Shown here: piece by piece, positions 1 to 43,178 of the stretch
Layout of the letters: each line of letters opens with the position of its first letter
How positions within the stretch are numbered: position 1 is the first letter of the stretch
Assembly: GCA_038227875.1 (NCBI GenBank)
Contig: JBBRPR010000067.1
Location: forward strand, 1 to 43,178
Source of the DNA: Planctomycetota bacterium
GTDB lineage: Bacteria > Planctomycetota > SZUA-567 > H5-PLA8
Length of the DNA stretch: 43,178 bases
Reading direction: 5' to 3'
Notes under the pieces: model-generated
Seen by the model: only the letters and a program-made list of their open reading frames with translations
The model's database searches: none
What the model was told of the DNA's origin: nothing
Position numbers and translations under genes: made by a program

Positions 1-200
1 CCATACTTGCTGTCCAACGCTCGTTCCACGTTACTGGACCGAGGTGCCGCCGACGACGAATTCAGCCGCTTGCGCAAATCCTCAATGTCCCGCTTCAACT
101 GATCAATTTCCGCCTGCGATGCATCGGCGGCCTTGACTGCAGGCACCACCAACACGAGCGCGGCGAGAAACAAGCCGACGAGTGACTTCATACGAACCAT
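1..200 (-). CDS. Partial (runs off window) secreted protein, probable porin paralogous to 598..2175
   Basis: Manual translation from ATG at 200: MVRMKSLVGLFLAALVLVVPAVKAADASQAEIDQLKRDIEDLRKRLNSSSAAPRSSNVERALDSKYG. SD GGGAGGGG upstream; signal peptide plus coiled coil; IEDLRKR...SKYG matches VEDLRKR...SKFG of the neighbouring porin. Confidence 0.75.
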   Translation of the reverse strand, partial: MVRMKSLVGLFLAALVLVVPAVKAADASQAEIDQLKRDIEDLRKRLNSSSAAPRSSNVERALDSKY

Positions 201-597
201 TATCCCCTCCCGTATGCCGGAACTCGTTTCTAAATCCTTGACGGCCCGCACCGTCACTTATGTGGATTAGAAACGAACAAAGTCAAGAACTGGCGCCAAA
301 TGACGACGCGTTTTGCAAGATCTTTATCCGCTGTAAGCGATTAGGTGAAGCTTTTTAACCGCGGTGGTCGGATTGTCAAGGACGTCTTGAAAAATTTTCT
401 GTCGGGGCTCCGGTTATCGGTATTCTTGTTAGTTCAATGCACATAGTGATTTATCGGCTGCTTTCACAGTGTTCATTACCAAACAATGCGCACCATGTTT
501 TTTCCGAAGATGTCACTTGTGGATTACTTTACTGCTGCTATTGTCTCGTGTTCAAACCAAAATAGTTGGTCGAGCACATCGTTTTAAGGGGGGATGC

Positions 598-2175
598 ATG
601 TCTCATCGGAAAGTTTCGTTGGTAGCTTTGTGCGTGGTGATGGCCATTGCCAACCGTGCACAGGTGAAAGCTGCTACGACAGTCGAAGATCTGCGCGCTG
701 AAGTTGAAGATTTACGAAAGCGTGTCACAGCAAAGCAGGCCTCGACTCCCATCAGTGAGGTGGATAACTGCACCTGCAGTAAATTTGGCCCCAACGCTCC
801 GGTGACCACGCGCAACGGCAAGCTGGAAATCGGTGGGCTGCTGCAGATCTGGGACGTCACCTATTACAACCGCGACAAGCAGGACATCTTCGGCGACCGC
901 GGCCCGAATGCCGGTTCTGGCGGCACCAATGAAACGCAGGATAACGGCGGCTACTCGATTCGCCGCGCTGAATTGCGCTTCAAGATGGACATCCACGAAA
1001 ACATCACCTCCGTCGTCACCATCGACCCGGCTCGCGAAATCACCAGCGTGCCCAGCTATCCCAGCAATCAGGGACAGTTCAAGTCGGTGCGCACGAACCC
1101 GTCGATCGCTCACGGCACGTCCGTCGCCCTGACCCCGGTCGGCCGCGTGCAGTCCGGCGCCGGCACCTCCAACCGCATGCTCGAAGATGCCTACATTAAT
1201 TATCACGGCGTGCTGCCGCACCACGACGTCACCATCGGCCAGTTCAAGCCGGCGATGGGCGAAGAAGGCGTGCGCAACAGCGCGTACCTCGATTTCGCCG
1301 AACGCGCGATGGTCACGCAGCTCAACGATGTCCGCGACATTGGTATCCAGGCACACGGTACCTGGGTCGATGACCGCCTGCAGTACTGGGTCGGCGCCTT
1401 CAACGGCACCGGGAACTACTTCGGCACCGCCGGTCCCGACGGCACGCTGGTCGCCCGCCCCAACGGCGCTCAGAACCGCGCTGACGACAACGACAATAAG
1501 GATGTGCTGGTCAGTCTGCTCGGCCGCCCCTTCTGGAACTGGGGCTGCATCGGCAGCATGGAAATCGGCGTGTCCGGCGAAGCTGGCCTGCACGGCGAAG
1601 CCGGTGGCGTCGATTCGCTCAACTCCCCGGTCAACGGCCTCAATCGCCGCCGCACCTGGGCCAGCCGCGAAGCGGCGTGGGTCTACTACAAGCCCCTCGG
1701 CGTCGTCCGCGGCTTGTGGGTCCGCGGCGAAGTCGGCTCCCAGCAGGACCGCACGGTTCCGCTCTCGGTGGACGCCTTCGATCTCGGCGGCGGCCCCAAT
1801 GGCGAACAGGTTTCACCCCATCCGTTCCGTCGCTACGGCGGCTATGGCGCGGTCGGTTACAAGCTGACCGACAGCGTCTTCGCCGAACGCCTCAGCCACG
1901 GTGGCTTCTTCAATAACCTGCTGGAGCCGGTCGAATTCGTCTTCCGCTATGAACAGTTCGGCAACATCATCACCGAAAGCCTGCGCAGCCCCGACACGCA
2001 GACGGATGTCAACGACACGAAGGTCGTGACGATGGGCGTCAACTACTACGTGAAGGCCTACAATTCGCGCGTGCAGATGAACTATTCGGTGGTCGATGAA
2101 CCGTCGAGCCACGTGCGCGGCTTCCACGAAGTCCAGAACAACGTCTTCATCTTCACCTACCAGATCATGTTCTAA
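598..2175 (+). CDS. Outer-membrane porin, phosphate-selective porin O/P (OprO/OprP)-like
   Basis: Likely start MSHRK after G-rich SD; signal peptide, coiled coil, motifs IRRAELRF, LEDAYINY, IGQFKPAMGEE, FAERAMV, RDIGIQAHG, GVNYY; C-terminal Phe. Confidence 0.75.
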   Translation: MSHRKVSLVALCVVMAIANRAQVKAATTVEDLRAEVEDLRKRVTAKQASTPISEVDNCTCSKFGPNAPVTTRNGKLEIGGLLQIWDVTYYNRDKQDIFGDRGPNAGSGGTNETQDNGGYSIRRAELRFKMDIHENITSVVTIDPAREITSVPSYPSNQGQFKSVRTNPSIAHGTSVALTPVGRVQSGAGTSNRMLEDAYINYHGVLPHHDVTIGQFKPAMGEEGVRNSAYLDFAERAMVTQLNDVRDIGIQAHGTWVDDRLQYWVGAFNGTGNYFGTAGPDGTLVARPNGAQNRADDNDNKDVLVSLLGRPFWNWGCIGSMEIGVSGEAGLHGEAGGVDSLNSPVNGLNRRRTWASREAAWVYYKPLGVVRGLWVRGEVGSQQDRTVPLSVDAFDLGGGPNGEQVSPHPFRRYGGYGAVGYKLTDSVFAERLSHGGFFNNLLEPVEFVFRYEQFGNIITESLRSPDTQTDVNDTKVVTMGVNYYVKAYNSRVQMNYSVVDEPSSHVRGFHEVQNNVFIFTYQIMF

Positions 2176-2201
2176 GCGATCTGGGTTCGAATCGTTCGAA
2201 C

Positions 2202-2233
2202 GCAGGCGGCGCGAAAGCGCCGCCTGCTTTTTT
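2202..2233 (+). terminator. Intrinsic terminator after porin
   Basis: GCAGGCGGCGC-GAAA-GCGCCGCCTGC followed by TTTTTT. Confidence 0.9.
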
Positions 2234-2309
2234 ATGTCTGACACAAAACTGCGGTGTAGGTCTTCGAAGCGGCTGCTCCCACACTTCGCCGCAGAAAGCG
2301 AGTTCTCCC

Positions 2310-4016
2310 ATGCGCGTGTTACTTATTGCCACGGCAGTACTACTCGGATTTGCAGCCCACGCGGAAACCACCGTCTGGTGCGTCGGCGAATCCACGAAAA
2401 TAAAAGCGACCGATGCCCCGGGAAAAAGTTCGATCTGGGATGCCGCCACGCATACCGTGACACTCGGCAGCGCCCGCAACGAATACGTCGCGTTCCAGAT
2501 TGGCGTCCACGCGGATAAGGACGAACTGGCCGGCGTCACCGTCGTTCCGGCCGACTTGAAAGGGCCGGGCGGTGCCACGATCCCGGCGACGAACATCGAT
2601 CTGTTCGTCGAACACTACCTGAATGTCACGGTCTCCTCGCGCGGCGACGAGAAGTCGCCCTTCCCCGGTTGCACGACCGGAGAACATCCCACGCAAATGG
2701 TGCCGTTTGGCGCGAAAAAATTTGGCGCACCATTTACCGTTGGTGCGGGCCGCAATCAGCCGGTGTGGATCGACATTTACGTCCCCGAAGACGCCGCTCC
2801 CGGCGACTACAAAGGCACGTTCAAAGTGAAAGCCGGCGAGACCGCGCTGGGCGACGTCAACGTGGCGCTGACGGTCTGGAAATTCACACTGCCGCAAGAG
2901 ACGCATTTTCGCAGCTACCTCTATACCGGCCCGGAGAATCTGCGCTGGGGCCACCGCATCAAGGATCTCCCCAGCATCTATGATGCAAAATTTCTCGAAT
3001 TGGAAGACCATTACTTCCAGATGGCGCATCAGCACCGCTTGAATTTCCATCCTGTTGGCGGCACGGGCCTCGAGGAAGTGCTCGACCATCATTACAAATA
3101 TTACGACGGCTCCGGCTTCACCCAGCGCGTTGGCAAAGGCGTCGGTCAGAACGTCGCCTGCATCACGCCGGAAGGCAAAGACGAAGCGAGCTTCAAGAAG
3201 ATCGCCAAGGAGATCGTCGAAAAGTGGGAGCGCAAGACGCCCAAGGCGGTGCTCTTCGCGTACATGTGGGACGAACCGCATTCGCCGGAGGACTTCGCTG
3301 AATCCAAGCAGCGCTGCAAATGGGTGCACGACGCCGTCGGCAAGAAACTCCCCACGTTCATCGCCACGCCGCAGTGGCAGAAGTATGAAGCCGGCGACGT
3401 CAACTTTTACTCTGAGCCATCCGCCGAAGACATCCCCAAGATTCTCGAACGCGGCGACGCCGTCTGGGCTGTCAATGGCGGCTACGGCGGCGGACCGTAC
3501 GTCGATGCGCCGGGATACGGCGGCCGTTCAATCGTCTGGATGAACTGGAAGATGAAGCTGGCCGGCTGGCAGTTCTGGGACTGCTGCTACTGGGTCGACA
3601 AGCAGAACCGCAAACACAAGGAAGGCAAGCGCTGGGTCGGCGACATGAATTACGGGCAGATCAACGCCGATCCCGAACGCTACCTCGAAAAACTCTGGTC
3701 TGATCCGATGAACTTCGACGAAAGCCGCAAGAAAGGCTACCGCATCGCCGACGCCATCCGCATCAACGGCGACGGTCTGCTCTACTATCCCGGCTTCGAT
3801 GTCGGCATCGACGGTCCGGTCGCGAGCTTCGCCGTGAAGTCCCTGCGCCGCGGCGCCCAGGACTACGAATACCTCTGGCTGCTCAAGCAGGCCGGCAAGG
3901 AAAAGGAAACGGAAGCGATCGTCAACTCCGTCTGCCCCTCCCCCGGCAAGTGGAGCGAAGACATCGAAGCCTGGGAAAAAGCGCGCCTGGATTTGGCGGC
4001 GCTGCTGAACAAGTAG
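2310..4016 (+). CDS. Secreted DUF4091 / GH123-like glycoside hydrolase domain protein
   Basis: Signal peptide; ARNEYVAFQI, NQPVWIDIYVP..A.PG.Y.G, LTVWKFTLP, YMWDEP, NGDGLLYYPG, LRRGAQDYEYL motifs typical of DUF4091 proteins. Confidence 0.75.
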   Translation: MRVLLIATAVLLGFAAHAETTVWCVGESTKIKATDAPGKSSIWDAATHTVTLGSARNEYVAFQIGVHADKDELAGVTVVPADLKGPGGATIPATNIDLFVEHYLNVTVSSRGDEKSPFPGCTTGEHPTQMVPFGAKKFGAPFTVGAGRNQPVWIDIYVPEDAAPGDYKGTFKVKAGETALGDVNVALTVWKFTLPQETHFRSYLYTGPENLRWGHRIKDLPSIYDAKFLELEDHYFQMAHQHRLNFHPVGGTGLEEVLDHHYKYYDGSGFTQRVGKGVGQNVACITPEGKDEASFKKIAKEIVEKWERKTPKAVLFAYMWDEPHSPEDFAESKQRCKWVHDAVGKKLPTFIATPQWQKYEAGDVNFYSEPSAEDIPKILERGDAVWAVNGGYGGGPYVDAPGYGGRSIVWMNWKMKLAGWQFWDCCYWVDKQNRKHKEGKRWVGDMNYGQINADPERYLEKLWSDPMNFDESRKKGYRIADAIRINGDGLLYYPGFDVGIDGPVASFAVKSLRRGAQDYEYLWLLKQAGKEKETEAIVNSVCPSPGKWSEDIEAWEKARLDLAALLNK

Positions 4017-4071
4017 CACTCGCTTCAAGATTAATCGGGCCACAATCCCGCGAGGGTCCGACCACCAGCAC

Positions 4072-4106
4072 AAAAGAACTCGCCGCATTTATGCGGCGAG
4101 TTTTTT
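4072..4106. terminator. Bidirectional intrinsic terminator between convergent genes
   Basis: AAAAG-AACTCGCCGCAT-TT-ATGCGGCGAGTT-TTTT. Confidence 0.85.
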
Positions 4107-4130
4107 ATCAGTCGTCCTCAGTCGTTCCGT

Positions 4131-6164
4131 TCAATTCCCCAGCTGCAGATACCGATAGTACACTTCCAGCGACAAACATCCCATCGCCGTCGCGTACGCG
4201 CGGCCCGAGCGGATTTCGTAGGGCGAGAGCGTGTCCCACGAGCCGGCGAAGTCGCCGTCTTTGCGCTGATGCGGCAGCAGCATCTCCTTCATCGCCGTGT
4301 TCCACTGCTTCCACAGGTCGCCGCCGACCTGGAACATCATCAGCGTGGTGTAATAGGTGTAGTACATCGGCCAGCCGCCACCGTTGCCGACGCCCAGTTC
4401 GGCCTTCCATTCCGGCGGGGACGTGCGCATCAGCCACTGCGCCGAACCGTGGATTTCTTCGGCCTTCACACCCAGGAACAACTGGCACAGACAGCCGATC
4501 GCCGTGGTGTTGTGCATCGGTGTGCGGTCCAGGTAGCCGTAGCGGTACTTCCCGGTGTCGTAGCCGTCGTCTTCCTTCTTGACCTTCTCGGGGGGAGCTT
4601 CGCGCGTGGCGTAGAATTTCAGCGCGCCTTCGAATGACATGGGATTCACATGCAGGCCGGCGATCTTGGCACTCTTGAGCTGCATCACGTACCAGCCGCT
4701 GACGGAACTGTCGGCTTCCGCCGCCTTGGGCGAATAGCGCCAGCCGAGTTTGTCGCTGCCTTCGCCGTATTGATAAATTTCACAGGTGTAATCGACGGCT
4801 TTTTGCGCTGCCGCCTTGGTTTCAGGAATGCGGCCCATGCCCGCCGCCTCGGCCAGCGCCATGCCGCAGATGGCATGGTGGTAGGCGTAGCCGCCGTGCA
4901 TTTCCTTGTATTTTCCGTCCGTGCCGATCGCGCCGTCGGCGCGCTGCTGTGAGATGATCCAGGCGATGCCGCGCTTGACGTTGTCCTTGTACATGCCCAC
5001 GCGTTCAGAATGTCCCGCGCCGAGGAAGGCCAGCACCGCCAGTCCCGTCACGCCCGGATCCCAGTCGCTGTCACCGCCGGTGTTCTTCACCGACCAGCGG
5101 CCGTCGGCTTCCTGATGGTACGCCAGCCAGCGCAACGCCGCGTCCACCGCGTTTTCAGTCAGGTGGGAACCGCCGTGGCGCTTGACCATCAGTTTGCGTC
5201 CGCCGCCGTTGCGTTGTCCAAAGCTCCCGCGTCCGGCGCCCGTGCCCACGCCGATGCCCGTGCCGTCGCCGCCGCCGAATCCCCCGCCCGTGCCTTTGCT
5301 CGCGCCGCCGCCCACGCCGATCACGTCTTCCATGCTCATGCCGCCCATCCCGCCGCCGCCTTCGGCTTCGGTGTTGCCTTGAACGGAATGAAACATCTTC
5401 GCGTCAGGATTGCCCAGCGCGCTGTGCGTGTCGGGCTGGTCAGGATTGATCGTTTCGAAGTGATCGCCCAGCTCCGCCTTGGCCAGGATGTCCGGCGGCA
5501 CCACCACATCGGACGCTTCTTTCGACGTCGGATCGGTCGCCGGCGTGTCGTGTTTGGACGCGAGCGCATCGACGGGGTCGGGCTTGGTTTTCTCCTGCTC
5601 CGAGTCGATCACCGGCCGCGCCTGCATTTCGGTCATCATGATCACCGCGTCGTCCGATCGCGGCAGTTCGATGGCCATCGAGACCAGGCTCGCCAGCGCG
5701 ATCACGAGGATATGGAGCGCCGTCGAAACCAGCCACCACGGCGCGGAACCCAGGCGCGTCGCAAATCCAGCGGCCGCCACTTCCTCTTCCGGCTCGCCGT
5801 AATCGCCTTCCGCGGAGTACGACGCCGTCGCCGCGCCGGGCGCCGCCGCTTTTGCCACGCCCCGCGGTGGCGATTGCTTCAACGCCAGCACGCGCTTGTC
5901 GGCGCGGCTTTCGAAGTCCTGGGAAATGACTTTGTCGCCGTACGTCTTCTGCAGCAGTTCGAAAACTTTCTTCTGCGCATCGAATTCGGCTTTGCAGGAT
6001 TTGCAGTCGTTGAGATGCGAAAGCAGCGGACGGACTTCGCCGGCCGGCAGTTCGCCCTCAAAATAAGGACGGAAGGATTCCAGCGCGTAGTCGCAGAACG
6101 CCGGCGCCAGTTGCGCGCTTCCCGGTTTGACACTCACCGCTTTTGCGGATCGCGAGCTGCTCAT
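4131..6164 (-). CDS. Zinc-binding anti-sigma (zf-HC2) domain + TM helix + prenyltransferase/squalene-oxidase-repeat alpha/alpha-barrel protein
   Basis: HLNDCKSC (HxxxCxxC) near N-terminus; TM PWWLVSTALHILVIALASLV; Gly-rich linker; repeats LRWLAYHQEADGRW, IISQQRADGAI, QRKDGDFAGSW; ends LEVYYRYL. Confidence 0.8.
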   Translation of the reverse strand: MSSSRSAKAVSVKPGSAQLAPAFCDYALESFRPYFEGELPAGEVRPLLSHLNDCKSCKAEFDAQKKVFELLQKTYGDKVISQDFESRADKRVLALKQSPPRGVAKAAAPGAATASYSAEGDYGEPEEEVAAAGFATRLGSAPWWLVSTALHILVIALASLVSMAIELPRSDDAVIMMTEMQARPVIDSEQEKTKPDPVDALASKHDTPATDPTSKEASDVVVPPDILAKAELGDHFETINPDQPDTHSALGNPDAKMFHSVQGNTEAEGGGGMGGMSMEDVIGVGGGASKGTGGGFGGGDGTGIGVGTGAGRGSFGQRNGGGRKLMVKRHGGSHLTENAVDAALRWLAYHQEADGRWSVKNTGGDSDWDPGVTGLAVLAFLGAGHSERVGMYKDNVKRGIAWIISQQRADGAIGTDGKYKEMHGGYAYHHAICGMALAEAAGMGRIPETKAAAQKAVDYTCEIYQYGEGSDKLGWRYSPKAAEADSSVSGWYVMQLKSAKIAGLHVNPMSFEGALKFYATREAPPEKVKKEDDGYDTGKYRYGYLDRTPMHNTTAIGCLCQLFLGVKAEEIHGSAQWLMRTSPPEWKAELGVGNGGGWPMYYTYYTTLMMFQVGGDLWKQWNTAMKEMLLPHQRKDGDFAGSWDTLSPYEIRSGRAYATAMGCLSLEVYYRYLQLGN

Positions 6165-6745
6165 TTGGGGTGTGACTCCTGATGGACGACGGCCTTGAGT
6201 TTTTCGCTGAGCATGCGGTCGGCGCGCGCCAGGCGGCTGCGTACCGTGCCCGGGGGAATCCCGAGGCGCTGAGCGATTTCATCGTTCGAAAGTTTTTCCC
6301 AGTAGCGCAGGACCAGCGCTTCGCGAAACTGTTCGGGCAGACTGTCGACGGCACGGGCGACCGCGTCTTCCGGTTTGATCGCAGCCTTGCCGCCAGTCGT
6401 GTTGCCCGGCGCGGGGACCGCGTCAAGCTGCCCCGTCGCCAGACGCTCTTCCTTGTGGCGCGTGCGCTGCCGTACGAGATTCTGCGCGAGATTGCGGTTG
6501 ATGCCCCGCAGCCAGACGCCGAGTTTCGCCGGATCTTTCAACTGCCGCAGATTCACGAACGCCTGCGAGAGCGTCTCCTGCGCGACGTCTTCGGCGTCGG
6601 CCTGGTTGCCGAGCATCACGAAGGCCTGGTTGACCAGATCGGCGCGGAAACGTTCCATCAACTTCCAGAACTGATCGAGCGGCGCACCGTCGGGGTCTTC
6701 CCGGTGCTTGATCAGCGTATCAATCATGACTTCCGTGGTCGGCAT
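6161..6745 (-). CDS. ECF-type RNA polymerase sigma-70 factor
   Basis: DAEDVAQET, WLRGINRNLA (region 2); LPEQFREALVLRYWEKLSNDEIAQRLGIPPGTVRSRLARA (region 4); ATGA overlap with the anti-sigma gene. Confidence 0.93.
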   Translation of the reverse strand: MPTTEVMIDTLIKHREDPDGAPLDQFWKLMERFRADLVNQAFVMLGNQADAEDVAQETLSQAFVNLRQLKDPAKLGVWLRGINRNLAQNLVRQRTRHKEERLATGQLDAVPAPGNTTGGKAAIKPEDAVARAVDSLPEQFREALVLRYWEKLSNDEIAQRLGIPPGTVRSRLARADRMLSEKLKAVVHQESHPK

Positions 6746-6859
6746 GTCAGTTCCCCGCTGAGCAAGTCGGTCGCTCTATAGACTAGTGGTCACGACTTTC
6801 GGATCTGCTCCCAAATTCTGAGAAAAGTTTTTTGCGAGGAGTTAAACGCAGTGCGCCAG

Positions 6860-6879
6860 TGCATAATGCGCATTATGCA
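6860..6879. promoter_or_regulatory. Perfect 20-bp palindrome upstream of ECF/anti-sigma operon (candidate operator)
   Basis: TGCATAATGCGCATTATGCA is its own reverse complement; no U-tract. Confidence 0.45.
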
Positions 6880-6925
6880 TACTATGAGGGGCGACGTTGA
6901 AAGCAATAGGCTGCTGAACTTATTC

Positions 6926-7618
6926 TTAACTGGGTTTGTTTTCTTCGCCGAGCGGGAGGAGGCGCAGGATTCCCAGCAGAATCAGGAAGGCGACCAGTAT
7001 GATCACGAATGGCGCGGTGCCACCCCACATCGCTGGACACCACGGACCCACTTTGATCCGATACCAGAACACGTAAATCAACACAGCGCCGGCGGCCGAT
7101 ACGACTACACGAATGGCGTTCACGGGCTGGACGAGCAACCCCGTGCTGACCGGGCACTCGATCTCCGCCGCGAGCCGGCCGGCGAGCGCGACCATCTCGC
7201 GCTGATCGTACGACCACTTTCCGGTCCGCTCCACTTTGCCGTTCTTCAGGCGGAGCTTCAGAAAATAATTGCGCGGCCCTTTGCCGCCCGGGCAATGGAC
7301 GTTGACGCTCGCCACCTGCTCGAACGGAATCACCGTCGTCTTTTGCCCGAAGCGGCTGGTCTTCCGGACCGTCAGCTTCCGGGTGGACGGATCGACGAGC
7401 ACGGAAATGTCCTCTTTCAACAGCAGCGTCAGCAGCCCGACCGCACACAGCAGCACGCCCAGCCCAAACGCTGCAGTCACGTTTGGCGCCGTACCGAGCT
7501 TGCTGTACGTCAGAAGAATAAATGGAATCCCCGCGCACAGGATCACGGCGCCGAGCAGCTGATCCTTTCCAGTGTTGCTGCCCAGCGTCCAGGCAGGTCT
7601 GTGGGTCGCGGAGTTCAT
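6926..7618 (-). CDS. Hypothetical integral membrane protein (about 4 TM, central soluble domain)
   Basis: 230-aa ORF with two N-terminal and two C-terminal hydrophobic helices. Confidence 0.7.
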   Translation of the reverse strand: MNSATHRPAWTLGSNTGKDQLLGAVILCAGIPFILLTYSKLGTAPNVTAAFGLGVLLCAVGLLTLLLKEDISVLVDPSTRKLTVRKTSRFGQKTTVIPFEQVASVNVHCPGGKGPRNYFLKLRLKNGKVERTGKWSYDQREMVALAGRLAAEIECPVSTGLLVQPVNAIRVVVSAAGAVLIYVFWYRIKVGPWCPAMWGGTAPFVIILVAFLILLGILRLLPLGEENKPS

Positions 7619-7621
7619 GTG

Positions 7622-7960
7622 TTATTGAGAAGCCTGTGATGGATTCATCATCGAAAGCGCGAAGAACGCTGCGCAGAGAAACGCCAGAGCCGAGACAGTG
7701 CCGGTCGCCAACACGCCCACTCCCAGTGCAATGGCAATGCAGCTCACCAGCTTCATCCGTTGAGGATTGACGATGCCAAACGCAAACCAGAACGCCGTCG
7801 CCAGGAGACCGCCGCCGCCCCACGAAACCGGAATCCCCAGCTTCGCCGCCCTGGCCAGAAACACAACCGACGTCAGCAGCGACAGCGCCCCCAGCCCCGC
7901 CCAAAACCCGCGCACCCACGGCTTCCGGCCTCTGATCGGCCAGTTTTTCGTATCCATCAT
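7622..7960 (-). CDS. Small hypothetical membrane protein
   Basis: Start MMDTKNWP after SD AAGGGG; very hydrophobic; stop 3 bp before the next gene. Confidence 0.6.
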   Translation of the reverse strand: MMDTKNWPIRGRKPWVRGFWAGLGALSLLTSVVFLARAAKLGIPVSWGGGGLLATAFWFAFGIVNPQRMKLVSCIAIALGVGVLATGTVSALAFLCAAFFALSMMNPSQASQ

Positions 7961-8129
7961 AAACCCCTTACGTCGAGACCGCCCGCCAGATAGTTCACAG
8001 TGGCATAGGTGATAGTTCTCCGACGCCGCAGCGGCCATTATAAAAAGGCGCGGCGTTTGTATGGTGGGACTTTGGTCCGGGGACGCCCGTCAAGTGCGAT
8101 GTTCTTCGCTGCTGCGCAGCTCTGTGGAT

Positions 8130-8163
8130 AAAAAAATCACCCGCGCCATGCGGGTGATTTTTT
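8130..8163. terminator. Intrinsic terminator (A-tract/T-tract flanked) downstream of 8187..9913
   Basis: AAAAAAATCACCCGC-GCCAT-GCGGGTGATTTTTT. Confidence 0.85.
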
Positions 8164-8186
8164 CAAGCGGTGCGCCATCGCGATTC

Positions 8187-9913
8187 TCAGTTCGGCGCGT
8201 TGCTGGTCCAGCCGTTTTTCTTCGGGAAGATCGTCAGCGAGCTGGCGCCGGAGAGCGTGGTCGTCGACGTGCTGTCGATGAAGTCGACTTCCGACGTGTA
8301 GTTCGGCGTGGCCGTTGAATTCGTGCCGCTGATCGGAATGCCCGTAGCCGTGGCGTCGAGGTACGTCGTGGTGTACGTGCCTTTCAGCGACTTGGTGCTG
8401 AAATTGAAGCGCGTCACGGCGTTGCGCGTGGTCGAATCCACTTTCATGCTGGCCTTGATGTTCGTGCCGCTGACGGTGGCAGGAAGCGTATTGGCCAGAT
8501 TGCCGACGCTGATCTGCACCGACGCGGTCTTGCTCAGATCGGTGCCGCTGGGCGGTGTGCCGACAAACGCCACGCGCCACTTGTCACCCAACTGGCTCTT
8601 GTCATCGTGCCCCGAGATGGTGCTGAGCACCAAAAAGCCGCCGGCATCCGACGACGAGCCGCTCAGATCGAGACTCGAGGTCGACGAGCTGTTGACCGAG
8701 ACGACCTGCTCCGTCGACGTATCGCCGACCGTGCCGCCGACGACGCCCGAGCGGCCGCTGATGAAATCGTCAGCCAGCGTGCTGCCGGCGCGGTGCGTGG
8801 GCGAGGCGGACTTCTCCAGCAGTTCGGAGATCGCGAAGTCGGCGTTGGTCACCGTGATCACCACCACGCCTTTGCCGTTGACCTTGGCCGTGATCACCGA
8901 CGTGGCGCCCTTCTTCGGCTTGCCTTTGACGTTGAGATTCGAGGCGGTGCCGTCGGTGCCGAAAACGCCTTCGGGCGAAACGTAATTGCCGATGCGCAGC
9001 TGCACTGGCTTGCCGGCGAGATCGGAAATCTTGCCACCTAGGTTGATCAGTCCGGTGTACGTCAGCGTGCCGGAGTTGGAGCCCTTGCCAGCCTTGATCT
9101 TCAGGCCCATGCAGAACGATTCGCTGGCGATCAGCTTGTTGGGATCGACCTTGATCGAGAAGGTCTGATTCGGTCCGCTGCCGTCGCGCGCCAGCGCCAC
9201 ATTGCCGGCGGCGTCGGTGCAGGAAGCGGTGAAGGTAATCGTGCCGGCCTTCAGCGGCTGGCCGAAGACGATGCCGTCGTGCTTGCCCAGCGCCAGGCCC
9301 AGCGCCGCGAGGCTCGGCTGCGCCACGCCATCGAGGAAGACCGAACCGGTCAGCGCGAAAGTCAGCGGGTCGTTGGGATTGATGATGGCCAGATGGTCGG
9401 CATAGCTGCGGAATTGCTGACCATCGCTGAGGCCCGGTCCGATCGCAAAGCGGAAACGCGAGTCGGCGACAACATTCAGACGGAAGGGCTCGGTCCGCGT
9501 GCCGGTGCTGCCCAGTTCCGTGACGGTGGTCATGAAGCGCAGCGGTCCGGGCGGAAAGAGCGGAGGCAGGACGGTGCGGACTTTGTTGACGAAAGGCACG
9601 GTAAACAAGCCGCTGCGGTTAAGCACAAGATGGATTTGTCGAGCGATCCGGCGGTGATGCGGTAGGGCGGCACGCCACCTTTGGCGCGGACGAAGCGCCG
9701 GAAGAACTTCCCCGGCACCGCATCGCCGAGATCGCGATCGACTGTGGCTGACACGAACGGATTGGCGAAATTCAAGGTGGCCCGTGCCGGAGCAGCCGCG
9801 CGCGCTTGAACGTCCGCGTCACGGGATTCCGGCGACGTGGCAATCGCGTACGAAAATCCGGCCATCGCCAAAACCAGCGACAACAAGGCCGTTCGGGTGC
9901 GTTTTCCAGTCAT
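8187..9913 (-). pseudogene. Secreted Ig-like (He_PIG-type) repeat surface protein split by a 1-nt frameshift near 9630 (real pseudogene or sequencing error)
   Basis: ORF 9530..9913 has the signal peptide and GGVPPYRITAGSLDK; the motif continues in another frame as LVLNRSGLFT (ORF 8187..9626); second Ig-like unit GLALGKHDGIVFGQPLKAGTITFTASCTD. Confidence 0.7.
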
Positions 9914-10130
9914 GCAATTGACCCCTCTTAAAGGTGTGAATCACCAGAGTATCGCCGCGTTTACCGCGATCGCAAGTTGTCTGAGCCCCGTGTTGCTGCC
10001 GCGATACATATTAGATCGTTCCGGGAGTTCAGGGATTACCCAAGCCACCGGATTTATGCTGGCCCACTATGAAGGTACGCGCCGAAACATCTGCTGGATC
10101 AGCGTTTGGCCGCTGGGTATCGTGTGCTGA

Positions 10131-11039
10131 ATGGAGTCGGAACTTCAGCGCATCGTCTTCGTCGGCGACCTGCATTACCAGGCGCAGGACCGCGGTTATC
10201 TGCTCTGTTCCCGCGCGCTGGAATTGTGGCGCGCGTTGACGCTGCGGGGAAACGCTCCACCGCACGCGTTCGTTCAAGTGGGCGACCTGATCGACGGCTA
10301 CAAGCTGCCCATCGACAACAACAAGCTCGACCTGGCCACGGTCGGCGAAGCACTGCGGCGCTCGCCGGTTCCCGCGCACGCGATTGTCGGCAATCACGAA
10401 ACCTACTGGCTTCCGGACCGCGCGTACCATCTTCAGGCGCTCAAACTCGAGTCGTTTTCGCGCGTGATCGACGGTGCCGTGCGGATCGTGCTCTTCGATG
10501 TCACCGTCGATCATGAAAGTTACGGCGAGCTCACGCCCGATCGCGCCGCGTGGCTCACGGCCGCCGCCTCCGCCGAACCGGCGCGGCCGATCGTGATCGT
10601 GCAGCATCAGCCCATTCACGTCAGCGATGAGATCTGCACGCACCGCCACTACGTTCGCAACTCCGGCGATTACCGGCGGCTTCTAGCGCGCCTACCCAAC
10701 GTCCGGATGCTGATCACCGGCCACCGCCACATTCCGGAAGTCACGACCGTGAATTCGATTCCGCAGGTGACGCTGGGCGCGTTCTGCAGCTACCCGTTCA
10801 CGATCGGGGAATTGAGCATCGACGCGGCCGCGCAACAGGCGGTGTTGCGCGAGCGCCCGCTGGAAGCGCTATGCGAGCTCGATGCGTCGCTCGACTTTTC
10901 GCAAATGCTCGACGCCAGCCAGCGCATGATCATCGCAGACAATCCGGACGTCTGGCGCAACCGGCCGAGGCTGACGCGCGAACTGGCGGACGTGCGGATC
11001 TCGTGGGCGGCCGGGTCAAAGCCCCATTTCCACCGTTGA
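10131..11039 (+). CDS. Calcineurin-like metallophosphoesterase
   Basis: GDLH, GDLID, GNHE, HQP, GHRH motifs. Confidence 0.88.
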   Translation: MESELQRIVFVGDLHYQAQDRGYLLCSRALELWRALTLRGNAPPHAFVQVGDLIDGYKLPIDNNKLDLATVGEALRRSPVPAHAIVGNHETYWLPDRAYHLQALKLESFSRVIDGAVRIVLFDVTVDHESYGELTPDRAAWLTAAASAEPARPIVIVQHQPIHVSDEICTHRHYVRNSGDYRRLLARLPNVRMLITGHRHIPEVTTVNSIPQVTLGAFCSYPFTIGELSIDAAAQQAVLRERPLEALCELDASLDFSQMLDASQRMIIADNPDVWRNRPRLTRELADVRISWAAGSKPHFHR

Positions 11040-11804
11040 GATCAGTTCGAAGATCCATCGGATGTAAAAGAAGTGCGATGGAATCAGCGCGATTCCCGCG
11101 GCCAGCATCAAATACGTCAGCTTCTCCGGTTCCCTGTAGGCTGGCATCCGCTTCCACTGCCAGAGTTGATCGACAATGAACATCAGTGCGCAGGCAATAA
11201 CCAGGAAGACCACCAGGCTCTGAAAACACTTCTTAATCCCCTGCTCCCAGGACAGGAGCCGGCCGGCGATGCCGCTTTGTCCCGGAAACATCAAGCCGAT
11301 AAAACCACAGGTTAAGGGATACGCGAGGATCATTTGTCCGGGCTTGTAGAACGCCAGGACGCAGATCAGGACGAAACCCGTGATTGACCCACAAATCAAT
11401 CGCACCTTGTCTGACTTGGCCTTGAACTCTTGCAGGCCGCTCATGGTATGATCAGTCGCCGACGTCTTGATGATAGACCAGAGAAATGAAATGAACGTCG
11501 TCGCGAGAAGGACGAGAAAGAGAATCAGCGCCGGTTGAAACGATAGAAGCAAGACCGCGCCGCCGCCGACACCCGCCGCCAGTGGTATGGCAAGAACGTG
11601 CCGCATGAACTCTCGAGTCGCGGCGGCGAACAACCACGCCGTCCCAAAAGCGCAGCAGGCCAGAAATACGGCCAGTAGGTCTTCGACGTTCTTACTTTTT
11701 GAAAACCACCAGACCACCGCGGCCAAAACAGCAGCGGCCGGCACCGCAACCGCTGCGAATGTCCACGGCCAAAGCGTAAACGCGGGGCGTTCCGGCGGGT
11801 TCAT
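11016..11804 (-). CDS. Hypothetical multi-pass membrane protein
   Basis: Likely start MNPPERP; about 7-8 hydrophobic segments; overlaps the 3' end of the convergent phosphoesterase gene. Confidence 0.65.
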   Translation of the reverse strand: MNPPERPAFTLWPWTFAAVAVPAAAVLAAVVWWFSKSKNVEDLLAVFLACCAFGTAWLFAAATREFMRHVLAIPLAAGVGGGAVLLLSFQPALILFLVLLATTFISFLWSIIKTSATDHTMSGLQEFKAKSDKVRLICGSITGFVLICVLAFYKPGQMILAYPLTCGFIGLMFPGQSGIAGRLLSWEQGIKKCFQSLVVFLVIACALMFIVDQLWQWKRMPAYREPEKLTYLMLAAGIALIPSHFFYIRWIFELISTVEMGL

Positions 11805-11851
11805 GCACGGGCTTCCAATAGCAGTCGAGCAGTCAATCGATTGTCGCAATT

Positions 11852-11884
11852 AAACGAAAAACGGCTCCAATCAGGAACCGTTTC
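11852..11884 (-). terminator. Terminator after tRNA-Phe
   Basis: Minus strand AAACGGTTCC-TGATT-GGAGCCGTTT followed by TTCGTTT. Confidence 0.65.
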
Positions 11885-11908
11885 GCCATGACACGCTATA
11901 AAATTTTA

Positions 11909-11984
11909 TGGTGCCAAGGCCCAGAATTGAACTGGGGACACCCACATTTTCAGTGTGGTGCTCTACCAACTGAGCTACCTTGGC
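11909..11984 (-). tRNA. tRNA-Phe(GAA)
   Basis: GCCAAGG TA GCTC AGTTGGTA GAGC A CCACA CTGAAAA TGTGG GTGTC CCCAG TTCAATT CTGGG CCTTGGC ACCA: canonical cloverleaf, encoded CCA. Confidence 0.97.
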
Positions 11985-12023
11985 ACCGCGCGGAACATCA
12001 TTAAAGAAGCGTGAGGTGTTGTC

Positions 12024-12056
12024 AAATCAAAGCGGGAGTTTTCGATACTCCCGCTT
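12024..12056 (-). terminator. Terminator after M16 peptidase, abutting a TTGACA -35 box (12025-12020) of the tRNA-Phe promoter
   Basis: AAGCGGGAGT-N7-ACTCCCGCTT stem followed on the minus strand by TGATTT. Confidence 0.65.
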
Positions 12057-12064
12057 CATTCAGT

Positions 12065-14929
12065 TCACTGCTTCTTCTCATCCTTGTTGGCGCTCGCCGG
12101 CGCTTTCGTCGGGATCGTGATGACCTGGAGGTGGCGCTCCGGCGTGATGTAACGCTTGAGCACGTCCATCATCTCTTCCTTGGAATAGGTCGTGATCTTT
12201 TCGACCAGCTCTTTGACGTCAGAGAGCTTCGTGCCGCGGTAGTCGAGATCGCCCAGCACGCCGACCCAGTAGCCGGGTTCCTTCAGCTGCGTTTCCAGGC
12301 TGTTCTTGAACTGTTTGCGTACGGTCGCGATCTCTTCGTCGGTCGGACCGTCCTTGGCGAACGTTTCAATCAGCTGCTCAGCCACGCCCGCGGCTTCGGC
12401 GGCCTTTTCGGGATCGGCCTGGAAGTATGCCGCGAGCATGCCCATGCCCTTGTACGCTTTCGACGGCTGGCTGATGCACGCCGGCGAGTACGCCAGGCTG
12501 CGCTTCTCGCGGATTTCCTGGCGCAGGCGCGTGGAGAGGATTTCGCCGGCGATCTGCAGGATGCGCCGGTCCTTCACTTCCGACCAGTCGGCGCCGCGCC
12601 AGCCGGTCAGCACCACCGCGCGGGGCGTGATCGTGTCGACGTCGACGGTGGCCGTCAGCGGGCCCTTCTTCTCGTCGATCTTGCGCAGGCCAGCGAGCGT
12701 CGCGTCGGTGACTTCGCGCTTGGGCAGGCCGCCGAGGTACTTCAGCGCCAGTTCCATCGCGCGCTTGGGGTCGATGTCGCCGACAATCGCCGCTTCGATC
12801 GGGCCGCTCTTGAAGATGGCGTCGATCCACGCCTGGGATTTGGCGATGTCGACCTTGTCGAGCTGTTCCTTGTTCAGAATCTTGATGCGGACGTCGTCGC
12901 CGCTGATCAGCGCCGAGAACTTGTCGCGGAGCTGCGCTTCGACGCTGGTCTTGCTCTGCTCGATCTGCTGCGCCTTGCCCTCGCGCCAGACTTTCACGGC
13001 GGATTCTTCGAGCTTGCCCTGCGTCAGGATCAGGTAGGCGAGGCGGAAGCCTTCTTCGATGTCTTCCGGCGTGCCGCTGATGCTCAGCGAGATTACGTCC
13101 TGTCCCGCGCCGCCGCCGACGGCGACGTTCTTACCGGTCATCATGTCGCGGATCGTGGTGGAATTGAGCTTGGCGGTGGCCGGCTGCGCCAGGATCAGCG
13201 CCGCTGCTTCGGAGATGCCCTTGGTCTCGGCCGTTTCGCGGATCGTGCCGCCGGCGAGGTTGATGCTGACGAGCACCTGGTTTTTCTTGAAATCCATGTT
13301 GCGCACGTGGATGCGCACGCCGTTGCTCAGCGTGGCGGACGTGATCTTCAGGTCGGGTTCTTCTTCCTGCGCCGTGATGGTGCCGGGCGTCGGTTCGGTT
13401 TCGAGCAGTGACTTGGGGCGCTCTTTTTCCTTCGGCGCTTCGAGCTTCGTCTGCTCCGCGGCTTCGCCGGCGGCGAGAATCTCGGCTTCCGTCGGAACCT
13501 TCAGGCCTTCCTTCTGCGGCATGGTGACGATCAGCAGGCGGGCTTTGGGATCGAAGTTCTTCTGGAACGCCGCGGTCACTTCTTCGCGGGTGATGCCCGG
13601 CAGCAGCGACTTGACCAGCTCCAGGCGCTGCGCGGCGGACATGGGCTTGATCTTGCGCGAGACGTCGTTGTTCATCGACGCCACGAACGAGCCGGCATCC
13701 AACGTGCCTTCCGTCTGCGCGGCCCGTTCGGCACCGGCCAGCGTTTCCTTCTTGGCGTCGTCGAGTTCCTGCTGGAGGATGCCGAATTCGCGGCCGCGTT
13801 TGATTTCCAGCAGCAGCGCCGTCAGCATCGCCGACCACTGTTCACCGCCGGCCTTGGCGTCCTTGTTGCTGCCTTCGCACTGCGCGTCGTAGTAGCGGCA
13901 GACGTTGAGGAACGGCGAGACGCCCAGTTCGGCGGTGAGGAACGGCGCCTTGCCTTTTTCAATCAGTTCGGTGTAGCGGCGGTTGAGCGCCCATTCGCCG
14001 AGGTCTTCGACCAGCTCGCGGCGGAAATCGGCGACGGTCTTCAACGGCGTGAGCGGCCCGATCTTGGCGACGCTGATTTCAGTCTTCTCCAGTTCCGGAT
14101 CGGTGATCACGCCGGCGCGGTTGGTTGTGTAGTCCTTCAGGCCCGGGTCGCTGTCGGTGGCCGGCGCTTCCACCGGTTTCCATTCGCCGAAATTGTCCGC
14201 GATTAGCTTCTCGACCGCGGCGGGATCGATGTCGCCGACCACGATCACGGTCGTGTTGTCCGGCCGGTACCACTTGGTGTAGTAGTCGACGAAGCGCTGG
14301 CGATCGGCGGTCTTGATCACGTCGTCGATGCCGATCGGCAGGCGTTCGGCGAAGCGCGAGCCGGGGGCGATCATCGGCAGCAGCTTTTCGATGATGCGCT
14401 GACCGGCGCCTTTGCGCGTGCGCGATTCTTCGAGGATCACGCCGCGTTCGGTTTCGAGCTTGTCGTTGGGCAGCAGCAGGCGGAAGCCGAAATCGGCGAG
14501 GCACTGCATACCCTTCTGCAGCGTTTCGGGCTTGGTGTCGGGGAGCGTCAGCTTGTACGTGGTCTGGTCGAAGCTCGTGAAGGCGTTCTGGTCGCGGCCG
14601 AACTGGAGACCCAGCGATTCGAAGTACTTCACCAGCGTGCCTTCGGCGAAGTTGGTGCTGCCGTTGAAGGCCATGTGTTCGAGAAAATGGGCCAGGCCGC
14701 GCTGGTTGTCTTCTTCGTTGATCGAACCGCTGCCGACGTGCATCCAGATGTTCACTTTGCCCGGCGGCGTTTTGTGGGCGCGGATCCAGTAAGTGAGCTT
14801 GTTGGGCAGCGTGCCCATCTTGACCTGGGGATCGACCGGCAAGGGCTGATCTTCCGCCCGCGTCGTCGAGACCACAGCCAAAGCCAGAAGACAGATGACG
14901 GCCGAACAACGCGTTACACGCGAGAACAT
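12065..14929 (-). CDS. Periplasmic M16 family zinc metallopeptidase (insulinase/PqqL-like)
   Basis: Start MFSRVT after SD AGGAG (the longer ORF upstream is not credible); signal peptide; GLAHFLEHMAFNGS (HxxEH), NAFTSFDQTTY, ERGVILEE, RLPIG, WYRPDN, IREKRSLAYS. Confidence 0.93.
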   Translation of the reverse strand: MFSRVTRCSAVICLLALAVVSTTRAEDQPLPVDPQVKMGTLPNKLTYWIRAHKTPPGKVNIWMHVGSGSINEEDNQRGLAHFLEHMAFNGSTNFAEGTLVKYFESLGLQFGRDQNAFTSFDQTTYKLTLPDTKPETLQKGMQCLADFGFRLLLPNDKLETERGVILEESRTRKGAGQRIIEKLLPMIAPGSRFAERLPIGIDDVIKTADRQRFVDYYTKWYRPDNTTVIVVGDIDPAAVEKLIADNFGEWKPVEAPATDSDPGLKDYTTNRAGVITDPELEKTEISVAKIGPLTPLKTVADFRRELVEDLGEWALNRRYTELIEKGKAPFLTAELGVSPFLNVCRYYDAQCEGSNKDAKAGGEQWSAMLTALLLEIKRGREFGILQQELDDAKKETLAGAERAAQTEGTLDAGSFVASMNNDVSRKIKPMSAAQRLELVKSLLPGITREEVTAAFQKNFDPKARLLIVTMPQKEGLKVPTEAEILAAGEAAEQTKLEAPKEKERPKSLLETEPTPGTITAQEEEPDLKITSATLSNGVRIHVRNMDFKKNQVLVSINLAGGTIRETAETKGISEAAALILAQPATAKLNSTTIRDMMTGKNVAVGGGAGQDVISLSISGTPEDIEEGFRLAYLILTQGKLEESAVKVWREGKAQQIEQSKTSVEAQLRDKFSALISGDDVRIKILNKEQLDKVDIAKSQAWIDAIFKSGPIEAAIVGDIDPKRAMELALKYLGGLPKREVTDATLAGLRKIDEKKGPLTATVDVDTITPRAVVLTGWRGADWSEVKDRRILQIAGEILSTRLRQEIREKRSLAYSPACISQPSKAYKGMGMLAAYFQADPEKAAEAAGVAEQLIETFAKDGPTDEEIATVRKQFKNSLETQLKEPGYWVGVLGDLDYRGTKLSDVKELVEKITTYSKEEMMDVLKRYITPERHLQVITIPTKAPASANKDEKKQ

Positions 14930-14968
14930 GAGACTTCTCCTGAAGTTAGATTGATGCAGAACAACTAT

Positions 14969-15065
14969 CAGCCCGTTGCAAAGGTCTATTCCGCAAAGTT
15001 TCTCCGTGAAACGCCTGGCAGTAAAGGCGTTTCGCGGTGCAGGCCTAGGGTTTATCAGCGGGCTG
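14969..15065. mobile_element. ~97-bp MITE/REP-like repeat, copy 1
   Basis: Terminal inverted repeats CAGCCCGTTG...CAGCGGGCTG, internal hairpin GAAACGCCT-GGCAGTAA-AGGCGTTTC, 3' flank CTAG; about 85% identical by hand alignment to 25721..25816. Confidence 0.7.
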
Positions 15066-15592
15066 CTAGGGACACCTGGCTGGGGCGAATGTGAGTAGAT
15101 TAGTCCCCTTTTTAGAGACGTCCAGCGTCTGTCTGTGCCAATCAAATGGGATCGGGAGTCGACGTCGCCAATCTTTGTGCCCAAAGGCATAAAGGTCTGG
15201 GCATCAATCAGCCCAGACCCATTGGTTCCATACAAGACTGTACCGAGATGGCATTCCATTATGTAAATTTACCTTATGGTAAATACCACCACACCTATTT
15301 GGACACTCCGAAACTCTACTTTGCGTTTTATCTTGTCGGACACAAGTGCATGAACCGTCGATCGTTCAAAGAGTCAATGGGAACTCATTTTTTTATACTT
15401 CGCATGGTGCTTTTATTACCTTCGGAATTATGCTTCTACTTCGTTGTCACCTTTCTATGCGTAAGCGGTAAGCGTAATAAATGTTTAATTTTGCTTTCTT
15501 GATCACAATTCCTGATGCGCTGAGACCCTCTCGGTAGTCAAACGATGGCGGTGAGGTATCGGCGCCTTTTATTCTTAGAGGATGGAACGCTT

Positions 15593-17521
15593 ATGATGGA
15601 TGGAAAGCTTCGTCTTGCTTCGGCCGCTCTCGTGGCCAGCTTGGCCACCATGCTGCCGGTGCGCGCCGACTACGTGTTCCTCAAAGACGGCAATGTGATT
15701 GAGCTTAAAGACGTGCACGGCGTCACCATGCCCAACGGCAGCCGCGGCAAAAACACTGTTGGCGTTGAAGGCACCGATGAGAAGGGCGAGAAAAAGCAAT
15801 TCGAAGCCGTCGAGCTGACCGACGCGAACAATGTTGTTAACGCTGTTGTCAAAATGAAAACATCCTGGGAAAAGCGCGCCGACAATCAGAAGTGGTACGA
15901 CGATTCCGTTTTGAAAGTGGCCGAGACCTGGCAGGCGCAAGTCGATTTCGCGCGCCGCTGCAAAGAACGCTCGATGTACGACGAAGGACTCTTTCACTAC
16001 AAGAAAGCCTACGACCTCCGCGCCGCGCTGCCTGCCGATAAAGGTGAGACCGAAGAACAGCACCACCGCACGCTCGCGCTGTTCCTCGACAAGGAATGCG
16101 GGCTGCTTGATGAAGCCAACAACGAGTACGCGAAAGTTTACGACCTGATCAAGGATCAGCCCAAGGATTCCGAACAGCACCGCAAGATGGCGCTGTGGTG
16201 CATCGATCACGACCTGCCCGACGCCGCCGACGCGCAGTACAAGGAAGCGATCAAGACGGCTTCCGATACGCGCTTGTTGACCAAGGAATACGCGCAGTTT
16301 CAGCGCTCGCAGATCATCCCGCTCAATCGGCAGCTCTATCAGCAGCTGCTGCCCAACATCGAAACCGCCTGCAAGTACCTCCGCAAGAATGAATTCCTGA
16401 ACCCCGACGGCAGCATGGGCAAGGACGCCACGGAAGCCGGCGTGCAGACGCTGCGCGGCATGACCGCGATGACCGCCGAAGCGTTGCTGTGCGAGTGGGA
16501 TTTGAAGTTCTTCAAGGATCCGGACTCCGCGGGCTCTCCGCCGAAGGAAGTCACCGGCGCGATCAACTACCTGCTTTCAGACAAGGATCACAACCGTCAC
16601 ATGGGCCAGGGTTTCATGGGCGACGACCTGTGGGGCCCGGCGTTGACGTTGAGCTTTTTCGTCCGCGCGTACAGCCGCCCGTACCTGGCGGATCGGCGCG
16701 ACGAGATTGCCAAGGGCATTCAAGTCGCGATGCAGGATCTGAAGAAACTGCAGCGCAGCGACGGCGGCTGGAACTACTACAACTTCATTCAGAACAGTTG
16801 CAGCTTTCTGTCCTCCGTGATCCTGGTGAATCTGGAGTCGGCGAAGAACCTGGGGATGCCCGTCGACACGGCGATGATCGACGAGGCGCGCAAGTACGTG
16901 GAGAGCGCGAAATTCGGCGAGGGCACGTACAAGTATTCCGTCGAGAAGTACGAAGAGAAAGGGACCAACCGTTCGTTCTCAGCCGTGGGCGCGTGTTCGC
17001 GATCGCCGCTGTGCGAACTGGCGGTGATGTCGGCGGGCGGCGGCAGCCAGGGATCGATGCAGCGCGCGATCACGAACTTCTTCGCCGGCCACGACTTTCT
17101 GCTCAAACTGCGCGGCCTGAAAACCACGCACACCGGACAGGGCCGCACCGCGCCGTACTACTATTTGTTCAGCCACTACTGGACGTCGCGCTGCATCAAG
17201 CAGCTCCCGCGGCAGTTCCGCACCAACTTGCAAAACCTGATGGTACCCTTCCTCCTCTCCGCGCAGGAACCCGACGGGACGTATAAGGATTTCACCGGGA
17301 CCGCCGCGTACAAGCTCTATGCAACGTCACTGGCCGTGTTGACCATGCACGAACTGATCAGCGGCGAATCCGACATCGCTTTCACGCCGCTGAAGGCCGC
17401 CAAGTTTGAGGCGACCTTTGTGCCGAAGTCGCCCGGCGACACCACAGCCACGCCTGCGCCCCCGCCGCCCGAGAAGGTGAAGAAGACGGAGACGATTGAG
17501 CCGCCGAAAAAAAAGGACTGA
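15593..17521 (+). CDS. Secreted protein with helical/TPR-like N-terminal region and prenyltransferase/squalene-oxidase-repeat barrel
   Basis: Signal peptide ...LPVRA-DYVFLKDG; repeats NPDGSMG, LQRSDGGWNY, AQEPDGTY; PYYYLFSHYW; Pro/Lys-rich tail. Confidence 0.75.
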   Translation: MMDGKLRLASAALVASLATMLPVRADYVFLKDGNVIELKDVHGVTMPNGSRGKNTVGVEGTDEKGEKKQFEAVELTDANNVVNAVVKMKTSWEKRADNQKWYDDSVLKVAETWQAQVDFARRCKERSMYDEGLFHYKKAYDLRAALPADKGETEEQHHRTLALFLDKECGLLDEANNEYAKVYDLIKDQPKDSEQHRKMALWCIDHDLPDAADAQYKEAIKTASDTRLLTKEYAQFQRSQIIPLNRQLYQQLLPNIETACKYLRKNEFLNPDGSMGKDATEAGVQTLRGMTAMTAEALLCEWDLKFFKDPDSAGSPPKEVTGAINYLLSDKDHNRHMGQGFMGDDLWGPALTLSFFVRAYSRPYLADRRDEIAKGIQVAMQDLKKLQRSDGGWNYYNFIQNSCSFLSSVILVNLESAKNLGMPVDTAMIDEARKYVESAKFGEGTYKYSVEKYEEKGTNRSFSAVGACSRSPLCELAVMSAGGGSQGSMQRAITNFFAGHDFLLKLRGLKTTHTGQGRTAPYYYLFSHYWTSRCIKQLPRQFRTNLQNLMVPFLLSAQEPDGTYKDFTGTAAYKLYATSLAVLTMHELISGESDIAFTPLKAAKFEATFVPKSPGDTTATPAPPPPEKVKKTETIEPPKKKD

Positions 17522-17560
17522 GGTTACGGCGCGTCGCTTCGCTCACTTGAAACTGCTGAA

Positions 17561-17592
17561 AGAAAAACTCCCCGCGTAATCGGGGAGTTTTT
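17561..17592. terminator. Bidirectional intrinsic terminator
   Basis: AAAAACTCCCCG-CGTAAT-CGGGGAGTTTTT between convergent genes. Confidence 0.8.
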
Positions 17593-17617
17593 GTTCCTCA
17601 GCCCTCAGCCGTTCCGT

Positions 17618-17962
17618 TCAACCCGGTGGCCAGCCGAGCTGGCGGCCGCCGAGGAGGTGGAGATGGACGTGGGCGACGCTCTGGCCGCCGTCCTGGCCGC
17701 AGTTCAGAACAGTGCGGTAGCCGCGGTCGGCGATCTTCTCTTGCTGCGCGATCTGTTGAGCGGCGATGACCAGCCGCCCGACGAGGTTGCCGTCTTCCGG
17801 TGCAAAGTCGTTGGGTGAGGCGTAGTGCTTCTTGGGGATGACGAGGACGTGGACGGGCGCCTGCGGATTGATGTCGCGAAAGGCGAGGATCTCCGGGTCT
17901 TCGTAGACGACCATCGCCTGAATTTCACGTGCTCCGATTTTACAAAAAATGCAGTCCGGCAT
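17618..17962 (-). CDS. hinT: Histidine triad (HIT) nucleotide-binding protein, HinT-like
   Basis: DCIFCKI, AFRDINPQAPVHVLVIPKKH, GGQSVAHVHLHLLGGRQLGWPPG. Confidence 0.95.
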   Translation of the reverse strand: MPDCIFCKIGAREIQAMVVYEDPEILAFRDINPQAPVHVLVIPKKHYASPNDFAPEDGNLVGRLVIAAQQIAQQEKIADRGYRTVLNCGQDGGQSVAHVHLHLLGGRQLGWPPG

Positions 17963-18057
17963 TGAAGGAACCTCCCTGAAAACAGTTCACCGCCCGCATT
18001 ATGACACAAGGCGGAGCGTGAATCCAATTCAAGCTCGCAAGGGTTACGGGCTGTTGC

Positions 18058-18093
18058 AAAAAAGAGGGACTTGGCCTTGTGAGGCTAAGTCCC
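18058..18093 (-). terminator. Probable terminator after SRPBCC gene
   Basis: Plus strand AAAAAAGA-GGGACTTGGCCT-TGTG-AGGCTAAGTCCC, i.e. hairpin then U-tract on the minus strand. Confidence 0.7.
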
Positions 18094-18124
18094 GCTTCTT
18101 GAGGCTGGGTCATCGGCGCGGAAT

Positions 18125-18559
18125 TTATTCGCCGATGGTGACGGGCTCTTTTTCGAGGATGTTCTTCAATTCCAGCAACGCCATCTGGATCTGCTTCTCC
18201 ATCCGCCGGCTGCATTCCGGGGTGGTTTCGGGGACGGAGAGGCTGATCGTGACGATGGTGTCCTTCGGACCGTTGGGTTTGAATTGACACGAGCCAGCCG
18301 CGCTCGCCGGGGAATCCACCGTCGTCCGCCAGGCCAGCAGCGCCGGCTCTTCGCTGATGACCTCAACTTCGGCGTCCCAATGCTGGCTGCCGTCGAGCGA
18401 TTTGCCGCCCAGCTTGAACTTCGACGGGGCGACCGGTTCGATCGACGTGACGTCGGTGATGATGGTTGGCAGGTTGTCGAGATGGCGGCAAAAATCGAAG
18501 ACCGCTTCCGGCGGCCGGCCGACGACGATATTTTTTTCAAACTTCGTACACGAGCTCAT
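18125..18559 (-). CDS. SRPBCC / polyketide-cyclase-like (START superfamily) protein
   Basis: IVVGRPPEAVFDFCRHLDNLP, WDAEV...EEPALLAWRT, GSCQFKP, C-terminal helix LLELKNILE; SD GGAGGA. Confidence 0.85.
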   Translation of the reverse strand: MSSCTKFEKNIVVGRPPEAVFDFCRHLDNLPTIITDVTSIEPVAPSKFKLGGKSLDGSQHWDAEVEVISEEPALLAWRTTVDSPASAAGSCQFKPNGPKDTIVTISLSVPETTPECSRRMEKQIQMALLELKNILEKEPVTIGE

Positions 18560-18785
18560 TTTAAAAATCCTCCACTGTGCTTAGCATTCCCACTCCCAGC
18601 GCACCCTGCGCAGACGTTTGCGCTCGGTACCTTGGAGAGTGCGGGAGCAATTGTGGGACCGTGTTGAGTTAGCTGTGTAGAAGGCTGTGTGAGAGGTGAA
18701 ATGCACTGATTCTCGGAGCGGGGACGGCGAGAAATCCGGACGATGGAGGGATTGGTATTTATGAGTAATAACTCAGCGAAAATAG

Positions 18786-20087
18786 CTACGGCTTTGCGTT
18801 GACGGACTCCAATAACCGGCAAAGCGCTGTTCCGTCGGACTTCTCAAACCACTTCACTCGATCCTTTCCATCGGCATCTTTGAAAAACTCGAAGTCCATT
18901 TCATTTTGATTGTCTACTCCCAAGGGGAGTAGTTCCTTCTGCACTTCCCGTTCTATGCGAATTTTCGTTGCTTCCACCATGGCATAAGTGTGAGCCGTGT
19001 GGCCTGTCTTGTCGGCAAGGGTCGCGTCAGCGTCGGCGGAGAGCAGCATTTTGACCACGTCGATTTTGCGTTGTTCGCGTGACCAGGAGCGACCTAAAAC
19101 GGCATACATTAGCGCTGAGGATCCATCGACATCCACAGCATTGACGTATGCGTCTGCATCTAACAGCATGCGCACAATTTCTGGCCAACTGGCGGCCATC
19201 ATCAGCGCTGTTTCACCTTTGTATCCCGCTAGGTTGACGTCTGCACCCGCTGCGATCCAAGCGGCTGCGACGTCTTGCATTCCGCCGGCCGATGCAATTG
19301 CCAGTCCGGTCAAGCCGTCCTCAGGGCGCCGGCAGTTAACATCAGCGCCTTGGCTAAGAAAAGTTTTGAAAAGATTGGGATTGTAGGGTGGATTGGCCGA
19401 AGACAGAAGTCCCGCGTCGATGTCACGAAGAATGGGCTCGTCGATTTTCGATCCGTCGTGAATGGCATTTAAGCTGGGAGTGGTGGCAGAATCAATTTGC
19501 GCTTCAGTTTCCCGTTGATTGTCACGTCCCTCGGAATTTGAATGTTGGACGGTTCCTGAATCGGACCGCCGGTAGTCATTGAATATCCATGCAAGGGATC
19601 GTCCGAGCAGTCGTTCGCGATTCAAAAATGTTTTAGGCAGCAGGCCGGCAATGGAAAGGCTGATAGCGGAGTCGAACGTTGTAAATACACGCCGGTTTCG
19701 GTCCTCAGTCACCGTCCAAGGAATCATGTAATCGTGTTGTGCGGAGGAATGACAGGTCACGTTACTGCCATCCTTTAGAAACAACTTGATGCGTACCACT
19801 GGGGAGTCGTCTGTCCAGTCCGAACCAAAAACTTTTTGGACCAGTTCCGGGGACATGCCGAGCAGTTTCGGGTTGGGAGCATCAAGCGGCTCGCGCTCCA
19901 ATGCTGTCAGTAACACTGAAACTGATTCCACTGAGACGAAGAGGTTTTTCAATTCAGGCGGATCTACAATGCGGAATCGATCGCCTGCCGCAAGGGCTTC
20001 GAATTTTGCGGCATGTGACGGCGGCTCGGAGAGTCCAAGCCAGTGCGAGAAAATAACGAACCGCTCAACCTCACCGCCGTGGATCAT
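18786..20087 (-). CDS. Ankyrin-repeat protein with unknown N-terminal domain
   Basis: GADVN..GLTGL, GADVNL..GETALMMA, DAYVNAVDVDGSSALMYA, DATLADKTGHTA; visibly lower GC than flanks; start uncertain. Confidence 0.8.
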   Translation of the reverse strand: MIHGGEVERFVIFSHWLGLSEPPSHAAKFEALAAGDRFRIVDPPELKNLFVSVESVSVLLTALEREPLDAPNPKLLGMSPELVQKVFGSDWTDDSPVVRIKLFLKDGSNVTCHSSAQHDYMIPWTVTEDRNRRVFTTFDSAISLSIAGLLPKTFLNRERLLGRSLAWIFNDYRRSDSGTVQHSNSEGRDNQRETEAQIDSATTPSLNAIHDGSKIDEPILRDIDAGLLSSANPPYNPNLFKTFLSQGADVNCRRPEDGLTGLAIASAGGMQDVAAAWIAAGADVNLAGYKGETALMMAASWPEIVRMLLDADAYVNAVDVDGSSALMYAVLGRSWSREQRKIDVVKMLLSADADATLADKTGHTAHTYAMVEATKIRIEREVQKELLPLGVDNQNEMDFEFFKDADGKDRVKWFEKSDGTALCRLLESVNAKP

Positions 20088-20271
20088 ATGGCATACCTTG
20101 AAGTGCTTCGTCGCATGCTATTTGGGATTATTGATCGGGTCCAGAGTGTAACCAAGGACTCCTGTTCGAATCTCTGGAGCCCCAAGTGTGGAGAGTTTTG
20201 CGGGGGCGGCGCACCGCGAAGCGAGTTCGCGATGCGCAGCGAAATTTAAAATTGAGTTGAAAGCACCAGAG

Positions 20272-20655
20272 CTAGTGAAGCATCTGCTTTTCTTCTGAAC
20301 AAATGGCCGCTGGCCGCCACAACTTCAACTTTCGAAACACCCGCGCGTCCGCGCTCGGATGCACGGCCAGAGCGGTCATCGCGTGCTGCAGGTCCGGCTC
20401 GATGAAAAATTCGCTGGCGACGCCACGAGCGGTAAGCTCGCGGTGCCAACGTCTCAATTCCGGTTCGTTTTCGACGCCGAGGACGACCAGCGTTTTATGC
20501 TCGGCGGCCCAGTTGCGGACCTATGGGTCCGCGCCGTGCTTGAGCATGAATTCGGCCAGCGCGTGGGCGGTCTGGACGACCGCCTGCGCTGGGGTGAGGT
20601 CCTGGCGCGTCAGGATGTAGAGCCTGCGCGCGTTCGTCTCATCACGATTGCCCAT
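20272..20655 (-). CDS. PTH2-like (PTRHD1/phage-type) peptidyl-tRNA hydrolase interrupted by one in-frame amber TAG (codon 45, 20523-20521); recoded gene or pseudogene
   Basis: MGNRDETNARRLYILTRQDLTPAQAVVQTAHALAEFMLKHGADP*VRNWAAEHKTLVVLGVENEPELRRWHRELTARGVASEFFIEPDLQHAMTALAVHPSADARVFRKLKLW...; both halves in the same frame with PTH2-like motifs; SD GGGAGG. Confidence 0.8.
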
Positions 20656-21166
20656 GTTGCGCCTCCCGTCTGGCGGCGGTAAAGCGTTCGGCTTCCGCGA
20701 AACGTTCCGGGTCGGCCGCCAGTTCAATCAACGTGGACGAGAGCGACGCCAGCGCGCTGAAGATCAACGCAGAAGCCTTTGCGCGCGAGACGTGATGCGC
20801 AAACTTGCCAGCGCGGACGGCTTTCCGGACGTCCTTCTTCAGCGGCAGTGCGCCGTTGCCAAACTTCAGCAGATGAAGCGCCGTGAGCCAGCGCGACGCC
20901 TCCTCGCGGGCGGCGAGATACTCCGGCCAGCTGGGATGGGGCGGCGAGATGCAGGCGGTGACTTTTTCGTAGGCTTCCCAACGCTGCGTCCATCCGGCGT
21001 CGAGATCGAAGGCGCATTTGCGGCGGCACCTGAACACCGCGCCGTCGGGCGAAACGTAGACCCATTTCTGAGCCGTCTCGGATTTGAACGCGTCGGACTT
21101 CAACCGGCGAATCCGTTCGGAAACCTGAGCGACGTGGAACTGCAAGACCTGTGTAATCGTGACCAT
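20642..21166 (-). CDS. Hypothetical 174-aa protein overlapping the start of the PTH2-like gene
   Basis: Start MVTITQVL after SD GAGGAG; ends in TGA; 14-bp overlap with the downstream gene. Confidence 0.75.
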   Translation of the reverse strand: MVTITQVLQFHVAQVSERIRRLKSDAFKSETAQKWVYVSPDGAVFRCRRKCAFDLDAGWTQRWEAYEKVTACISPPHPSWPEYLAAREEASRWLTALHLLKFGNGALPLKKDVRKAVRAGKFAHHVSRAKASALIFSALASLSSTLIELAADPERFAEAERFTAARREAQHGQS

Positions 21167-21174
21167 GTGTAAAA

Positions 21175-21233
21175 CTCCTCGCAAAAAGGTTGGTTGTGAA
21201 ACTGCACGCGAACGTGGGAACCAGCCTGCGAGG
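21175..21233 (-). promoter_or_regulatory. SD-sequestering hairpin upstream of the 174-aa gene
   Basis: CCUCGCA pairs with UGCGAGG (covers GAGG of SD GAGGAG), UGGUU/AACCA, apical CACG-UUCG-CGUG. Confidence 0.7.
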
Positions 21234-21260
21234 TCACGGCGGACGGAAGACCTAGAGCAT
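21234..21260 (-). CDS. uORF2 / minigene ATG-CTC-TAG (ML*; readthrough product ML-X-VFRPP ending at TGA)
   Basis: Strong SD AAAGGAG 5 nt before ATG at 21260; TAG 21254-21252; next stop TGA 21236-21234 directly abuts the SD-sequestering hairpin. Confidence 0.6.
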
Positions 21261-21311
21261 GGCGTCTCCTTTCGGATGGCTTGGAATGTGTAAGTGAGAA
21301 TGGATGCGCGC

Positions 21312-21348
21312 AAAAACAAAAAGGCCAACGGGAACGCCGCTGACCTTT
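21312..21348 (-). terminator. Intrinsic terminator/attenuator inside the leader
   Basis: AAAGGTCAGCGG-CGTTC-CCGTTGGCCTTT followed by TTGTTTTT. Confidence 0.8.
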
Positions 21349-21383
21349 AGTTTATGAGGTGTGGAAGGGGTGTGGAAAGAGAT

Positions 21384-21401
21384 CTAGAGAAAACCGCGCA
21401 T
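21384..21401 (-). CDS. uORF1 leader peptide MRGFL* ending in TAG
   Basis: SD AAAGGA 6 nt before ATG CGC GGT TTT CTC TAG; the frame stays open past the TAG through the terminator and is in frame with uORF2. Confidence 0.55.
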   Translation of the reverse strand: MRGFL

Positions 21402-21435
21402 CGTTAGTCCTTTGAGTTGCCTGCTTATGCACTTA

Positions 21436-21464
21436 CCTATACCTCGCGAAAAGCAGGAAGTCAA
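21436..21464 (-). promoter_or_regulatory. Candidate sigma-70 promoter for the leader, immediately 3' of the CUA tRNA
   Basis: TTGACT-N17-TATAGG on the minus strand. Confidence 0.5.
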
Positions 21465-21468
21465 ATTT

Positions 21469-21544
21469 TGGTGGCCCCGGCGGGAGTCTCACCCGCAACC
21501 GCAAGCTTTAGAGGCGAGCTGCTCTGGAATTGAGCTACGGGACC
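21469..21544 (-). tRNA. Atypical tRNA with CUA anticodon (amber suppressor / tRNA-Pyl-like)
   Basis: GGTCCCG TA GCTC AATTCCA GAGC A GCTCGC CTCTAAA GCTTGC GGTT GCGGG TGAGACT CCCGC CGGGGCC ACCA: 76 nt, paired acceptor, D and T stems, encoded CCA, loop CU-CUA-AA. Anticodon stem has two pyrimidine mismatches, D-loop lacks GG, T-loop lacks TTC. Confidence 0.85.
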
Positions 21545-21548
21545 GCGT

Positions 21549-21583
21549 TGGGGTTAGTGAACCCCATGAGAGGAGGTTGTCAA
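21549..21583 (-). promoter_or_regulatory. Promoter of the CUA tRNA with operator-like palindrome over the -10 region
   Basis: TTGACA at 21583-21578; TGGGGTT-CACT-AACCCCA inverted repeat at 21566-21549; -10 match is weak. Confidence 0.6.
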
Positions 21584-21624
21584 GGGTGACGTGATCGCGA
21601 CATTCGACTCATCGCGACTCGCCG

Positions 21625-22875
21625 TCATTCCTTGAACAGCGCCAGCACGCGCTGCTTTGCCCACTCGGTGCCGAGATAGCCGAGGTGGCCGCCGCGGGGC
21701 AGCACGGTCAGGCGACCGGGGGGCGCGTCGCGTTGAACGTACTTCAATAATATGGGATCGTTGAGCGGATCGTCGGCCGTCAACACCACGTGGACATTGT
21801 CGCCGGTTTGCGGGAGCAGTTTGCCCAGGTCGCCGAACGACCAGAGATCCTCGAGCGAACTGACGCGCTTCTTGTCCTCCCAGTACGGAAAGACCACCTG
21901 CTCGATGAACCGCGAAAACGCGTAGCGGTGCTTGTCGCCGCCGTTGCCGTCCGAGGGCAGATCGGGGAGTTCGTACTTGTAGACGTTCTTTGACGTATTG
22001 ATCGCGTCGGTCAAATCGTCGTGAAAAACGTATCCGATGCCGGCGCGCATCAGCGAATCGGTGAACGGAATCGCCTTCTCCGGGCTGACGGGTTCGTGGC
22101 CCTTCATCTTCCACAGGTCGAGCAGGCCGAACTTGGAGCGGTCTTCGTCGTACATCTTATCCAGCAGTGTCGCGGAGACGTGCATGCTGACCGGCGGCGA
22201 AAAGACGAGGACGCGGTCGGGCTTCAGCGTGATCTTGTTGGTCTTTGCCAGGCGCGCAAAGTTCAGCGCAAGGATGCCGCCGTAACTGGCGCCGAGCAGG
22301 CCGAGCTTCGTGACTTTGCCTTCCAACAGCGAGTGCTGTTCGAACGAGTTGATCACATTGGCCGCGGAGATCGCTTCCATCTCCAGGTTGCCGGCGACGC
22401 CGTGGTTGGAACTTTTGTTGAACGACGAGCGGAAGATGGAGTCGAAGGTCATCACGTGGCAGCCGGCTTCGTAAAGCTGCGCTTCCCACAGCCGCGCGAG
22501 CGGATCCTTGCTCTTGGAGGCCAGCCCGAGAAAGATCACGACCAGCGGAGCCGGATGGTCCTGCAGCATCGCGCGGACTTCCAGGTCCTTCTTGAAACCG
22601 TAGACCTTCAGCTTGAGTTTCTGCTCGCCCTTCAGATCCGGAGTTTTGAAGCTGGTCATCGCCGTCAACGTGGCATAAAGCCCGTTGTTGCATGAAAAGG
22701 TGTAGGGCACCGTCGGGATCGCCGCATCGAGCACGGCATTCGCCGCTTGAACGACGGCAGCGGACCCGGGTGCTGGGGCGGGCGCCGTGGAATTCAACGC
22801 CACCGGCCCGGCTTCTTCAGCCGCAGCGAGCATGAAAATGGAGCAGAGGAACAGCGCAACGCCGAGTCGTTTCAT
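21625..22875 (-). CDS. Secreted alpha/beta-fold hydrolase
   Basis: Start MKRLGVAL after SD AAAGGA; signal peptide; LLGASYGG nucleophile elbow, ADDPLN, RGGHLGY. Confidence 0.85.
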   Translation of the reverse strand: MKRLGVALFLCSIFMLAAAEEAGPVALNSTAPAPAPGSAAVVQAANAVLDAAIPTVPYTFSCNNGLYATLTAMTSFKTPDLKGEQKLKLKVYGFKKDLEVRAMLQDHPAPLVVIFLGLASKSKDPLARLWEAQLYEAGCHVMTFDSIFRSSFNKSSNHGVAGNLEMEAISAANVINSFEQHSLLEGKVTKLGLLGASYGGILALNFARLAKTNKITLKPDRVLVFSPPVSMHVSATLLDKMYDEDRSKFGLLDLWKMKGHEPVSPEKAIPFTDSLMRAGIGYVFHDDLTDAINTSKNVYKYELPDLPSDGNGGDKHRYAFSRFIEQVVFPYWEDKKRVSSLEDLWSFGDLGKLLPQTGDNVHVVLTADDPLNDPILLKYVQRDAPPGRLTVLPRGGHLGYLGTEWAKQRVLALFKE

Positions 22876-23091
22876 AGCCGTCGGATTCCTTTCGTTCAGA
22901 TTCGCGATATAGAGGTGACGTTCGAGGCACGGATATACTCGGAGAATTCCATTTCGCATGGCAGAAAAATATCACGGCCTGCGAGAGGCCGCGGTTTGAG
23001 AGAATTATTAATTTACTGCGCATAATCGCACGCTTCTATTGGCCTGCGAAAATTAGGAATTCAAAATTCAAAATTGTCCTAGAGCCCGCCT

Positions 23092-23850
23092 CTACCATTC
23101 CCCCTTGCGCCCGAATTTCGTGCGCGCGGCGGCTTGAAATTCCTTGCCGGCCTGGTTGAGCGCGCTCAGCACCTGCTCCGGCCCGCCCGGCGTCGTGCAG
23201 GCTGGCAGTAGCGTTTTGCATTCGTTGCCGTCCATGAATTGCGCGGCGTCCAGCAGCGCGGCTTCGTCCTGCCGCGGAATGGCGAGAAAACCGTGTTTGT
23301 CGGCATGGATCAACTGCCCGGGCTCGACGGTCCGGCCGAACACTTCAACGGCGCAGTTCCACTTCACCGGACACGAATGTGCGTGCCCGACGCACAGCCG
23401 CCGCGCGAGGGCTTTGAAGCCGGCGGCGTTCATCTCATCCAGATCGCGGATGCCGCCGTCGATGATCGTTCCGACACAGCCCAGCGCTCGGTGAATGCTC
23501 GAATTCACCTCGCCCCAGAACGCGCCGTACAGGTGCGGCTTGTCGAGGTCCTGCACGACCACGATCTTTGGGCCGGGTACGCTGGCCACGTACGCGCGGT
23601 ATTCGCTCCACGCATTCGGATTGCGCTTCGGCGGCTCCGGATTTCCCGGCTGGATCACGACCGTGATCGCATAGCCGACCATCGGTCCCATGTGCGGCAT
23701 GAAATCGCGGACGTCTTCAAGATTAAAACCGTCACGCGCCGCGTTGCTGTGGGTGGTCTGCTCCCAGCCGTTGTAAATGGTCGGCGTGTTCCAGCGTTTG
23801 AGCTGCCACAACGTGGCGTTCGGCAGGCGACCTTCATCGGGATTGGACAT
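23092..23850 (-). CDS. RraA/HMG-aldolase family protein
   Basis: Start MSNPDE after SD GAGGAG; NTPTIYNG, PMVGYAITV, FWGEVNS, GTIIDGGIRDLDE, PGQLIHADKHG. Confidence 0.88.
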   Translation of the reverse strand: MSNPDEGRLPNATLWQLKRWNTPTIYNGWEQTTHSNAARDGFNLEDVRDFMPHMGPMVGYAITVVIQPGNPEPPKRNPNAWSEYRAYVASVPGPKIVVVQDLDKPHLYGAFWGEVNSSIHRALGCVGTIIDGGIRDLDEMNAAGFKALARRLCVGHAHSCPVKWNCAVEVFGRTVEPGQLIHADKHGFLAIPRQDEAALLDAAQFMDGNECKTLLPACTTPGGPEQVLSALNQAGKEFQAAARTKFGRKGEW

Positions 23851-23866
23851 GGGTGAACTCCTCGAA

Positions 23867-24709
23867 TTAACGCGCGAATACCGGCTGCTCGACGCCGCGC
23901 CCACGCACTGCGCTGCGGTTGCGACCGTAAGCTTGCAGTTTTCCACCGAAGAAGGCCAGCGCTTCCAGTTCCCGCGGAGACAATCGCGACGGTTCCGGCG
24001 TCGCGAAGTAGCGCAGGTCCATGCTCCAACGGACCGTCTGCGTAAGGTTCAGCTTGCTGGCGTGAAACGTGAGATTGGTGAAAAGCAACACGTCGCCGCG
24101 CTTCATCGGCACGGGGATCGGCGCGCCGCGTTTTTCGACGTCTTCGAAGGTGCGGATGTTCATGTCCTCGCCGCGTTTTCCGCCGAGCAATCCCCAGCGG
24201 TGGCTTCCGGGGATCACCCAGAGGCAACCGTTGTCGATGTTCACGTCGACCAGCGGAATCCACGCAGTAACAATATGCAGATGCTGCGTCGGCTCGCCGT
24301 AATACTGGCTGTCCTGATGCCACGGAAAGGACGTCAACGTGTCGTCGGGAAGTTTGGGGCGCAGATGAAAATCGCCGCTGAACGAGATGTCCGGTCCGAG
24401 CACGAGTTCCAGCGCGTCGATCACGCCTGGACTTCGCACCAACCCGCTGAGCGCCGCCGGGCTCAAGACCTCGTCCCACGCGCGCATGCCGGCCTTTTTT
24501 CCACGGTAGAGACTCGCCAAGCGCCGGTCGAAGGACTCAGCGGAGTGCAATTCTGTAATCTTCCCGTCGGCGAGCATCGACTGCGCGTGAGTCTCGACGC
24601 CGGCGACGATGCAGGACTCCACCAGTGCGATTTCGTCGGCCAGAACCGCGCCGGGAATGAGGCAGAATCCGTCCGTTTCGTACTGTTGGCGCAGTGCTGC
24701 GGTGTCCAT
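23867..24709 (-). CDS. Phytanoyl-CoA dioxygenase (PhyH) family Fe(II)/2-oxoglutarate dioxygenase
   Basis: YETDGF, PWHQDSQY (HxD), TAWIPL.DV...NGCLWVIPGSH, GDVLLF...TFHAS..N, RWSMDLRY. Confidence 0.92.
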   Translation of the reverse strand: MDTAALRQQYETDGFCLIPGAVLADEIALVESCIVAGVETHAQSMLADGKITELHSAESFDRRLASLYRGKKAGMRAWDEVLSPAALSGLVRSPGVIDALELVLGPDISFSGDFHLRPKLPDDTLTSFPWHQDSQYYGEPTQHLHIVTAWIPLVDVNIDNGCLWVIPGSHRWGLLGGKRGEDMNIRTFEDVEKRGAPIPVPMKRGDVLLFTNLTFHASKLNLTQTVRWSMDLRYFATPEPSRLSPRELEALAFFGGKLQAYGRNRSAVRGRGVEQPVFAR

Positions 24710-24832
24710 GGCTGCGAGGCTCCTTGCCGATTAACTCCGTGTTGAATGCTCACGGCACAATACGGTTTGAAACGCGGACGATCTACGGTAATTAAATAGG
24801 ATCGACGGTAAGAACGTAAGGACACTTCAGCG

Positions 24833-25720
24833 ATGCGCATCCGCCCGCCCGAAAACACCCGCACGTATTATCTGGCCTTGCTGGATGAACTGATCGAAAC
24901 GCGCGCGGTGAAGACGCTGAGCATCGGCGGCGTGCAAGTACAGTCCGTGCGCGACGGCGATCCGCCGATGCGCGTGGACGAACACGCGCGCCTGAAAATC
25001 GTGCTCAAAGGTTCGCAGAAGCACGGCGTCAGCCGCGCGGGCGAGCGGTTGGACCTGAATCTGAAACCCGGCCATGCCGTCTACTGGGCGCCGCACGCGT
25101 GGACGCTGCCGCACTACGACACGCCCTGCACGTTTTTCGGCATCGTCTTCCGCCGCAATTTCATGCGCACGCTTGTCGCGCAAATCGCCGGCGGACCGCC
25201 GCCAGGCACCACGCCGTTCTGGTACCACACCCGCGCGCCGATCACCGGCCCGGCCGTGCATCTGCTCGCGGCGCTCAACGAACAGGCCGAACGCCCCGGT
25301 GATGCGGAGATCGATCTGCCGATCTTCACCGCGCTGCTGCGCCTGTCGCGCGAGCACCTCGCCCGCGACGCCGACGATCCGTCACAGAATTCACGCGCGC
25401 TGCAAACCTTTCAGCGCCTGACGGATTATCTGCATCAGAATTACGCCGAACCGATTACGCGTGATTCCGTCGCGGCGGCGCTCGATTTACATCCCAATTA
25501 CCTGTCGGCGCTCTGCACCCAGATCGGCAAGCGTTCGTTTCACGACACGCTGGAAACGTTGCGCCTGGACCACGCACGGCACTTGCTACGTCAGTCCGAT
25601 TTGAAGCTCGACCGCATCGCGCAGCTCAGCGGTTACGCGTCGACGAATTATTTCATCAAGGTCTTCCGGAGATTGACGCGGACGACGCCGGGGAAGTATC
25701 GCGTGCAGCTCAAGCTCTAG
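24833..25720 (+). CDS. AraC-family transcriptional regulator, divergent from the PhyH-RraA operon
   Basis: C-terminal YLHQNYAEPIT..VAAALDLHPNYLS, LRLDHARHLL, IAQLSGYASTNYFIKVFRRLTRTTPGKYR. Confidence 0.93.
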   Translation: MRIRPPENTRTYYLALLDELIETRAVKTLSIGGVQVQSVRDGDPPMRVDEHARLKIVLKGSQKHGVSRAGERLDLNLKPGHAVYWAPHAWTLPHYDTPCTFFGIVFRRNFMRTLVAQIAGGPPPGTTPFWYHTRAPITGPAVHLLAALNEQAERPGDAEIDLPIFTALLRLSREHLARDADDPSQNSRALQTFQRLTDYLHQNYAEPITRDSVAAALDLHPNYLSALCTQIGKRSFHDTLETLRLDHARHLLRQSDLKLDRIAQLSGYASTNYFIKVFRRLTRTTPGKYRVQLKL

Positions 25721-25816
25721 CGGCCCGTTGAAAGGGCGATTCCGCCCAGGTTCTCCATGAAACGTCTGGCAGTAAAGGCGTTTCGCGGCGTAGGACAAGG
25801 GTTCATCAACGGGCTG
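25721..25816. mobile_element. ~96-bp MITE/REP-like repeat, copy 2
   Basis: CGGCCCGTTG...CAACGGGCTG terminal inverted repeats, same internal hairpin as copy 1, 5' flank CTAG (AraC stop codon). Confidence 0.7.
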
Positions 25817-27194
25817 TAACGCTGCGCCGGATGAAACTCACGACAAACGCGATCCCCAGAACGATCGTGAGCCAGAGCTCCGGCAGCACCAGCACGCCCC
25901 ACTTGTATTCCGGCCGGTGGCGGCGCCACTCGACGATCGTGTGGTCGGTCGATTCGCAGACAAAGCGCGTACCGTCCTCCGCGAAGGCCAGATGCGATGA
26001 CGTGCTGGTGTGCGGAATCGACGCGACTGGGGTGAGCGTTTCGTAATCCCAGATACTCACGTCCATCGGCGCGCGGTCGAAATTCCACGGCACGGAAATG
26101 AGCCGCGTTTCGTTCCCGGAGATTTTCCAGACCGCGTTAGTGATGGGCAACTCGCCTCGCAATTTTCCCGTCTCCGCTGCGTAAATCAGCAGCGGGCCAT
26201 AGTGGTTCACGTCCAGTTTTCGATAGACCAAGACATCCCGGCCACGCGGCGAGAGCAGGCATTCCGTTTCCTTGATCTCGGGAATCGCGCAGAGTTGTTT
26301 GCCGTTGGCCAAGTCCCAGACACGCAGTGTTTCAAAGTCGTTCTCGAAACGACCCGCTACGCGGATTCCGTCGAAAGACATCTCCAGTTGCGTCGGCCCC
26401 CAGAGCTTGCCGGGCTTGAAATCGTGCGTGGGGTTGAAGGCCATGAGTCGCTTGCCACTTTCGATGTCCCACAACTGCGCGTGCCTGGCGCCATCAATCC
26501 ACGTGAGCACGCGGGTGGCGTCAGGCGAAACTATCGCATTAATGGCGACGCCCTCGAGCGCTTTGACATAATCGCTCAGCGTTTCCGTGTGGACGGACTT
26601 GAGCAGATCCACATGGGTAAAGGCGGCGCCGCTGGAGTAGCCCTGACTGATGGGCGCGGAGAGCGCCAGCACCGGTTGCGCAGTCTGCGCATCCCAGGCG
26701 TGAAGTTTGCGCCGCGTAATCAGCAATTTTCCGCTGGGATTAAAACACGCGTCTTCGGCCCATTGGTTACTGATGTCAATGATCCGGGGTTTCTCCTGCC
26801 CCGCCACGTCGTGAATCTCGATCGAGTCCTTCTTGAAGACAACAAGGCTTCGGCCATCGGGTGACAGTTTGGGATCGCGAAATATCGGAGAATCGAAGCC
26901 ATGAACCACCGGCACGTCCGGAATGCAGCACACTTCCCGGCCGCTCGCACACTCCCACAGGCGCACGGTATTGTCTTCGGAATGGCTGAGTAGTTTATTG
27001 CCGTGGTCGACGTATTGCAGTGACGCGATTTCTTCCGTGTGCCCGCGCAAAACGCAATCCGCTGACCACGGCTCCCAGCGCCAGCGCAGCGTCATTCCAC
27101 TGGCCACAGCGATAGCAGCCGGAATTGAAACCGGGAACGCCTTTTCGTTGCCTTGGGTTCTGCGGAGAGCGCTTCCATGCGGGTCTTGTACCAC
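25806..27194 (-). CDS. Membrane-anchored WD40 beta-propeller protein (start uncertain, N-terminus possibly eroded)
   Basis: LRGHTEEI...LLSHSEDNTVRLWE, LSPDGRSL, AQLWD, LRVWD; C-terminal RRHRPEYKWG-LPELW plus TM helix. Confidence 0.8.
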   Translation of the reverse strand: MVQDPHGSALRRTQGNEKAFPVSIPAAIAVASGMTLRWRWEPWSADCVLRGHTEEIASLQYVDHGNKLLSHSEDNTVRLWECASGREVCCIPDVPVVHGFDSPIFRDPKLSPDGRSLVVFKKDSIEIHDVAGQEKPRIIDISNQWAEDACFNPSGKLLITRRKLHAWDAQTAQPVLALSAPISQGYSSGAAFTHVDLLKSVHTETLSDYVKALEGVAINAIVSPDATRVLTWIDGARHAQLWDIESGKRLMAFNPTHDFKPGKLWGPTQLEMSFDGIRVAGRFENDFETLRVWDLANGKQLCAIPEIKETECLLSPRGRDVLVYRKLDVNHYGPLLIYAAETGKLRGELPITNAVWKISGNETRLISVPWNFDRAPMDVSIWDYETLTPVASIPHTSTSSHLAFAEDGTRFVCESTDHTIVEWRRHRPEYKWGVLVLPELWLTIVLGIAFVVSFIRRSVTAR

Positions 27195-27354
27195 AAACGG
27201 GCGTGATGAATTTGCGTCTGACGCGAGTATTCCACCGTCGGTACCGTTCAGCTGACCGGCAGTCAGTTGTTGTTGTGCTTTTTGCTACTTTTATGCTGCC
27301 TTTGCTCGTTTCAAAGTTACGATAAAGAGTCTTGCTGGCTTCAAGGTTCTTCGC

Positions 27355-30300
27355 ATGCGCTACGCAGTCCTTCTACTGATTCTAACCACGGCGCTGCGGG
27401 CCGCCGATCTATCTACCATTACGACTCTTGGCGGCGCGCATTTAAATAACGGCGGCACCGCGTCAAACGCGCAACTCTGCCGGCCATTTGGCGTCTCGGT
27501 CGATTCGTCCACCGGGAAGATTTACGTCGCCGACCGCAATAATGCCCTGGTCCGCGTGATCGATCAATCGACGGGCAAAATTGATGTAATCGCCGGAACC
27601 AACATTGAAGGCTACAACGGTGAAGGCACCGCAACAACCCGGCGGCTCCACAATCCGCAGGGCGTCTGCGTCGCCAATGGCAATGTTTACATTGCCGATT
27701 CCGACAACAACCGTATTCGAAAAGTCGACAGCGGCGGAACAATTTCCACTGTGGCGGGAAATGGCGTGCCTGCCTATTCTGGCGACACGCTCGCCGCCAC
27801 CAGCGCCAGCATGTTCTTTCCCGAAGGTGTCGCCGTGGACGGTGCGGGCGTGATGTACATTGCCGATACGCTCAACAACCGCATCCGCATGGTCGATGCG
27901 GGTGGAACCATCACTACAATCTGCGGAACAGGAGCAGCGGATTACACGGGCGACAACGGACAGGCCACCGCCGCCACGTTGAACACGCCCACGCGTGTGG
28001 CGTTGGATGGCAACGGCCATCTGCTGATCGCCGACTCCGTCAACAACGCGCTGCGCCAGATCGATCTCACGACCCACGTGATCACCACGATTTTCACCGA
28101 TACCGCCGTCGTCGATGTCGGCGCGGATGGCAGCGGAAACATCTACGTTGCCACCGATTCCCAGATCAAGCGCATCGACCACACGGACAGCAGCGTCTCG
28201 GTCGTGGCTGGAGACGCGACGACCAATCCCGGCAACAGCGTCGATGGCCCGGCGACCGCCACGGGACTCTGGCCGACCGGGATTTCCGTCTCATCCGCGG
28301 GTGACCTCTACCTCGTGGAAGAAACCTACAGCCGCCTGCGCAAAATCTCCGGCGGCAACATCTCGACGCTGGTGGGCGGTTCAAGCGGCGATGGGGGGTC
28401 GGCGCTGGGCGCCAACTTCGTGCGCGTGATCGGCCTGAAAGGCGACAACGCGGGGAACGTCTATCTGCCGGATTTTCACGGCAATCGCGTGCGTAAGATC
28501 GATTCCGGCGGCACGATCACCACGTTCGCCGGCACGGGCGTAAACGGTTCTCTAGGCGACGGCGGTCCGGCAGCGTTGGCACAGCTGAAACTGCCCGCGG
28601 ATGTCGTCGTCGATTCCCGCGGCAATGTGTTTATTTCCGAAGTCGGCGCCGGACGCATCCGCAAAGTGGCCGCGTCCGACGGTTCCACCAGCACCTTCGC
28701 CACGGGATTGGGAGATTGCTACGCGCTGGCAATCGATGGCGCCGACAATATTTATGTGGCCAGCTACACAAGCAGCGTCGTCACTAAGATTACTCCGGGC
28801 GGTACTGTCATTCCGTTCGCCGGTGTATTTGGAAATACTGGATACAACGGCGACAATATGCAGGCCACGTCCGCATTCCTGAATTTCCCGCTGGGTCTGG
28901 CCGCGGATGCGGCGGGGAATGTGTTTATCGTCGACCTGGTGAATTCACGCATCCGCAAGGTGGATCTGACCGGAAAGATCACAACCATCGCCGGCACCGG
29001 CGTCGACGGTTACAGCGGCGACGGCATTGCCGCGACGTCGGCTAAAATCAACAGTCCGCGCAGCGTCGCGGTCGACGGCGCTGGGCGGATCTACATCGCC
29101 GACTCTCAAAACCACCGCATCCGAAAAATTGAGAACGGTATCATCAGCACGATTGTTGGAGGTAACGGGCAGGGACTCGCCGGCGATGGCGGACCCGGCA
29201 CCGCCGCCACGATCGATTTTCCATGGGGCATTTACAGCAATCTTGCGGGCACGGCGTTGTACTTCTGGGATTGGAATCGGTACTGCGTCCGCAAAGTCAC
29301 GCGGCCCGATCCCGGCCCTCTGGCGTACGACGGCGTTCTCACCACGAACAAGAACATACCGCAGACCGGCACCCTGGTGGGTAAAGATGGGGATGCCCAC
29401 CCGCTGACGTATTCCATCGTGACCAACGGCGGAAAGGGATCGGCCAACATTACCAATACTGCGACGGGCGCGTACTCCTACACGCCCAATTTCAACGCCT
29501 CGGGCACCGATACCTTCACCTTCAAGGTGAATGACGGCACCCTGGATTCAAATACCGCAACAATTACTGTAACAATCACGGCACTTAATAACGCGCCGAT
29601 CGCCAGCAACGGCACGCTCACCACCAATGAGGACACCGCCAAGACCGGAACACTGAGCGCCAGTGACGTCGATGCCAATCCGCTGACGTACACCATTGTC
29701 GCGAACGGAACGAAGGGCAGCGCCGTGATCACCAACGCCGCTACCGGAGCGTATACGTACACGCCCAACACCGATGCAAACGGCGCGGATTCCTTCACGT
29801 TCAAAGCCAATGACGGCTCGGTCGATTCCAACATCGCGACCGTGAATGTCACGATCACACCCGTTAACGACGCACCCGTCGCCAGCAACGGTACGCTCAC
29901 TACCACTGAAGACACGGCCAAGACCGGAACACTGAGCGCTAGCGACGTCGATGCCAATCCGTTGACCTACACCATTGTCGCGAACGGAACGAAGGGCAGC
30001 GCCGTGATCACCAACGCCGCTACCGGAGCGTATACGTACACGCCCAACACCGATGCAAACGGCGCGGATTCGTTTACGTTCAAAGCCAATGACGGCTCGG
30101 TCGATTCCAACATCGCGACCGTGAATGTCACGATCACACCCGTTAACGACGCGCCCGTCGCCAGCAACGGTATGCTCACCACGAATGAGGACACCGCCAA
30201 ATCTGGAACACTGAGCGCCAGTGACGTCGAATCTGATCCGCTTTCGTACACCATCGTGACGAACGGAACGAAGGGCAGCGCCGTGATCACCAACGCCGCT

Positions 30301-31260
30301 ACCGGCGCGTATACGTATACGCCCAACGCCAATGCAAACGGCGCGGATTCGTTTACGTTCAAAGCCAATGACGGCTCGGTCGATTCCAACATCGCGACCG
30401 TGAACGTCACAATCACGCCCGTTAACGATGCTCCGGCGATTGCCTCAGCCGCGAGCGCCACGCCGTCATCGACGACAACTGGCGCGGACATTTCATTTTC
30501 TGTCACGGGTTCCGATGTCGACGGCGATACGCTGACGAACCTTTGGGATTTCGGCGATGGTGTGCAAAGTTCCGGCGCTTCGGTAACGCATGCCTACGCA
30601 ACGCCGGGAAATTTCACGGCCAGTGTCACCGTCTCCGATCCGTCGGGGGCGCACGTCGCGTCAACCATTGGCGTTACCATCAGCGCTCCGTCTGGTCCGC
30701 CTGTAGGGCCGCCAGTCACGGGAACACCCGGCGACAGCGATGGCGACGGATTCCCCGATGCCCTGGAGATCGCGCTGGGCACCAATCCGCTCAGCGCCGC
30801 CGACACGCCGTTCGGCGGCGCACCGGCCGGACCGTTGCAGCCGCTGTCCGTCGGCAAACTTTCCATCGCGCTTAACTTTAAGCGGACGAACGCCGACAGC
30901 CTGATGCTCGAAGGCACCGTTGCCATCCCCGCCGGCTTTGCGCCTCTGGGCCAGACTGTCGTGGTCGACGTAGGCGGCGTCGTCCGTTCGTTCACGCTTG
31001 ATAAAACCGGGAAGGCCAGTCACGGCAGCGATTCGTTTCAATTCACACTGAAGAAAGGCGCCGCCACCGCGCGCTTCACCGCCAAATTTTCCAAAGCCGC
31101 GCTGGCCGCGACGCTCGCCGACGAAGGACTGACTAGCCAGGCCGCCGTGAAAGCGCTGAAGACCATCCGCGTAAACCTGCTCTTCGCCGCGACCGACTAC
31201 CAGTTCGATGACACGGTCTTGTACTCCGCCAACGCAGGAAAGACGGGCAGCGCGAAGTGA
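27355..31260 (+). CDS. Large secreted surface protein: NHL-repeat propellers + cadherin-like/Big_9 (tandem-95) repeats + PKD domain + DSDGDG motif + C-terminal domain
   Basis: Signal peptide; many P.GVAVD..GN.YIADS.NNRIRK and GDGG.A..A.L repeats; NDAPVA...EDT...DVD...YTYTPN..ANGADSFTFKANDG; WDFGDG...HAY..PG.F. Confidence 0.9.
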   Translation: MRYAVLLLILTTALRAADLSTITTLGGAHLNNGGTASNAQLCRPFGVSVDSSTGKIYVADRNNALVRVIDQSTGKIDVIAGTNIEGYNGEGTATTRRLHNPQGVCVANGNVYIADSDNNRIRKVDSGGTISTVAGNGVPAYSGDTLAATSASMFFPEGVAVDGAGVMYIADTLNNRIRMVDAGGTITTICGTGAADYTGDNGQATAATLNTPTRVALDGNGHLLIADSVNNALRQIDLTTHVITTIFTDTAVVDVGADGSGNIYVATDSQIKRIDHTDSSVSVVAGDATTNPGNSVDGPATATGLWPTGISVSSAGDLYLVEETYSRLRKISGGNISTLVGGSSGDGGSALGANFVRVIGLKGDNAGNVYLPDFHGNRVRKIDSGGTITTFAGTGVNGSLGDGGPAALAQLKLPADVVVDSRGNVFISEVGAGRIRKVAASDGSTSTFATGLGDCYALAIDGADNIYVASYTSSVVTKITPGGTVIPFAGVFGNTGYNGDNMQATSAFLNFPLGLAADAAGNVFIVDLVNSRIRKVDLTGKITTIAGTGVDGYSGDGIAATSAKINSPRSVAVDGAGRIYIADSQNHRIRKIENGIISTIVGGNGQGLAGDGGPGTAATIDFPWGIYSNLAGTALYFWDWNRYCVRKVTRPDPGPLAYDGVLTTNKNIPQTGTLVGKDGDAHPLTYSIVTNGGKGSANITNTATGAYSYTPNFNASGTDTFTFKVNDGTLDSNTATITVTITALNNAPIASNGTLTTNEDTAKTGTLSASDVDANPLTYTIVANGTKGSAVITNAATGAYTYTPNTDANGADSFTFKANDGSVDSNIATVNVTITPVNDAPVASNGTLTTTEDTAKTGTLSASDVDANPLTYTIVANGTKGSAVITNAATGAYTYTPNTDANGADSFTFKANDGSVDSNIATVNVTITPVNDAPVASNGMLTTNEDTAKSGTLSASDVESDPLSYTIVTNGTKGSAVITNAATGAYTYTPNANANGADSFTFKANDGSVDSNIATVNVTITPVNDAPAIASAASATPSSTTTGADISFSVTGSDVDGDTLTNLWDFGDGVQSSGASVTHAYATPGNFTASVTVSDPSGAHVASTIGVTISAPSGPPVGPPVTGTPGDSDGDGFPDALEIALGTNPLSAADTPFGGAPAGPLQPLSVGKLSIALNFKRTNADSLMLEGTVAIPAGFAPLGQTVVVDVGGVVRSFTLDKTGKASHGSDSFQFTLKKGAATARFTAKFSKAALAATLADEGLTSQAAVKALKTIRVNLLFAATDYQFDDTVLYSANAGKTGSAK
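29587..30423 (+). repeat. Three near-identical 279-bp (93-aa) tandem repeats in the surface protein gene, preceded by a diverged copy
   Basis: Unit starts at 29587, 29866, 30145 (next boundary 30424); long stretches identical at nucleotide level. Confidence 0.93.
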
Positions 31261-31288
31261 CGCACGCGTTAAATTCAATAATCAAATT

Positions 31289-31317
31289 GGGGGCTAGCCT
31301 TTTCAGGCGGAGCCCCC
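31289..31317. terminator. Hairpin between convergent genes (possible terminator)
   Basis: GGGGCT-A-GCCT-TTTC-AGGC-GG-AGCCCC; no clear U-tract. Confidence 0.5.
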
Positions 31318-31341
31318 GGCTTCATTCCCAAACTCATGGCG

Positions 31342-34164
31342 CTAAAACTTTTCGTTCTTTCCATCGGGTTCCGGCGCGGGCGGAGCCGGCGGCGTGGCGG
31401 GGGCGGCGTTCTTTTGTATCAGCGTCGTCAATTCCGTCAGCGGGCTCAGGGGGATGCGGACCTGCAGCAACGCGCGGCCGTTTTCCGTGACTGCCGCGCC
31501 GATGATCGGCTTGGCGTCGCTGAGCTGCTTGAGGTTCGCCAGCGGATTGGCAGGCAACTCCGCCATCATTTCTTTCATTAGTTCGATGAAATTGTAGTCG
31601 AAGTACGCCTGCTTGCCGGGGCCAAAGAAAGTCATTGCCTCCAGCGTGACGGCGGCCTTGTCGGCCTTGCCATCCAGCGCGCGGTCGATCATCGCGTCCA
31701 GGTCGGCGGGGCTGGTCGCGCCCAGGTACGTTTGTTTGACCACCGCGATATCCATGTCTTTGAGCATCAGCTTCATCGTGCTGGCCATCTGCGGGTCCAA
31801 TTTGGAGATGTCCGCCTGGGTCTTGTAACGCATGATGTCCAGTCCGCGATACGTGCGGATTTTCTTTTCGAGAGTCGCAGACATCGGCACGCTCATCATG
31901 GAATAGTACTTGGCGAGCGGACCGCCCGGTCCGGTTAGAACTTGCATGCGATCGTAGAGCGCGCTGATGGAATTCGAGTCCGTGACCATCATGGCGAATT
32001 CCACATTCATACCGACTTTCGGAATGATGCTGGTGGTGGTCGCAAAATCCCCGCCATAGGCCATCATCCAGTCGTTTACGAACTTCGTGACCTCGGGCGT
32101 CAGGAATTCCGCGAATTCCGGATCCTGTGCCGCCCCTTTCAGAATTTTTTCGACGCAGGCGCGTCCCCGCACCGGATCAAACCGTGCCGTTCCAGCCATC
32201 ACGCCCGACGACGTAAGGTAGTTCAGCGTTTTATTCGCGTCCTGCGGCGCTGTGTTGAACAGATCGGACAGCGCTGAATCCTTCACGGCCTTGGCCACGG
32301 TGTCGATGGTGATCGCATCGCCTTTGAGCGTAATGTCGATTTGTTCGGATTCACTCTGTGCCAGCAGGTTCAACACTGCCTGCCATTCCATCTTTAGTCC
32401 CTTGGCCACCTTGGCTGGATCGATGCCGGGCGCCGATTTCGTCGCCGCGCTCTGCTCGAGCATCGTGGATACGAAATCTTGAAACTTCAGGCGGTACGCG
32501 GCCAGCAGATTGGCGTTATTGATGAAGATGCGCGTATCCGCCGCGATTGTCGTCGACGCGATCTTGTTGTACGCAGCCGTCTGCCCCTGCGCCGTCTTCA
32601 GCGCGTCGGGCGTGGACGCGAGGATCAGCACTCCATCCTTGAACGATGAAACCCACTGCGCGCGTTCCGCCATCGCGGCGTACGGCGCATCGGCCTTCGC
32701 CGGAATGAAGATCGCCAACGGCGCGCTCGCGTCGGTCGCGGCGCTTTTCAGCATCATCGCCACCACCGGCTTACTGGTATCCAAATGAGCCAGGCCCGGA
32801 TCGTTGAGGACCATGCCCAACTGCATCTTGATCAGGCCCGCCGGAATTTGAGCGTTAAATGCCCGCACCAGCGTATCGACATGATCGACCGTGCTATTGA
32901 CATCGGAAATCACCGCCAGTCCCGTAATCTCCGGGCTGCCCGGATCGAGCAGCTCGGGGACGACCGGCCCGGCGACCGCCGGAGCCGCGTTGGGATCGGG
33001 AGCTTTCGAGACATCGGCGGCGCGAGCGTTGGCGCTGGCCGAAGCCAGGGCCAGCACCGTGCCTAAAATTGCATTCTTAAAGCTAGCCTTCATCGGATCT
33101 TTCTCCTGAGTAAGTTTGATGGGTGGAATTGTGGAAAGGGCGTGTTGCTTCAACGGATCTTTCAGGCCCGGGTCGACCACCGGAGCCAGTTCTCTTTGGG
33201 CAGGTGCCGCGTCCGGCACGACCGCCCCCTTCTGCAGAATCTGCTCTGTTTTCGACGTCTGTTTGGTTTTTGCGTCAACGTTGGCCACCTGCGCCTGCGG
33301 CGCAATGAGCCCGCCGTTGCGTTGCGAGTTCCACATCCAAAGCAATAAAAGAATGACCGCGACGAGCGCCGCGCCGGCGGCCACCTTCCAGCCGGCGGAA
33401 TTGTCGCGCGGCCGCGCCTTCTTTTGCTGCCGCGCGCGTCCTGCCAGAGACGGCGCCTGACGCGCGGTCTCCTGCAACGACGCCAGCAGCGACGCGGGCG
33501 CCTGTTCGAGCTGCAGCGCGCCGATCGCCGCGCCCAGTTCGACGACGCTCAGCGTAATTCCCGACGCCGTCAGCATCTCACGCAGCCGTTCGATGCCGCG
33601 TTTGATCTGGCTGCGGATTGTGTTCTCCGGAATCTGGAGCACCGCCGCGACTTCCGTGCTGGTCAGACCTTCATAGTAGTGCAGCGACAACGGCGCGCGG
33701 TAGAGCACCGGCAGCGTGCGCACCGCCTTCGCCACTTCCTGATGGAGTTGCGCCTTCTCCGCGCCGCCATAGTCCGGCAGCGTAATCGTGGTGCGCTGGC
33801 TGGCGGCGCGTTGTTCGCGAGCCGCGCGCCGGGAGTTCTCGAGTCGCTTCTTGCGGCAGACGTTGACGACGATTCCCATGATCCAAAGCCTCACGCTGCC
33901 CTCGCGCTGATGATCGAATTTTCCGGCGTGATGGACGAGATTGACCGCCGCGGCCTGCACGGAATCTTCCGCGTCGCTGGCGTTGGCGCTGAAGTGGCAG
34001 GCCAGGCGGAAGGCCGCGTGCGCGTGAAGATTGAGCAATTCGCCAAGCGCCTCGGTGTCGCGCTTCTCGACATAGCGGCGCATCAGCGCACGGTCATGCT
34101 CATCGTCGGACCCACGGACCGCTGGAATGAGTTTGGATTCGATGGCCGTCGCGCTCCGATTCAC
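31342..34164 (-). CDS. ECF sigma factor fused via a TM helix to a large extracytoplasmic domain
   Basis: Likely GTG start at 34164 after SD GGAGG; DAEDSVQ, WIMGIVVNVCR, LPVLYRAPLSLHYYEGLTSTEVAAVLQIPENTIRSQIKRG; TM VAAGAALVAVILLLLWMW; about 580-aa C-terminal region. Confidence 0.85.
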   Translation of the reverse strand: MNRSATAIESKLIPAVRGSDDEHDRALMRRYVEKRDTEALGELLNLHAHAAFRLACHFSANASDAEDSVQAAAVNLVHHAGKFDHQREGSVRLWIMGIVVNVCRKKRLENSRRAAREQRAASQRTTITLPDYGGAEKAQLHQEVAKAVRTLPVLYRAPLSLHYYEGLTSTEVAAVLQIPENTIRSQIKRGIERLREMLTASGITLSVVELGAAIGALQLEQAPASLLASLQETARQAPSLAGRARQQKKARPRDNSAGWKVAAGAALVAVILLLLWMWNSQRNGGLIAPQAQVANVDAKTKQTSKTEQILQKGAVVPDAAPAQRELAPVVDPGLKDPLKQHALSTIPPIKLTQEKDPMKASFKNAILGTVLALASASANARAADVSKAPDPNAAPAVAGPVVPELLDPGSPEITGLAVISDVNSTVDHVDTLVRAFNAQIPAGLIKMQLGMVLNDPGLAHLDTSKPVVAMMLKSAATDASAPLAIFIPAKADAPYAAMAERAQWVSSFKDGVLILASTPDALKTAQGQTAAYNKIASTTIAADTRIFINNANLLAAYRLKFQDFVSTMLEQSAATKSAPGIDPAKVAKGLKMEWQAVLNLLAQSESEQIDITLKGDAITIDTVAKAVKDSALSDLFNTAPQDANKTLNYLTSSGVMAGTARFDPVRGRACVEKILKGAAQDPEFAEFLTPEVTKFVNDWMMAYGGDFATTTSIIPKVGMNVEFAMMVTDSNSISALYDRMQVLTGPGGPLAKYYSMMSVPMSATLEKKIRTYRGLDIMRYKTQADISKLDPQMASTMKLMLKDMDIAVVKQTYLGATSPADLDAMIDRALDGKADKAAVTLEAMTFFGPGKQAYFDYNFIELMKEMMAELPANPLANLKQLSDAKPIIGAAVTENGRALLQVRIPLSPLTELTTLIQKNAAPATPPAPPAPEPDGKNEKF

Positions 34165-34373
34165 AAAAATCGTCCTCCGAGTATACCGTGTACTCCCCGC
34201 CGACTGGCCGGGCGTTGCATGGCTCAACGATAATTCTGTAAAATTATTTTGGATGATGGAGCATGCAGGTGGGTTGAACAGGATAGACTTGGACGAGTCA
34301 CGCCGTAGTCTGGAACGCGGCACGCTGTTCTTATTAATCAAGAACTGAAGCCAATTAACGGAAGAGTGCAGCG

Positions 34374-34787
34374 ATGATTCGCGTTGTTACGCCACAAGGG
34401 GAGTTGTTGGCAAAACTGGAGAATTCTGCCGTCGCGGCGTATTTGAGGGAGCGCGGACTTGTCGGGCGGAAAAAATCTACGAGCGCCGAAGTTGACGCGT
34501 TTGCCCCGACCATCGAAGCTCACTTACTCGAAATGAAAAAACCGTCCTCGAAATCCTCGATTGTGATTTGGAGGTTCGACCGAACACGAATCCGCTCGTT
34601 ACTTGCGGAAGGCAAGACCGTTTATCTGAATATCAAGCCGCGAGAGCTTCGACATTTTTACACTCGGCAATGCTTCTTTGACGTCATGCAGAAGTTTGCC
34701 GAAGAGGAACGCCCCGTCGAGGTAGTCATCCCAGCGGGCAGGTATGGCGACCTTTACGCTTTCGCGCTGCGAAAGCCTAGCTTGTAA
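34374..34787 (+). CDS. Hypothetical protein (137 aa)
   Basis: ORF with globular composition in a lower-GC stretch; no recognised motif. Confidence 0.5.
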   Translation: MIRVVTPQGELLAKLENSAVAAYLRERGLVGRKKSTSAEVDAFAPTIEAHLLEMKKPSSKSSIVIWRFDRTRIRSLLAEGKTVYLNIKPRELRHFYTRQCFFDVMQKFAEEERPVEVVIPAGRYGDLYAFALRKPSL

Positions 34788-34888
34788 ATTTACGGCAAGG
34801 TACCTGCGGGTAAATTTACCCGCAGGTCATTAGAACCTCCGGGCAAATTTGCCCGCTGGTCAAAAGCCAACATAAGGAAAATTTTCCT
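34784..34888. repeat. Array of four palindromes with an AAATTT core
   Basis: GTAAATTTAC (34784), ACCTGCGGGTAAATTTACCCGCAGGT (34802, perfect), ACCTCCGGGCAAATTTGCCCGCTGGT (34835), AGGAAAATTTTCCT (34875). Confidence 0.8.
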
Positions 34889-34896
34889 GGGTGGAT

Positions 34897-35769
34897 TCAG
34901 TTGGATAGCGAGTGGGTCACGTCGCGGCGCGAACCCAGAAAGTATTCCACGTCCGCGCCGCTCATTTGCGCCTGACGCCGCGCCAGAAATTCCGCGACCT
35001 TCACTTCATCCTTCGCGAAGAAGTGGGGATACAGCGTCCGCTCCGCCGCCGCCTCACCCTGGCCGCCGACGCGCTGAACTTCGCGCTCCACCATCGACAA
35101 ATCCAGCCGCAGCAACACCGCCGGCGCGCCCTGCACGCGCGGACATGCGCGTTCCGGTCCGGCCAGCACGAAATTCAGGAGCCGGCAGTAGTAGTTCACA
35201 TGACGTGGGTTGACTTCGATCACGAAATCGTCACGGCCTTTCACTCGACGCGCGAAGATGTAGATGAAGTTGAAGAGGCAGACCAGCAGCGCTTTCGAGC
35301 GTTGGAATTCCGGATCGATCGCCAGGCGCGTGACTTCCACCAGGCGCCGGCCTTGAGCGCGCAGCGCGGAGAGTTCCTCGCCGTAAATCTCATCGCACGG
35401 CAAGCCGTCGTGAGCATCGAACACCAGCGAGATCGTCGCCGCATCGCGTCCGTTTTCGTCCTGGACCAGCAGCGTCAACGTTTCCGGACTCGCGTCGAAG
35501 GGCGAGACGATCAGTCCGCTGTTGTTGCAGGCGTAACCGCGCCCTTCGTAGACGCGGTGGGCCAAGGCATACGCGCGCCGGCGGAGCATGCGGTCACAGG
35601 CGACGCGGATGCGGTAATCGCCGGTTGCAAATGTCTTGTCCCGCCAAGTCTCGCCCAGTTCCAGATCGTCGTTGAGCGCGCGCAGGATCTGCGAGACGGC
35701 CGTGGTCCGTCGGGCCAGTGGCCGCTCCGGTGCGATTCCCAACACGACGCAATCTTCGGGTGCCAGCAT
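34897..35769 (-). CDS. N-acyl amino acid synthase FeeM-like (GNAT-fold) protein
   Basis: RRAYALAHRVY..RGY, ATISLVFD...GLPCDEIY.EEL..LR..GRRLVEVTRLAID, FVIEVNPRHVNYYCRLLNF, APAVLLRLDL. Confidence 0.82.
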   Translation of the reverse strand: MLAPEDCVVLGIAPERPLARRTTAVSQILRALNDDLELGETWRDKTFATGDYRIRVACDRMLRRRAYALAHRVYEGRGYACNNSGLIVSPFDASPETLTLLVQDENGRDAATISLVFDAHDGLPCDEIYGEELSALRAQGRRLVEVTRLAIDPEFQRSKALLVCLFNFIYIFARRVKGRDDFVIEVNPRHVNYYCRLLNFVLAGPERACPRVQGAPAVLLRLDLSMVEREVQRVGGQGEAAAERTLYPHFFAKDEVKVAEFLARRQAQMSGADVEYFLGSRRDVTHSLSN

Positions 35770-35799
35770 GAGAAATTCTCCGGTATGCCACCGAGTTGT

Positions 35800-36330
35800 T
35801 CAGGCGGACAGTTCGCTTCGCAGTCGGTTCATTACGTGATTGAGGCGATACGAGATGCTCTGCTGCGGCGCGCCGATGGCCGCGCTCATTTTGCGCTGCG
35901 ACATGCCGGCCTCGTAATGCAGCGACAGCAGTCTGCGCTCCGAGACCGAAAGCCTGGCCATGACGCTGCGCAACAGCACGTGCGCGTTCTCGCGCTCGGC
36001 AATTTCGCAGGGGGAATCGGCGATGCGAACCAGGCGCAGCGCGGTGGCGTTTTCGGCGCGCTTCTTTTCGCGCTGACGCGATTTCATCAGCCGCAAACTT
36101 TCGCGAGCCACGATCCGAAGCACCCAGCCGCGCACGTTTCCAAAATGCAGCGACGCCGCGGAACGCCAGACGCGCAACATCGCTTCCTGCACGGCGTCCT
36201 CGGCCAGCGCACGGTCTTCCGTCAGGCGCAGCGCCAAACCCAGCGCGGCGACGGCGTGCGCTTCGTAGAGATCCGAGAAGACGTCCGGCGCAATACTCTC
36301 GCGTGTTTCCAGCGACTCATTCGCAATCAT
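35800..36330 (-). CDS. ECF-type sigma-70 factor (stand-alone)
   Basis: Likely start MIANES; LAEDAVQEAMLRVW, GWVLRIVAR, LSVSERRLLSLHYEAGMSQRKMS..IG.PQQSISYRL. Confidence 0.85.
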   Translation of the reverse strand: MIANESLETRESIAPDVFSDLYEAHAVAALGLALRLTEDRALAEDAVQEAMLRVWRSAASLHFGNVRGWVLRIVARESLRLMKSRQREKKRAENATALRLVRIADSPCEIAERENAHVLLRSVMARLSVSERRLLSLHYEAGMSQRKMSAAIGAPQQSISYRLNHVMNRLRSELSA

Positions 36331-36365
36331 GGCGCGACTCCAATCCAAGGTGAACCCCTGCCACG

Positions 36366-36698
36366 TCAGCGGCACGCATGAACGTTCTTCGGATTCAAGG
36401 GCGTCTGGCCGTTTTGCTGAACGACCTCCCGCCGCAAACTTCCGCCAGGAAGAAAAAGGTCCTCGCGCTCTTTGGCACCCAGACGGATCAGCAGATCGTG
36501 CATGAGACAGCGGTCGGTCAGCGACGTAATCACCAGGCTCGACGACAGCAGCAGCGCGCCGCCGAACCACGCGGCGTGATGCGCCAGCCCCAGCACCGTC
36601 AGCACGAGGATCGCGGCACCCGACAGCAACCGGCCCCAGCGATCCACGCTCCACGGCCGCGTCTGTTCGGTGCTGGCTCGGGGACGGTTGCTCTTCAT
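36366..36698 (-). CDS. DUF2892 / YgaP-like membrane protein
   Basis: WSVDRWGRLLSG, two TM helices, SLTDRCLMHDLLIRLG. Confidence 0.75.
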   Translation of the reverse strand: MKSNRPRASTEQTRPWSVDRWGRLLSGAAILVLTVLGLAHHAAWFGGALLLSSSLVITSLTDRCLMHDLLIRLGAKEREDLFLPGGSLRREVVQQNGQTPLNPKNVHACR

Positions 36699-36826
36699 CT
36701 GGGTTTCGCGTGTGTCGATCACATGCCACCTCCTGCGGAAAGACAACGAGGCTCCGCGGCCGCGCCGTGCGGCTGCTTCTGCTTTCGGTTTCACACGAAT
36801 CTTCTGCGCGGGCGCAGTGAAACGCC

Positions 36827-38236
36827 TTAATGCGGGCTGGCTACAACCGGCTCGCCGTGCTCGTCGAAGTTCTTTGGCTTGCCCATTTGCTGAATCAGTT
36901 TCGGAATGTCTTTCAACTCGTCCGGGATTTCCGCTGGAGTCAGTGAATGAACGTCAATCTCCTCGACGTTCAGCTTTCTGAAACTCAAGGCAATCTTGCG
37001 AGAAGGATAAGGCGTGGGCGCTTCGATTACGCTGCTGAGATTTCCGTTCCACTCGCACACCAGGTAGCGATCAATGAAATAAAGCCTCGTCTCCATGTGG
37101 AAAGGCGGATCCGTTCGAAACTTTTTGTAGTCAAGCCATTGACGCGTGGGCACCGTCAAGCGATTGTTCATCCAGAGCGCCGTCATGGCAAATTCACCGC
37201 TCACGTCCTGCATGGCAGAGACCTTGATAACAATCGGATGACGCGGAAGGGAGAGTGGTAACGGAATCAGCAATCCAGGATCGGTGGGGGATACCATCTC
37301 ACCGCCGTGGGCTGTTGCCCGCCACGTCCACTGTTTTTGCATCGGTACCAAGTCGGCGGCAGGCCCCTTTTCGAACGTCCACTTCGCGTGAATCGGCGCG
37401 TCTTCCATCTGCGCGGCCGCGACGGGAGCCGACTGAACTGTGGGCGCGGAACGCTGCGTCCACATCCACGCGCCGCATGCGCCGCCGCCCAGCACCACGA
37501 TCAGCGTGAGCGCCGCGCCGGCGCTTGAGTACCAGGACCGCCGCGCCAGTTTCCGCATCGCGCGACTGCCGGACATTTCAATGCGCTGCGCCAGCCCCTC
37601 CACCATGCCCGGTGGGCACGGGTGTCCGGTGGTCATTGCCTCGTGGATGCCTTCGGCGCTCAGCAGCGGAATCACCGCCGCAACGCCGATCCTGGTCAGG
37701 TTCGAACGCAGGCGCTGGCAGATCTGTTGCAGTTTTTCACTGACGCTCGCCTGCGACAGGCCCAGCAGTGCCCCGACCTTGCGGTGCGGCATATTTGCGC
37801 CGTAACAACAGGTCAGCAGATCGCGTTCGACTTCCGACAGTCCTTCAATGTGGCGCCGTAGAATGGCGATCAGTTCTTTTCGTTCCAGGTCCACGCCGAC
37901 ACTCACGGGCGTGTCCGTTCCGCTTCGCTCCATGGCAGCGTTTTCCTCTCGCTGAGTACGCCGTCGCTGGCTTCGTTTGAGCGTCAGGCTTTTTCCCGCC
38001 ACGATGGCCAGAACCCATCCGCGCACATTTCCGTCGGGCAGGCTGGATTTTTTCGAAAGCCAGATGGATAGCATGGTCTCTTGGACGATATCTTCGGCCT
38101 GCTGTGAATTGTTCAGAAACTTGTACGCCAGATTGAAGGCGTGGGCCTGATGCCGCTCAAACAATTCCTTGAACGCCGCTCCGTCCCGACGGAGGACAAT
38201 GGCTTCCAAAAGAGCATTGTCGTCGCGCGCGTCCAT
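36827..38236 (-). CDS. ECF sigma factor with TM helix and extracytoplasmic C-terminal domain
   Basis: Likely start MDARDD; AFKELFERH, AEDIVQETMLSIW, GNVRGWVLAIV, region-4 helix-turn-helix, TM AALTLIVVLGGGACGAWMW. Confidence 0.85.
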   Translation of the reverse strand: MDARDDNALLEAIVLRRDGAAFKELFERHQAHAFNLAYKFLNNSQQAEDIVQETMLSIWLSKKSSLPDGNVRGWVLAIVAGKSLTLKRSQRRRTQREENAAMERSGTDTPVSVGVDLERKELIAILRRHIEGLSEVERDLLTCCYGANMPHRKVGALLGLSQASVSEKLQQICQRLRSNLTRIGVAAVIPLLSAEGIHEAMTTGHPCPPGMVEGLAQRIEMSGSRAMRKLARRSWYSSAGAALTLIVVLGGGACGAWMWTQRSAPTVQSAPVAAAQMEDAPIHAKWTFEKGPAADLVPMQKQWTWRATAHGGEMVSPTDPGLLIPLPLSLPRHPIVIKVSAMQDVSGEFAMTALWMNNRLTVPTRQWLDYKKFRTDPPFHMETRLYFIDRYLVCEWNGNLSSVIEAPTPYPSRKIALSFRKLNVEEIDVHSLTPAEIPDELKDIPKLIQQMGKPKNFDEHGEPVVASPH

Positions 38237-38510
38237 GTTCCCGCCATCCGCACCGGGCCGGCCAGACTGGGTCAGCCTTGCAACTCTTGCCGATCCAGCC
38301 ATGAGCCCCGCCATCGGTATTGCTCCTGCATCCATACTTTTAATGCCGCCCGCGCGGCGGTGATCGGAAGAATCTGAAAATAATTGTGAATTGAAAAATA
38401 GATCCCGGGCGGCTCACCCGGAGTCACAGATTTATCGGCGGAAGTATATTGTCGTTGGATGTTGTGAAGCGACTAGGTTCCTGCTGTCGCGATAAACTAC
38501 AAACGGCCCC

Positions 38511-39638
38511 TCACTTCCCCGCTCGATACGCGTAGGTATGCCCGCCGGCAATGAAGACAAACACCTTGTCCGCCGGATCGTAAGCCAGGCAGTGGAACGT
38601 CATCGTGCCCGGCTGCACGCCCTTGATCTCTTCCGACGTCCACGCGCTCGTCGCGGGATTGAAACTGTAGAACTTGTTCGCGTTCACGCCGCCGCTGATC
38701 ACCTTGCGCTCCTTGTCGAAGACGAACCCGCACTCCGCGTTGGGTGGCGCTGTTCCTGTGACCGTCATTTTCGAGATCTTCGACTTCGCAAAATCTGTCC
38801 GGTTCATCTCCAGCGACCACACTTCCATCGACGCCGGAACCGCGTACATGCGCTGGTCGATGGGGCAATAGACCAGCGTCCCGGAGTAGCCTGTCACTTT
38901 GTACTTGTCCTGAATGTCGTCGAGAATCACCTGCGACTTGCGCGTCTCGGCATCGAAGAGAAATACTTTCTGCCCCATCACCGCCAGGATCTTCTTCGAG
39001 ACCGGATCGTACTCCGAAACGCCGCCATATCCGCCGAACGGCACTGCAAATGCTTCCCACTTGCCCGTCGCGAAATCGTACGCACCAGCCGCTCCACCAA
39101 AGTAGCCGATGCCCGGCGCGACGCTCGACGGTCCGCAACCGTCGCGAAGCAGCAGGAACTCCTTGCGATGATCCGGGACGATCAGAAAATCGTAGGTGTG
39201 GCGCGCCGCGGGGCGCGGATACGGTCCCTCGCCGCCGCTTTTCCAGAATCCCTTATCCATGTTCTCCGGCTTGTAGAACTTCTGCGGCGTAGGCTTGTAC
39301 AATGCCTTCCATTGCAGAGTCTCGAAACTGAACGCGTAGATCGTGTCCGTGAACGTCGTCGCGTGGCCGCCGCCAAACATCAGGATGCGGTGGTTGTGCG
39401 GATCGTACGTCATGCCGCTGTAGTCGGTGACGCGATTGGCCGAACCGTCACCCTCGCCCTCCGGACTCTCCAGATTCAACGGCCCCAGATCGATCGCCGT
39501 ACCCGGCGCGAGCCCCGCCAATTTCGGATTGGGCCTGGCCGTGGCCGCAGCGGCCGGCGGTGCCGACTGCGCCGCGACGAGAGCCGGCGTCAGAACCAGA
39601 ATCATCAAAACCCAGCGACGAACCTGCAGCAGTGTCAT
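38511..39638 (-). CDS. Secreted Kelch-like beta-propeller protein
   Basis: Signal peptide; YDP..HRILMFGGGH, PAARHTYD, YDFATGKWE, YDPVSKKI, FNPATSAWT, YDPADKVFV; SD GGAGGG. Confidence 0.75.
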   Translation of the reverse strand: MTLLQVRRWVLMILVLTPALVAAQSAPPAAAATARPNPKLAGLAPGTAIDLGPLNLESPEGEGDGSANRVTDYSGMTYDPHNHRILMFGGGHATTFTDTIYAFSFETLQWKALYKPTPQKFYKPENMDKGFWKSGGEGPYPRPAARHTYDFLIVPDHRKEFLLLRDGCGPSSVAPGIGYFGGAAGAYDFATGKWEAFAVPFGGYGGVSEYDPVSKKILAVMGQKVFLFDAETRKSQVILDDIQDKYKVTGYSGTLVYCPIDQRMYAVPASMEVWSLEMNRTDFAKSKISKMTVTGTAPPNAECGFVFDKERKVISGGVNANKFYSFNPATSAWTSEEIKGVQPGTMTFHCLAYDPADKVFVFIAGGHTYAYRAGK

Positions 39639-39672
39639 GTGAAGCCCTCCTGATCCTACTTATTAAACACCG

Positions 39673-39812
39673 TCATGATTGTCATGAAAGTAGTAAGTTT
39701 TTGAATCTAGACTCATCTAAATTCATACAAATCTATAACTTCAATTTACTTCCATTGATGTTTTTAAACTTTTCAGATGACTATTGTGTTATTTATGTCA
39801 TTAATAAGACAT
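39673..39812. promoter_or_regulatory. AT-rich divergent promoter region with candidate operators
   Basis: TCATGATTGTCATGA (39673-39687) and ATGTCATTAATAAGACAT (39795-39812, overlapping the regulator start codon). Confidence 0.5.
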
Positions 39813-40917
39813 GAGTGCCGATGATTTCAACCGCGATGTCCAAGCCTTTAAGGAACGCCTGCGAACGATGATCGCGCGCGCCGAGCTCTCTGAAGGCGTG
39901 CGCATCGACGAACCGCTGCTGCGCCACGAGACCGGCGTCACCGTCCGCGCCGCGCGTCAGGCGCTGAGCGAATTGGCGCGCGAAGGACTGATCGTCCGCA
40001 AGCCGCACGTGGGCACGTTTGTCTCGGGAAGATTGCCCGGCGCGGCCTTCGCCGTGCTGCCGAAGTTGCGCTCGGTGGGAATTCTCAGCAGCCGCTCGCA
40101 ATCGTTCTTCGCGACCTCGACGTTTGGCTACACGATCATGCGCGGCGTGGAAGCGAGTCTTCATGCGCCCATGCACATCTCCTTTTTCGTTCACGCCGAA
40201 ACGCGTCCGATGTCGCTGGACGACCTGCCACTGACAGAGACCGATACGATCAAGCGTTCGTGTCAGGGCTTGCTGGCGATCGAAGCCAATCACGCCTCGC
40301 GCCTTAACGAAATTGCCGGCAACGGCGTGGCCGTGGTGGCGATCGATTTCAATGCGCCCGGCGCCGCGTTCGACGTCGTTGAAGTCGACCACTTTTCCGC
40401 CGGATACCAGACGACGCGCCACCTGATCGCGCTCGGTCACCGGCGCATCGCTTTTATCGGCGAAGCCGCGATGCCGGAATCCACCGACCCGACCTGGCAG
40501 TCGCGCCTCAGCGGCTACATCCGCGCGATGCTCGAAGCGGGCTTGGAAGTCTCGCAGGAGACGATCCTGGGCATGGGCCGATCGGACCGCCGCATTCCCG
40601 CCTTGCTGCCGCCATTTCACCAGCGCTGCCAACCGACCGCGTATGTCCTCTGCAGCGGCGGCCTGGCCCCCATTGCTTCCCGCACGCTTTCGGAGCTCGG
40701 TTTGAACGTCCCGGCTGACATCAGCTTCGCCGCCGCCGACAGTTCCCTCCTCGATCTCAACGCCGTTCCGTTATCGCAAGCGCGTGTGGATTACGAATTG
40801 CTCGGCCGCAGCGCCATCCGCCTGCTGGCCTCCCGCCTGGCCTGCAAAGCCATGCCTCCGCTGCACGTGACCCAGCCCGTCGGCTTTGTTCCCGGAGCCA
40901 CCAGCCGCGCGCGATAG
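39811..40917 (+). CDS. GntR-type wHTH + LacI-type periplasmic-binding-fold transcriptional regulator
   Basis: GVTVRAARQALSELAREGLIVRKPHVGTFV; VDHFSAGYQTTRHLIALGHRRIAFIG, RLSGY, LGLNVPADISF. Confidence 0.9.
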   Translation: MSADDFNRDVQAFKERLRTMIARAELSEGVRIDEPLLRHETGVTVRAARQALSELAREGLIVRKPHVGTFVSGRLPGAAFAVLPKLRSVGILSSRSQSFFATSTFGYTIMRGVEASLHAPMHISFFVHAETRPMSLDDLPLTETDTIKRSCQGLLAIEANHASRLNEIAGNGVAVVAIDFNAPGAAFDVVEVDHFSAGYQTTRHLIALGHRRIAFIGEAAMPESTDPTWQSRLSGYIRAMLEAGLEVSQETILGMGRSDRRIPALLPPFHQRCQPTAYVLCSGGLAPIASRTLSELGLNVPADISFAAADSSLLDLNAVPLSQARVDYELLGRSAIRLLASRLACKAMPPLHVTQPVGFVPGATSRAR

Positions 40918-40925
40918 ACAGTTTA

Positions 40926-41366
40926 TCAGCCTGGACCACCCGCGCCGACGTACGCTGCGAGCATCTCAAGGTCCGCGCGCTCATCGCGAATGCGCCTGAG
41001 CAGCATGTTCCGGATCGACGCCACACCCAGGACACGCCGTTGGGCGTCGACAATGGGCAGATAGCGGATCCGGTCGCGATACATCATTTGAAGACCCTCG
41101 ATGATGCTGGTCGTCGGCGATGCCGTGACAGCCGGCGCGGACATGACCGTCCCGAGAACAGTGCGGGCCGGATCCAGGCCCAGCGCCGACACCCGGATCA
41201 AATTGTCCCGCTCCGAAAATACGCCGAGCAGTTTGCCCTGCGTGTCGACGACCAGCAGTACGCCCACGCCTTCATCTTTCATCAGCTGCGCGGCGGCTTT
41301 GACGGTCATTTCAGAAGTGCCCACGATGGCCGGCGATCGTGCAATTTTAATCAGGTCCATGTACAT
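40926..41366 (-). CDS. CBS-domain pair protein
   Basis: Start MYMDL after SD GAGGAGG; TVKAAAQLM..GVGVLLVVD..GKLLGVFSERD, RIRYLPIVD..RVLGV.SIRN. Confidence 0.9.
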   Translation of the reverse strand: MYMDLIKIARSPAIVGTSEMTVKAAAQLMKDEGVGVLLVVDTQGKLLGVFSERDNLIRVSALGLDPARTVLGTVMSAPAVTASPTTSIIEGLQMMYRDRIRYLPIVDAQRRVLGVASIRNMLLRRIRDERADLEMLAAYVGAGGPG

Positions 41367-41373
41367 GGCCTCC

Positions 41374-43038
41374 TCAAAGACGTTTCGCGACGTTGGCCAG
41401 CAGTTTCTCATGGCTTTTTTCATACAAGGCGATGCGCTTCTTGGTCTCCACCACGCTGTCTGGATTCAGGGAGATGGAATCGATGCCCGCCTCGACCAGG
41501 AACTCCGCGAACTCCGGGTAATCGCTGGGCGCCTGCCCACAGATGCCCACCTTGCGTCCAGCCTTGTGTGCCGCGGTGATGACAGTGCGGATCATGATCT
41601 TGACGGCTTCGTTTCGCTCGTCGAACAGGTACGCCAGGTCCGCCGAATCGCGGTCCACGCCCAGCACCAGTTGGGTCAAATCATTGGAACCGATCGAGAA
41701 TCCATCAAAGCGTTCAGCAAATTCGTGAGCGAGGATCACGTTTGAAGGGATCTCGCACATGACATACACCTGCAGCCCGTTTTCGCCGCGGCGGAGACCA
41801 TTGCGGGCCAGTTCCTTGTGAACGTCATCCGCTTCCTGAATGGTGCGGCAGAATGGAATCATCATGATGATATTGGAGAAGCCCATCTCTTCGCGGGCCT
41901 TCTTGATCGCCTTGCATTCCAGCGCAAAACCGTCGCGGTATTTGGGACTGTAGTACCGGGACGCGCCGCGGAATCCGATCATCGGGTTCTCTTCGCTCGA
42001 TTCGAAGGGCTGGCCGCCAATCAGATTCGCGTATTCATTGGTCTTAAAATCACTCATTCTTACGATGACAGGTTCTGGATACTGCGACGCGGCAATCCGG
42101 GCGATGCCGCGTGAAAGCTGATCGACGAAGTACTCGCTCATGTCCTCATAACCGCGTGTAAGCGTTAAAATCCGCTGCCGCACCGCTTGATCCTTAATCT
42201 GGTCGAAATGAATCAAGGCCATGGGATGAACCTGAATCAAATTACTGATGATGAATTCCATGCGCGCCAGACCGATGCCCTTGCAGGGCAGCTTCCACCA
42301 ACGAAACGCTTCCTCGGGGCTGGCGATATTCATCATGATTTGTGTGGTTGTCTGCGGTATGGCGGACAGATCCACGTCCGTCACTTCGAAGGGTAGAATT
42401 CCCTCATACACGTGCCCCTGATCGCCTTCCGCGCACGACAGGGTCACGCTCTGCCCGTTGACCAGCAATTGAGTTCCATGGCTCGTGCCCACCAACGCGG
42501 GAATTCCCAATTCGCGGCTGACAATCGCGGCGTGGCAGGTTCGCCCGCCAAAATCCGTCACGATTCCGGCCACCTTTCTCATCACGGGCACCCAATCGGG
42601 ATCGGTCATTTCGGTAACCAGAATTGAACCGGGTTGAACCTTATCAATGTCGCGCGGATTCAAGACGCGGCACACCTTGCCTGTTGCCACCGCGCTGCCG
42701 ATGCCGACGCCCGTGACCAGACAACGCGAACGGCCTTTCAGTTTGTATGTTTTGAACGGATGACTGGCGCTCTGGGATTGCACGGTTTCAGGACGCGCCT
42801 GGACGATAAACAATTCGTTTGTATTTCCGTCTTTCGCCCACTCGATATCCATCGGTCTTTTGTAATGTTTTTCAATATCGCACGCCCAACGCGCCAATTG
42901 TACAATTTCTCCATCATTGAGGACGAACGTGCGGCGCTTCTTTTCGGACGTCGCGGTATTCAGCGTGGCTTTGCTGCCGCCGGTTGCATAGATCAGCGTA
43001 TGGGCCTTCTCACCGAGTTTCTTGTCGACGATCGGCAT
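41374..43038 (-). CDS. ppsA: Phosphoenolpyruvate synthase, 5'-truncated (lacks most of the N-terminal nucleotide-binding domain)
   Basis: PMDIEWAKDG, IVQARPETV, TDPDW, GGRTCHAAIVSRELG (phospho-His), GIGLARMEF, RMSDFKTNEY, ENPMIGFRG, FSIGSNDLTQ, GICGQAPSD; homology starts at MPIVDKKLG, in-frame TGA at 43170-43168. Confidence 0.88.
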   Translation of the reverse strand: MPIVDKKLGEKAHTLIYATGGSKATLNTATSEKKRRTFVLNDGEIVQLARWACDIEKHYKRPMDIEWAKDGNTNELFIVQARPETVQSQSASHPFKTYKLKGRSRCLVTGVGIGSAVATGKVCRVLNPRDIDKVQPGSILVTEMTDPDWVPVMRKVAGIVTDFGGRTCHAAIVSRELGIPALVGTSHGTQLLVNGQSVTLSCAEGDQGHVYEGILPFEVTDVDLSAIPQTTTQIMMNIASPEEAFRWWKLPCKGIGLARMEFIISNLIQVHPMALIHFDQIKDQAVRQRILTLTRGYEDMSEYFVDQLSRGIARIAASQYPEPVIVRMSDFKTNEYANLIGGQPFESSEENPMIGFRGASRYYSPKYRDGFALECKAIKKAREEMGFSNIIMMIPFCRTIQEADDVHKELARNGLRRGENGLQVYVMCEIPSNVILAHEFAERFDGFSIGSNDLTQLVLGVDRDSADLAYLFDERNEAVKIMIRTVITAAHKAGRKVGICGQAPSDYPEFAEFLVEAGIDSISLNPDSVVETKKRIALYEKSHEKLLANVAKRL

Positions 43039-43178
43039 GTCGGGAATCACGTACTTCAGCGCTGTGAGTCTCAGATAAATCGGCGCGGGAAAGTGTGAAC
43101 GGCGCGGATTGATTCTCAAAATATATGGCGTTATGAATCGCGTGACGGTGCCGCAGCCGGAATAGAATCAGATTGTAC

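What the first reader, a model, noticed from the sequence alone, without database searches (positions are those of the whole stretch)
20272..21583. Candidate self-contained amber-suppression-gated operon: CUA tRNA, two amber uORFs, hypothetical gene, PTH2-like gene with internal amber
Seen in sequence, all on the minus strand within 1.3 kb: a tRNA with CUA anticodon (21544-21469); SD-led uORF1 MRGFL-TAG before an intrinsic terminator; SD-led uORF2 ML-TAG before an SD-sequestering hairpin; a 174-aa gene; and a PTH2-like gene with one in-frame TAG. The three ambers share a similar context (CTC TAG ATC, CTC TAG GTC, CCA TAG GTC). Ordinary genes in this window still end in TAG (4016, 18786, 23092, 25720, 40917), so this is not genome-wide recoding. 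Inference: UAG readthrough would be needed at three levels (antitermination, translation initiation, full-length protein). That would form a switch turned on by the suppressor tRNA or by RF1 failure, and its output would be a translation-rescue enzyme. I do not recognise this as a described system.
Basis: partly seen in the sequence, partly recalled or inferred. Interest (0 to 1): 0.95.

Follow-up and report, generated by a model that had tools for sequence, protein, structure and literature searches.

The report
Amber-readthrough-gated tRNA and hydrolase cassette
A small, self-contained bacterial gene cassette carries its own tRNA that reads the stop codon UAG, and its two protein genes seem to be made only when UAG is read through at several checkpoints in a row; this looks like a built-in sensor of stop-codon decoding that I could not find described.

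Summary
All the elements sit on the minus strand at the stated coordinates: tRNA(CUA), two SD-led amber mini-ORFs, an intrinsic terminator, a 174-aa gene (p174) and a PTH2-fold gene with one in-frame TAG.

I collected 20 homologous loci from soil and sediment metagenomes and from MAGs of at least two phyla.
- The in-frame TAG sits at the same codon in 17 of 20.
- A co-oriented CUA tRNA is present in 17 of 20.
- An SD-led ATG-Leu-TAG minigene is present in 16 of 17 readable leaders. The genome background is 1 per 138 kb.
- In 13 loci, reading through the minigene's TAG adds 5-9 codons ending [R/K/H]-[P/A/S]-P-stop, never TAG. The RNA starting at that stop pairs with the p174 ribosome-binding site.
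- In 3 loci the ML-TAG is in frame with p174 itself.

Flanking genes differ everywhere. RF1 is present. TAG ends 25% of long frames, so the genome is not recoded. There is no PylS.

Best reading: a UAG-readthrough-gated operon that reports suppressor-versus-RF1 activity and feeds back on it through a tRNA-ester hydrolase. The gating rests on comparative evidence only. The trigger and the enzyme's target are inferred. Nine literature searches found no description of it.

The parts
21469..21544 (-). tRNA with anticodon CUA (amber suppressor type). Anticodon loop CUCUAAA, encoded CCA, discriminator A. The D-loop lacks GG and the T-loop is TGAGACT.
   Evidence: ARAGORN. Rfam RF00005 at 40.5 bits. 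Homologous CUA tRNAs in 17 of 20 loci. In the 16-sequence alignment the anticodon loop is invariant, and 10 of 15 predicted pairs show compensatory changes.
21436..21464 (-). Putative leader promoter: TTGACT, 17 nt, TATAGG, lying between the tRNA and uORF1.
   Evidence: Read. Similar TTGNNN-17/18-TATNNN sites precede uORF1 in 6 of 13 loci. The strict sigma-70 scan of the tool found none here. This is an inference.
21384..21401 (-). uORF1: SD-led M-R-G-F-L-TAG.
   Evidence: M-x(1-4)-F-[L/T]-TAG occurs in 11 loci and MT-TAG in 2 more. An independent-study contig keeps its ATG and TAG, with four changes just downstream of the TAG.
21310..21348 (-). Intrinsic terminator: 12-pair hairpin plus T-run, between uORF1 and uORF2. 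It lies inside the frame that opens when the uORF1 TAG is read through.
   Evidence: Scan tool. My scan gives dG -15.7. The readthrough frame is open for 41 of 41 codons up to uORF2.
21234..21260 (-). uORF2 minigene ATG-CTC-TAG with a strong SD. Its readthrough extension is V-F-R-P-P-TGA.
   Evidence: It is the only such element in the 9.3-Mb genome.
21177..21233 (-). Anti-RBS hairpin. The 5' arm CCUCGCAGG starts at the base after the extension's TGA. It pairs with UGCGAGG, which holds the SD of p174.
   Evidence: Fold (not better than shuffles). Comparative support: own-locus pairing -16.8 vs cross-locus -10.8 kcal/mol, 0 of 20,000 permutations as good. The best partner of the RBS starts within -8 to +7 nt of the extension stop in 12 of 13 loci.
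20642..21166 (-). p174: a 174-aa basic protein of no known family. It overlaps the next gene by 14 nt.
   Evidence: No Pfam, PADLOC or useful NCBIfam match. 65 cluster representatives in 1.84 billion proteins. AF2 pLDDT 93.7. No PDB fold match. Family pI median 9.9.
20272..20655 (-). PTH2-fold gene with an in-frame TAG at codon 45 (20521-20523). Its terminal stop is also TAG.
   Evidence: PF01981 E 2.2e-8 across the TAG. PDB profile hit to archaeal Pth2. A model of the TAG-less homologue matches Pth2 structures at TM 0.72-0.75. The TAG is conserved in 17 of 20 loci, and the 66 codons after it are under purifying selection.

Best explanation
This is a conserved, horizontally scattered cassette of about 1.3 kb. 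Its two protein genes are expressed only when the stop codon UAG is decoded as sense.

Supported by comparison of loci: the cassette always couples three things. They are a class-I tRNA with anticodon CUA, a leader with amber-terminated mini-ORFs, and a Pth2-fold gene that usually carries an in-frame UAG.

Inferred mechanism in this window:
1. A ribosome that terminates at the UAG of uORF1 lets the downstream terminator form. A ribosome that reads through follows the polymerase across it.
2. A ribosome that terminates at the UAG of the two-codon minigene ML-UAG leaves a hairpin that hides the p174 ribosome-binding site. A ribosome that reads through translates five more codons and pauses on R-P-P-UGA. 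That pause sits on the 5' arm of the hairpin and frees the site.
3. The Pth2-like reading frame needs a third readthrough after Asp-Pro.

Output therefore rises steeply with the ratio of charged tRNA(CUA) to RF1 activity.

Inferred function: the basic protein p174 and the Pth2-fold hydrolase act on tRNA-linked esters that build up when UAG is not terminated. The target is either the suppressor's own aminoacyl-tRNA or peptidyl-tRNAs from UAG-stalled ribosomes. Either way the operon counteracts what induces it. In logic this is a feedback controller of amber decoding like prfB autoregulation. I put about 0.8 on the gating and about 0.5 on the feedback function.
For: Conservation of the internal TAG:
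- Same codon in 17 of 20 loci. Exceptions are L003 (Ala) and the distant L014 and L034.
- In the 16 loci measured, the context is D-[P/L]-TAG-[V/L/I] and there is no further stop in the next 66 codons. Mean amino-acid identity there is 46%, and 57% of identical-residue columns use different codons.

tRNA:
- A co-oriented CUA tRNA in 17 of 20 loci. 16 are ARAGORN calls; L004 is added from the alignment.
- 15 of the 17 pass the Rfam tRNA gathering score.

Leader:
- SD+ATG-Leu-TAG in 16 of 17 readable leaders, using four different Leu codons. L007 has MKEP-TAG instead.
- The extension ends R/K/H (11/1/1), then P/A/S (11/1/1), then P (13 of 13). The stop is TGA in 9, TAA in 4 and TAG in 0.
- Anti-RBS pairing is positioned at that stop.
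- In L008, L010 and L013 the ML-TAG is in frame with p174.
- L034 has no internal TAG but keeps the ML-TAG leader (ML-TAG-ARPPP..., whose TGA overlaps the main ATG) and a CUA tRNA 13 nt after the gene.
- The uORF1 readthrough frame is open up to uORF2 in 10 of 13 loci, against 5 of 26 for the other frames.

Genome background:
- TAG is a normal stop (25% of frames of 350 codons or more).
- RF1 scores best in all 5 carriers searched, above the curated cut-off in 4 of 5.
- No second such leader in the genome.
- Pth2 fold.

Literature context:
- RAPP-like C-terminal motifs of small uORF peptides are known arrest motifs (PMC10951233, abstract; PMC12992588, passages).
- Short minigenes sequester tRNA as peptidyl-tRNA, which ties them to Pth (PMC2490762, abstract).
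Against: - Nothing was measured. There is no evidence that the tRNA is charged, that UAG is read through, that R-P-P-stop pauses ribosomes, or that the protein hydrolyses anything.
- This window's own hairpin folds no better than shuffles.
- A terminator was found by my scan in only 7 of 11 loci, and three of those are weak.
- The tRNA lies upstream of the gates in 10 loci and downstream in 7, with no promoter-like site in the 130 nt before it in 7 of 7. In those 7 loci induction would also raise the suppressor. That is positive feedback, which fits a pure negative-feedback governor poorly.
- The Gly-Lys stretch of canonical Pth2 aligns to a gap and a Gln in this family. I recall that Lys as catalytically important but did not check it. 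The protein may bind rather than cleave.
- NCBIfam Pth2 equivalog scores are far below cut-off (24.7 vs 126).
- In L008, L010 and L013, internal starts after the TAG cannot be excluded. A GTG ORF is listed in L010.
- Related loci are not independent, so the permutation figures overstate significance.
Confidence: 0.55

Rival explanations
1. RF1-failure alarm with a commitment switch rather than a homeostat. When RF1 is inhibited or depleted, UAG readthrough opens the gates. In the loci where the tRNA lies behind the gates, this also amplifies the suppressor. The suppressor pushes stalled ribosomes on to the next UAA or UGA, and the Pth2-like enzyme recycles dropped-off peptidyl-tRNA. It differs in placing the trigger outside the cassette and in having no feedback on the suppressor.
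For: - The tRNA is downstream of pth with gaps of 5-83 nt and no promoter-like site in 7 of 7 such loci.
- Extension stops are always TGA or TAA, which RF2 can read (13 of 13).
- RF1 is present in the carriers.
- Pth2 fold.
- Link between minigenes and Pth (PMC2490762, abstract).
- RF1-less E. coli resolves UAG by near-cognate suppression and rescue systems (PMC6207430, abstract).
Against: - No natural RF1-specific stress is known to me for these organisms.
- A harmless rescue enzyme would not need three serial gates.
- In 10 loci the tRNA is made ahead of the gates.
- The cassette is rare: 1 of 401, 5 of 301 and 3 of 401 genomes in three samples. That is odd for a general rescue function.
Confidence: 0.2
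2. Anti-phage sensor. The serial UAG gates detect a foreign suppressor tRNA or RF1 inhibition brought by stop-codon-recoded (TAG-to-Gln) phages. The output either deacylates CUA tRNAs to block phage late genes or is toxic and aborts infection.
For: - Tight multi-level gating fits a dangerous or specialised effector.
- The distribution is sporadic and looks horizontally transferred, with unrelated flanks.
- TAG-recoded phages with their own suppressor tRNAs exist (10.1101/2021.08.26.457843, abstract).
- One locus (L007) lies next to an SMC/AAA_21-type ATPase gene.
Against: - It does not explain why the cassette always carries its own CUA tRNA.
- No PADLOC model matches either protein.
- The neighbours are mostly housekeeping or unrelated genes, not defence islands.
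- No relative was found in 2.9 million viral contigs.
- Recoded phages of these soil and sediment hosts are not documented in what I searched.
Confidence: 0.15
3. Site-specific insertion of a special amino acid. The tRNA(CUA) would serve a pyrrolysine-like local code expansion that the Pth2-like enzyme needs at codon 45.
For: - ARAGORN labels the tRNA 'Pyl', by anticodon alone.
- The three group-A tRNAs lack the usual GG and T-loop consensus.
- p174 has no known function.
Against: - No PylS above cut-off in 0 of 5 carrier genomes.
- TAG-less homologues have Ala (4) or Gln (1) at that position.
- In the model the position sits at a loop or helix cap.
- The same UAG is used in two-codon minigenes, where no chemistry is needed.
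Confidence: 0.03
4. Decay or chance: a nonsense-mutated pseudogene next to a degenerate tRNA, with chance mini-ORFs.
For: - The window's tRNA scores low (40.5 bits) and has two mismatches in the anticodon stem.
- TAG differs from CAG (Gln in P0002) by one base.
- The single-sequence hairpin is not significant.
Against: - The same TAG is present in 17 of 20 loci at 45-68% protein identity, with purifying selection after it.
- The minigene is found in 16 of 17 leaders against a background of 1 per 138 kb.
- The source run's contigs show no differences from the window.
Confidence: 0.01

Closest known systems
prfB (RF2) autoregulation by an in-frame UGA and +1 frameshift
   Same: An in-frame stop codon inside a translation-factor-related gene makes expression depend on how poorly that stop is terminated. 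This gives a feedback loop on stop-codon decoding (PMC12421855, abstract).
   Different: Here the bypass is readthrough by a dedicated tRNA encoded in the same cassette, not a frameshift. There are up to three gates in series, including leader ORFs. The product has the Pth2 fold and is not a release factor. Whether it promotes termination is unknown.
Leader-peptide attenuation and arrest-peptide control (trp/pyrBI-type terminators, recalled; ermC/cat-type RBS hairpins, recalled; RAPP-type arrest peptides ApdA/ApdP/SecM)
   Same: The position of a ribosome on a short upstream ORF decides whether a terminator or an RBS-sequestering hairpin forms. The extension ends in an R-[P/A/S]-P motif like the RAPP, RGPP and RAGP arrest cores (PMC10951233, abstract; PMC12992588, passages; PMC7897499, search listing).
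   Different: The sensed event is decoding of a stop codon as sense, not supply of a charged tRNA, a drug or secretion. The arrest-like motif is reached only after readthrough and is followed by a stop codon in place of the last Pro. The peptide is only 8-14 residues long. Arrest was not tested.
TAG-recoded phages with suppressor tRNA(CUA) (code 15)
   Same: An own CUA tRNA together with in-frame TAG in protein genes. Stop-codon reading is used as a gate on expression (10.1101/2021.08.26.457843, abstract; earlier scan notes).
   Different: This is a chromosomal three-gene cassette in bacteria that use TAG as a normal stop (25% of long frames) and keep RF1. There is one recoded codon per cassette plus the leader ambers. 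No relative was found in viral contigs.
Peptidyl-tRNA hydrolase 2 (Pth2, PF01981)
   Same: Pfam match above the gathering score and a Pth2 fold (TM 0.72-0.75 to 2zv3, 1xty, 3erj, 1wn2, 1q7s). The R-x-D-L, Q-x-x-H-A and T-A-L-A-V-x-P blocks are conserved.
   Different: It is far below the NCBIfam equivalog cut-offs. The Gly-Lys stretch is missing and replaced by Gln, and E-P-D stands in place of D-A-G. It is bacterial, always paired with a CUA tRNA, and usually interrupted by UAG.
Phage lambda bar minigenes and Pth (recalled), and toxic minigenes
   Same: SD-led two-codon ORFs are the classic producers of dropped-off peptidyl-tRNA, the substrate of Pth (PMC2490762, abstract). Here a two-codon ORF sits in front of a Pth2-like gene.
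   Different: The minigene here always ends in UAG, always encodes Met-Leu, and is built into an attenuator. No drop-off was shown.
Allo-tRNA nonsense and missense suppressors of Acidobacteria (Mukai et al., PMC5389517)
   Same: Natural tRNAs in soil Acidobacteria that may act as nonsense suppressors, some of them next to toxin-antitoxin genes (abstract and passages read).
   Different: Allo-tRNAs have 8/4 or 9/3 acceptor branches and long variable arms, and their natural stop-codon anticodon reads UAA. The tRNAs here are ordinary 7/5 class-I tRNAs with a natural CUA anticodon. That paper does not contain the term 'peptidyl-tRNA hydrolase' (listing).
Engineered amber-suppression gene switches
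   Same: Synthetic circuits place UAG in a gene so that expression depends on a suppressor tRNA (PMC6412442, abstract).
   Different: Those are man-made and depend on an unnatural amino acid. This one is natural, self-contained and multi-layered.

Membership tests
tRNA (Rfam RF00005) | Covariance-model score at or above the gathering score (29 bits) | tested here: met
   Window 40.5 bits. 15 of 17 cassette tRNAs pass. L004 and L008 do not.
tRNA (Rfam RF00005) | Cloverleaf helices kept by compensatory changes | tested here: met
   10 of 15 predicted pairs have changes on both sides in 16 sequences; all 7 acceptor pairs are kept.
tRNA (canonical elbow) | G18-G19 in the D-loop and T-Psi-C-type T-loop (recalled consensus) | tested here: not met
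   The window, L002 and L003 have D-loop AAT/CTCCA and T-loop TGAGANT. The other 13 aligned tRNAs have GG (or GA in L009 and L011) and TTCGAAT-like loops.
Amber suppressor tRNA | Anticodon CUA in a 7-nt loop | tested here: met
   The loop CTCTAAA is invariant in 16 of 16 aligned tRNAs. L034 has CTCTAAC.
Amber suppressor tRNA | Is aminoacylated and inserts an amino acid at UAG | not testable with these tools
   Indirect only: purifying selection on the 66 codons after the TAG. Amino-acid identity is unknown. The nearest own-genome tRNA is Trp(CCA), with 55 identical positions. The tRNA-Gln genes adjacent in L009 and L011 are not close copies.
Pth2 (PF01981) | Pfam HMM at or above the gathering score (23 bits) | tested here: met
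   34.8 bits, E 2.2e-8, residues 12-106 of 128, across the TAG.
Pth2 (PF01981) | Pth2 fold | tested here: met
   Model of the TAG-less homologue P0004 (pLDDT 74.9). All 12 Foldseek PDB hits at E <= 0.001 are Pth2 entries, with TM 0.63-0.75 among the ten shown.
Pth2 (NCBIfam equivalogs NF003314, TIGR00283) | Score above the curated equivalog cut-off | tested here: not met
   24.7 vs 126 bits and 18.9 vs 82 bits.
Pth2 (active enzyme) | Gly-Lys stretch before the Q-x-x-H-A helix, and D-A-G-x-T (catalytic role recalled, not checked in a paper) | tested here: not met
   In the profile alignment to 2zv3 the 'kg' falls in a gap of the family and the following Lys aligns with Gln. E-P-D aligns with D-A-G.
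Pyrrolysine system | PylS in the genome | tested here: not met
   TIGR02367 above cut-off in 0 of 5 carrier genomes. G000 is 88% complete.
Genome-wide TAG reassignment (code 15-like) | TAG not used as a stop; RF1 lost | tested here: not met
   TAG ends 1332 of 5321 (25%) frames of 350 codons or more, and the frames after TAG are no longer than after TAA or TGA. prfA-like hits in 5 of 5 carriers: G000 scores 372 bits, below the 423 cut-off, and the other four score above 520.
Intrinsic-terminator attenuator | GC-rich hairpin plus T-run between the leader ORF and the genes | tested here: met
   Window 21348-21320 plus T-run. Across loci, 7 of 11 by my scan, 4 of them strong.
RAPP-type arrest peptide | C-terminal R-A/G-P-P (or RAGP, RAPG) core at the arrest point | tested here: inconclusive
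   The extensions end R/K/H, then P/A/S, then P, then a stop. L005 has R-A-P-stop. The exact RAPP or RGPP motif is absent. Arrest cannot be tested here.
Known anti-phage defence systems (PADLOC-DB) | HMM match of a component | tested here: not met
   0 families at E <= 1 for both proteins.

The most novel reading that the evidence does not exclude
A natural, portable controller of genetic-code ambiguity. The cassette consists of an amber suppressor tRNA, a cascade of UAG checkpoints (a transcription attenuator, an arrest-peptide translational attenuator reached only after readthrough, and an in-frame UAG), and a Pth2-fold hydrolase with a novel basic partner that acts back on the suppressor or on UAG-stalled translation. 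Stop-codon readthrough itself would be the regulatory signal. That would be a sensing principle not known from bacterial attenuators, and the first closed-loop regulator of a stop codon's meaning outside release-factor genes.
Probability: 0.4. Interest if true: 0.95.

Novelty: categorically new. Interest (0 to 1): 0.9.

Why it matters
If the gating works as the sequences imply, bacteria have evolved a compact device that measures how a stop codon is being read and acts on the result.
- It would add stop-codon readthrough to the short list of signals sensed by leader peptides.
- It would be a second, independent example of prfB-like logic.
- It would show a natural amber suppressor living in genomes where a quarter of genes end in UAG, which bears on how codon reassignment can start.
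- It would supply ready-made parts: diverse natural CUA tRNAs with the CUCUAAA loop, very short readthrough-dependent attenuators, and a possibly suppressor-specific hydrolase. These could serve genetic-code expansion and tightly gated expression.
- It would give functions to test for a new protein family (p174) and for a bacterial Pth2 branch.

Tried and rejected
- Complex prediction of p174 with the Pth2-like protein (alignments A5 + A6): no verdict, score 0.00. This says nothing either way.
- p174 fold: no Foldseek PDB hit at E <= 0.001. The best VIA-align Z was 6.2 among helical noise. The ESM Atlas gave no usable hit.
- Viral contigs: no relative of the Pth2-like protein. The p174 alignment had no stretch conserved enough to scan with.
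- Empty-site comparison: the best orthologue of the flanking alpha/beta hydrolase (G002, 64% identity) shares no other neighbour, so the cassette's borders could not be defined.
- Flanking repeats: only short chance-size matches.
- Strict sigma-70 scan: no promoter in 20150-21700.
- Single-sequence fold of the window's anti-RBS hairpin: z -0.22. The fold of the tRNA alone: z -1.39.
- Reads. All four runs were Logan contigs, not raw reads. The probable source run covers the stretch with no differences. A second-study run covers uORF1 but stops one base short of the internal TAG. One contig from an RNA library covers 267 nt of p174 at about 98% identity, which does not show transcription.
- tRNA origin. 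The nearest own-genome tRNA is Trp(CCA), but the discriminator differs. The CUA tRNAs of L009 and L011 are not copies of the adjacent tRNA-Gln genes.
- L034's N-terminal 95 residues as a p174 remnant: hhalign probability 0.2%.
- Same-family genomes: 0 of 16 have the Pth2-like gene.
- A regulon of other ML-TAG...P-stop leaders in the genome: none found.
- Earlier findings of this scan: none on this module, by words, sequence or place.


Full report
**What is in the window.** All features lie on the minus strand between 21544 and 20272.
- tRNA: ARAGORN finds a 76-nt tRNA with anticodon CTA at 21469-21544. Rfam's tRNA model scores it 40.5 bits against a gathering score of 29, with two pyrimidine-pyrimidine mismatches in the anticodon stem. 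It is the only CUA tRNA among the 81 tRNAs ARAGORN finds in the 9.3-Mb, 176-contig genome that holds the window.
- Putative promoter: directly after its encoded CCA comes TTGACT-17-TATAGG, which I read as a promoter. The tool's strict scan does not call it.
- uORF1: an SD-led ATG CGC GGT TTT CTC TAG at 21401-21384.
- Terminator: a 12-pair hairpin with a T-run at 21348-21310.
- uORF2: an SD-led ATG CTC TAG at 21260-21252.
- p174: a 174-aa ORF at 21166-20642.
- PTH2-like ORF: it overlaps p174 by 14 nt and runs 20655-20272. Its single Pfam PF01981 match (E 2.2e-8) runs across an in-frame TAG at codon 45.

**Related loci.** A search of 5.8 billion proteins found only four near-full-length relatives of the Pth2-like protein. 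They have Gln (one) or Ala (three) where the window has TAG. Gene callers split TAG-containing copies, so I searched DNA instead.
- Pattern scans confirmed by tblastn gave 13 metagenome loci (L002-L014).
- They gave two genome loci, L015 and L016. The record titles are a Pyrinomonadaceae MAG and a Blastocatellia MAG.
- Whole-genome searches added L020, L021 and L022 and a distant L034.

With the window that makes 20 loci. The cassette is rare and patchy:
- 0 of the 16 other genomes of the window's family.
- 1 of 401 in a sample of its phylum, and that one is the window's genome.
- 5 of 301 in a sample of the class of G409.
- 3 of 401 in a sample of that phylum.
- None in viral contigs.

The flanking genes differ in every long locus. 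They include lipase, methyltransferase, carbonic anhydrase, Usp, kinases, GroES and an SMC-like ATPase, with no integrase among the Pfam matches. The unit that is conserved and moves is the cassette itself.

**The in-frame TAG is selected, not decay.**
- It sits at the same codon in 17 of 20 loci. The exceptions are L003 (Ala) and the distant L014 and L034.
- In the 16 loci long enough to measure, the context is Asp-Pro (14) or Asp-Leu (2) before the TAG and Val, Leu or Ile after it.
- None has another stop in the next 66 codons. Those codons keep 46% mean pairwise identity, while 57% of identical-residue columns use different codons.
- The most conserved block of the family (T-A-L-A-V-H-P) lies after the TAG.
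- In the model of the TAG-less homologue the position is at the loop before helix 2. Relatives tolerate Ala or Gln there, so the codon looks regulatory rather than chemical.
- Terminal stops of the gene are TAA (7), TGA (5) and TAG (2; the window and L007), counted in the 14 TAG-bearing loci listed.

**The tRNA is a constant partner.**
- ARAGORN calls a CUA tRNA in 16 loci. L004's, miscalled by ARAGORN, has the same loop in the alignment. That gives 17 of 20.
- Two of the other three are contigs that end too early (L010, L013). The third is the distant L014.
- Every tRNA is on the strand of the genes.
- In the 16-sequence alignment the anticodon loop CTCTAAA is invariant, while the acceptor stems differ and covary. 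Ten of 15 predicted pairs have compensatory changes.
- 15 of 17 pass Rfam's tRNA gathering score, at 39.8-68.9 bits.
- The window, L002 and L003 form a subgroup without the D-loop GG and with T-loop TGAGANT. They share the two anticodon-stem mismatches, and these features are conserved although their acceptor stems differ.
- The tRNA lies before the leader in 10 loci. In five of these uORF1 starts 15-35 nt after the tRNA with no promoter-like site between them.
- It lies 5-83 nt after the Pth2-like stop in 7 loci, with no promoter-like site in the preceding 130 nt in 7 of 7.
- PylS is not found in five carriers.
- The amino acid carried is unknown.

**The leader is the most telling part.**
- Minigene: a script looking for SD + ATG-NNN-TAG finds exactly one in the leader of 16 of 17 loci that have leader sequence. 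The middle codon is always Leu, through four different codons (CTC, CTG, TTG, TTA). In the window's whole genome the pattern occurs 135 times in 18.7 Mb of two-strand sequence. L007 has MKEP-TAG instead.
- Extension: in 13 loci, reading through that TAG adds 5-9 codons. The last three residues are R/K/H (11/1/1), P/A/S (11/1/1) and P (13 of 13). They are followed by TGA (9) or TAA (4), never TAG.
- Pairing strength: the 25 nt that begin at the last sense codon of the extension pair with the p174 ribosome-binding site (-20 to +6). The mean is -16.8 kcal/mol for a locus's own pair and -10.8 for cross-locus pairs. None of 20,000 permutations reaches the observed mean.
- Pairing position: I slid an 18-nt window over 104-148 positions per locus. 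The best partner of the RBS starts within -8 to +7 nt of the extension's stop in 12 of 13 loci; L003 is the exception.
- Caveat: the window's own hairpin is not more stable than shuffles (z -0.22). This evidence is comparative, and related loci are not independent.
- Geometry: it fits a classical translational attenuator. A ribosome releasing at UAG ends short of the 5' arm. One paused with R-P-P in the P site and the stop in the A site covers it. (Footprint size is recalled, not computed.)
- Literature: RAPP-like C-terminal cores of small uORF peptides are established arrest motifs (PMC10951233, abstract; PMC12992588, passages). L005 literally has R-A-P followed by a stop.

There are two variant designs.
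- In L008, L010 and L013 the ATG-TTG-TAG is in frame with p174, so p174 itself begins M-L-UAG. L010's ORF is a p174 member at hhalign E 1.8e-31.
- In the distant L034 there is no internal TAG and no detectable p174. The leader is still SD-ATG-CTC-TAG-A-R-P-P-P..., ending in a TGA that overlaps the main ATG, and a CUA tRNA follows 13 nt after the gene.

The core is therefore the Pth2 fold, the CUA tRNA and the ML-UAG leader.

**The first gate.**
- uORF1 ends F-L-TAG or F-T-TAG in 11 loci and is MT-TAG in two.
- The frame after its TAG stays open all the way to uORF2 in 10 of 13 loci. The other two frames do so in 5 of 26 cases.
- It runs through the terminator where one is found.
- My scan found a hairpin plus T-run in 7 of 11 loci. 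Four are strong (the window, L002, L004, L013) and three are weak. This level is real in the window but not universal.
- In 6 of 13 loci uORF1 readthrough runs in frame into the ML-TAG of uORF2.
- A contig from an independent study keeps the uORF1 ATG and TAG, with four changes just downstream of the TAG.

**The proteins.**
- The Pth2-like protein aligns to archaeal Pth2 structures (2zv3, E 4.7e-6). A model of the TAG-less homologue (pLDDT 74.9) matches Pth2 entries at TM 0.63-0.75, and all 12 hits at E <= 0.001 are Pth2 entries.
- It keeps several family blocks. But the Gly-Lys stretch aligns to a gap and a conserved Gln, and E-P-D replaces D-A-G. It is far below the NCBIfam equivalog cut-offs. 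Hydrolase activity is therefore plausible, not assured.
- A review notes that Pth2 is mainly archaeal and eukaryotic, with some bacterial acquisitions (PMC4929431, passages).
- p174 has 65 cluster representatives in 1.84 billion proteins and no Pfam, PADLOC or useful NCBIfam match. The model is confident (pLDDT 93.7: a long helix, a beta-hairpin and a helical bundle). It has no convincing structural neighbour and a basic pI (median 9.9 over 25 members). That is compatible with RNA binding but does not show it.

**Genome background.**
- TAG ends 25% of stop-to-stop frames of 350 codons or more. The frames after TAG are no longer than after TAA or TGA.
- RF1 homologues are present in all five carriers searched.
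- No other ML-TAG...P-stop leader exists in the genome.

A strong constitutive suppressor would be costly here, which gives a reason for tight control.

**How it most likely works.**
- Supported by conservation alone: expression of p174 and the Pth2-like protein is made conditional on decoding UAG as sense, at one to three checkpoints.
- Inferred: each checkpoint is a race between the cassette's tRNA(CUA) and RF1. Output is then a steep function of their ratio.
- Inferred further: the products act on tRNA esters that arise when UAG is not terminated, so the loop is corrective, as in prfB.
- Arguments for this: the Pth2 fold; the constant pairing with the CUA tRNA even where the gene has no TAG; and the known link between two-codon minigenes and peptidyl-tRNA (PMC2490762, abstract).
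- Argument against a pure governor: the 7 loci where the tRNA sits behind the gates. That arrangement gives positive feedback and fits an externally triggered alarm (RF1 failure or a foreign suppressor) better.
- I cannot choose the trigger from sequence.

**Novelty.** Nine full-text searches found recoded phages, prfB, arrest peptides, allo-tRNAs and engineered switches, but nothing like this cassette.
- The search terms combined suppressor tRNA, Pth/Pth2, amber, leader peptide, attenuation, RF1, defence, Acidobacteria, allo-tRNA, minigene and arrest peptide.
- The nearest precedent for natural nonsense suppressors in Acidobacteria concerns structurally different allo-tRNAs (PMC5389517, abstract and passages).
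- This scan's earlier notes hold phage cases of a CUA tRNA beside in-frame TAGs, but nothing matching this sequence or place.
- Subscription-only papers are outside the library, so absence from print is not proven.

Noticed in passing
L007:5385-5461 (+): A second tRNA-like gene sits just after the Pth2-like gene. Its D arm is identical to that of the locus's CUA tRNA. Its anticodon arm is replaced by a GC-rich hairpin capped by TTCG, so it has no anticodon. ARAGORN calls it 'tRNA-???'; Rfam tRNA scores it 56.9 bits.
   Followed up: no
window 21469-21544; L002:4052-4127; L003:189-264: These three CUA tRNAs share a non-canonical D-loop (no GG), a T-loop TGAGANT and two pyrimidine-pyrimidine mismatches in the anticodon stem. 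The features are conserved although the acceptor stems differ. They look like a deliberately altered elbow, not decay.
   Followed up: partly
L010:1836-2153 (+): An extra 105-aa ORF of unknown kind lies between the Pth2-like gene and the place where the tRNA should begin. The contig ends there.
   Followed up: no
L034 (G730:C13), 1365-2130 (-): A distant variant. The Pth2-like domain carries a 95-residue N-terminal extension unlike p174 and has no internal TAG. The ML-TAG-ARPPP leader ends in a TGA that overlaps the main ATG. A CUA tRNA lies 13 nt downstream.
   Followed up: partly
L009:676-751 and 1023-1097 (-); L011:2198-2274 (-): In two loci the cassette abuts tRNA-Gln(CTG/TTG) genes on the other strand. 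The CUA tRNA is not a close copy of them.
   Followed up: yes
G007:C134:40940-42130 and G006:C88:10353-11600: Two paralogues of the flanking alpha/beta hydrolase, in same-family genomes, each show one in-frame TAG. Those genomes have no Pth2-like hit.
   Followed up: no
window 20272-20274: The Pth2-like gene of the window (and of L007) also ends in TAG. Under suppression a 48-codon C-terminal extension would be made. The other 12 TAG-bearing loci listed end in TAA or TGA.
   Followed up: partly
genome contigs C13:840-935 and C47:42458-42548: ARAGORN calls two tRNA-SeC(TCA) genes in the same genome.
   Followed up: no

What the first reader, a model, noticed from the sequence alone, without database searches (positions are those of the whole stretch)
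21164..21273. Minigene ATG-CTC-TAG whose readthrough stop abuts a hairpin hiding the next gene's SD
Seen: AAAGGAG-ACGCC-ATG CTC TAG GTC TTC CGT CCG CCG TGA is followed immediately by CCTCGCA. That segment pairs with TGCGAGG, which overlaps the SD GAGGAG of the 174-aa gene (inner helices TGGTT/AACCA and CACG-TTCG-CGTG). Inference: a ribosome stopping at TAG sits 18 nt short of the hairpin, while one reading through to TGA would melt it and free the SD. Established: two-codon minigenes such as lambda bar cause peptidyl-tRNA drop-off that needs Pth. A minigene upstream of a Pth-like gene could therefore also sense drop-off or termination stress.
Basis: partly seen in the sequence, partly recalled or inferred. 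Interest (0 to 1): 0.82.

Follow-up and report, generated by a model that had tools for sequence, protein, structure and literature searches.

The report
Amber-gated leader of suppressor-tRNA cassette
A tiny leader gene with built-in UAG stops sits between a UAG-reading tRNA gene and two small genes, and most likely lets those genes be made only when that tRNA is overriding UAG.

Summary
In the window alone the hairpin folds no better than shuffled sequence (z +0.19). One distant metagenome locus (L003, neighbouring protein 49% identical) keeps a 44-base run with no change. That run covers the ribosome-binding site, ATG-CTC-TAG, five codons, TGA and the hairpin's 5' arm.

About 200 bases upstream lies a tRNA with a CUA (UAG-reading) anticodon. 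A second mini-ORF, M-(R/S)-G-F-L-TAG, lies in the same frame, ahead of a terminator-like hairpin. The PTH2-like (peptidyl-tRNA-hydrolase-like) gene downstream has an in-frame TAG at codon 45. That TAG is at the same codon in L003, and six short protein fragments from six contigs all end there.

Best reading (0.6): a self-contained cassette whose leader tests UAG read-through. A ribosome released at TAG leaves the hairpin intact. One that reads on stops at Pro-Pro-TGA, covers the 5' arm and lowers the modelled cost of opening the next gene's ribosome-binding site. The lambda-bar-like drop-off idea is not supported.

I found no paper describing such a sensor. Earlier unchecked notes of this scan report similar leaders in phages. 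Everything rests on sequence comparison, with DNA from only two loci.

The parts
21469..21544 (-). tRNA with CUA anticodon (reads UAG). CCA end is encoded. D loop lacks GG and T loop lacks T-Psi-C. Two non-standard pairs sit in the anticodon stem.
   Evidence: ARAGORN. Rfam tRNA 40.5 bits against cut-off 29. It is the only CUA tRNA among 81 tRNA calls in the genome. 73 of 76 bases are identical in L003, with a compensatory G:C to C:G change at pair 2:71.
21436..21464 (-). Promoter-like pair: TTGACT, 17 bases, TATAGG. Inferred only.
   Evidence: Read from the sequence. L003 has TTGACA, 17 bases, TATAGA at the same place. The consensus scan did not call it, because the last base of the second hexamer is not T.
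21384..21413 (-). First mini-ORF: AAAGGA ribosome-binding site, then ATG CGC GGT TTT CTC TAG (M-R-G-F-L-amber).
   Evidence: L003 has ATG AGC GGT TTC TTG TAG. Phe and Leu are kept through synonymous changes and the TAG is kept.
21310..21348 (-). Terminator-like hairpin with a T run. It is crossed by the read-through frame of the first mini-ORF.
   Evidence: The terminator scan calls it in the window, and at the same relative place in L003. A strain variant changes only its loop.
21234..21272 (-). The finding's minigene: ribosome-binding site AAAGGAG, then ATG CTC TAG GTC TTC CGT CCG CCG TGA (M-L-amber-V-F-R-P-P-stop). It is in frame with the first mini-ORF.
   Evidence: The two ATGs are 141 bases apart in the window and 147 in L003, with no other stop between them in either. 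The sequence is identical in L003.
21227..21270 (-). Run of 44 bases with no change between the two loci.
   Evidence: It is the second-longest identical run in the 1.4-kb alignment, after the tRNA core (56 bases).
21177..21233 (-). Hairpin whose 3' arm holds the ribosome-binding site of the 174-codon gene.
   Evidence: RNAfold. RNAalifold on two sequences gives 9 outer pairs and 4 apical pairs, one of them compensatory. Opening-cost model.
20642..21166 (-). Gene for a 174-aa protein of unknown family (ribosome-binding site GAGGAG 21180-21175).
   Evidence: 7 relatives among 5.8 billion proteins. 96 remote relatives by profile search. No Pfam or PHROG match. Confident model (pLDDT 87) without a fold match.
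20272..20655 (-). PTH2-like gene with an in-frame TAG at codon 45 (20523-20521). Its start overlaps the end of the 174-codon gene.
   Evidence: The Pfam PTH2 match, 34.8 bits against cut-off 23, spans residues 12-106 across the TAG. L003 has TAG at the same codon. Six short protein fragments all end there. Both sides score as coding.
20552..20592 (-). Run of 41 invariant bases inside the PTH2-like gene. It can form a two-part hairpin and lies about 30 bases before the in-frame TAG. Role unknown.
   Evidence: third-longest identical run. The pairing was read by eye.

Best explanation
This is the translated leader of a small self-contained cassette. The cassette reads, in order: tRNA(CUA), promoter-like site, leader, 174-aa protein gene, PTH2-like gene. 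The leader reports whether UAG is being read through.

Shown:
- The leader frame carries two TAGs and no other stop before the TGA.
- The TGA abuts the 5' arm of a hairpin whose 3' arm holds the next gene's ribosome-binding site.
- The PTH2-like gene has its own conserved in-frame TAG.

Inferred, for the finding's minigene:
- A ribosome that starts at it is normally released at UAG, 18 bases short of the hairpin. The ribosome-binding site then stays paired.
- If the cassette's tRNA decodes UAG, the ribosome adds V-F-R-P-P and reaches UGA. A Pro-Pro end slows release there.
- The paused ribosome covers the 5' arm, which frees the ribosome-binding site.

Inferred, upstream:
- The first mini-ORF applies the same test ahead of a terminator-like hairpin.
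- Only a ribosome that reads through its UAG can follow the polymerase across that hairpin and hinder termination.

The in-frame TAG in the PTH2-like gene is a third gate. Operon output should therefore rise steeply with suppressor activity.
For: Sequence and geometry.

Agent present:
- A tRNA(CUA) lies about 200 bases upstream and is the only one in the genome.
- It is under selection: 73 of 76 bases are identical in L003, with a compensatory acceptor-stem pair.

Conservation against a diverged background:
- Minigene block 43 of 43 identical.
- Neutral-like stretches are 0.32-0.45 identical.

Frame kept: both mini-ORFs share one frame without other stops in both loci, although the spacing differs by 6 bases.

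First mini-ORF: it keeps Phe, Leu and TAG through synonymous changes.

The peptide between the two TAGs is not conserved:
- It differs between the two loci.
- Three of four strain differences there change the residue, and none makes a stop.
- This suits a frame kept open for ribosome transit rather than a protein.

Terminator-like hairpin: called at the same relative place in both loci.

Hairpin: folds in both loci.

Opening cost of the ribosome-binding site, for no ribosome / ribosome at TAG / ribosome at TGA:
- GAGG alone: 5.1 / 5.2 / 2.6 kcal/mol in the window and 9.5 / 9.4 / 2.8 in L003.
- Whole 30S site: 11.0 / 10.6 / 7.1 and 18.0 / 18.8 / 8.3.

Pro-Pro end: in E. coli a C-terminal Pro-Pro interferes with termination and arrests ribosomes in all contexts tested (PMC3834316, passages read).

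Third gate:
- TAG lies at the same codon of the PTH2-like gene in both loci.
- 6 of 6 short fragments from six contigs end there.

The host uses TAG as an ordinary stop, so a suppressor needs control:
- TAG ends 26% of open frames of 400 or more codons.
- An RF1-like (release factor 1) gene is present.

Outside parallel: Mycobacterium phage Alice has a PTH2-type gene followed 250 bases later by an annotated suppressor tRNA(cta). ATG-TAG lies in frame just before the annotated start.
Against: - DNA is available from only two loci. Covariation amounts to one compensatory pair.
- In the window alone the hairpin is no more stable than shuffles.
- The modelled probability that the ribosome-binding site is unpaired does not rise with a ribosome at TGA. 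It is 0.27 / 0.25 / 0.22 in the window and 0.20 / 0.21 / 0.24 in L003, because the site re-pairs weakly elsewhere. The window's gain in opening cost is modest (2.5-3.9 kcal/mol).
- The promoter-like site fails the consensus scan.
- The terminator count is not above shuffles (2 found against 2.1 expected).
- The tRNA is odd: it lacks the G18-G19 and T-Psi-C elbow, and its anticodon stem has U-U and C-U mismatches. Its charging, and the amino acid it would carry, are unknown.
- 100% identity over 44 bases is more than a peptide, two stops and a 7-base arm would need. Some further constraint is unexplained.
- The end F-R-P-P is not one of the characterised R-A/G-P-P arrest motifs.
- There is no expression evidence for the leader. 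One metatranscriptome contig covers only part of the 174-codon gene and may be DNA carry-over.
Confidence: 0.6

Rival explanations
1. Linkage lock without sensing. The TAGs only make the two genes dependent on the neighbouring tRNA, so that the three parts are inherited and expressed together. Suppression is constitutive, and the hairpin is ordinary mRNA structure with no switching role.
For: TAGs sit in every translated part of the cassette. The cassette lies in unrelated neighbourhoods in the two loci, as a mobile unit would. The residue at the in-frame TAG site is not conserved in uninterrupted relatives: Q in 1 of 4 and A in 3 of 4.
Against: A lock needs only the TAG inside the gene. It does not explain two extra TAGs in a non-conserved leader frame. 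It also does not explain the invariant TGA abutting the hairpin arm, or the Pro-Pro end.
Confidence: 0.15
2. Bar-like minigene. ATG-CTC-TAG is translated, and fMet-Leu-tRNA drops off. This loads or senses the peptidyl-tRNA hydrolase pathway, which the PTH2-like gene then serves.
For: A ribosome-binding site followed by a two-codon ORF and a stop is present. The operon encodes a PTH2-family protein.
Against: A canonical pth gene is present elsewhere in the genome (186.7 bits). The five codons after TAG and the TGA are invariant, which a two-codon minigene does not need. A tRNA(CUA) lies beside it, and the PTH2-like gene has an in-frame TAG.
Confidence: 0.05
3. Direct tRNA sensing without translation, working like a T-box. 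UAG is displayed in the 12-base loop of a small hairpin (GGAGAC pairs with GTCTTC). It pairs with the CUA anticodon, and the tRNA's ACCA end competes with AACCA for TGGTT inside the large hairpin.
For: RNAalifold predicts the small hairpin with AUG-CUC-UAG in its loop in both loci. TGGT is complementary to the tRNA's ACCA end (read). This would help explain identity at every base of the block.
Against: No T-box or other Rfam family matches either leader, even at E up to 10. Both mini-ORFs have ribosome-binding sites and start codons. They share a frame kept open across a 6-base length difference. Four-base complementarity is weak evidence.
Confidence: 0.07
4. The whole 55-57-codon frame encodes one small protein with two UAG-encoded residues, and the hairpins are incidental.
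For: One open frame runs from the first ATG to the TGA in both loci.
Against: The middle of the peptide is not conserved between the loci. Three of four strain variants there change the residue. Its only shared stretch coincides with the terminator hairpin and T run.
Confidence: 0.05
5. Decaying remnant: a broken PTH2 gene and a degenerate tRNA-like sequence with no function.
For: The tRNA scores low for a bacterial tRNA (40.5 bits) and lacks standard loop motifs. The cassette is very rare.
Against: The stop lies at the same codon in six contigs whose N-terminal sequences differ. Both halves of the gene score as coding. The tRNA shows a compensatory change. Three long invariant runs stand in a diverged background.
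Confidence: 0.03

Closest known systems
Leader-peptide translational attenuation (ermC, cat and cmlA leaders; secM-secA; mifM-yidC2). Named from my own knowledge.
   Same: A short translated upstream ORF is followed by a hairpin that hides the next gene's ribosome-binding site. A ribosome held at a set place in the leader opens that hairpin.
   Different: The signal here is not a drug, a secretion defect or a small molecule. It is whether a UAG inside the leader is read through, most likely by a tRNA encoded beside it. The hold is at a stop codon after Pro-Pro.
C-terminal Pro-Pro termination stall (E. coli YbeL-PP; PMC3834316, passages read) and TnaC, which blocks RF2 at a UGA stop (PMC8450073, abstract seen in a search listing)
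   Same: The leader's read-through product ends in Pro-Pro directly before UGA.
   Different: No stall has been shown for this peptide or this organism. TnaC needs a longer peptide and free tryptophan.
RAPP-like arrest peptides (ApdA, ApdP, ApcA, SecM; PMC12992588, passages read)
   Same: A short upstream ORF ends in Arg and two prolines ahead of a regulated gene.
   Different: The defining four-residue core is R-A/G-P-P, RAPG or RAGP. Here it is F-R-P-P, with no residue between Arg and Pro-Pro, so it is not a member.
Coupling-type transcription attenuation (pyrBI leader, trp and his leaders). Recalled, not read here.
   Same: A leader ORF runs into or through a terminator hairpin. A ribosome close behind the polymerase can then prevent termination.
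   Different: The gate would be read-through of a UAG at codon 6, not the supply of a nucleotide or a charged sense tRNA. Termination here is only predicted.
Lambda bar minigenes. Recalled.
   Same: A ribosome-binding site, a start codon, one sense codon and a stop.
   Different: The frame beyond the stop is conserved and functional-looking, and a matching suppressor tRNA is adjacent.
Phage suppressor tRNAs beside PTH2-type genes, for example Mycobacterium phage Alice gp150 with tRNA-suppressor(cta)
   Same: A PTH2-family gene and a stop-reading tRNA are adjacent. In Alice a TAG lies in frame at the very start of the gene. A stop-reading tRNA lay within the fetched flanks in 3 of the 7 phage loci I looked at.
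   Different: This cassette sits among ordinary cellular genes. It has a two-TAG leader with a terminator and a hairpin over the ribosome-binding site. It adds a 174-aa protein that gave no tblastn match in phage or plasmid records. Its tRNA has a non-standard elbow.
Earlier notes of this scan on amber-gated leaders in phages (e1-5680253, e1-5911500, e1-5965075, e1-5878212, e1-6074799, e1-5824617). These are AI notes, mostly unchecked.
   Same: A tiny leader with a UAG, a hidden ribosome-binding site, the phage's own UAG-reading tRNA, and in one case a Pth2-like operon.
   Different: Those are in phages and often end in RAPP or RGPP. This one is in a 9.3-Mb bacterial assembly and ends in FRPP. 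It combines three gates with the tRNA in a unit of about 1.3 kb.

Membership tests
Leader-peptide translational attenuator (erm/cat type) | Short upstream ORF with its own ribosome-binding site and start codon | tested here: met
   AAAGGAG, 5 bases, then ATG. Identical in L003. Translation itself is not shown.
Leader-peptide translational attenuator (erm/cat type) | Hairpin pairs the downstream gene's ribosome-binding site | tested here: met
   In the minimum-energy folds of both loci and in the consensus fold.
Leader-peptide translational attenuator (erm/cat type) | A ribosome held at a defined leader codon opens the hairpin and raises downstream translation | tested here: inconclusive
   The model shows that opening cost falls only with a ribosome at TGA, but the unpaired probability does not rise. 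Needs toeprints and reporters.
RAPP-like arrest peptides | C-terminal core R-A/G-P-P, RAPG or RAGP (PMC12992588) | tested here: not met
   The read-through peptide ends V-F-R-P-P.
Pro-Pro-stop termination stall | Two prolines directly before the stop codon | tested here: met
   CCG CCG TGA in both loci. The stall itself is not testable here.
Lambda bar-type minigene | Two-codon ORF whose peptidyl-tRNA drops off and burdens Pth | not testable with these tools
   The form ATG-CTC-TAG is present. The context argues against this being its role.
T-box riboswitch | Match to the Rfam T-box model (Stem I, specifier loop, T-box bulge) | tested here: not met
   No match at E up to 10 in either leader.
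tRNA | Cloverleaf that matches Rfam RF00005 above its cut-off | tested here: met
   40.5 and 42.2 bits against cut-off 29.
tRNA | Standard elbow (G18-G19 in the D loop, T-Psi-C in the T loop) | tested here: not met
   The D loop reads AAUUCCA and the T loop UGAGACU.
Pyrrolysine system | PylS and PylD genes in the genome | tested here: not met
   No PylS match. The best PylD match is 28.3 bits against cut-off 150. The assembly is 88% complete.
Genome-wide TAG reassignment | TAG rare as a stop, release factor 1 lost, many in-frame TAGs | tested here: not met
   TAG ends 26% of long open frames. An RF1-like gene is present. There is no excess of TAG-bridged coding-like frames: 17% against 20% for TGA and 13% for TAA.
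PTH2 (Pfam PF01981) | Profile match above the curated cut-off | tested here: met
   34.8 bits against cut-off 23, spanning the TAG. Best solved relative is 2zv3, E 2.9e-6. Enzyme activity was not tested.

The most novel reading that the evidence does not exclude
The cassette is a self-regulating dose-controller for stop-codon suppression. The odd-elbowed tRNA(CUA) is measured three times by UAG gates. The PTH2-like enzyme, made in proportion to suppression, hydrolyses the ester bond on this very tRNA (aminoacyl or peptidyl form). The 174-aa protein helps to recognise the tRNA. Together they hold UAG read-through at a low set level in a cell where a quarter of genes end in TAG. This would be a natural, portable, feedback-controlled nonsense-suppression module. 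It would also give a function to the PTH2-with-suppressor-tRNA pairing seen in large phages.
Probability: 0.2. Interest if true: 0.9.

Novelty: new variant of a known kind. Interest (0 to 1): 0.8.

Why it matters
Suppressor tRNAs occur in phages and bacteria that use the standard code, and their targets are mostly unknown. The authors of the XacN1 jumbo-phage paper state that they could not identify genes targeted by its two CUA tRNAs (PMC5852040, passages read).

This 1.3-kb unit shows the tRNA and its targets side by side, and the targets are regulatory. If the leader works as proposed, it is a natural sensor of UAG read-through built from ordinary parts: a mini-ORF, a Pro-Pro-stop and a hairpin. 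That makes the question directly testable with reporters. It is also of practical interest for engineered genetic-code expansion, where suppression levels need to be measured and limited.

It further links a PTH2-type hydrolase to suppressor tRNAs, a pairing also present in Mycobacterium phage Alice and suggested by tblastn matches in 205 Mycobacterium phage records.

Tried and rejected
More cassette loci:
- The degenerate minigene pattern found nothing in genome contigs or viral contigs. The tRNA anticodon arm found nothing in viral contigs.
- The protein-family scan found nothing in genome contigs or viral contigs and one locus in metagenome contigs.
- 60 relatives' genomes had no 174-aa homologue.
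- 400 genomes of the phylum gave only generic tRNA hits to the DNA and nothing to the family profiles. The one exception, in G271 (23.9 bits inside a 713-codon frame), I did not follow.

Sequencing runs: they gave only short near-identical contigs, and none spanned the minigene.

Function of the 174-aa protein:
- No match in Pfam or PHROGs.
- Pfam on 52 relatives gave hits only on a 775-aa HTH-repeat protein and a weak DUF6076.
- Foldseek against PDB: best E 0.077.
- VIA-align wide: best Z 6.2, within the noise for helical models.
- ESM Atlas: nothing.
- tblastn against phages and plasmids with three family members: nothing.

Empty-site comparison: the closest orthologue of the flanking hydrolase (64% identical, G001) has no tRNA next to it and no shared downstream gene. 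It is therefore not informative.

Previous reports of this design: six searches turned up no description of a suppressor-sensing leader or of a PTH2-suppressor-tRNA cassette. The library lacks most subscription journals.
Full report
**1. What is there**

The finding lies on the minus strand.
- AAAGGAG (21272-21266), five bases, then ATG CTC TAG GTC TTC CGT CCG CCG TGA (21260-21234).
- CCTCGCA (21233-21227) follows at once. It pairs with TGCGAGG (21183-21177).
- TGCGAGG overlaps the ribosome-binding site GAGGAG (21180-21175) of a 174-codon gene that starts at 21166.
- The inner helices TGGTT/AACCA and CACG-TTCG-CGTG are also present.

RNAfold places this hairpin in the minimum-energy structure. 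On the window alone the fold is no better than shuffled sequence (z +0.19 for 141 nt, -0.29 for 103 nt). The window by itself therefore gives no evidence beyond chance.

**2.

- ARAGORN and Rfam find a tRNA with anticodon CUA at 21544-21469 on the same strand. It ends 200 bases upstream of the minigene's ribosome-binding site and is the only CUA tRNA among 81 tRNA calls in the 9.3-Mb assembly.
- The gene after the 174-codon gene (20655-20272, starts overlapping) matches Pfam PTH2 from residue 12 to 106. The match runs across an in-frame TAG at codon 45.
- Between the tRNA and the minigene lie three further features:
  - a promoter-like TTGACT, 17 bases, TATAGG;
  - a first mini-ORF, ATG CGC GGT TTT CTC TAG (21401-21384), with its own AAAGGA;
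  - a terminator-like hairpin with a T run (21348-21310).
- The first mini-ORF and the finding's minigene are in the same frame with no other stop between them. The frame reads M-R-G-F-L-amber, then 43 codons, then M-L-amber-V-F-R-P-P-stop.

**3. Comparison**

The 174-aa protein is rare. It has 7 relatives among 5.8 billion clustered proteins. None was found in 60 related genomes, and none in 400 genomes of the phylum with a family profile.

One metagenome locus, L003, could be read. Its protein is 49% identical. Its neighbours are different ordinary genes (a methyltransferase and an S1/P1-nuclease-like gene; the window has an alpha/beta hydrolase and an ankyrin protein). Yet the whole unit is there in the same order.

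Identity by segment:

| Segment | Identical |
|---|---|
| tRNA | 73 of 76 |
| Non-coding spacers | 0.32-0.41 |
| Third codon positions of the 174-codon gene | 0.45 |
| Block from the minigene's GGAG to the end of the 5' arm | 43 of 43 |

The three longest identical runs in the 1.4-kb alignment are the tRNA core (56 bases), the minigene block (44, 21270-21227) and a stretch inside the PTH2-like gene (41, 20592-20552).

Further points from the comparison:
- The tRNA shows a compensatory G:C to C:G change at acceptor pair 2:71.
- L003's first mini-ORF is ATG AGC GGT TTC TTG TAG. Phe and Leu are kept by synonymous changes, Leu through two base changes.
- The two start codons are 147 bases apart in L003 instead of 141. 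They are still in frame and still without a stop.
- The terminator-like hairpin is called at the same relative place.
- The large hairpin is kept with a different apical helix and one compensatory pair. Its z in L003 is -2.44.
- The peptide between the two TAGs is not conserved. In a near-identical strain contig, three of four differences there change the residue, one falls in the terminator loop, and none makes a stop.

**4. The in-frame TAG of the PTH2-like gene is not a defect**

- L003 has TAG at the same codon.
- A search for short proteins returned six N-terminal fragments of 33-46 residues from six contigs. Two of them are the window and L003. All six end at the same ...HG-x-DP, although their N-terminal residues differ. 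I could not see the stop codon itself in the other four.
- Both halves score as coding.
- Four uninterrupted relatives (56-59% identical) have Q once and A three times at that site. The site is tolerant and gives only a weak hint (Gln) about what is inserted.

**5. The host uses TAG as a normal stop**

- TAG ends 26% of open frames of 400 or more codons.
- An RF1-like gene is present (372 bits, just under the curated cut-off).
- TAG-bridged coding-like frames are not in excess: 17% against 20% for TGA and 13% for TAA.
- PylS and PylD were not found.
- A canonical pth gene exists elsewhere. The cassette's gene is the only PF01981 match in the genome.

**6. How the minigene most likely works**

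Shown:
- The geometry. TAG is 18 bases short of the 5' arm, and TGA touches it.
- The model. I took a ribosome that shields 9 bases beyond its A-site codon. Placing it at TAG leaves the cost of opening the ribosome-binding site unchanged. Placing it at TGA lowers the cost.

| Opened region | Locus | No ribosome | At TAG | At TGA |
|---|---|---|---|---|
| GAGG alone | window | 5.1 | 5.2 | 2.6 |
| GAGG alone | L003 | 9.5 | 9.4 | 2.8 |
| Whole 30S site | window | 11.0 | 10.6 | 7.1 |
| Whole 30S site | L003 | 18.0 | 18.8 | 8.3 |

(kcal/mol)

Against this, the plain probability that the ribosome-binding site is unpaired does not rise. The site re-pairs weakly with other bases.

From the literature: a C-terminal Pro-Pro interferes with termination and arrests E. 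coli ribosomes in every context tested (PMC3834316, passages read). A ribosome that has read through UAG should therefore linger at CCG-CCG-UGA.

Inferred:
- The tRNA(CUA) decodes the TAGs.
- Lingering at UGA frees the ribosome-binding site.
- Read-through of the first TAG lets a ribosome follow the polymerase across the terminator-like hairpin and reduce termination. The principle is that of coupling-type attenuators, which I recall and did not read here.

With the TAG inside the PTH2-like gene, output would depend on suppression at three successive points.

**7. What the leader is not**

- It is not a RAPP-like arrest peptide. The defined cores are R-A/G-P-P, RAPG and RAGP (PMC12992588, passages read), and here the end is F-R-P-P.
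- It matches no Rfam family, T-box included, even at E 10.
- A T-box-like reading remains possible at low odds. The consensus fold puts AUG-CUC-UAG in the 12-base loop of a small hairpin whose 5' arm is the minigene's own ribosome-binding site. TGGT in the large hairpin is complementary to the tRNA's ACCA end. This might also help explain why all 44 bases are invariant, which the ribosome model alone does not need.

**8. What the cassette is for is open**

The 174-aa protein:
- It folds confidently (pLDDT 87) into helices and a beta hairpin.
- It has no convincing structural relative: Foldseek best E 0.077, VIA-align best Z 6.2.
- It has 96 remote relatives of similar size. None of the 50 similar-sized relatives among the 52 scanned has a Pfam match.

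The tRNA:
- It lacks the standard G18-G19 and T-Psi-C elbow.
- It has U-U and C-U mismatches in its anticodon stem, identical in both loci.
- Weakened anticodon stems are reported to raise stop read-through by CUA tRNAs (PMC13092985, passages read). Those cases concern the top pair of the stem.

A PTH2-type enzyme beside a stop-reading tRNA is not unique to this locus. tblastn finds PTH2-like genes at 31-36% identity in 272 phage records, 205 of them Mycobacterium phages. I looked at seven loci:
- Mycobacterium phage Alice has an annotated tRNA-suppressor(cta) 250 bases after the gene. It also has ATG-TAG in frame directly before the annotated GTG start.
- Two very large uncultured or Lak phages have a tRNA(UUA) within 100-600 bases.
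- Four others have no tRNA within 1.5 kb.

My boldest reading is that the hydrolase acts on the cassette's own tRNA and closes a negative feedback loop. Nothing here tests that.

**9. Earlier notes of this scan**

They are AI notes, mostly unchecked. They describe amber-gated leaders in phages, including one in front of a Pth2-like operon and several ending in RAPP or RGPP. I learned of them after reaching my reading. They are leads, not support. Two points I checked myself:
- The pairing of a PTH2-like gene with a suppressor tRNA, and a TAG at its start, holds in phage Alice.
- The RAPP label does not apply here.

**10. Literature**

Six full-text searches found no description of a leader that senses suppressor-tRNA activity, or of this cassette. 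The XacN1 paper says the targets of its CUA tRNAs could not be identified (PMC5852040, passages read). The library lacks most subscription journals, so absence from print is not shown.

**11. Verdict**

The drop-off idea is not supported.
- The mechanism is a new variant of leader-peptide attenuation.
- Main weaknesses: only two DNA loci, no expression data for the leader, an odd tRNA whose charging is unknown, and a modest modelled effect in the window's own sequence.

Noticed in passing
window 20552-20592 (-): A run of 41 bases inside the PTH2-like gene is identical in L003, third codon positions included. It can pair as a two-part hairpin (7 + 7 pairs) ending about 30 bases before the in-frame TAG. 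It may help recoding or bind a factor.
   Followed up: partly
window 21469-21544 (-); L003 3611-3686: The tRNA(CUA) has CC where G18-G19 should be and GA where Psi-C should be. It has U3:G70 in the acceptor stem, discriminator A73, and two adjacent non-standard pairs in the anticodon stem. All of these are identical in both loci. Its closest tRNA in the same genome is tRNA-Trp(CCA), at 72% identity.
   Followed up: partly
L037 (Mycobacterium phage Alice NC_028986) 2471-2476 and 3101-3173: ATG-TAG lies in frame directly before the annotated GTG start of gp150 (peptidyl-tRNA hydrolase). The annotated suppressor tRNA(cta) follows 250 bases later. A four-codon ORF, ATG GGT TTT AGA TAA, precedes gp149.
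   Followed up: partly
L038 (LR745208) 2929-3005; L043 (Lak-B7) 853-925: In two very large phages a tRNA with a UUA anticodon (reads UAA) lies within 100-600 bases of the PTH2-like gene.
   Followed up: partly
window 21167-21328 (-); L003 3830-4000: The frame of the 174-codon gene stays open for 54-57 codons upstream of its ATG in both loci, back to a TTG inside the terminator's 3' arm. Relatives all start at M-x-T, so the ATG at 21166 is the likely start, but the openness is unexplained.
   Followed up: partly
window 20887-21153: A 267-base contig from a bioreactor metatranscriptome run (X4), with 6 differences, covers part of the 174-codon gene. This is a weak hint of transcription in a close relative; DNA carry-over cannot be excluded.
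   Followed up: no
window 20272-20274 (-): The window's PTH2-like gene also ends in TAG, so read-through would add about 46 residues. L003's copy ends in TGA, so this is not conserved.
   Followed up: no
protein P0082 (775 aa): A protein made of repeated helix-turn-helix units matches positions 62-105 of the 174-aa family profile six times. This hints that the conserved core of the family may be a helix-turn-helix-like unit.
   Followed up: no
G010:C134:40940-42130 and G012:C88:10353-11600: Two paralogues of the flanking alpha/beta hydrolase in related genomes each show one in-frame TAG.
   Followed up: no
genome contigs C13:840-935 and C47:42458-42548: ARAGORN calls two tRNA-SeC(UCA) genes in this assembly.
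   Followed up: no

What the first reader, a model, noticed from the sequence alone, without database searches (positions are those of the whole stretch)
21312..21413. uORF1 (MRGFL-amber) placed to control a leader terminator
Seen: SD AAAGGA, then ATG CGC GGT TTT CTC TAG, then a C-rich G-free tract with a TTCCACACC direct repeat, then a 12-bp terminator stem with U-tract. Past the TAG the frame stays open through the terminator (ISFHTPSTPHKLKVSGVPVGLFVFARIHSHLHIPSHPKGDA) and runs in frame into the ATG of uORF2. Inference: stopping at UAG lets the terminator form, or exposes a rut-like C-rich tract to Rho. Readthrough sends a ribosome through the hairpin and antiterminates. This is attenuation logic that senses stop-codon decoding rather than amino-acid supply.
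Basis: partly seen in the sequence, partly recalled or inferred. Interest (0 to 1): 0.8.

Follow-up and report, generated by a model that had tools for sequence, protein, structure and literature searches.

The report
Amber-gated leader of a suppressor-tRNA cassette
A tiny reading frame ending in an amber stop, placed before a terminator, belongs to a small conserved gene module that carries its own amber-suppressor tRNA and seems to switch on its two protein genes only when that tRNA reads amber stops.

Summary
On the minus strand a tRNA(CUA) (21544-21469) is followed by a promoter-like site, SD+uORF1 MRGFL-TAG (21401-21384), a 35-nt G-free spacer and a 12-bp terminator (21348-21311). The frame runs open into uORF2 (ATG 21260).

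It is more than chance. A distant metagenomic locus (L010; downstream protein 49% identical, different flanking genes) has the same layout:
- a near-identical tRNA(CUA);
- TTGAC-N17-TATAG;
- MSGFL-TAG, with synonymous Phe and Leu changes;
- the terminator in the same codon phase;
- an open frame landing in phase on an identical ML-TAG-VFRPP-TGA block.

That block abuts an anti-SD that pairs with the SD of the next gene. The third gene, PTH2-like, carries an in-frame TAG at one conserved codon. Six of six close relatives' N-terminal fragments stop at that codon.

The genome uses TAG as an ordinary stop, has an RF1-like gene, and no PylS was found.

Best reading (about 0.45, inferred, no experiment): a three-amber gate that ties expression of ORF174 and the PTH2-like gene to the activity of the co-encoded suppressor. 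Amber 1 acts at the terminator, amber 2 at SD unmasking, amber 3 inside the enzyme.

Only two diverged loci could be read as DNA.

The parts
21555..21583 (-). P1, a weak promoter-like site upstream of the tRNA (TTGACA, 17 nt, TCACTA)
   Evidence: Read. L010 has TTGACT-17-TTTATT at the equivalent place. TTGAC-type sites precede 7 of 81 tRNA genes of this genome, against 0.25% of random 120-mers. P1 itself did not pass that pattern.
21469..21544 (-). tRNA with anticodon CUA (amber suppressor), encoded CCA, discriminator A73
   Evidence: ARAGORN and Rfam tRNA at 40.5 bits against a gathering score of 29. It is the only CUA tRNA among 81 in the genome. The D-loop lacks GG, the T-loop is TGAGACT, and the anticodon stem has two mismatches. 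L010 has a near-identical copy with a compensatory G2:C71 to C2:G71 change.
21436..21464 (-). P2, a promoter-like site (TTGACT, 17 nt, TATAGG) starting 5 nt after the tRNA 3' end
   Evidence: Read. Both hexamers and the 17-nt spacing are conserved in L010 (TTGACA-17-TATAGA), while the spacer sequence differs. The consensus scanner did not report it, because position 6 of the -10 hexamer is not T.
21408..21413 (-). Shine-Dalgarno-like AAAGGA of uORF1
   Evidence: CAAAGGA is conserved in L010.
21384..21401 (-). uORF1: MRGFL followed by TAG (amber 1)
   Evidence: L010 has MSGFL-TAG with TTT>TTC and CTC>TTG, both synonymous. A roughly 96% strain variant (run X2) shows no listed change here.
21349..21383 (-). 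Spacer between amber 1 and the hairpin: 35 nt, G-free, 16 C, TTCCACACC twice
   Evidence: The length class is conserved (35 nt to the GGTCA core in L010, 38 nt in the window). The sequence and the repeat are not conserved.
21311..21348 (-). Intrinsic terminator: 12-bp stem, 5-nt loop, U-tract
   Evidence: Hairpin energy is -16.6 kcal/mol. L010 keeps the stem core and U-tract, with G>A turning a G-U pair into A-U, at -10.0 kcal/mol. It lies 120 nt after the tRNA end. Six of the 9 tRNA terminators detected in this genome lie 16-31 nt after their tRNA.
21261..21383 (-). Read-through frame from amber 1 to the uORF2 ATG: 41 codons, no stop, in phase
   Evidence: L010 has 43 codons, open and in phase. 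The peptide is not conserved outside the parts encoded by the terminator and the SD. Joint chance estimate is about 0.02 (plus a 1/3 phase chance per locus).
21227..21270 (-). uORF2 block, 43 nt of it identical in L010. It holds SD AGGAGAC, ATG CTC TAG (amber 2, 21254-21252), the extension GTC TTC CGT CCG CCG TGA (stop at 21236-21234), and the anti-SD CCTCGCA (21233-21227)
   Evidence: This identity contrasts with 49% protein identity of the next gene.
21175..21183 (-). SD of ORF174 (TGCGAGGAG), which pairs with the anti-SD
   Evidence: Folds of both loci pair CCUCGCA with UGCGAGG. Duplex energies are -18.8 and -18.5 kcal/mol.
20642..21166 (-). ORF174, a 174-aa protein of an uncharacterised family
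   Evidence: Seven close relatives and 96 clusters with a profile. No Pfam, PHROG, NCBIfam or PADLOC family. The AlphaFold model has pLDDT 87.3 and no convincing PDB match.
20272..20655 (-). PTH2-like gene (127 codons) with an in-frame TAG (amber 3) at 20523-20521. Its own stop is TAG followed by C, at 20274-20272. It overlaps the end of ORF174 by 14 nt
   Evidence: Pfam PF01981 at 33.1 bits against a cut-off of 23, spanning the TAG. The same CCA TAG GTC CGC occurs in L010. A 94% variant keeps the TAG. Six of six short N-terminal fragments end at the same codon.

Best explanation
The finding is gate 1 of a self-contained module of about 1.35 kb: P1, tRNA(CUA), P2, leader, ORF174 and a PTH2-like gene. 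The module makes its own amber suppressor and lets its two protein genes be expressed only when that suppressor is decoding UAG.

Shown from sequence and comparison:
- the module and the order of its parts;
- three conserved ambers;
- a leader frame that runs from uORF1 through the terminator into ML-amber-VFRPP-UGA;
- an anti-SD immediately after that UGA, pairing with the SD of ORF174.

Inferred step 1. A ribosome that starts at uORF1 and is released at amber 1 sits 35-38 nt before the hairpin. The terminator therefore forms and ends both the tRNA transcript and the leader transcript. If tRNA(CUA) decodes amber 1, the ribosome translates into the 5' arm of the hairpin and suppresses termination. 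This is the pyrBI type of direct occlusion. It probably needs a polymerase pause that I could not identify.

Inferred step 2. The same ribosome, or one that starts at uORF2's own SD, meets amber 2. Release there leaves the anti-SD:SD helix intact. Read-through adds VFRPP and places a slowly terminating ribosome (Pro-Pro then UGA) on the anti-SD. That frees the SD of ORF174.

Inferred step 3. The PTH2-like gene is translationally coupled to ORF174 and needs a third suppression event to be completed.

Inferred step 4, weakest. The PTH2-like hydrolase either deacylates the suppressor, closing a negative feedback loop, or clears peptidyl-tRNA produced by unwanted read-through. Either way the remedy would be made in proportion to suppression.
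For: 1. Conserved module with different neighbours. The window has an alpha/beta hydrolase upstream and an ankyrin protein downstream. L010 has a methyltransferase upstream and PrkA downstream.

2. uORF1 conservation. SD, ATG, xGFL and TAG are kept. Three of the 4 nucleotide changes are synonymous, including the two-base Leu change CTC>TTG.

3. Frame conservation. The frame is open through the hairpin and in phase with uORF2 in both loci. The TAG-to-ATG segments are 123 and 129 nt. The hairpin is read in the same codon phase (GTC AGC GGC ... GTT GGC in the window, GTC AAC GGA ... GTT GGC in L010).

4. Spacing. Amber 1 lies 35-38 nt before the hairpin. This is just beyond the roughly 30 bp at which a ribosome at a stop codon no longer repressed terminator tR2 in E. 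coli (PMC4824070, Results).

5. No conserved promoter after the terminator. The promoter-like pair of hexamers right after the tRNA is conserved. TTGAC-type promoters are used at tRNA genes of this genome (7 of 81 against 0.25% in the control).

6. The uORF2 block. It is 43 nt and 100% identical between the loci. The anti-SD:SD helix forms in both folds at -18.8 and -18.5 kcal/mol. The UGA is directly adjacent to the anti-SD, whereas the UAG lies 18 nt upstream of it.

7. Amber 3. CCA TAG GTC CGC is conserved in the window, in L010 and in a 94% variant. Six of six N-terminal fragments end at ...DP. More distant relatives have Q or A at that codon.

8. Context after the ambers. All 6 gate ambers in the two loci are followed by a purine (5 GTC, 1 ATC). 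The window's true PTH2-like stop is TAG-C and L010's is TGA.

9. The host reads TAG as an ordinary stop. TAG ends about 26% of 4780 gene-like ORFs and an RF1-like gene scores 372 bits. A suppressor in this host therefore needs tight control.

10. Engineered circuits with the same logic work. These are TAG in a leader peptide as a translational-to-transcriptional switch, and multiplexed TAGs to cut leak (PMC6412442, sections 5.3 and 6 and the legend of figure 8, passages seen).
Against: - Only two diverged loci could be read as DNA, plus one near-identical strain variant. The joint chance of an open, in-phase frame is about 0.02, which is not tiny.
- There are no expression, 3'-end or ribosome data. 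The one RNA-library contig laid covers only 20887-21153 and may be DNA carry-over.
- Kinetics. The hairpin begins 53 nt after the AUG, and decoding amber 1 adds delay. In E. coli a terminator 30 bp after a start codon lost only about 10% of its efficiency through translation (PMC4824070).
- No conserved antiterminator or pause hairpin was found. The window's leader folds no better than shuffles (z -1.0 for the uORF1 part, z -0.2 for the uORF2 part). L010 gives z -2.5 and -2.4.
- The tRNA is odd: two anticodon-stem mismatches and no GG/T-psi-C elbow. It scores only 40.5 bits. Its charging and its activity on the ribosome are unproven.
- The window's PTH2-like gene also ends in TAG, so efficient suppression would extend it by 48 codons.
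- VFRPP is only an 8-residue nascent chain. Arrest there is an inference from general knowledge of Pro-Pro-stop.
Confidence: 0.45

Rival explanations
1. Translational relay only. The hairpin is a constitutive, somewhat leaky terminator that mainly ends the tRNA transcript and sets a high tRNA to mRNA ratio. On the transcripts that escape it, the two-amber leader ORF works after transcription. Read-through ribosomes melt the hairpin and deliver or stall ribosomes at RPP-UGA to open the SD of ORF174. Amber suppression is sensed, but termination of transcription is not modulated.
For: The same conserved features fit this reading. It avoids the kinetic problem of a terminator 53-90 nt after the start codon (PMC4824070). 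uORF2 has its own strong, perfectly conserved SD. The anti-SD geometry is the clearest structural element.
Against: - It does not explain why uORF1 with its SD is kept at a conserved 35-38 nt before the hairpin.
- It does not explain why a promoter-like site sits upstream of a terminator.
- If uORF2 can be initiated on its own, uORF1 and the open in-phase path would be dispensable, yet they are conserved.
Confidence: 0.25
2. Rho-dependent polarity. Release at amber 1 exposes the C-rich, G-poor untranslated RNA to Rho, which terminates in or after the leader. Read-through keeps the RNA covered. The hairpin serves only the tRNA transcript.
For: The window's spacer is G-free with 16 C in 35 nt. 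The engineered TAG-in-leader switch works through an unmasked rut site (PMC6412442, legend of figure 8).
Against: The tract is short. In L010 it has 5 G and the direct repeat is absent. The intrinsic terminator is the conserved element, not the tract. I did not search this genome for Rho.
Confidence: 0.1
3. uORF1 is not translated or has no regulatory role. The block is conserved as RNA or DNA, for example as a tRNA 3'-trailer processing site or as part of a long-range helix. The hairpin is simply the tRNA terminator, and the genes are gated only by ambers 2 and 3.
For: - uORF1 is only 5 codons with a modest SD.
- The uORF1 start region can pair with sequence just after the U-tract in both loci: -15.6 kcal/mol (0.4% of shuffles as good) in the window, and -12.2 kcal/mol (7.7%) in L010.
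- Only two loci are available.
Against: - The Phe and Leu codons changed synonymously while the peptide stayed.
- The frame and phase through the hairpin are kept despite indels.
- The stop is TAG in both loci, matching the module's tRNA.
- The terminator lies 120 nt from the tRNA, against 16-31 nt for 6 of the 9 tRNA terminators detected in this genome.
Confidence: 0.1
4. The tRNA(CUA) belongs to a pyrrolysine-type system or to a genome-wide or phage-type TAG reassignment, and the 'uORFs' are incidental.
For: ARAGORN labels the gene tRNA-Pyl by its anticodon. The tRNA lacks the GG/T-psi-C elbow and can draw a 6-bp anticodon stem.
Against: - No PylS match in the genome, which is 88% complete.
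- TAG ends about 26% of gene-like ORFs and an RF1-like gene is present.
- There is no excess of TAG among in-frame coding continuations: 82 TAG, 107 TAA and 70 TGA. The one candidate inspected was two adjacent genes.
- No match in viral contigs, phages or plasmids.
Confidence: 0.03

Closest known systems
pyrBI attenuator of Escherichia coli (leader ORF that runs through the terminator; ribosome occlusion)
   Same: A short leader ORF whose translation into the terminator hairpin would block its folding. The distance between the ribosome's stopping point and the hairpin decides termination. The comparison with pyrBI (Roland et al.) is cited in PMC4824070. The rest is recalled.
   Different: In pyrBI the sensed variable is UTP-dependent polymerase pausing, and the leader ORF is an ordinary sense frame. 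Here the frame reaches the hairpin only if an amber codon is suppressed. No pause site is identified.
trp/his/leu-type leader-peptide attenuators
   Same: A promoter-proximal leader ORF with regulatory codons, followed by an intrinsic terminator before the structural genes.
   Different: Those sense charged-tRNA supply through stalling at sense codons and use a conserved antiterminator/terminator alternative. Here no conserved antiterminator was found, and the regulatory codon is a stop codon read by a dedicated tRNA.
Engineered 'Uaa transcriptional switch' (TAG placed in a tna/trp-type leader peptide) and multiplexed-TAG or suppressor-tRNA feed-forward circuits
   Same: The logic is the same. 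Transcription of the target needs translation of a leader beyond an inserted UAG. Several UAGs in series cut leak. The tRNA and the target are induced together. Sources: PMC6412442, passages; PMC7969014, title and abstract only.
   Different: Those are synthetic, use orthogonal synthetase/tRNA pairs and act via Rho/rut. This is a natural module with an intrinsic terminator and an unknown charging enzyme.
ermC/secM-type translational attenuation by arrest peptides
   Same: A uORF whose ribosome, when held at a defined codon, covers one strand of a helix that sequesters the SD of the next gene. Here the motif is Pro-Pro followed by a stop. Termination efficiency in E. coli is lowered most by C-terminal poly-Pro (PMC6412442, section 5.6).
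   Different: The arrest site is reached only after amber suppression. The nascent chain is only 8 residues. Arrest is untested.
prfB (RF2) autoregulatory frameshift site (recalled)
   Same: A cis element that measures how efficiently a stop codon is decoded and sets expression accordingly.
   Different: prfB senses release-factor activity at UGA and responds by +1 frameshifting within the gene. Here the competitor is a suppressor tRNA at UAG, and the outputs are terminator bypass and SD unmasking.
TAG-recoded phages that carry suppressor tRNAs (code 15)
   Same: A suppressor tRNA encoded next to genes that need in-frame TAG decoding, proposed there to time late genes (bioRxiv 10.1101/2021.08.26.457843, title and abstract).
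   Different: Those recode dozens of genes in large phage genomes. This is a three-gene cellular module with three ambers, two of them in a leader. It has no match in the viral or phage collections searched.

Membership tests
Ribosome-mediated transcription attenuator (leader-peptide type) | Leader ORF with SD and start codon between a promoter and the first structural gene | tested here: met
   P2-like hexamers, SD and ATG at 21401 are all conserved in L010. Promoter activity itself is untested.
Ribosome-mediated transcription attenuator (leader-peptide type) | Intrinsic terminator between the leader ORF and the structural genes, with no promoter after it | tested here: met
   Terminator. No conserved promoter-like block between it and ORF174 in the two-locus alignment.
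Ribosome-mediated transcription attenuator (leader-peptide type) | Conserved alternative (antiterminator) structure, as in the trp type | tested here: inconclusive
   None is shared by the two folds. The uORF1 SD region can pair with the terminator's 3' arm at -12.9 and -10.2 kcal/mol, but with two sequences this cannot be judged.
Ribosome-mediated transcription attenuator (leader-peptide type) | Leader frame extends into the terminator, so a ribosome can occlude it (pyrBI type) | tested here: met
   Met only in the amber read-through frame, which is open and in the same phase in both loci.
Ribosome-mediated transcription attenuator (leader-peptide type) | Termination frequency changes with translation of the leader | not testable with these tools
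   Needs 3'-end mapping or reporters. The contigs laid give no transcript ends.
Arrest-peptide translational attenuator (ermC/secM type) | SD of the regulated gene sequestered by a helix whose other strand lies within the footprint of the arrested ribosome | tested here: met
   CCUCGCA lies directly after the UGA and pairs with UGCGAGG of the ORF174 SD in both loci.
Arrest-peptide translational attenuator (ermC/secM type) | Demonstrated ribosome arrest at the motif | not testable with these tools
   VFRPP-UGA is identical in both loci. Arrest is inferred from general knowledge.
Pyrrolysine system (tRNA-Pyl with PylS) | PylS encoded in the genome | tested here: not met
   TIGR02367 gave 0 matches in G000, which is 88.1% complete.
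Pyrrolysine system (tRNA-Pyl with PylS) | tRNA-Pyl shape: one base between acceptor and D stems, very short D-loop, 3-nt variable loop (features recalled) | tested here: not met
   The ARAGORN drawing shows two bases (TA) after the acceptor stem, a 7-nt D-loop and a 4-nt variable region.
Genome-wide TAG reassignment (code 15-like) | TAG not used as a stop; RF1 lost; many genes with in-frame TAG | tested here: not met
   TAG ends 1224 of 4780 gene-like ORFs. An RF1-like gene scores 372 bits. There is no TAG excess among in-frame continuations.
PTH2 peptidyl-tRNA hydrolase (PF01981) | Match to the family profile over the domain | tested here: met
   33.1 bits against a cut-off of 23, residues 36-130, profile positions 3-105 of 115, spanning the TAG. 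It is below the NCBIfam equivalog cut-offs (24.8 against 126), so it is a distant subfamily.
PTH2 peptidyl-tRNA hydrolase (PF01981) | Hydrolase activity on peptidyl- or aminoacyl-tRNA | not testable with these tools
   The subfamily keeps invariant D19, H31, D88 and T94. The catalytic assignment is recalled, not tested.
Canonical elongator tRNA | Cloverleaf with a 7/5 acceptor/T arm, 7-nt anticodon loop and encoded or added CCA | tested here: met
   with a compensatory acceptor-stem change in L010. It departs from the canon in the two anticodon-stem mismatches and the elbow.

The most novel reading that the evidence does not exclude
This is a natural, portable 'conditional genetic-code' module. 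It consists of a structurally unusual amber-suppressor tRNA and a built-in three-amber sensor: terminator bypass, SD unmasking through an amber-dependent Pro-Pro-stop arrest peptide, and an amber inside an enzyme. The sensor measures the module's own decoding activity. Its outputs are an uncharacterised protein family (ORF174), possibly a factor that charges, modifies or delivers the tRNA, and a PTH2-like hydrolase that limits or cleans up suppression. It would be the first natural transcription/translation attenuator whose input is stop-codon suppression. Evolution would have reached the multiplexed-TAG and feed-forward designs of synthetic biology independently.
Probability: 0.3. Interest if true: 0.9.

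Novelty: new variant of a known kind. Interest (0 to 1): 0.8.

Why it matters
Leader-ORF attenuators are known to sense amino-acid supply, nucleotides or antibiotics. None is known that senses whether a stop codon is read as sense.

My library searches found only engineered versions of this logic. They cover open-access papers and bioRxiv only.

If the model holds, the module shows how a cell with 26% TAG stops and an RF1-like gene can carry an amber suppressor safely. It would do so by measuring suppression at three serial ambers and tying a tRNA hydrolase to the result.

It would also provide four things:
- a natural tRNA(CUA) with a rewired elbow and anticodon stem;
- a candidate preferred suppression context (TAG followed by GTC);
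- a compact part for synthetic circuits;
- a functional lead for an uncharacterised protein family of 96 clusters.

Every step can be tested directly with reporters in a laboratory host.

Tried and rejected
**Pyrrolysine system.** No PylS was found and the tRNA shape does not fit.

**Genome-wide TAG recoding.** Rejected. Among coding-looking in-frame continuations I counted 82 TAG, 107 TAA and 70 TGA. Five of the TAGs are followed by GTC. The only one I inspected (contig C18) is two adjacent dehydrogenase genes. The other four, including a shadow frame in the window at 29969, were not followed up.

**Relatives in the same lineage.**
- DNA of 21230-21600 matched only unrelated tRNAs in 4 of 60 relatives.
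- ORF174 matched 0 of 300 genomes of the phylum, and its family profile 0 of 400.
- The PTH2-like protein gave only two marginal hits in 300.

**Representative genomes.** The protein-pattern scan found nothing. The 19-nt anticodon-arm pattern found one chance match with no tRNA (L011).

**Viral contigs, phages and plasmids.** No match. A wider alignment was too diverse to scan (error).

**Metagenome contigs.** One locus only, L010.

**Sequencing runs.**
- Twelve were listed, eleven of them with small shares. Four were laid.
- Most of the stretch had no cover in them, which shows nothing.
- The RNA-library contig (X5, 20887-21153) cannot show transcription, transcript ends or strand.

**Function of ORF174.**
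- No Pfam, PHROG, NCBIfam or PADLOC family.
- Foldseek against PDB gave nothing at E <= 0.001.
- The best VIA-align Z was 6.2, within the noise for helical models.
- The ESM Atlas gave no usable hit.

**Earlier notes of this scan.** Nothing.

**Conserved antiterminator or pause hairpin.** Not found. L010 has a strong helix between the uORF1 start and the sequence just before the terminator, which the window lacks.

**Identity of the tRNA.** The closest tRNA of the genome is tRNA-Trp(CCA), with only 55 identical positions over the 76-nt CUA tRNA. That is not enough to name the amino acid.
Full report
**What is there**

All features lie on the minus strand of a 9.3-Mb, roughly 60% GC draft genome (176 contigs, 88% complete). 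After an alpha/beta-hydrolase gene (22959-21625) the order is as follows.
- A tRNA with anticodon CUA at 21544-21469.
- TTGACT-17 nt-TATAGG at 21464-21436, starting 5 nt after the tRNA's encoded CCA.
- SD AAAGGA and uORF1, ATG CGC GGT TTT CTC TAG, at 21401-21384.
- A G-free 35-nt spacer that contains TTCCACACC twice.
- A 12-bp hairpin with a U-tract at 21348-21311 (-16.6 kcal/mol).
- An unconserved stretch.
- AGGAGAC GCC ATG CTC TAG (uORF2, ATG at 21260).
- ORF174 at 21166-20642.
- A PTH2-like gene at 20655-20272, overlapping ORF174 by 14 nt, with an in-frame TAG at 20523-20521.

**Is it more than chance?**

On the window alone, hardly.
- The terminator scan finds no more sites than in shuffles (2 found, 2.6 expected).
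- A 41-codon open frame occurs in 53% of shuffles.
- A 5-codon ORF is cheap.

The case rests on comparison. ORF174 has no relative in 300 genomes of its own phylum, nor in 400 searched with a family profile. The large protein collection holds 7 close relatives. One metagenomic contig encoding a 49%-identical relative could be fetched (L010). Its neighbours differ: a methyltransferase and PrkA in L010, against a hydrolase and an ankyrin protein in the window. The roughly 1.35-kb module is the same.

1. The tRNA(CUA) is identical over 52 nt. It has one compensatory acceptor-stem change, G2:C71 to C2:G71.
2. TTGACA-17-TATAGA lies at the same place, with an unrelated spacer sequence.
3. CAAAGGA is followed by ATG AGC GGT TTC TTG TAG. 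This gives MSGFL against MRGFL, with the Phe and Leu codons changed synonymously.
4. The terminator core and U-tract are kept, with one G-U pair turned into A-U.
5. A 43-nt block is 100% identical: GGAGACGCC ATG CTC TAG GTC TTC CGT CCG CCG TGA CCTCGCA.
6. The SD of ORF174 is kept.
7. The PTH2-like gene carries CCA TAG GTC CGC at the same codon.

**The leader is one frame with two ambers**

Translation from uORF1 gives the following.
- Window: MRGFL*(41 aa)ML*VFRPP*.
- L010: MSGFL*(43 aa)ML*VFRPP*.

In both loci the frame is open through the hairpin and in phase with uORF2. The other two frames each hold one stop. The hairpin is read in the same codon phase in both. The intervening peptide is unconserved except where it is encoded by the terminator or by the SD. 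It is therefore the act of translation, not the product, that is conserved.

My joint chance estimate is about 0.02. It combines the open-frame frequencies of 0.53 and 0.35 from shuffles with a phase chance of 1/3 for each locus. That is suggestive, not overwhelming.

A roughly 96% strain variant (run X2) has 4 listed changes in 21278-21442. One is in the hairpin loop and three are in the spacer. None is in the SD, uORF1 or the stem, and none creates a stop (my reading of the codons).

**Gate 2**

The UGA that ends the extension (21236-21234) is directly followed by CCUCGCA. In the folds of both loci this pairs with UGCGAGG of the ORF174 SD, at -18.8 and -18.5 kcal/mol. The helix is extended by GG:CC in the window and by AAAG:CUUU in L010.

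A ribosome released at amber 2 (21254-21252) stands 18 nt further upstream and would not reach the anti-SD. One held at Pro-Pro-UGA would cover it. Slow termination after C-terminal prolines is established for E. coli (PMC6412442, section 5.6, passage seen). This has the geometry of ermC-type translational attenuation, with the arrest site reachable only after suppression.

As a caution, the window's uORF2-to-ORF174 leader as a whole is not more stable than shuffles (z -0.2). L010's is (z -2.4).

**Gate 3**

Pfam PTH2 matches across the TAG (33.1 bits, cut-off 23). More distant full-length relatives have Q or A at that codon.

A search for shorter proteins returned 6 fragments of 33-46 aa. One is the window's own and one is L010's. 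All 6 end at exactly ...HGxDP. A 94% variant (run X9) keeps the TAG. The interruption is therefore programmed and is not a pseudogene lesion.

**Why a gate is needed**

- TAG ends about 26% of 4780 gene-like ORFs.
- An RF1-like gene is present.
- No PylS was found.
- I found no excess of TAG-interrupted coding frames.

The suppressor thus competes with normal termination in a standard-code cell.

All six gate ambers in the two loci are followed by a purine (five GTC, one ATC). The window's true PTH2-like stop is TAG-C, which is the commonest context of TAG stops in the genome (455 of 1224). L010's true stop is TGA.

**The tRNA**

It is a 7/5 cloverleaf with A73. It has no G18-G19, its T-loop is TGAGACT, and its anticodon stem has two consecutive pyrimidine mismatches. 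Both loci share these features. The closest tRNA of the genome is tRNA-Trp(CCA), with 55 identical positions over the 76-nt CUA tRNA. The amino acid it carries is unknown.

**How gate 1 may work, and the doubts**

- No conserved promoter follows the terminator, so the genes' mRNA must cross it.
- The hairpin sits 120 nt from the tRNA end. Six of the 9 tRNA terminators detected in this genome sit at 16-31 nt.
- The 35-38 nt between amber 1 and the hairpin is just beyond the roughly 30 bp at which a ribosome at a stop codon stops repressing a terminator in E. coli (PMC4824070, Results).

Two points count against it.
- The same paper shows that a terminator in the first 100 bp of an ORF is hardly repressed unless a pause couples ribosome and polymerase, as in pyrBI. 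Here the hairpin starts 53 nt after the AUG.
- I found no conserved pause or antiterminator element.

I therefore rate co-transcriptional antitermination at about 0.45, a purely post-transcriptional relay at 0.25, and a Rho version at 0.1. In L010 the spacer has 5 G and lacks the repeat.

**Comparison with what is known**

The module works like a pyrBI-type attenuator followed by an ermC-type one. The difference is that the input is amber suppression by a co-encoded tRNA.

The same logic has been engineered: TAG in a leader peptide, multiplexed TAGs, and suppressor-tRNA feed-forward loops (PMC6412442, passages; PMC7969014, abstract).

My six library searches found no natural example. These cover open-access papers and bioRxiv only, so the claim is limited to them.

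**Limits**

- Only two diverged DNA loci could be read.
- There is no expression evidence.
- The function of ORF174 is unknown.
- The role I give the PTH2-like enzyme (feedback or clean-up) is conjecture.

Noticed in passing
window 21406-21390 with 21312-21285; L010 3755-3771 with 3836-3865: The uORF1 start region can pair with sequence just after the terminator's U-tract in both loci. In the window AUGCGCG pairs with CGCGCAU at -15.6 kcal/mol, and 0.4% of shuffles do as well. In L010 the energy is -12.2 kcal/mol (7.7% of shuffles), and the CGC>AGC change in uORF1 is matched on the other strand. On read-through transcripts this pairing would hide the uORF1 AUG. Its meaning is unknown.
   Followed up: partly
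window 21416-21400 with 21331-21311: The SD region of uORF1 (AAAGGACUAACG) resembles the terminator's 5' arm (AAAGGUCAGCGG). It can pair with the 3' arm and U-tract at -12.9 kcal/mol in the window and -10.2 in L010. This is a possible antiterminator, but it cannot be judged with two sequences.
   Followed up: partly
G000 contig C25 (about 17.4-21.8 kb and beyond): One contig carries about 30 of the genome's 81 tRNA genes in an array. Several are non-canonical, with no encoded CCA and odd acceptor ends. It resembles the tRNA arrays of mobile elements or phages.
   Followed up: no
L002 (G017:C267, an unpublished genome; this note rests on it and may not be published without the depositors' permission): A relative of the same order has 17 tRNA genes within 2 kb.
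   Followed up: no
G000 contigs C13:840-935 and C47:42458-42548: ARAGORN calls two tRNA-Sec(UCA) genes in one genome.
   Followed up: no
window 18786-20087 (-): The ankyrin-repeat protein just downstream of the module matches the PADLOC candidate defence model PDC-M72A (E 2e-18). It lies in a stretch of lower G+C (0.53-0.55). It is absent from L010, so it is not part of the module.
   Followed up: no
window 20274-20128 (-): The window's PTH2-like gene ends in TAG followed by C. Read-through by the module's own tRNA would add 48 residues. L010 avoids this with a TGA stop.
   Followed up: partly
L018 (G000:C18:117600-119800): Two tandem D-2-hydroxyacid-dehydrogenase-like genes lie in the same frame, separated by CCA TAG GTC. 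This is the same six flanking bases as amber 3. It reads as two ordinary genes.
   Followed up: partly
window 11909-11984 (-): tRNA-Phe(GAA) has a TTGACA-type promoter-like site 13 nt upstream and a terminator 26 nt downstream. This is the ordinary tRNA layout of the genome, and it contrasts with the CUA tRNA.
   Followed up: yes

What the first reader, a model, noticed from the sequence alone, without database searches (positions are those of the whole stretch)
21469..21544. Non-canonical amber-anticodon tRNA with tRNA-Pyl-like features but no pyl genes in the window
Seen: 76-nt cloverleaf with encoded CCA, loop CUCUAAA, a 6-position anticodon stem with U-U and C-U mismatches, D-loop AAUUCCA without G18G19, and T-loop UGAGACU without UUC. 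Established: tRNA-Pyl also has a CUCUAAA loop, a 6-bp anticodon stem and no GG/TPsiC. However, it has G73 and a 1-nt acceptor/D-arm linker, whereas this RNA has A73, a 2-nt linker and U3:G70. The 5' end GGUCCCGUAGCUCAA looks like a standard class I tRNA scaffold. The charging synthetase and amino acid cannot be assigned from sequence. It may instead be an uncharged or decoy tRNA-like RNA.
Basis: partly seen in the sequence, partly recalled or inferred. Interest (0 to 1): 0.85.

Follow-up and report, generated by a model that had tools for sequence, protein, structure and literature searches.

The report
Amber suppressor tRNA gating its own operon
The odd amber-anticodon tRNA is not a pyrrolysine tRNA or a dead gene: it belongs to a small, previously undescribed gene cassette whose leader peptides and hydrolase gene carry conserved in-frame UAG codons, so the cassette appears to be expressed only when this tRNA reads UAG.

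Summary
The tRNA is real. It lies on the minus strand at 21544..21469, has anticodon CUA and scores 40.5 bits on Rfam tRNA. It is not part of a Pyl system: no PylS or PylB was found in the 88%-complete genome.

The decisive evidence is the context. Directly downstream on the same strand lie two mini-ORFs that run into TAG, an unknown 174-aa gene (ORF-A), and a PTH2-like hydrolase gene with an in-frame TAG at codon 45.

The arrangement recurs in 20 other loci from soil metagenomes and Acidobacteriota MAGs:
- A tRNA with loop CUCUAAA is present at all 18 assessable ORF-A loci, although the tRNA bodies differ widely.
- TAG sits at the same column in 16 of 18 other PTH2-like genes.
- An SD-ATG-YTN-TAG leader, usually continuing to [R/K/H]-x-P-stop, is present in all 17 assessable loci.
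- Five of the loci were found through ORF-A alone and confirmed these predictions.

Best reading: a self-contained, horizontally moving cassette whose expression is gated by amber suppression from its own tRNA. This is inferred from comparative genomics only. I could not determine the inserted amino acid, the function of ORF-A or the biological purpose. I found no description of such a system in six literature searches.

The parts
21578..21583 (-). TTGACA, a -35-like hexamer about 35-40 nt upstream of tRNA position 1. L027 and L028 have TTGACT/TTGACA at the same distance, followed by a 17-nt spacer and an A/T-rich hexamer.
   Evidence: Read by eye, coordinates. The strict consensus scan found no promoter, so this is tentative.
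21469..21544 (-). tRNA with anticodon CUA: 76 nt, encoded CCA, A73, loop CUCUAAA, odd D-loop AAUUCCA and T-loop UGAGACU.
   Evidence: ARAGORN; Rfam 40.5 bits; homologues L027 and L028; acceptor-stem covariation in 13 linked tRNAs.
21384..21401 (-). Leader-1 mini-ORF, ATG CGC GGT TTT CTC TAG (M-R-G-F-L-UAG). After the UAG the frame stays open for 49 codons, is in frame with leader-2 and ends at the same TGA.
   Evidence: A similar M-x-(x)-F-[T/L]-TAG ORF lies 18-80 nt after the tRNA in 9 loci, and L041 has M-T-TAG. It is in frame with leader-2 in 7 of 10 loci.
21320..21348 (-). Terminator-like hairpin (12 pairs) followed by TTGTTTTT. It lies inside the leader-1 read-through frame.
   Evidence: My crude finder saw a comparable hairpin plus T-run 30-72 nt before leader-2 in 9 of 17 loci.
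21234..21272 (-). Leader-2. The SD AAAGGAG is at 21272-21266. The ORF is ATG CTC TAG GTC TTC CGT CCG CCG TGA at 21260-21234, with the UAG at 21254-21252. The read-through peptide is M-L-X-V-F-R-P-P-stop.
   Evidence: SD-ATG-YTN-TAG was found in 12 of 12 loci with upstream sequence. L032 has a variant. It was also found in 5 of 5 independent loci.
21175..21233 (-). Predicted hairpin. CCUCGCAGG (21233-21225), directly after the leader-2 stop, pairs with UUGCGAGGAG (21184-21175), which holds the SD of ORF-A.
   Evidence: MFE fold. Duplex versus shuffles: 26 of 500 shuffles were as good for the window. Analogous pairing appears in 9 of 9 folded loci, with compensatory changes in L030, L037, L046 and L048.
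20642..21166 (-). ORF-A: 174 aa, starting MVTITQVLQF, of unknown family and fold. Its stop codon overlaps the start of the PTH2-like gene by 14 nt.
   Evidence: No Pfam, NCBIfam, PADLOC or PHROG hit. AF2 pLDDT 91.7 with no convincing PDB match. 136 cluster representatives among 1.84 billion.
20272..20655 (-). PTH2-like hydrolase gene of 127 codons, with an in-frame TAG at codon 45 (20523-20521) and a terminal TAG (20274-20272).
   Evidence: Pfam PF01981 scores 34.8 bits (cut-off 23) over residues 12-106, spanning the TAG. TAG is at the same column in 13 of 15 loci and in 3 of 3 further loci.

Best explanation
The tRNA is a working amber suppressor that serves as the key to a compact, horizontally mobile cassette: tRNA(CUA), leader mini-ORFs, ORF-A and a PTH2-like hydrolase.

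UAG codons sit at fixed regulatory positions in this cassette: at the end of a first mini-ORF, at codon 3 of a second leader, and at codon 45 of the hydrolase gene. When release factor 1 wins at these UAGs, translation stops early. The ribosome-binding site of ORF-A then stays paired with the sequence just after the leader, and the hydrolase is truncated. When the cassette's own charged tRNA(CUA) reads the UAG, the ribosome goes on to a short [R/K/H]-x-Pro-stop ending. There it probably pauses, opens the hairpin and lets ORF-A be translated. The hydrolase gene overlaps ORF-A's stop and needs a further UAG read-through.

The cassette therefore converts the cell's current UAG read-through capacity (charged tRNA(CUA) versus RF1) into expression of ORF-A and the hydrolase.

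What is shown: the conserved parts and their linkage. What is inferred: decoding of these UAGs by this tRNA, the pause, and the hairpin switch.

My guess for the output, at about 0.25, is feedback on or clean-up after suppression, for example hydrolysis of aminoacyl- or peptidyl-tRNA(CUA).
For: 1. Window anatomy. On one strand within 1.3 kb lie the tRNA(CUA), two TAG-ending mini-ORFs, ORF-A, and a PTH2-like gene whose Pfam match runs across an in-frame TAG.

2. Linkage in loci found with the PTH2-like alignment (15 loci).
- tRNA(CUA) on the same strand in 11 by ARAGORN. L029 was mis-called Phe but has loop CUCUAAA. In L035 the contig ends inside the tRNA. Total 13 of 15.
- L038 is cut off inside the gene. 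L039 is a distant TAG-less homologue without a tRNA.
- TAG at the same column in 13 of 15.
- ORF-A upstream in 13 by BLAST plus L032 by eye.

3. Independent test. Five loci were found with the ORF-A profile alone, in 6 of 301 genomes of one class.
- tRNA(CUA) in 5 of 5.
- Leader M-L-UAG-x-x-R-P-P-stop in 5 of 5.
- PTH2-like gene with '1 TAG' in 3 of 5.

4. The sequence after the UAGs is translated.
- The PTH2 domain continues with invariant residues after the TAG.
- The leader endings keep [R/K/H]-[P/A/S]-P while using all four Pro codons and several Arg codons.
- In L033, L035 and L038, ATG-TTG-TAG is fused in frame to ORF-A with no other ATG.
- The leader's second stop is never TAG in the 14 loci where it is a separate ORF.

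5. tRNA properties. The tRNA bodies differ widely (Rfam scores from below 29 to 68.9 bits), yet the loop CUCUAAA is invariant and the acceptor pairs covary.

6. Hairpin. MFE folds pair the stretch just after the leader stop with the ORF-A SD/AUG in 9 of 9 loci, with compensatory changes.

7. Distribution. The cassette is foreign to the host lineage. ORF-A was found in 1 of 401 genomes of the phylum (the host itself), and the PTH2-like gene in 0 of 40 relatives.

8. Host translation. The host uses TAG as a normal stop: 26% of long-ORF stops, with no excess of in-frame continuation after TAG. RF1-like and Pth1 genes are present.
Against: - No experiment exists. Expression, charging and suppression are untested.
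- The only RNA hint is one 267-nt contig over ORF-A in a metatranscriptome run of a close relative. It cannot prove transcription.
- The window's tRNA scores low on Rfam and has two mismatches in its anticodon stem and an altered elbow, so it may be a weak suppressor.
- The hairpin test against shuffles is only moderate per locus: 3 to 63 of 500 shuffles were as good. The loci are related, so combined significance is overstated.
- The stalling role of R-P-P-stop rests on recalled analogy, not on a test.
- L028 has Ala instead of TAG in the hydrolase. Two genomes have no PTH2-like gene at all. The hydrolase is therefore not essential to the core.
- A terminator-like hairpin upstream of leader-2 was seen in only 9 of 17 loci.
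- The benefit to the cell is unknown.
Confidence: 0.68

Rival explanations
1. Genetic-code expansion. The tRNA(CUA) carries a special, possibly non-canonical amino acid, made or attached with the help of ORF-A. UAG then encodes that residue at a functionally important site of the PTH2-like enzyme, as in the Pyl or Sec systems.
For: - A fixed in-frame UAG is found in 16 of 18 other PTH2-like genes, together with a dedicated tRNA and a conserved protein of unknown fold next to it.
- The window tRNA has some tRNA-Pyl-like oddities.
Against: - No PylS or PylB was found.
- Homologues without TAG have Gln or Ala at that column, and M. jannaschii Pth2 aligns with Ala there.
- In the model of the TAG-less homologue, the residue sits at the start of a helix after a loop. 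I recall that this is not a known catalytic position.
- The tRNA bodies and discriminators (A, U, G) are too varied for one dedicated synthetase.
- The same UAG is used at codon 3 of leader peptides, where residue identity can hardly matter.
- Two genomes keep the tRNA, leader and ORF-A but have no PTH2-like gene.
- ORF-A has no synthetase-like match.
Confidence: 0.07
2. Remnant of a mobile element or phage that reads TAG as a sense codon throughout (code-15-like). The tRNA would be its general suppressor, and the TAGs would be ordinary sense codons of that element.
For: - Phages with TAG recoding carry suppressor tRNAs (preprint 10.1101/2021.08.26.457843; listing and abstract seen only).
- The PTH2-like protein matches phage families phrog_3668 and phrog_1866.
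- The cassette is foreign to the host phylum.
Against: - The TAGs sit at the same few positions in diverged loci rather than scattered. ORF-A has none inside it except the codon-3 fusion form.
- No phage or integrase genes were seen among 19 flanking proteins scanned.
- No relative was found in the viral contig collection.
- Flanks differ from locus to locus.
Confidence: 0.05
3. The tRNA-like RNA is not used in decoding. It would act as a decoy, substrate or RNA antitoxin for ORF-A or the PTH2-like hydrolase. The UAGs would simply terminate translation, giving truncated products or pseudogenes.
For: - The window tRNA has an altered elbow and a mismatched anticodon stem.
- The hydrolase family acts on tRNA esters.
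- The gene pair overlaps as toxin-antitoxin pairs do.
Against: - The only invariant tRNA feature is the anticodon loop.
- Several linked tRNAs are fully canonical at 62-69 bits.
- Protein-level conservation continues after each UAG.
- In L033, L035 and L038, ORF-A has no start codon other than the ATG before the TAG.
Confidence: 0.06
4. Chance. A decayed tRNA pseudogene that acquired CUA happens to lie beside a hydrolase pseudogene with a nonsense mutation.
For: - Rfam score is low.
- Closest similarity is to the host tRNA-Trp(CCA), one anticodon change away.
- CAG to TAG is a single change, and one homologue has Gln there.
Against: - The same combination recurs in 18 assessable loci with very different tRNA bodies.
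- It is absent from 40 relatives.
Confidence: 0.02

Closest known systems
Pyrrolysine system (pylT tRNA(CUA) with pylS and pylBCD)
   Same: A dedicated tRNA with anticodon CUA is encoded next to genes that carry a conserved in-frame UAG. In the window the tRNA also lacks G18G19 and T-Psi-C and has a 6-position anticodon stem.
   Different: - No PylS or PylB.
- A73 rather than G73, a 2-nt linker and a 4-5-nt variable loop.
- Sister cassettes use ordinary cloverleaf tRNAs.
- The UAG column tolerates Ala or Gln.
- UAG also sits in leader peptides.
Leader-peptide translational attenuation (erm/cat type) and termination stalling at Pro-stop (TnaC type). These are recalled, not tested here.
   Same: A short upstream ORF with a strong SD, a C-terminal [R/K/H]-x-P-stop ending, and a predicted hairpin that hides the SD/AUG of the next gene and begins just after the leader stop.
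   Different: The sensed event would be read-through of a UAG at codon 3 by a dedicated suppressor tRNA, not a drug or an amino acid. I know of no natural example, and six searches found none.
Engineered amber-suppression switches: TAG in a target gene or in a leader peptide, controlled by a tRNA(CUA)/synthetase pair (review PMC6412442, passages read)
   Same: Expression is gated by UAG read-through. Several UAGs are used in series to cut leakage. A TAG in a leader peptide converts translation into control of downstream genes.
   Different: Those are man-made. This one is natural, and it carries its own tRNA but no recognisable dedicated synthetase.
prfB autoregulation by an in-frame stop codon (PMC12421855, abstract seen only). 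Also ArfA control by tmRNA (recalled).
   Same: An in-frame stop codon early in a translation-related gene makes its synthesis depend on how well termination works.
   Different: No frameshift is needed here, because the frame continues straight through the UAG. A cassette-encoded tRNA supplies the read-through. The product is a PTH2-like hydrolase, not a release factor.
Stop-codon recoding in phages with suppressor tRNAs (preprint 10.1101/2021.08.26.457843, listing and abstract seen only)
   Same: A suppressor tRNA(CUA) is carried by a mobile unit, and TAG-containing genes can be made only when that tRNA acts.
   Different: - It is a three-gene chromosomal cassette without phage genes.
- The TAGs are at fixed positions.
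- The host keeps TAG as a stop.

Membership tests
tRNA (Rfam RF00005) | Covariance-model score at or above the gathering threshold (29 bits). | tested here: met
   40.5 bits, E 2.7e-5, full model 1-71. ARAGORN also calls it.
tRNA-Pyl / pyrrolysine system | Pyrrolysyl-tRNA synthetase PylS in the genome. | tested here: not met
   TIGR02367 gave 0 matches at E<=0.001 in G000, which is 88% complete. Absence from an incomplete MAG is not proof.
tRNA-Pyl / pyrrolysine system | Pyl biosynthesis genes pylB, pylC and pylD. | tested here: not met
   TIGR03910 (PylB): best hit 43.3 bits against a cut-off of 348. pylC and pylD were not searched.
tRNA-Pyl / pyrrolysine system | tRNA features: G73, one nucleotide between acceptor and D stems, a 3-nt variable loop and a 6-bp anticodon stem (feature list from review PMC7609411, passages read). 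| tested here: not met
   Read directly from the sequence: A73, U8-A9 linker, variable loop of 4-5 nt. The sixth stem position exists, but two inner positions are U-U and C-U.
tRNA-Pyl / pyrrolysine system | CUA anticodon and no G18G19 or T-Psi-C. | tested here: met
   The missing GG and T-Psi-C are not shared by most tRNAs of the same cassette in other genomes.
PTH2 peptidyl-tRNA hydrolase superfamily (Pfam PF01981), for the downstream gene | Pfam score above the gathering cut-off across the domain. | tested here: met
   34.8 bits against a cut-off of 23. Residues 12-106 match profile positions 3-105 of 115, read through the TAG as X. PDB 2zv3 (M. jannaschii Pth2) matches at E 3.3e-6 with the profile of TAG-less homologues.
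Archaeal/eukaryotic Pth2 orthologue (NCBIfam NF003314, TIGR00283) | Equivalog score above the curated cut-off. | tested here: not met
   24.8 bits against a cut-off of 126, and 18.9 against 82. It is a divergent member of the fold, not an orthologue. Catalytic residues were not examined.
Leader-peptide translational attenuator | A short ORF with its own SD upstream of the regulated gene, conserved across loci. | tested here: met
   SD plus ATG-YTN-TAG was found in 12 of 12 loci with upstream sequence. L032 has a variant. It was also found in 5 of 5 independent loci.
Leader-peptide translational attenuator | An alternative RNA structure that sequesters the SD/AUG of the downstream gene and is reachable by a ribosome at the leader's end. 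| tested here: inconclusive
   MFE folds show it in 9 of 9 loci, and compensatory changes are seen. Per-locus shuffle tests are only moderate, with 3-63 of 500 shuffles as good.
Leader-peptide translational attenuator | Ribosome stalling at the leader's end. | not testable with these tools
   Only the conserved [R/K/H]-[P/A/S]-P-stop ending is seen. The stalling property is recalled from TnaC, RAPP and Pro-stop literature.
Phage-type genome-wide TAG recoding (code 15-like) | TAG is depleted as a stop and scattered in frame through many genes. | tested here: not met
   In G000, TAG ends 1458 of 5612 filtered long ORFs. In-frame continuation after TAG is 12.2%, against 11.6% after TAA. This is a crude ORF-based test.
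Known anti-phage defence systems (PADLOC-DB 2.0) | A match of ORF-A or the PTH2-like protein to a defence-system model. | tested here: not met
   No family matched at E<=0.1 for either protein.

The most novel reading that the evidence does not exclude
The cassette is a natural surveillance switch for UAG termination. Up to three serial UAG checkpoints make ORF-A and the hydrolase appear only when read-through by the cassette's own tRNA outcompetes RF1:
- a leader-1 frame that runs across a terminator-like hairpin;
- a leader-2 that unmasks the ORF-A start site;
- a UAG inside the hydrolase gene.

The products then either restrain the suppressor (homeostasis of low-level amber suppression) or rescue or kill cells whose RF1 has failed, for example under attack by a TAG-recoding phage. 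ORF-A would be a new kind of translation factor or effector with a new fold.
Probability: 0.22. Interest if true: 0.95.

Novelty: categorically new. Interest (0 to 1): 0.9.

Why it matters
Outside the Pyl and Sec systems, natural bacterial suppressor tRNAs are usually treated as accidents or as tools of recoded phages. Here a dedicated amber suppressor appears to be wired into gene regulation. Conserved UAG codons in leader peptides and inside a tRNA-hydrolase gene make a small operon depend on stop-codon read-through.

If confirmed, it would:
- be the first natural counterpart of the amber-suppression switches built in synthetic biology;
- show a new way for cells or mobile elements to sense the balance between termination and read-through;
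- supply a set of naturally tolerated tRNA(CUA) scaffolds;
- supply a new protein family (ORF-A) linked to translation.

It also warns annotators that 'tRNA-Pyl' calls and split PTH2 genes in soil bacteria can be parts of one functional unit.

Tried and rejected
- **blastn of the tRNA against 40 relatives.** Only generic tRNA hits: Arg-CCG, Met and tRNA arrays.
- **Exact-pattern scans built from the odd D- and T-loops.** Genome contigs gave 0 hits. Viral contigs gave 0 hits and one chance hit inside a coding region with no tRNA.
- **Synteny with relatives.** The upstream alpha/beta-hydrolase-like gene is a multi-copy, family-specific gene. Its best relative locus has no tRNA, and the flanks are not syntenic. 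Island borders could therefore not be set.
- **Function of ORF-A.**
  - No Pfam, NCBIfam, PADLOC or PHROG hit.
  - Foldseek against PDB gave nothing at E<=0.001.
  - VIA-align wide search gave best Z 6.2, in the range of generic helical matches.
  - ESM Atlas gave no usable hit.
  - The 136 profile hits include no fusion to a known domain.
- **Complex prediction for ORF-A with the PTH2-like protein.** The verdict was 'no answer' with score 0.00, which says nothing either way. The queue was full three times before that.
- **Amino-acid identity.**
  - The window tRNA is most like the host tRNA-Trp(CCA), but only weakly.
  - The Blastocatellia-type tRNA(CUA) is most like host CAU-anticodon tRNAs at 75-78% identity. 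That did not support my by-eye idea of a tRNA-Lys origin.
  - The host lacks GlnRS.
  - No assignment was made.
- **Transcription-attenuation idea.** A hairpin plus T-run before leader-2 was found in only 9 of 17 loci with a crude finder. I keep it only as a possibility.
- **RNA evidence.** One metatranscriptome contig covers 20887-21153 with 6 differences. The tRNA and leaders are not covered in that run. Contigs cannot show transcription or absence.
- **Earlier findings of this scan.** Nothing by sequence or by words.
- A wrong frame, a search term with brackets and too many words.

Full report
**Observation**

The feature is a tRNA gene on the minus strand at 21544..21469. ARAGORN calls it with anticodon CUA, labelled 'tRNA-Pyl' only because of that anticodon. 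Rfam's tRNA model gives 40.5 bits against a threshold of 29, E 2.7e-5, while the ordinary tRNA-Phe in the window scores 72.4.

- encoded CCA, A73, U8-A9 linker, U3:G70;
- D-loop AAUUCCA and T-loop UGAGACU;
- anticodon loop CUCUAAA;
- an anticodon stem of six positions with U-U and C-U in the middle.

It is the only CUA tRNA among about 81 tRNA calls in the 9.34-Mb, 176-contig, 88%-complete genome. Its nearest in-genome relative is tRNA-Trp(CCA), but only weakly.

**It is not a Pyl system and the host is not recoded**

- The PylS model finds nothing, and the PylB model finds only weak radical-SAM hits.
- TAG ends 26% of long ORFs.
- In-frame continuation is no more frequent after TAG than after TAA.
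- RF1-like, RF2-like and Pth1 genes are present, and GlnRS is not.
- blastn against 40 relatives found no orthologue of the tRNA.

**The context in the window**

Reading the minus strand downstream of the tRNA showed that the poorly coding stretch at 20272-20655 is one PTH2-like gene interrupted by a single in-frame TAG at codon 45. Read through, it matches Pfam PTH2 above threshold across the TAG. It does not reach the archaeal Pth2 equivalog cut-offs.

Directly upstream, overlapping it by 14 nt, is a 174-aa ORF with no family match, which I call ORF-A.

Neither gene occurs in the 40 relatives. ORF-A was found in 1 of 401 genomes sampled from the host phylum, and that one is the host itself. 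The flanking alpha/beta-hydrolase-like gene is specific to the host family. The contig therefore belongs to the host, and the cassette was acquired horizontally.

**Comparative evidence, first set**

Four full-length homologues of the PTH2-like protein have Gln or Ala at the TAG column. An alignment-driven scan returned 13 metagenome loci and 2 MAG loci, titled Pyrinomonadaceae and Blastocatellia.

Among these 15 loci:
- ARAGORN finds a tRNA(CUA) on the same strand in 11.
- L029 carries one mis-called as Phe.
- The L035 contig ends inside one.
- L038 is cut off inside the gene.
- L039 is a distant, TAG-less homologue without a tRNA.
- 13 of 15 PTH2-like genes have TAG at exactly the window's column, in the motif ...D-P-TAG-[V/L/I]-x-x-W. 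The exceptions are L028 (Ala) and L039.
- ORF-A lies directly upstream in 13 by BLAST and, in a divergent form, in L032.

No other neighbour is conserved. Nineteen flanking proteins are unrelated housekeeping-type genes without phage or integrase domains.

**The tRNAs**

Their bodies differ strongly.
- Only L027 and L028 share the window's odd loops.
- The others have GG and UUCGAAU.
- Rfam scores run from below threshold (L029, L033) to 68.9 bits.
- Discriminators are A, U or G.

Two things are constant: the loop CUCUAAA (13 of 13 aligned) and a cloverleaf whose seven acceptor pairs are all kept, six of them through compensatory changes.

**Leaders**

Upstream of ORF-A, every locus with sequence available (12 of 12, including the window) has a strong SD followed by ATG-YTN-TAG.
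- In nine of them the frame continues 5-6 codons to a TGA or TAA. Read-through gives M-L-X-x-x-[R/K/H]-[P/A/S]-P-stop.
- L032 has a longer variant ending R-P-P-stop.
- In L033, L035 and L038 the ATG-TTG-TAG is fused in frame to ORF-A, which has no other ATG.
- The Arg and Pro codons vary synonymously while the peptide is kept. This argues that ribosomes do translate past the UAG.

In the window this leader is at 21260-21234, with the UAG at 21254-21252.

MFE folds place the bases just after the leader's stop in a hairpin with the SD/AUG of ORF-A in 9 of 9 loci. Compensatory differences appear between loci. Shuffle controls are moderate, with 3-63 of 500 shuffles as good.

A second, earlier mini-ORF (M-x-(x)-F-[T/L]-TAG) follows the tRNA in 9 loci, and L041 has M-T-TAG.
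- Its read-through frame stays open for 49-121 codons and joins leader-2 in frame in 7 of 10 loci.
- In the window it crosses a terminator-like hairpin.
- Such hairpins were seen in only 9 of 17 loci.

**Independent test**

Searching 301 genomes of the class of the Blastocatellia MAG with the ORF-A profile alone gave 6 carriers, 5 of them new. Two of the new loci, L048 and L050, are near-identical.
- All 5 have a tRNA(CUA) upstream on the same strand.
- All 5 have the M-L-UAG-x-x-R-P-P-stop leader.
- Three have the PTH2-like gene with one TAG at the same column.
- Two have no PTH2-like gene anywhere in the genome.

The core of the cassette is therefore the tRNA, the leader and ORF-A. The hydrolase is a frequent accessory.

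**ORF-A**

- The AlphaFold model is confident (pLDDT 91.7) and consists of helices with a beta-hairpin.
- Foldseek, VIA-align and the ESM Atlas give no convincing relative.
- A profile search of 1.84 billion representatives finds 136 small stand-alone proteins and no fusions.

Its function is unknown.

**Interpretation**

The most economical reading is that the tRNA decodes the cassette's own UAGs, so that ORF-A and the hydrolase are made only when amber read-through occurs.

The design resembles leader-peptide attenuation and prfB-type sensing. It also closely parallels engineered amber switches, including multiplexed TAGs and a TAG in a leader peptide (review PMC6412442, passages read).

What the output does is open. 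A tRNA-ester hydrolase suggests feedback on the suppressor or clean-up after read-through. A termination-surveillance or defence role is possible.

The inserted amino acid cannot be assigned.

**Literature**

Six full-text searches and passages from three papers gave no description of a tRNA(CUA)-PTH2-leader cassette. One of those papers notes PTH2 in jumbo phages (PMC7824862). Another notes that suppressor tRNAs occur in 0.3% of standard-code bacterial genomes (PMC13092985). Subscription papers and supplements were not seen.

**Limits**

- All functional steps are inferred from sequence.
- Loci are related, so counts overstate independence.
- One RNA-library contig over ORF-A is not proof of expression.

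Noticed in passing
Own genome contig C25, about 17-22 kb (not in the window). Also L008 (G004) and L002 (G017, flagged unpublished).: There are large tRNA gene arrays. About 28 tRNA calls lie within roughly 5 kb on C25. A relative of the same family has 20 tRNAs in 3 kb (L008), and a relative of the same order has 17 (L002). The L002 observation rests on an unpublished genome.
   Followed up: no
Own genome contig C66:25411-25485 (minus strand): A tRNA called Ile with the unusual anticodon AAU and an encoded CCA. Its T-arm resembles that of the window's tRNA(CUA).
   Followed up: no
L032:5385-5459: A second tRNA-like gene lies just downstream of the PTH2-like gene and scores 56.9 bits on Rfam. 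ARAGORN could not assign an anticodon. By eye, its anticodon arm is an extended stem capped by a UUCG-type loop, so it would be a tRNA-like RNA without an anticodon loop.
   Followed up: partly
window 18786-20087 (minus strand): The ankyrin-repeat protein directly downstream of the cassette matches the PADLOC candidate-defence model PDC-M72A (64.9 bits, E 2e-18). This may reflect only the ankyrin repeats.
   Followed up: no
G010:C134:40940-42130 and G012:C88:10353-11600 (relatives): Two paralogues of the family-specific alpha/beta-hydrolase-like gene in relatives each contain one in-frame TAG. They could be pseudogenes or something more. Those genomes showed no tRNA(CUA) match to the window's tRNA.
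   Followed up: no
L034:676-751 and 1023-1097; L036:2198-2274: In two cassettes the tRNA(CUA) lies next to tRNA-Gln(CUG) and tRNA-Gln(UUG) genes on the other strand.
   Followed up: no
L035:1830-2150: In this locus an extra ORF of about 105 codons lies between the PTH2-like gene and the tRNA. It was not compared with anything.
   Followed up: no
window 20272-20274 and L032: The PTH2-like genes of the window and of L032 also end in TAG. The cassette's own tRNA could therefore extend them. The window copy already has a 15-residue C-terminal tail that most homologues lack.
   Followed up: no
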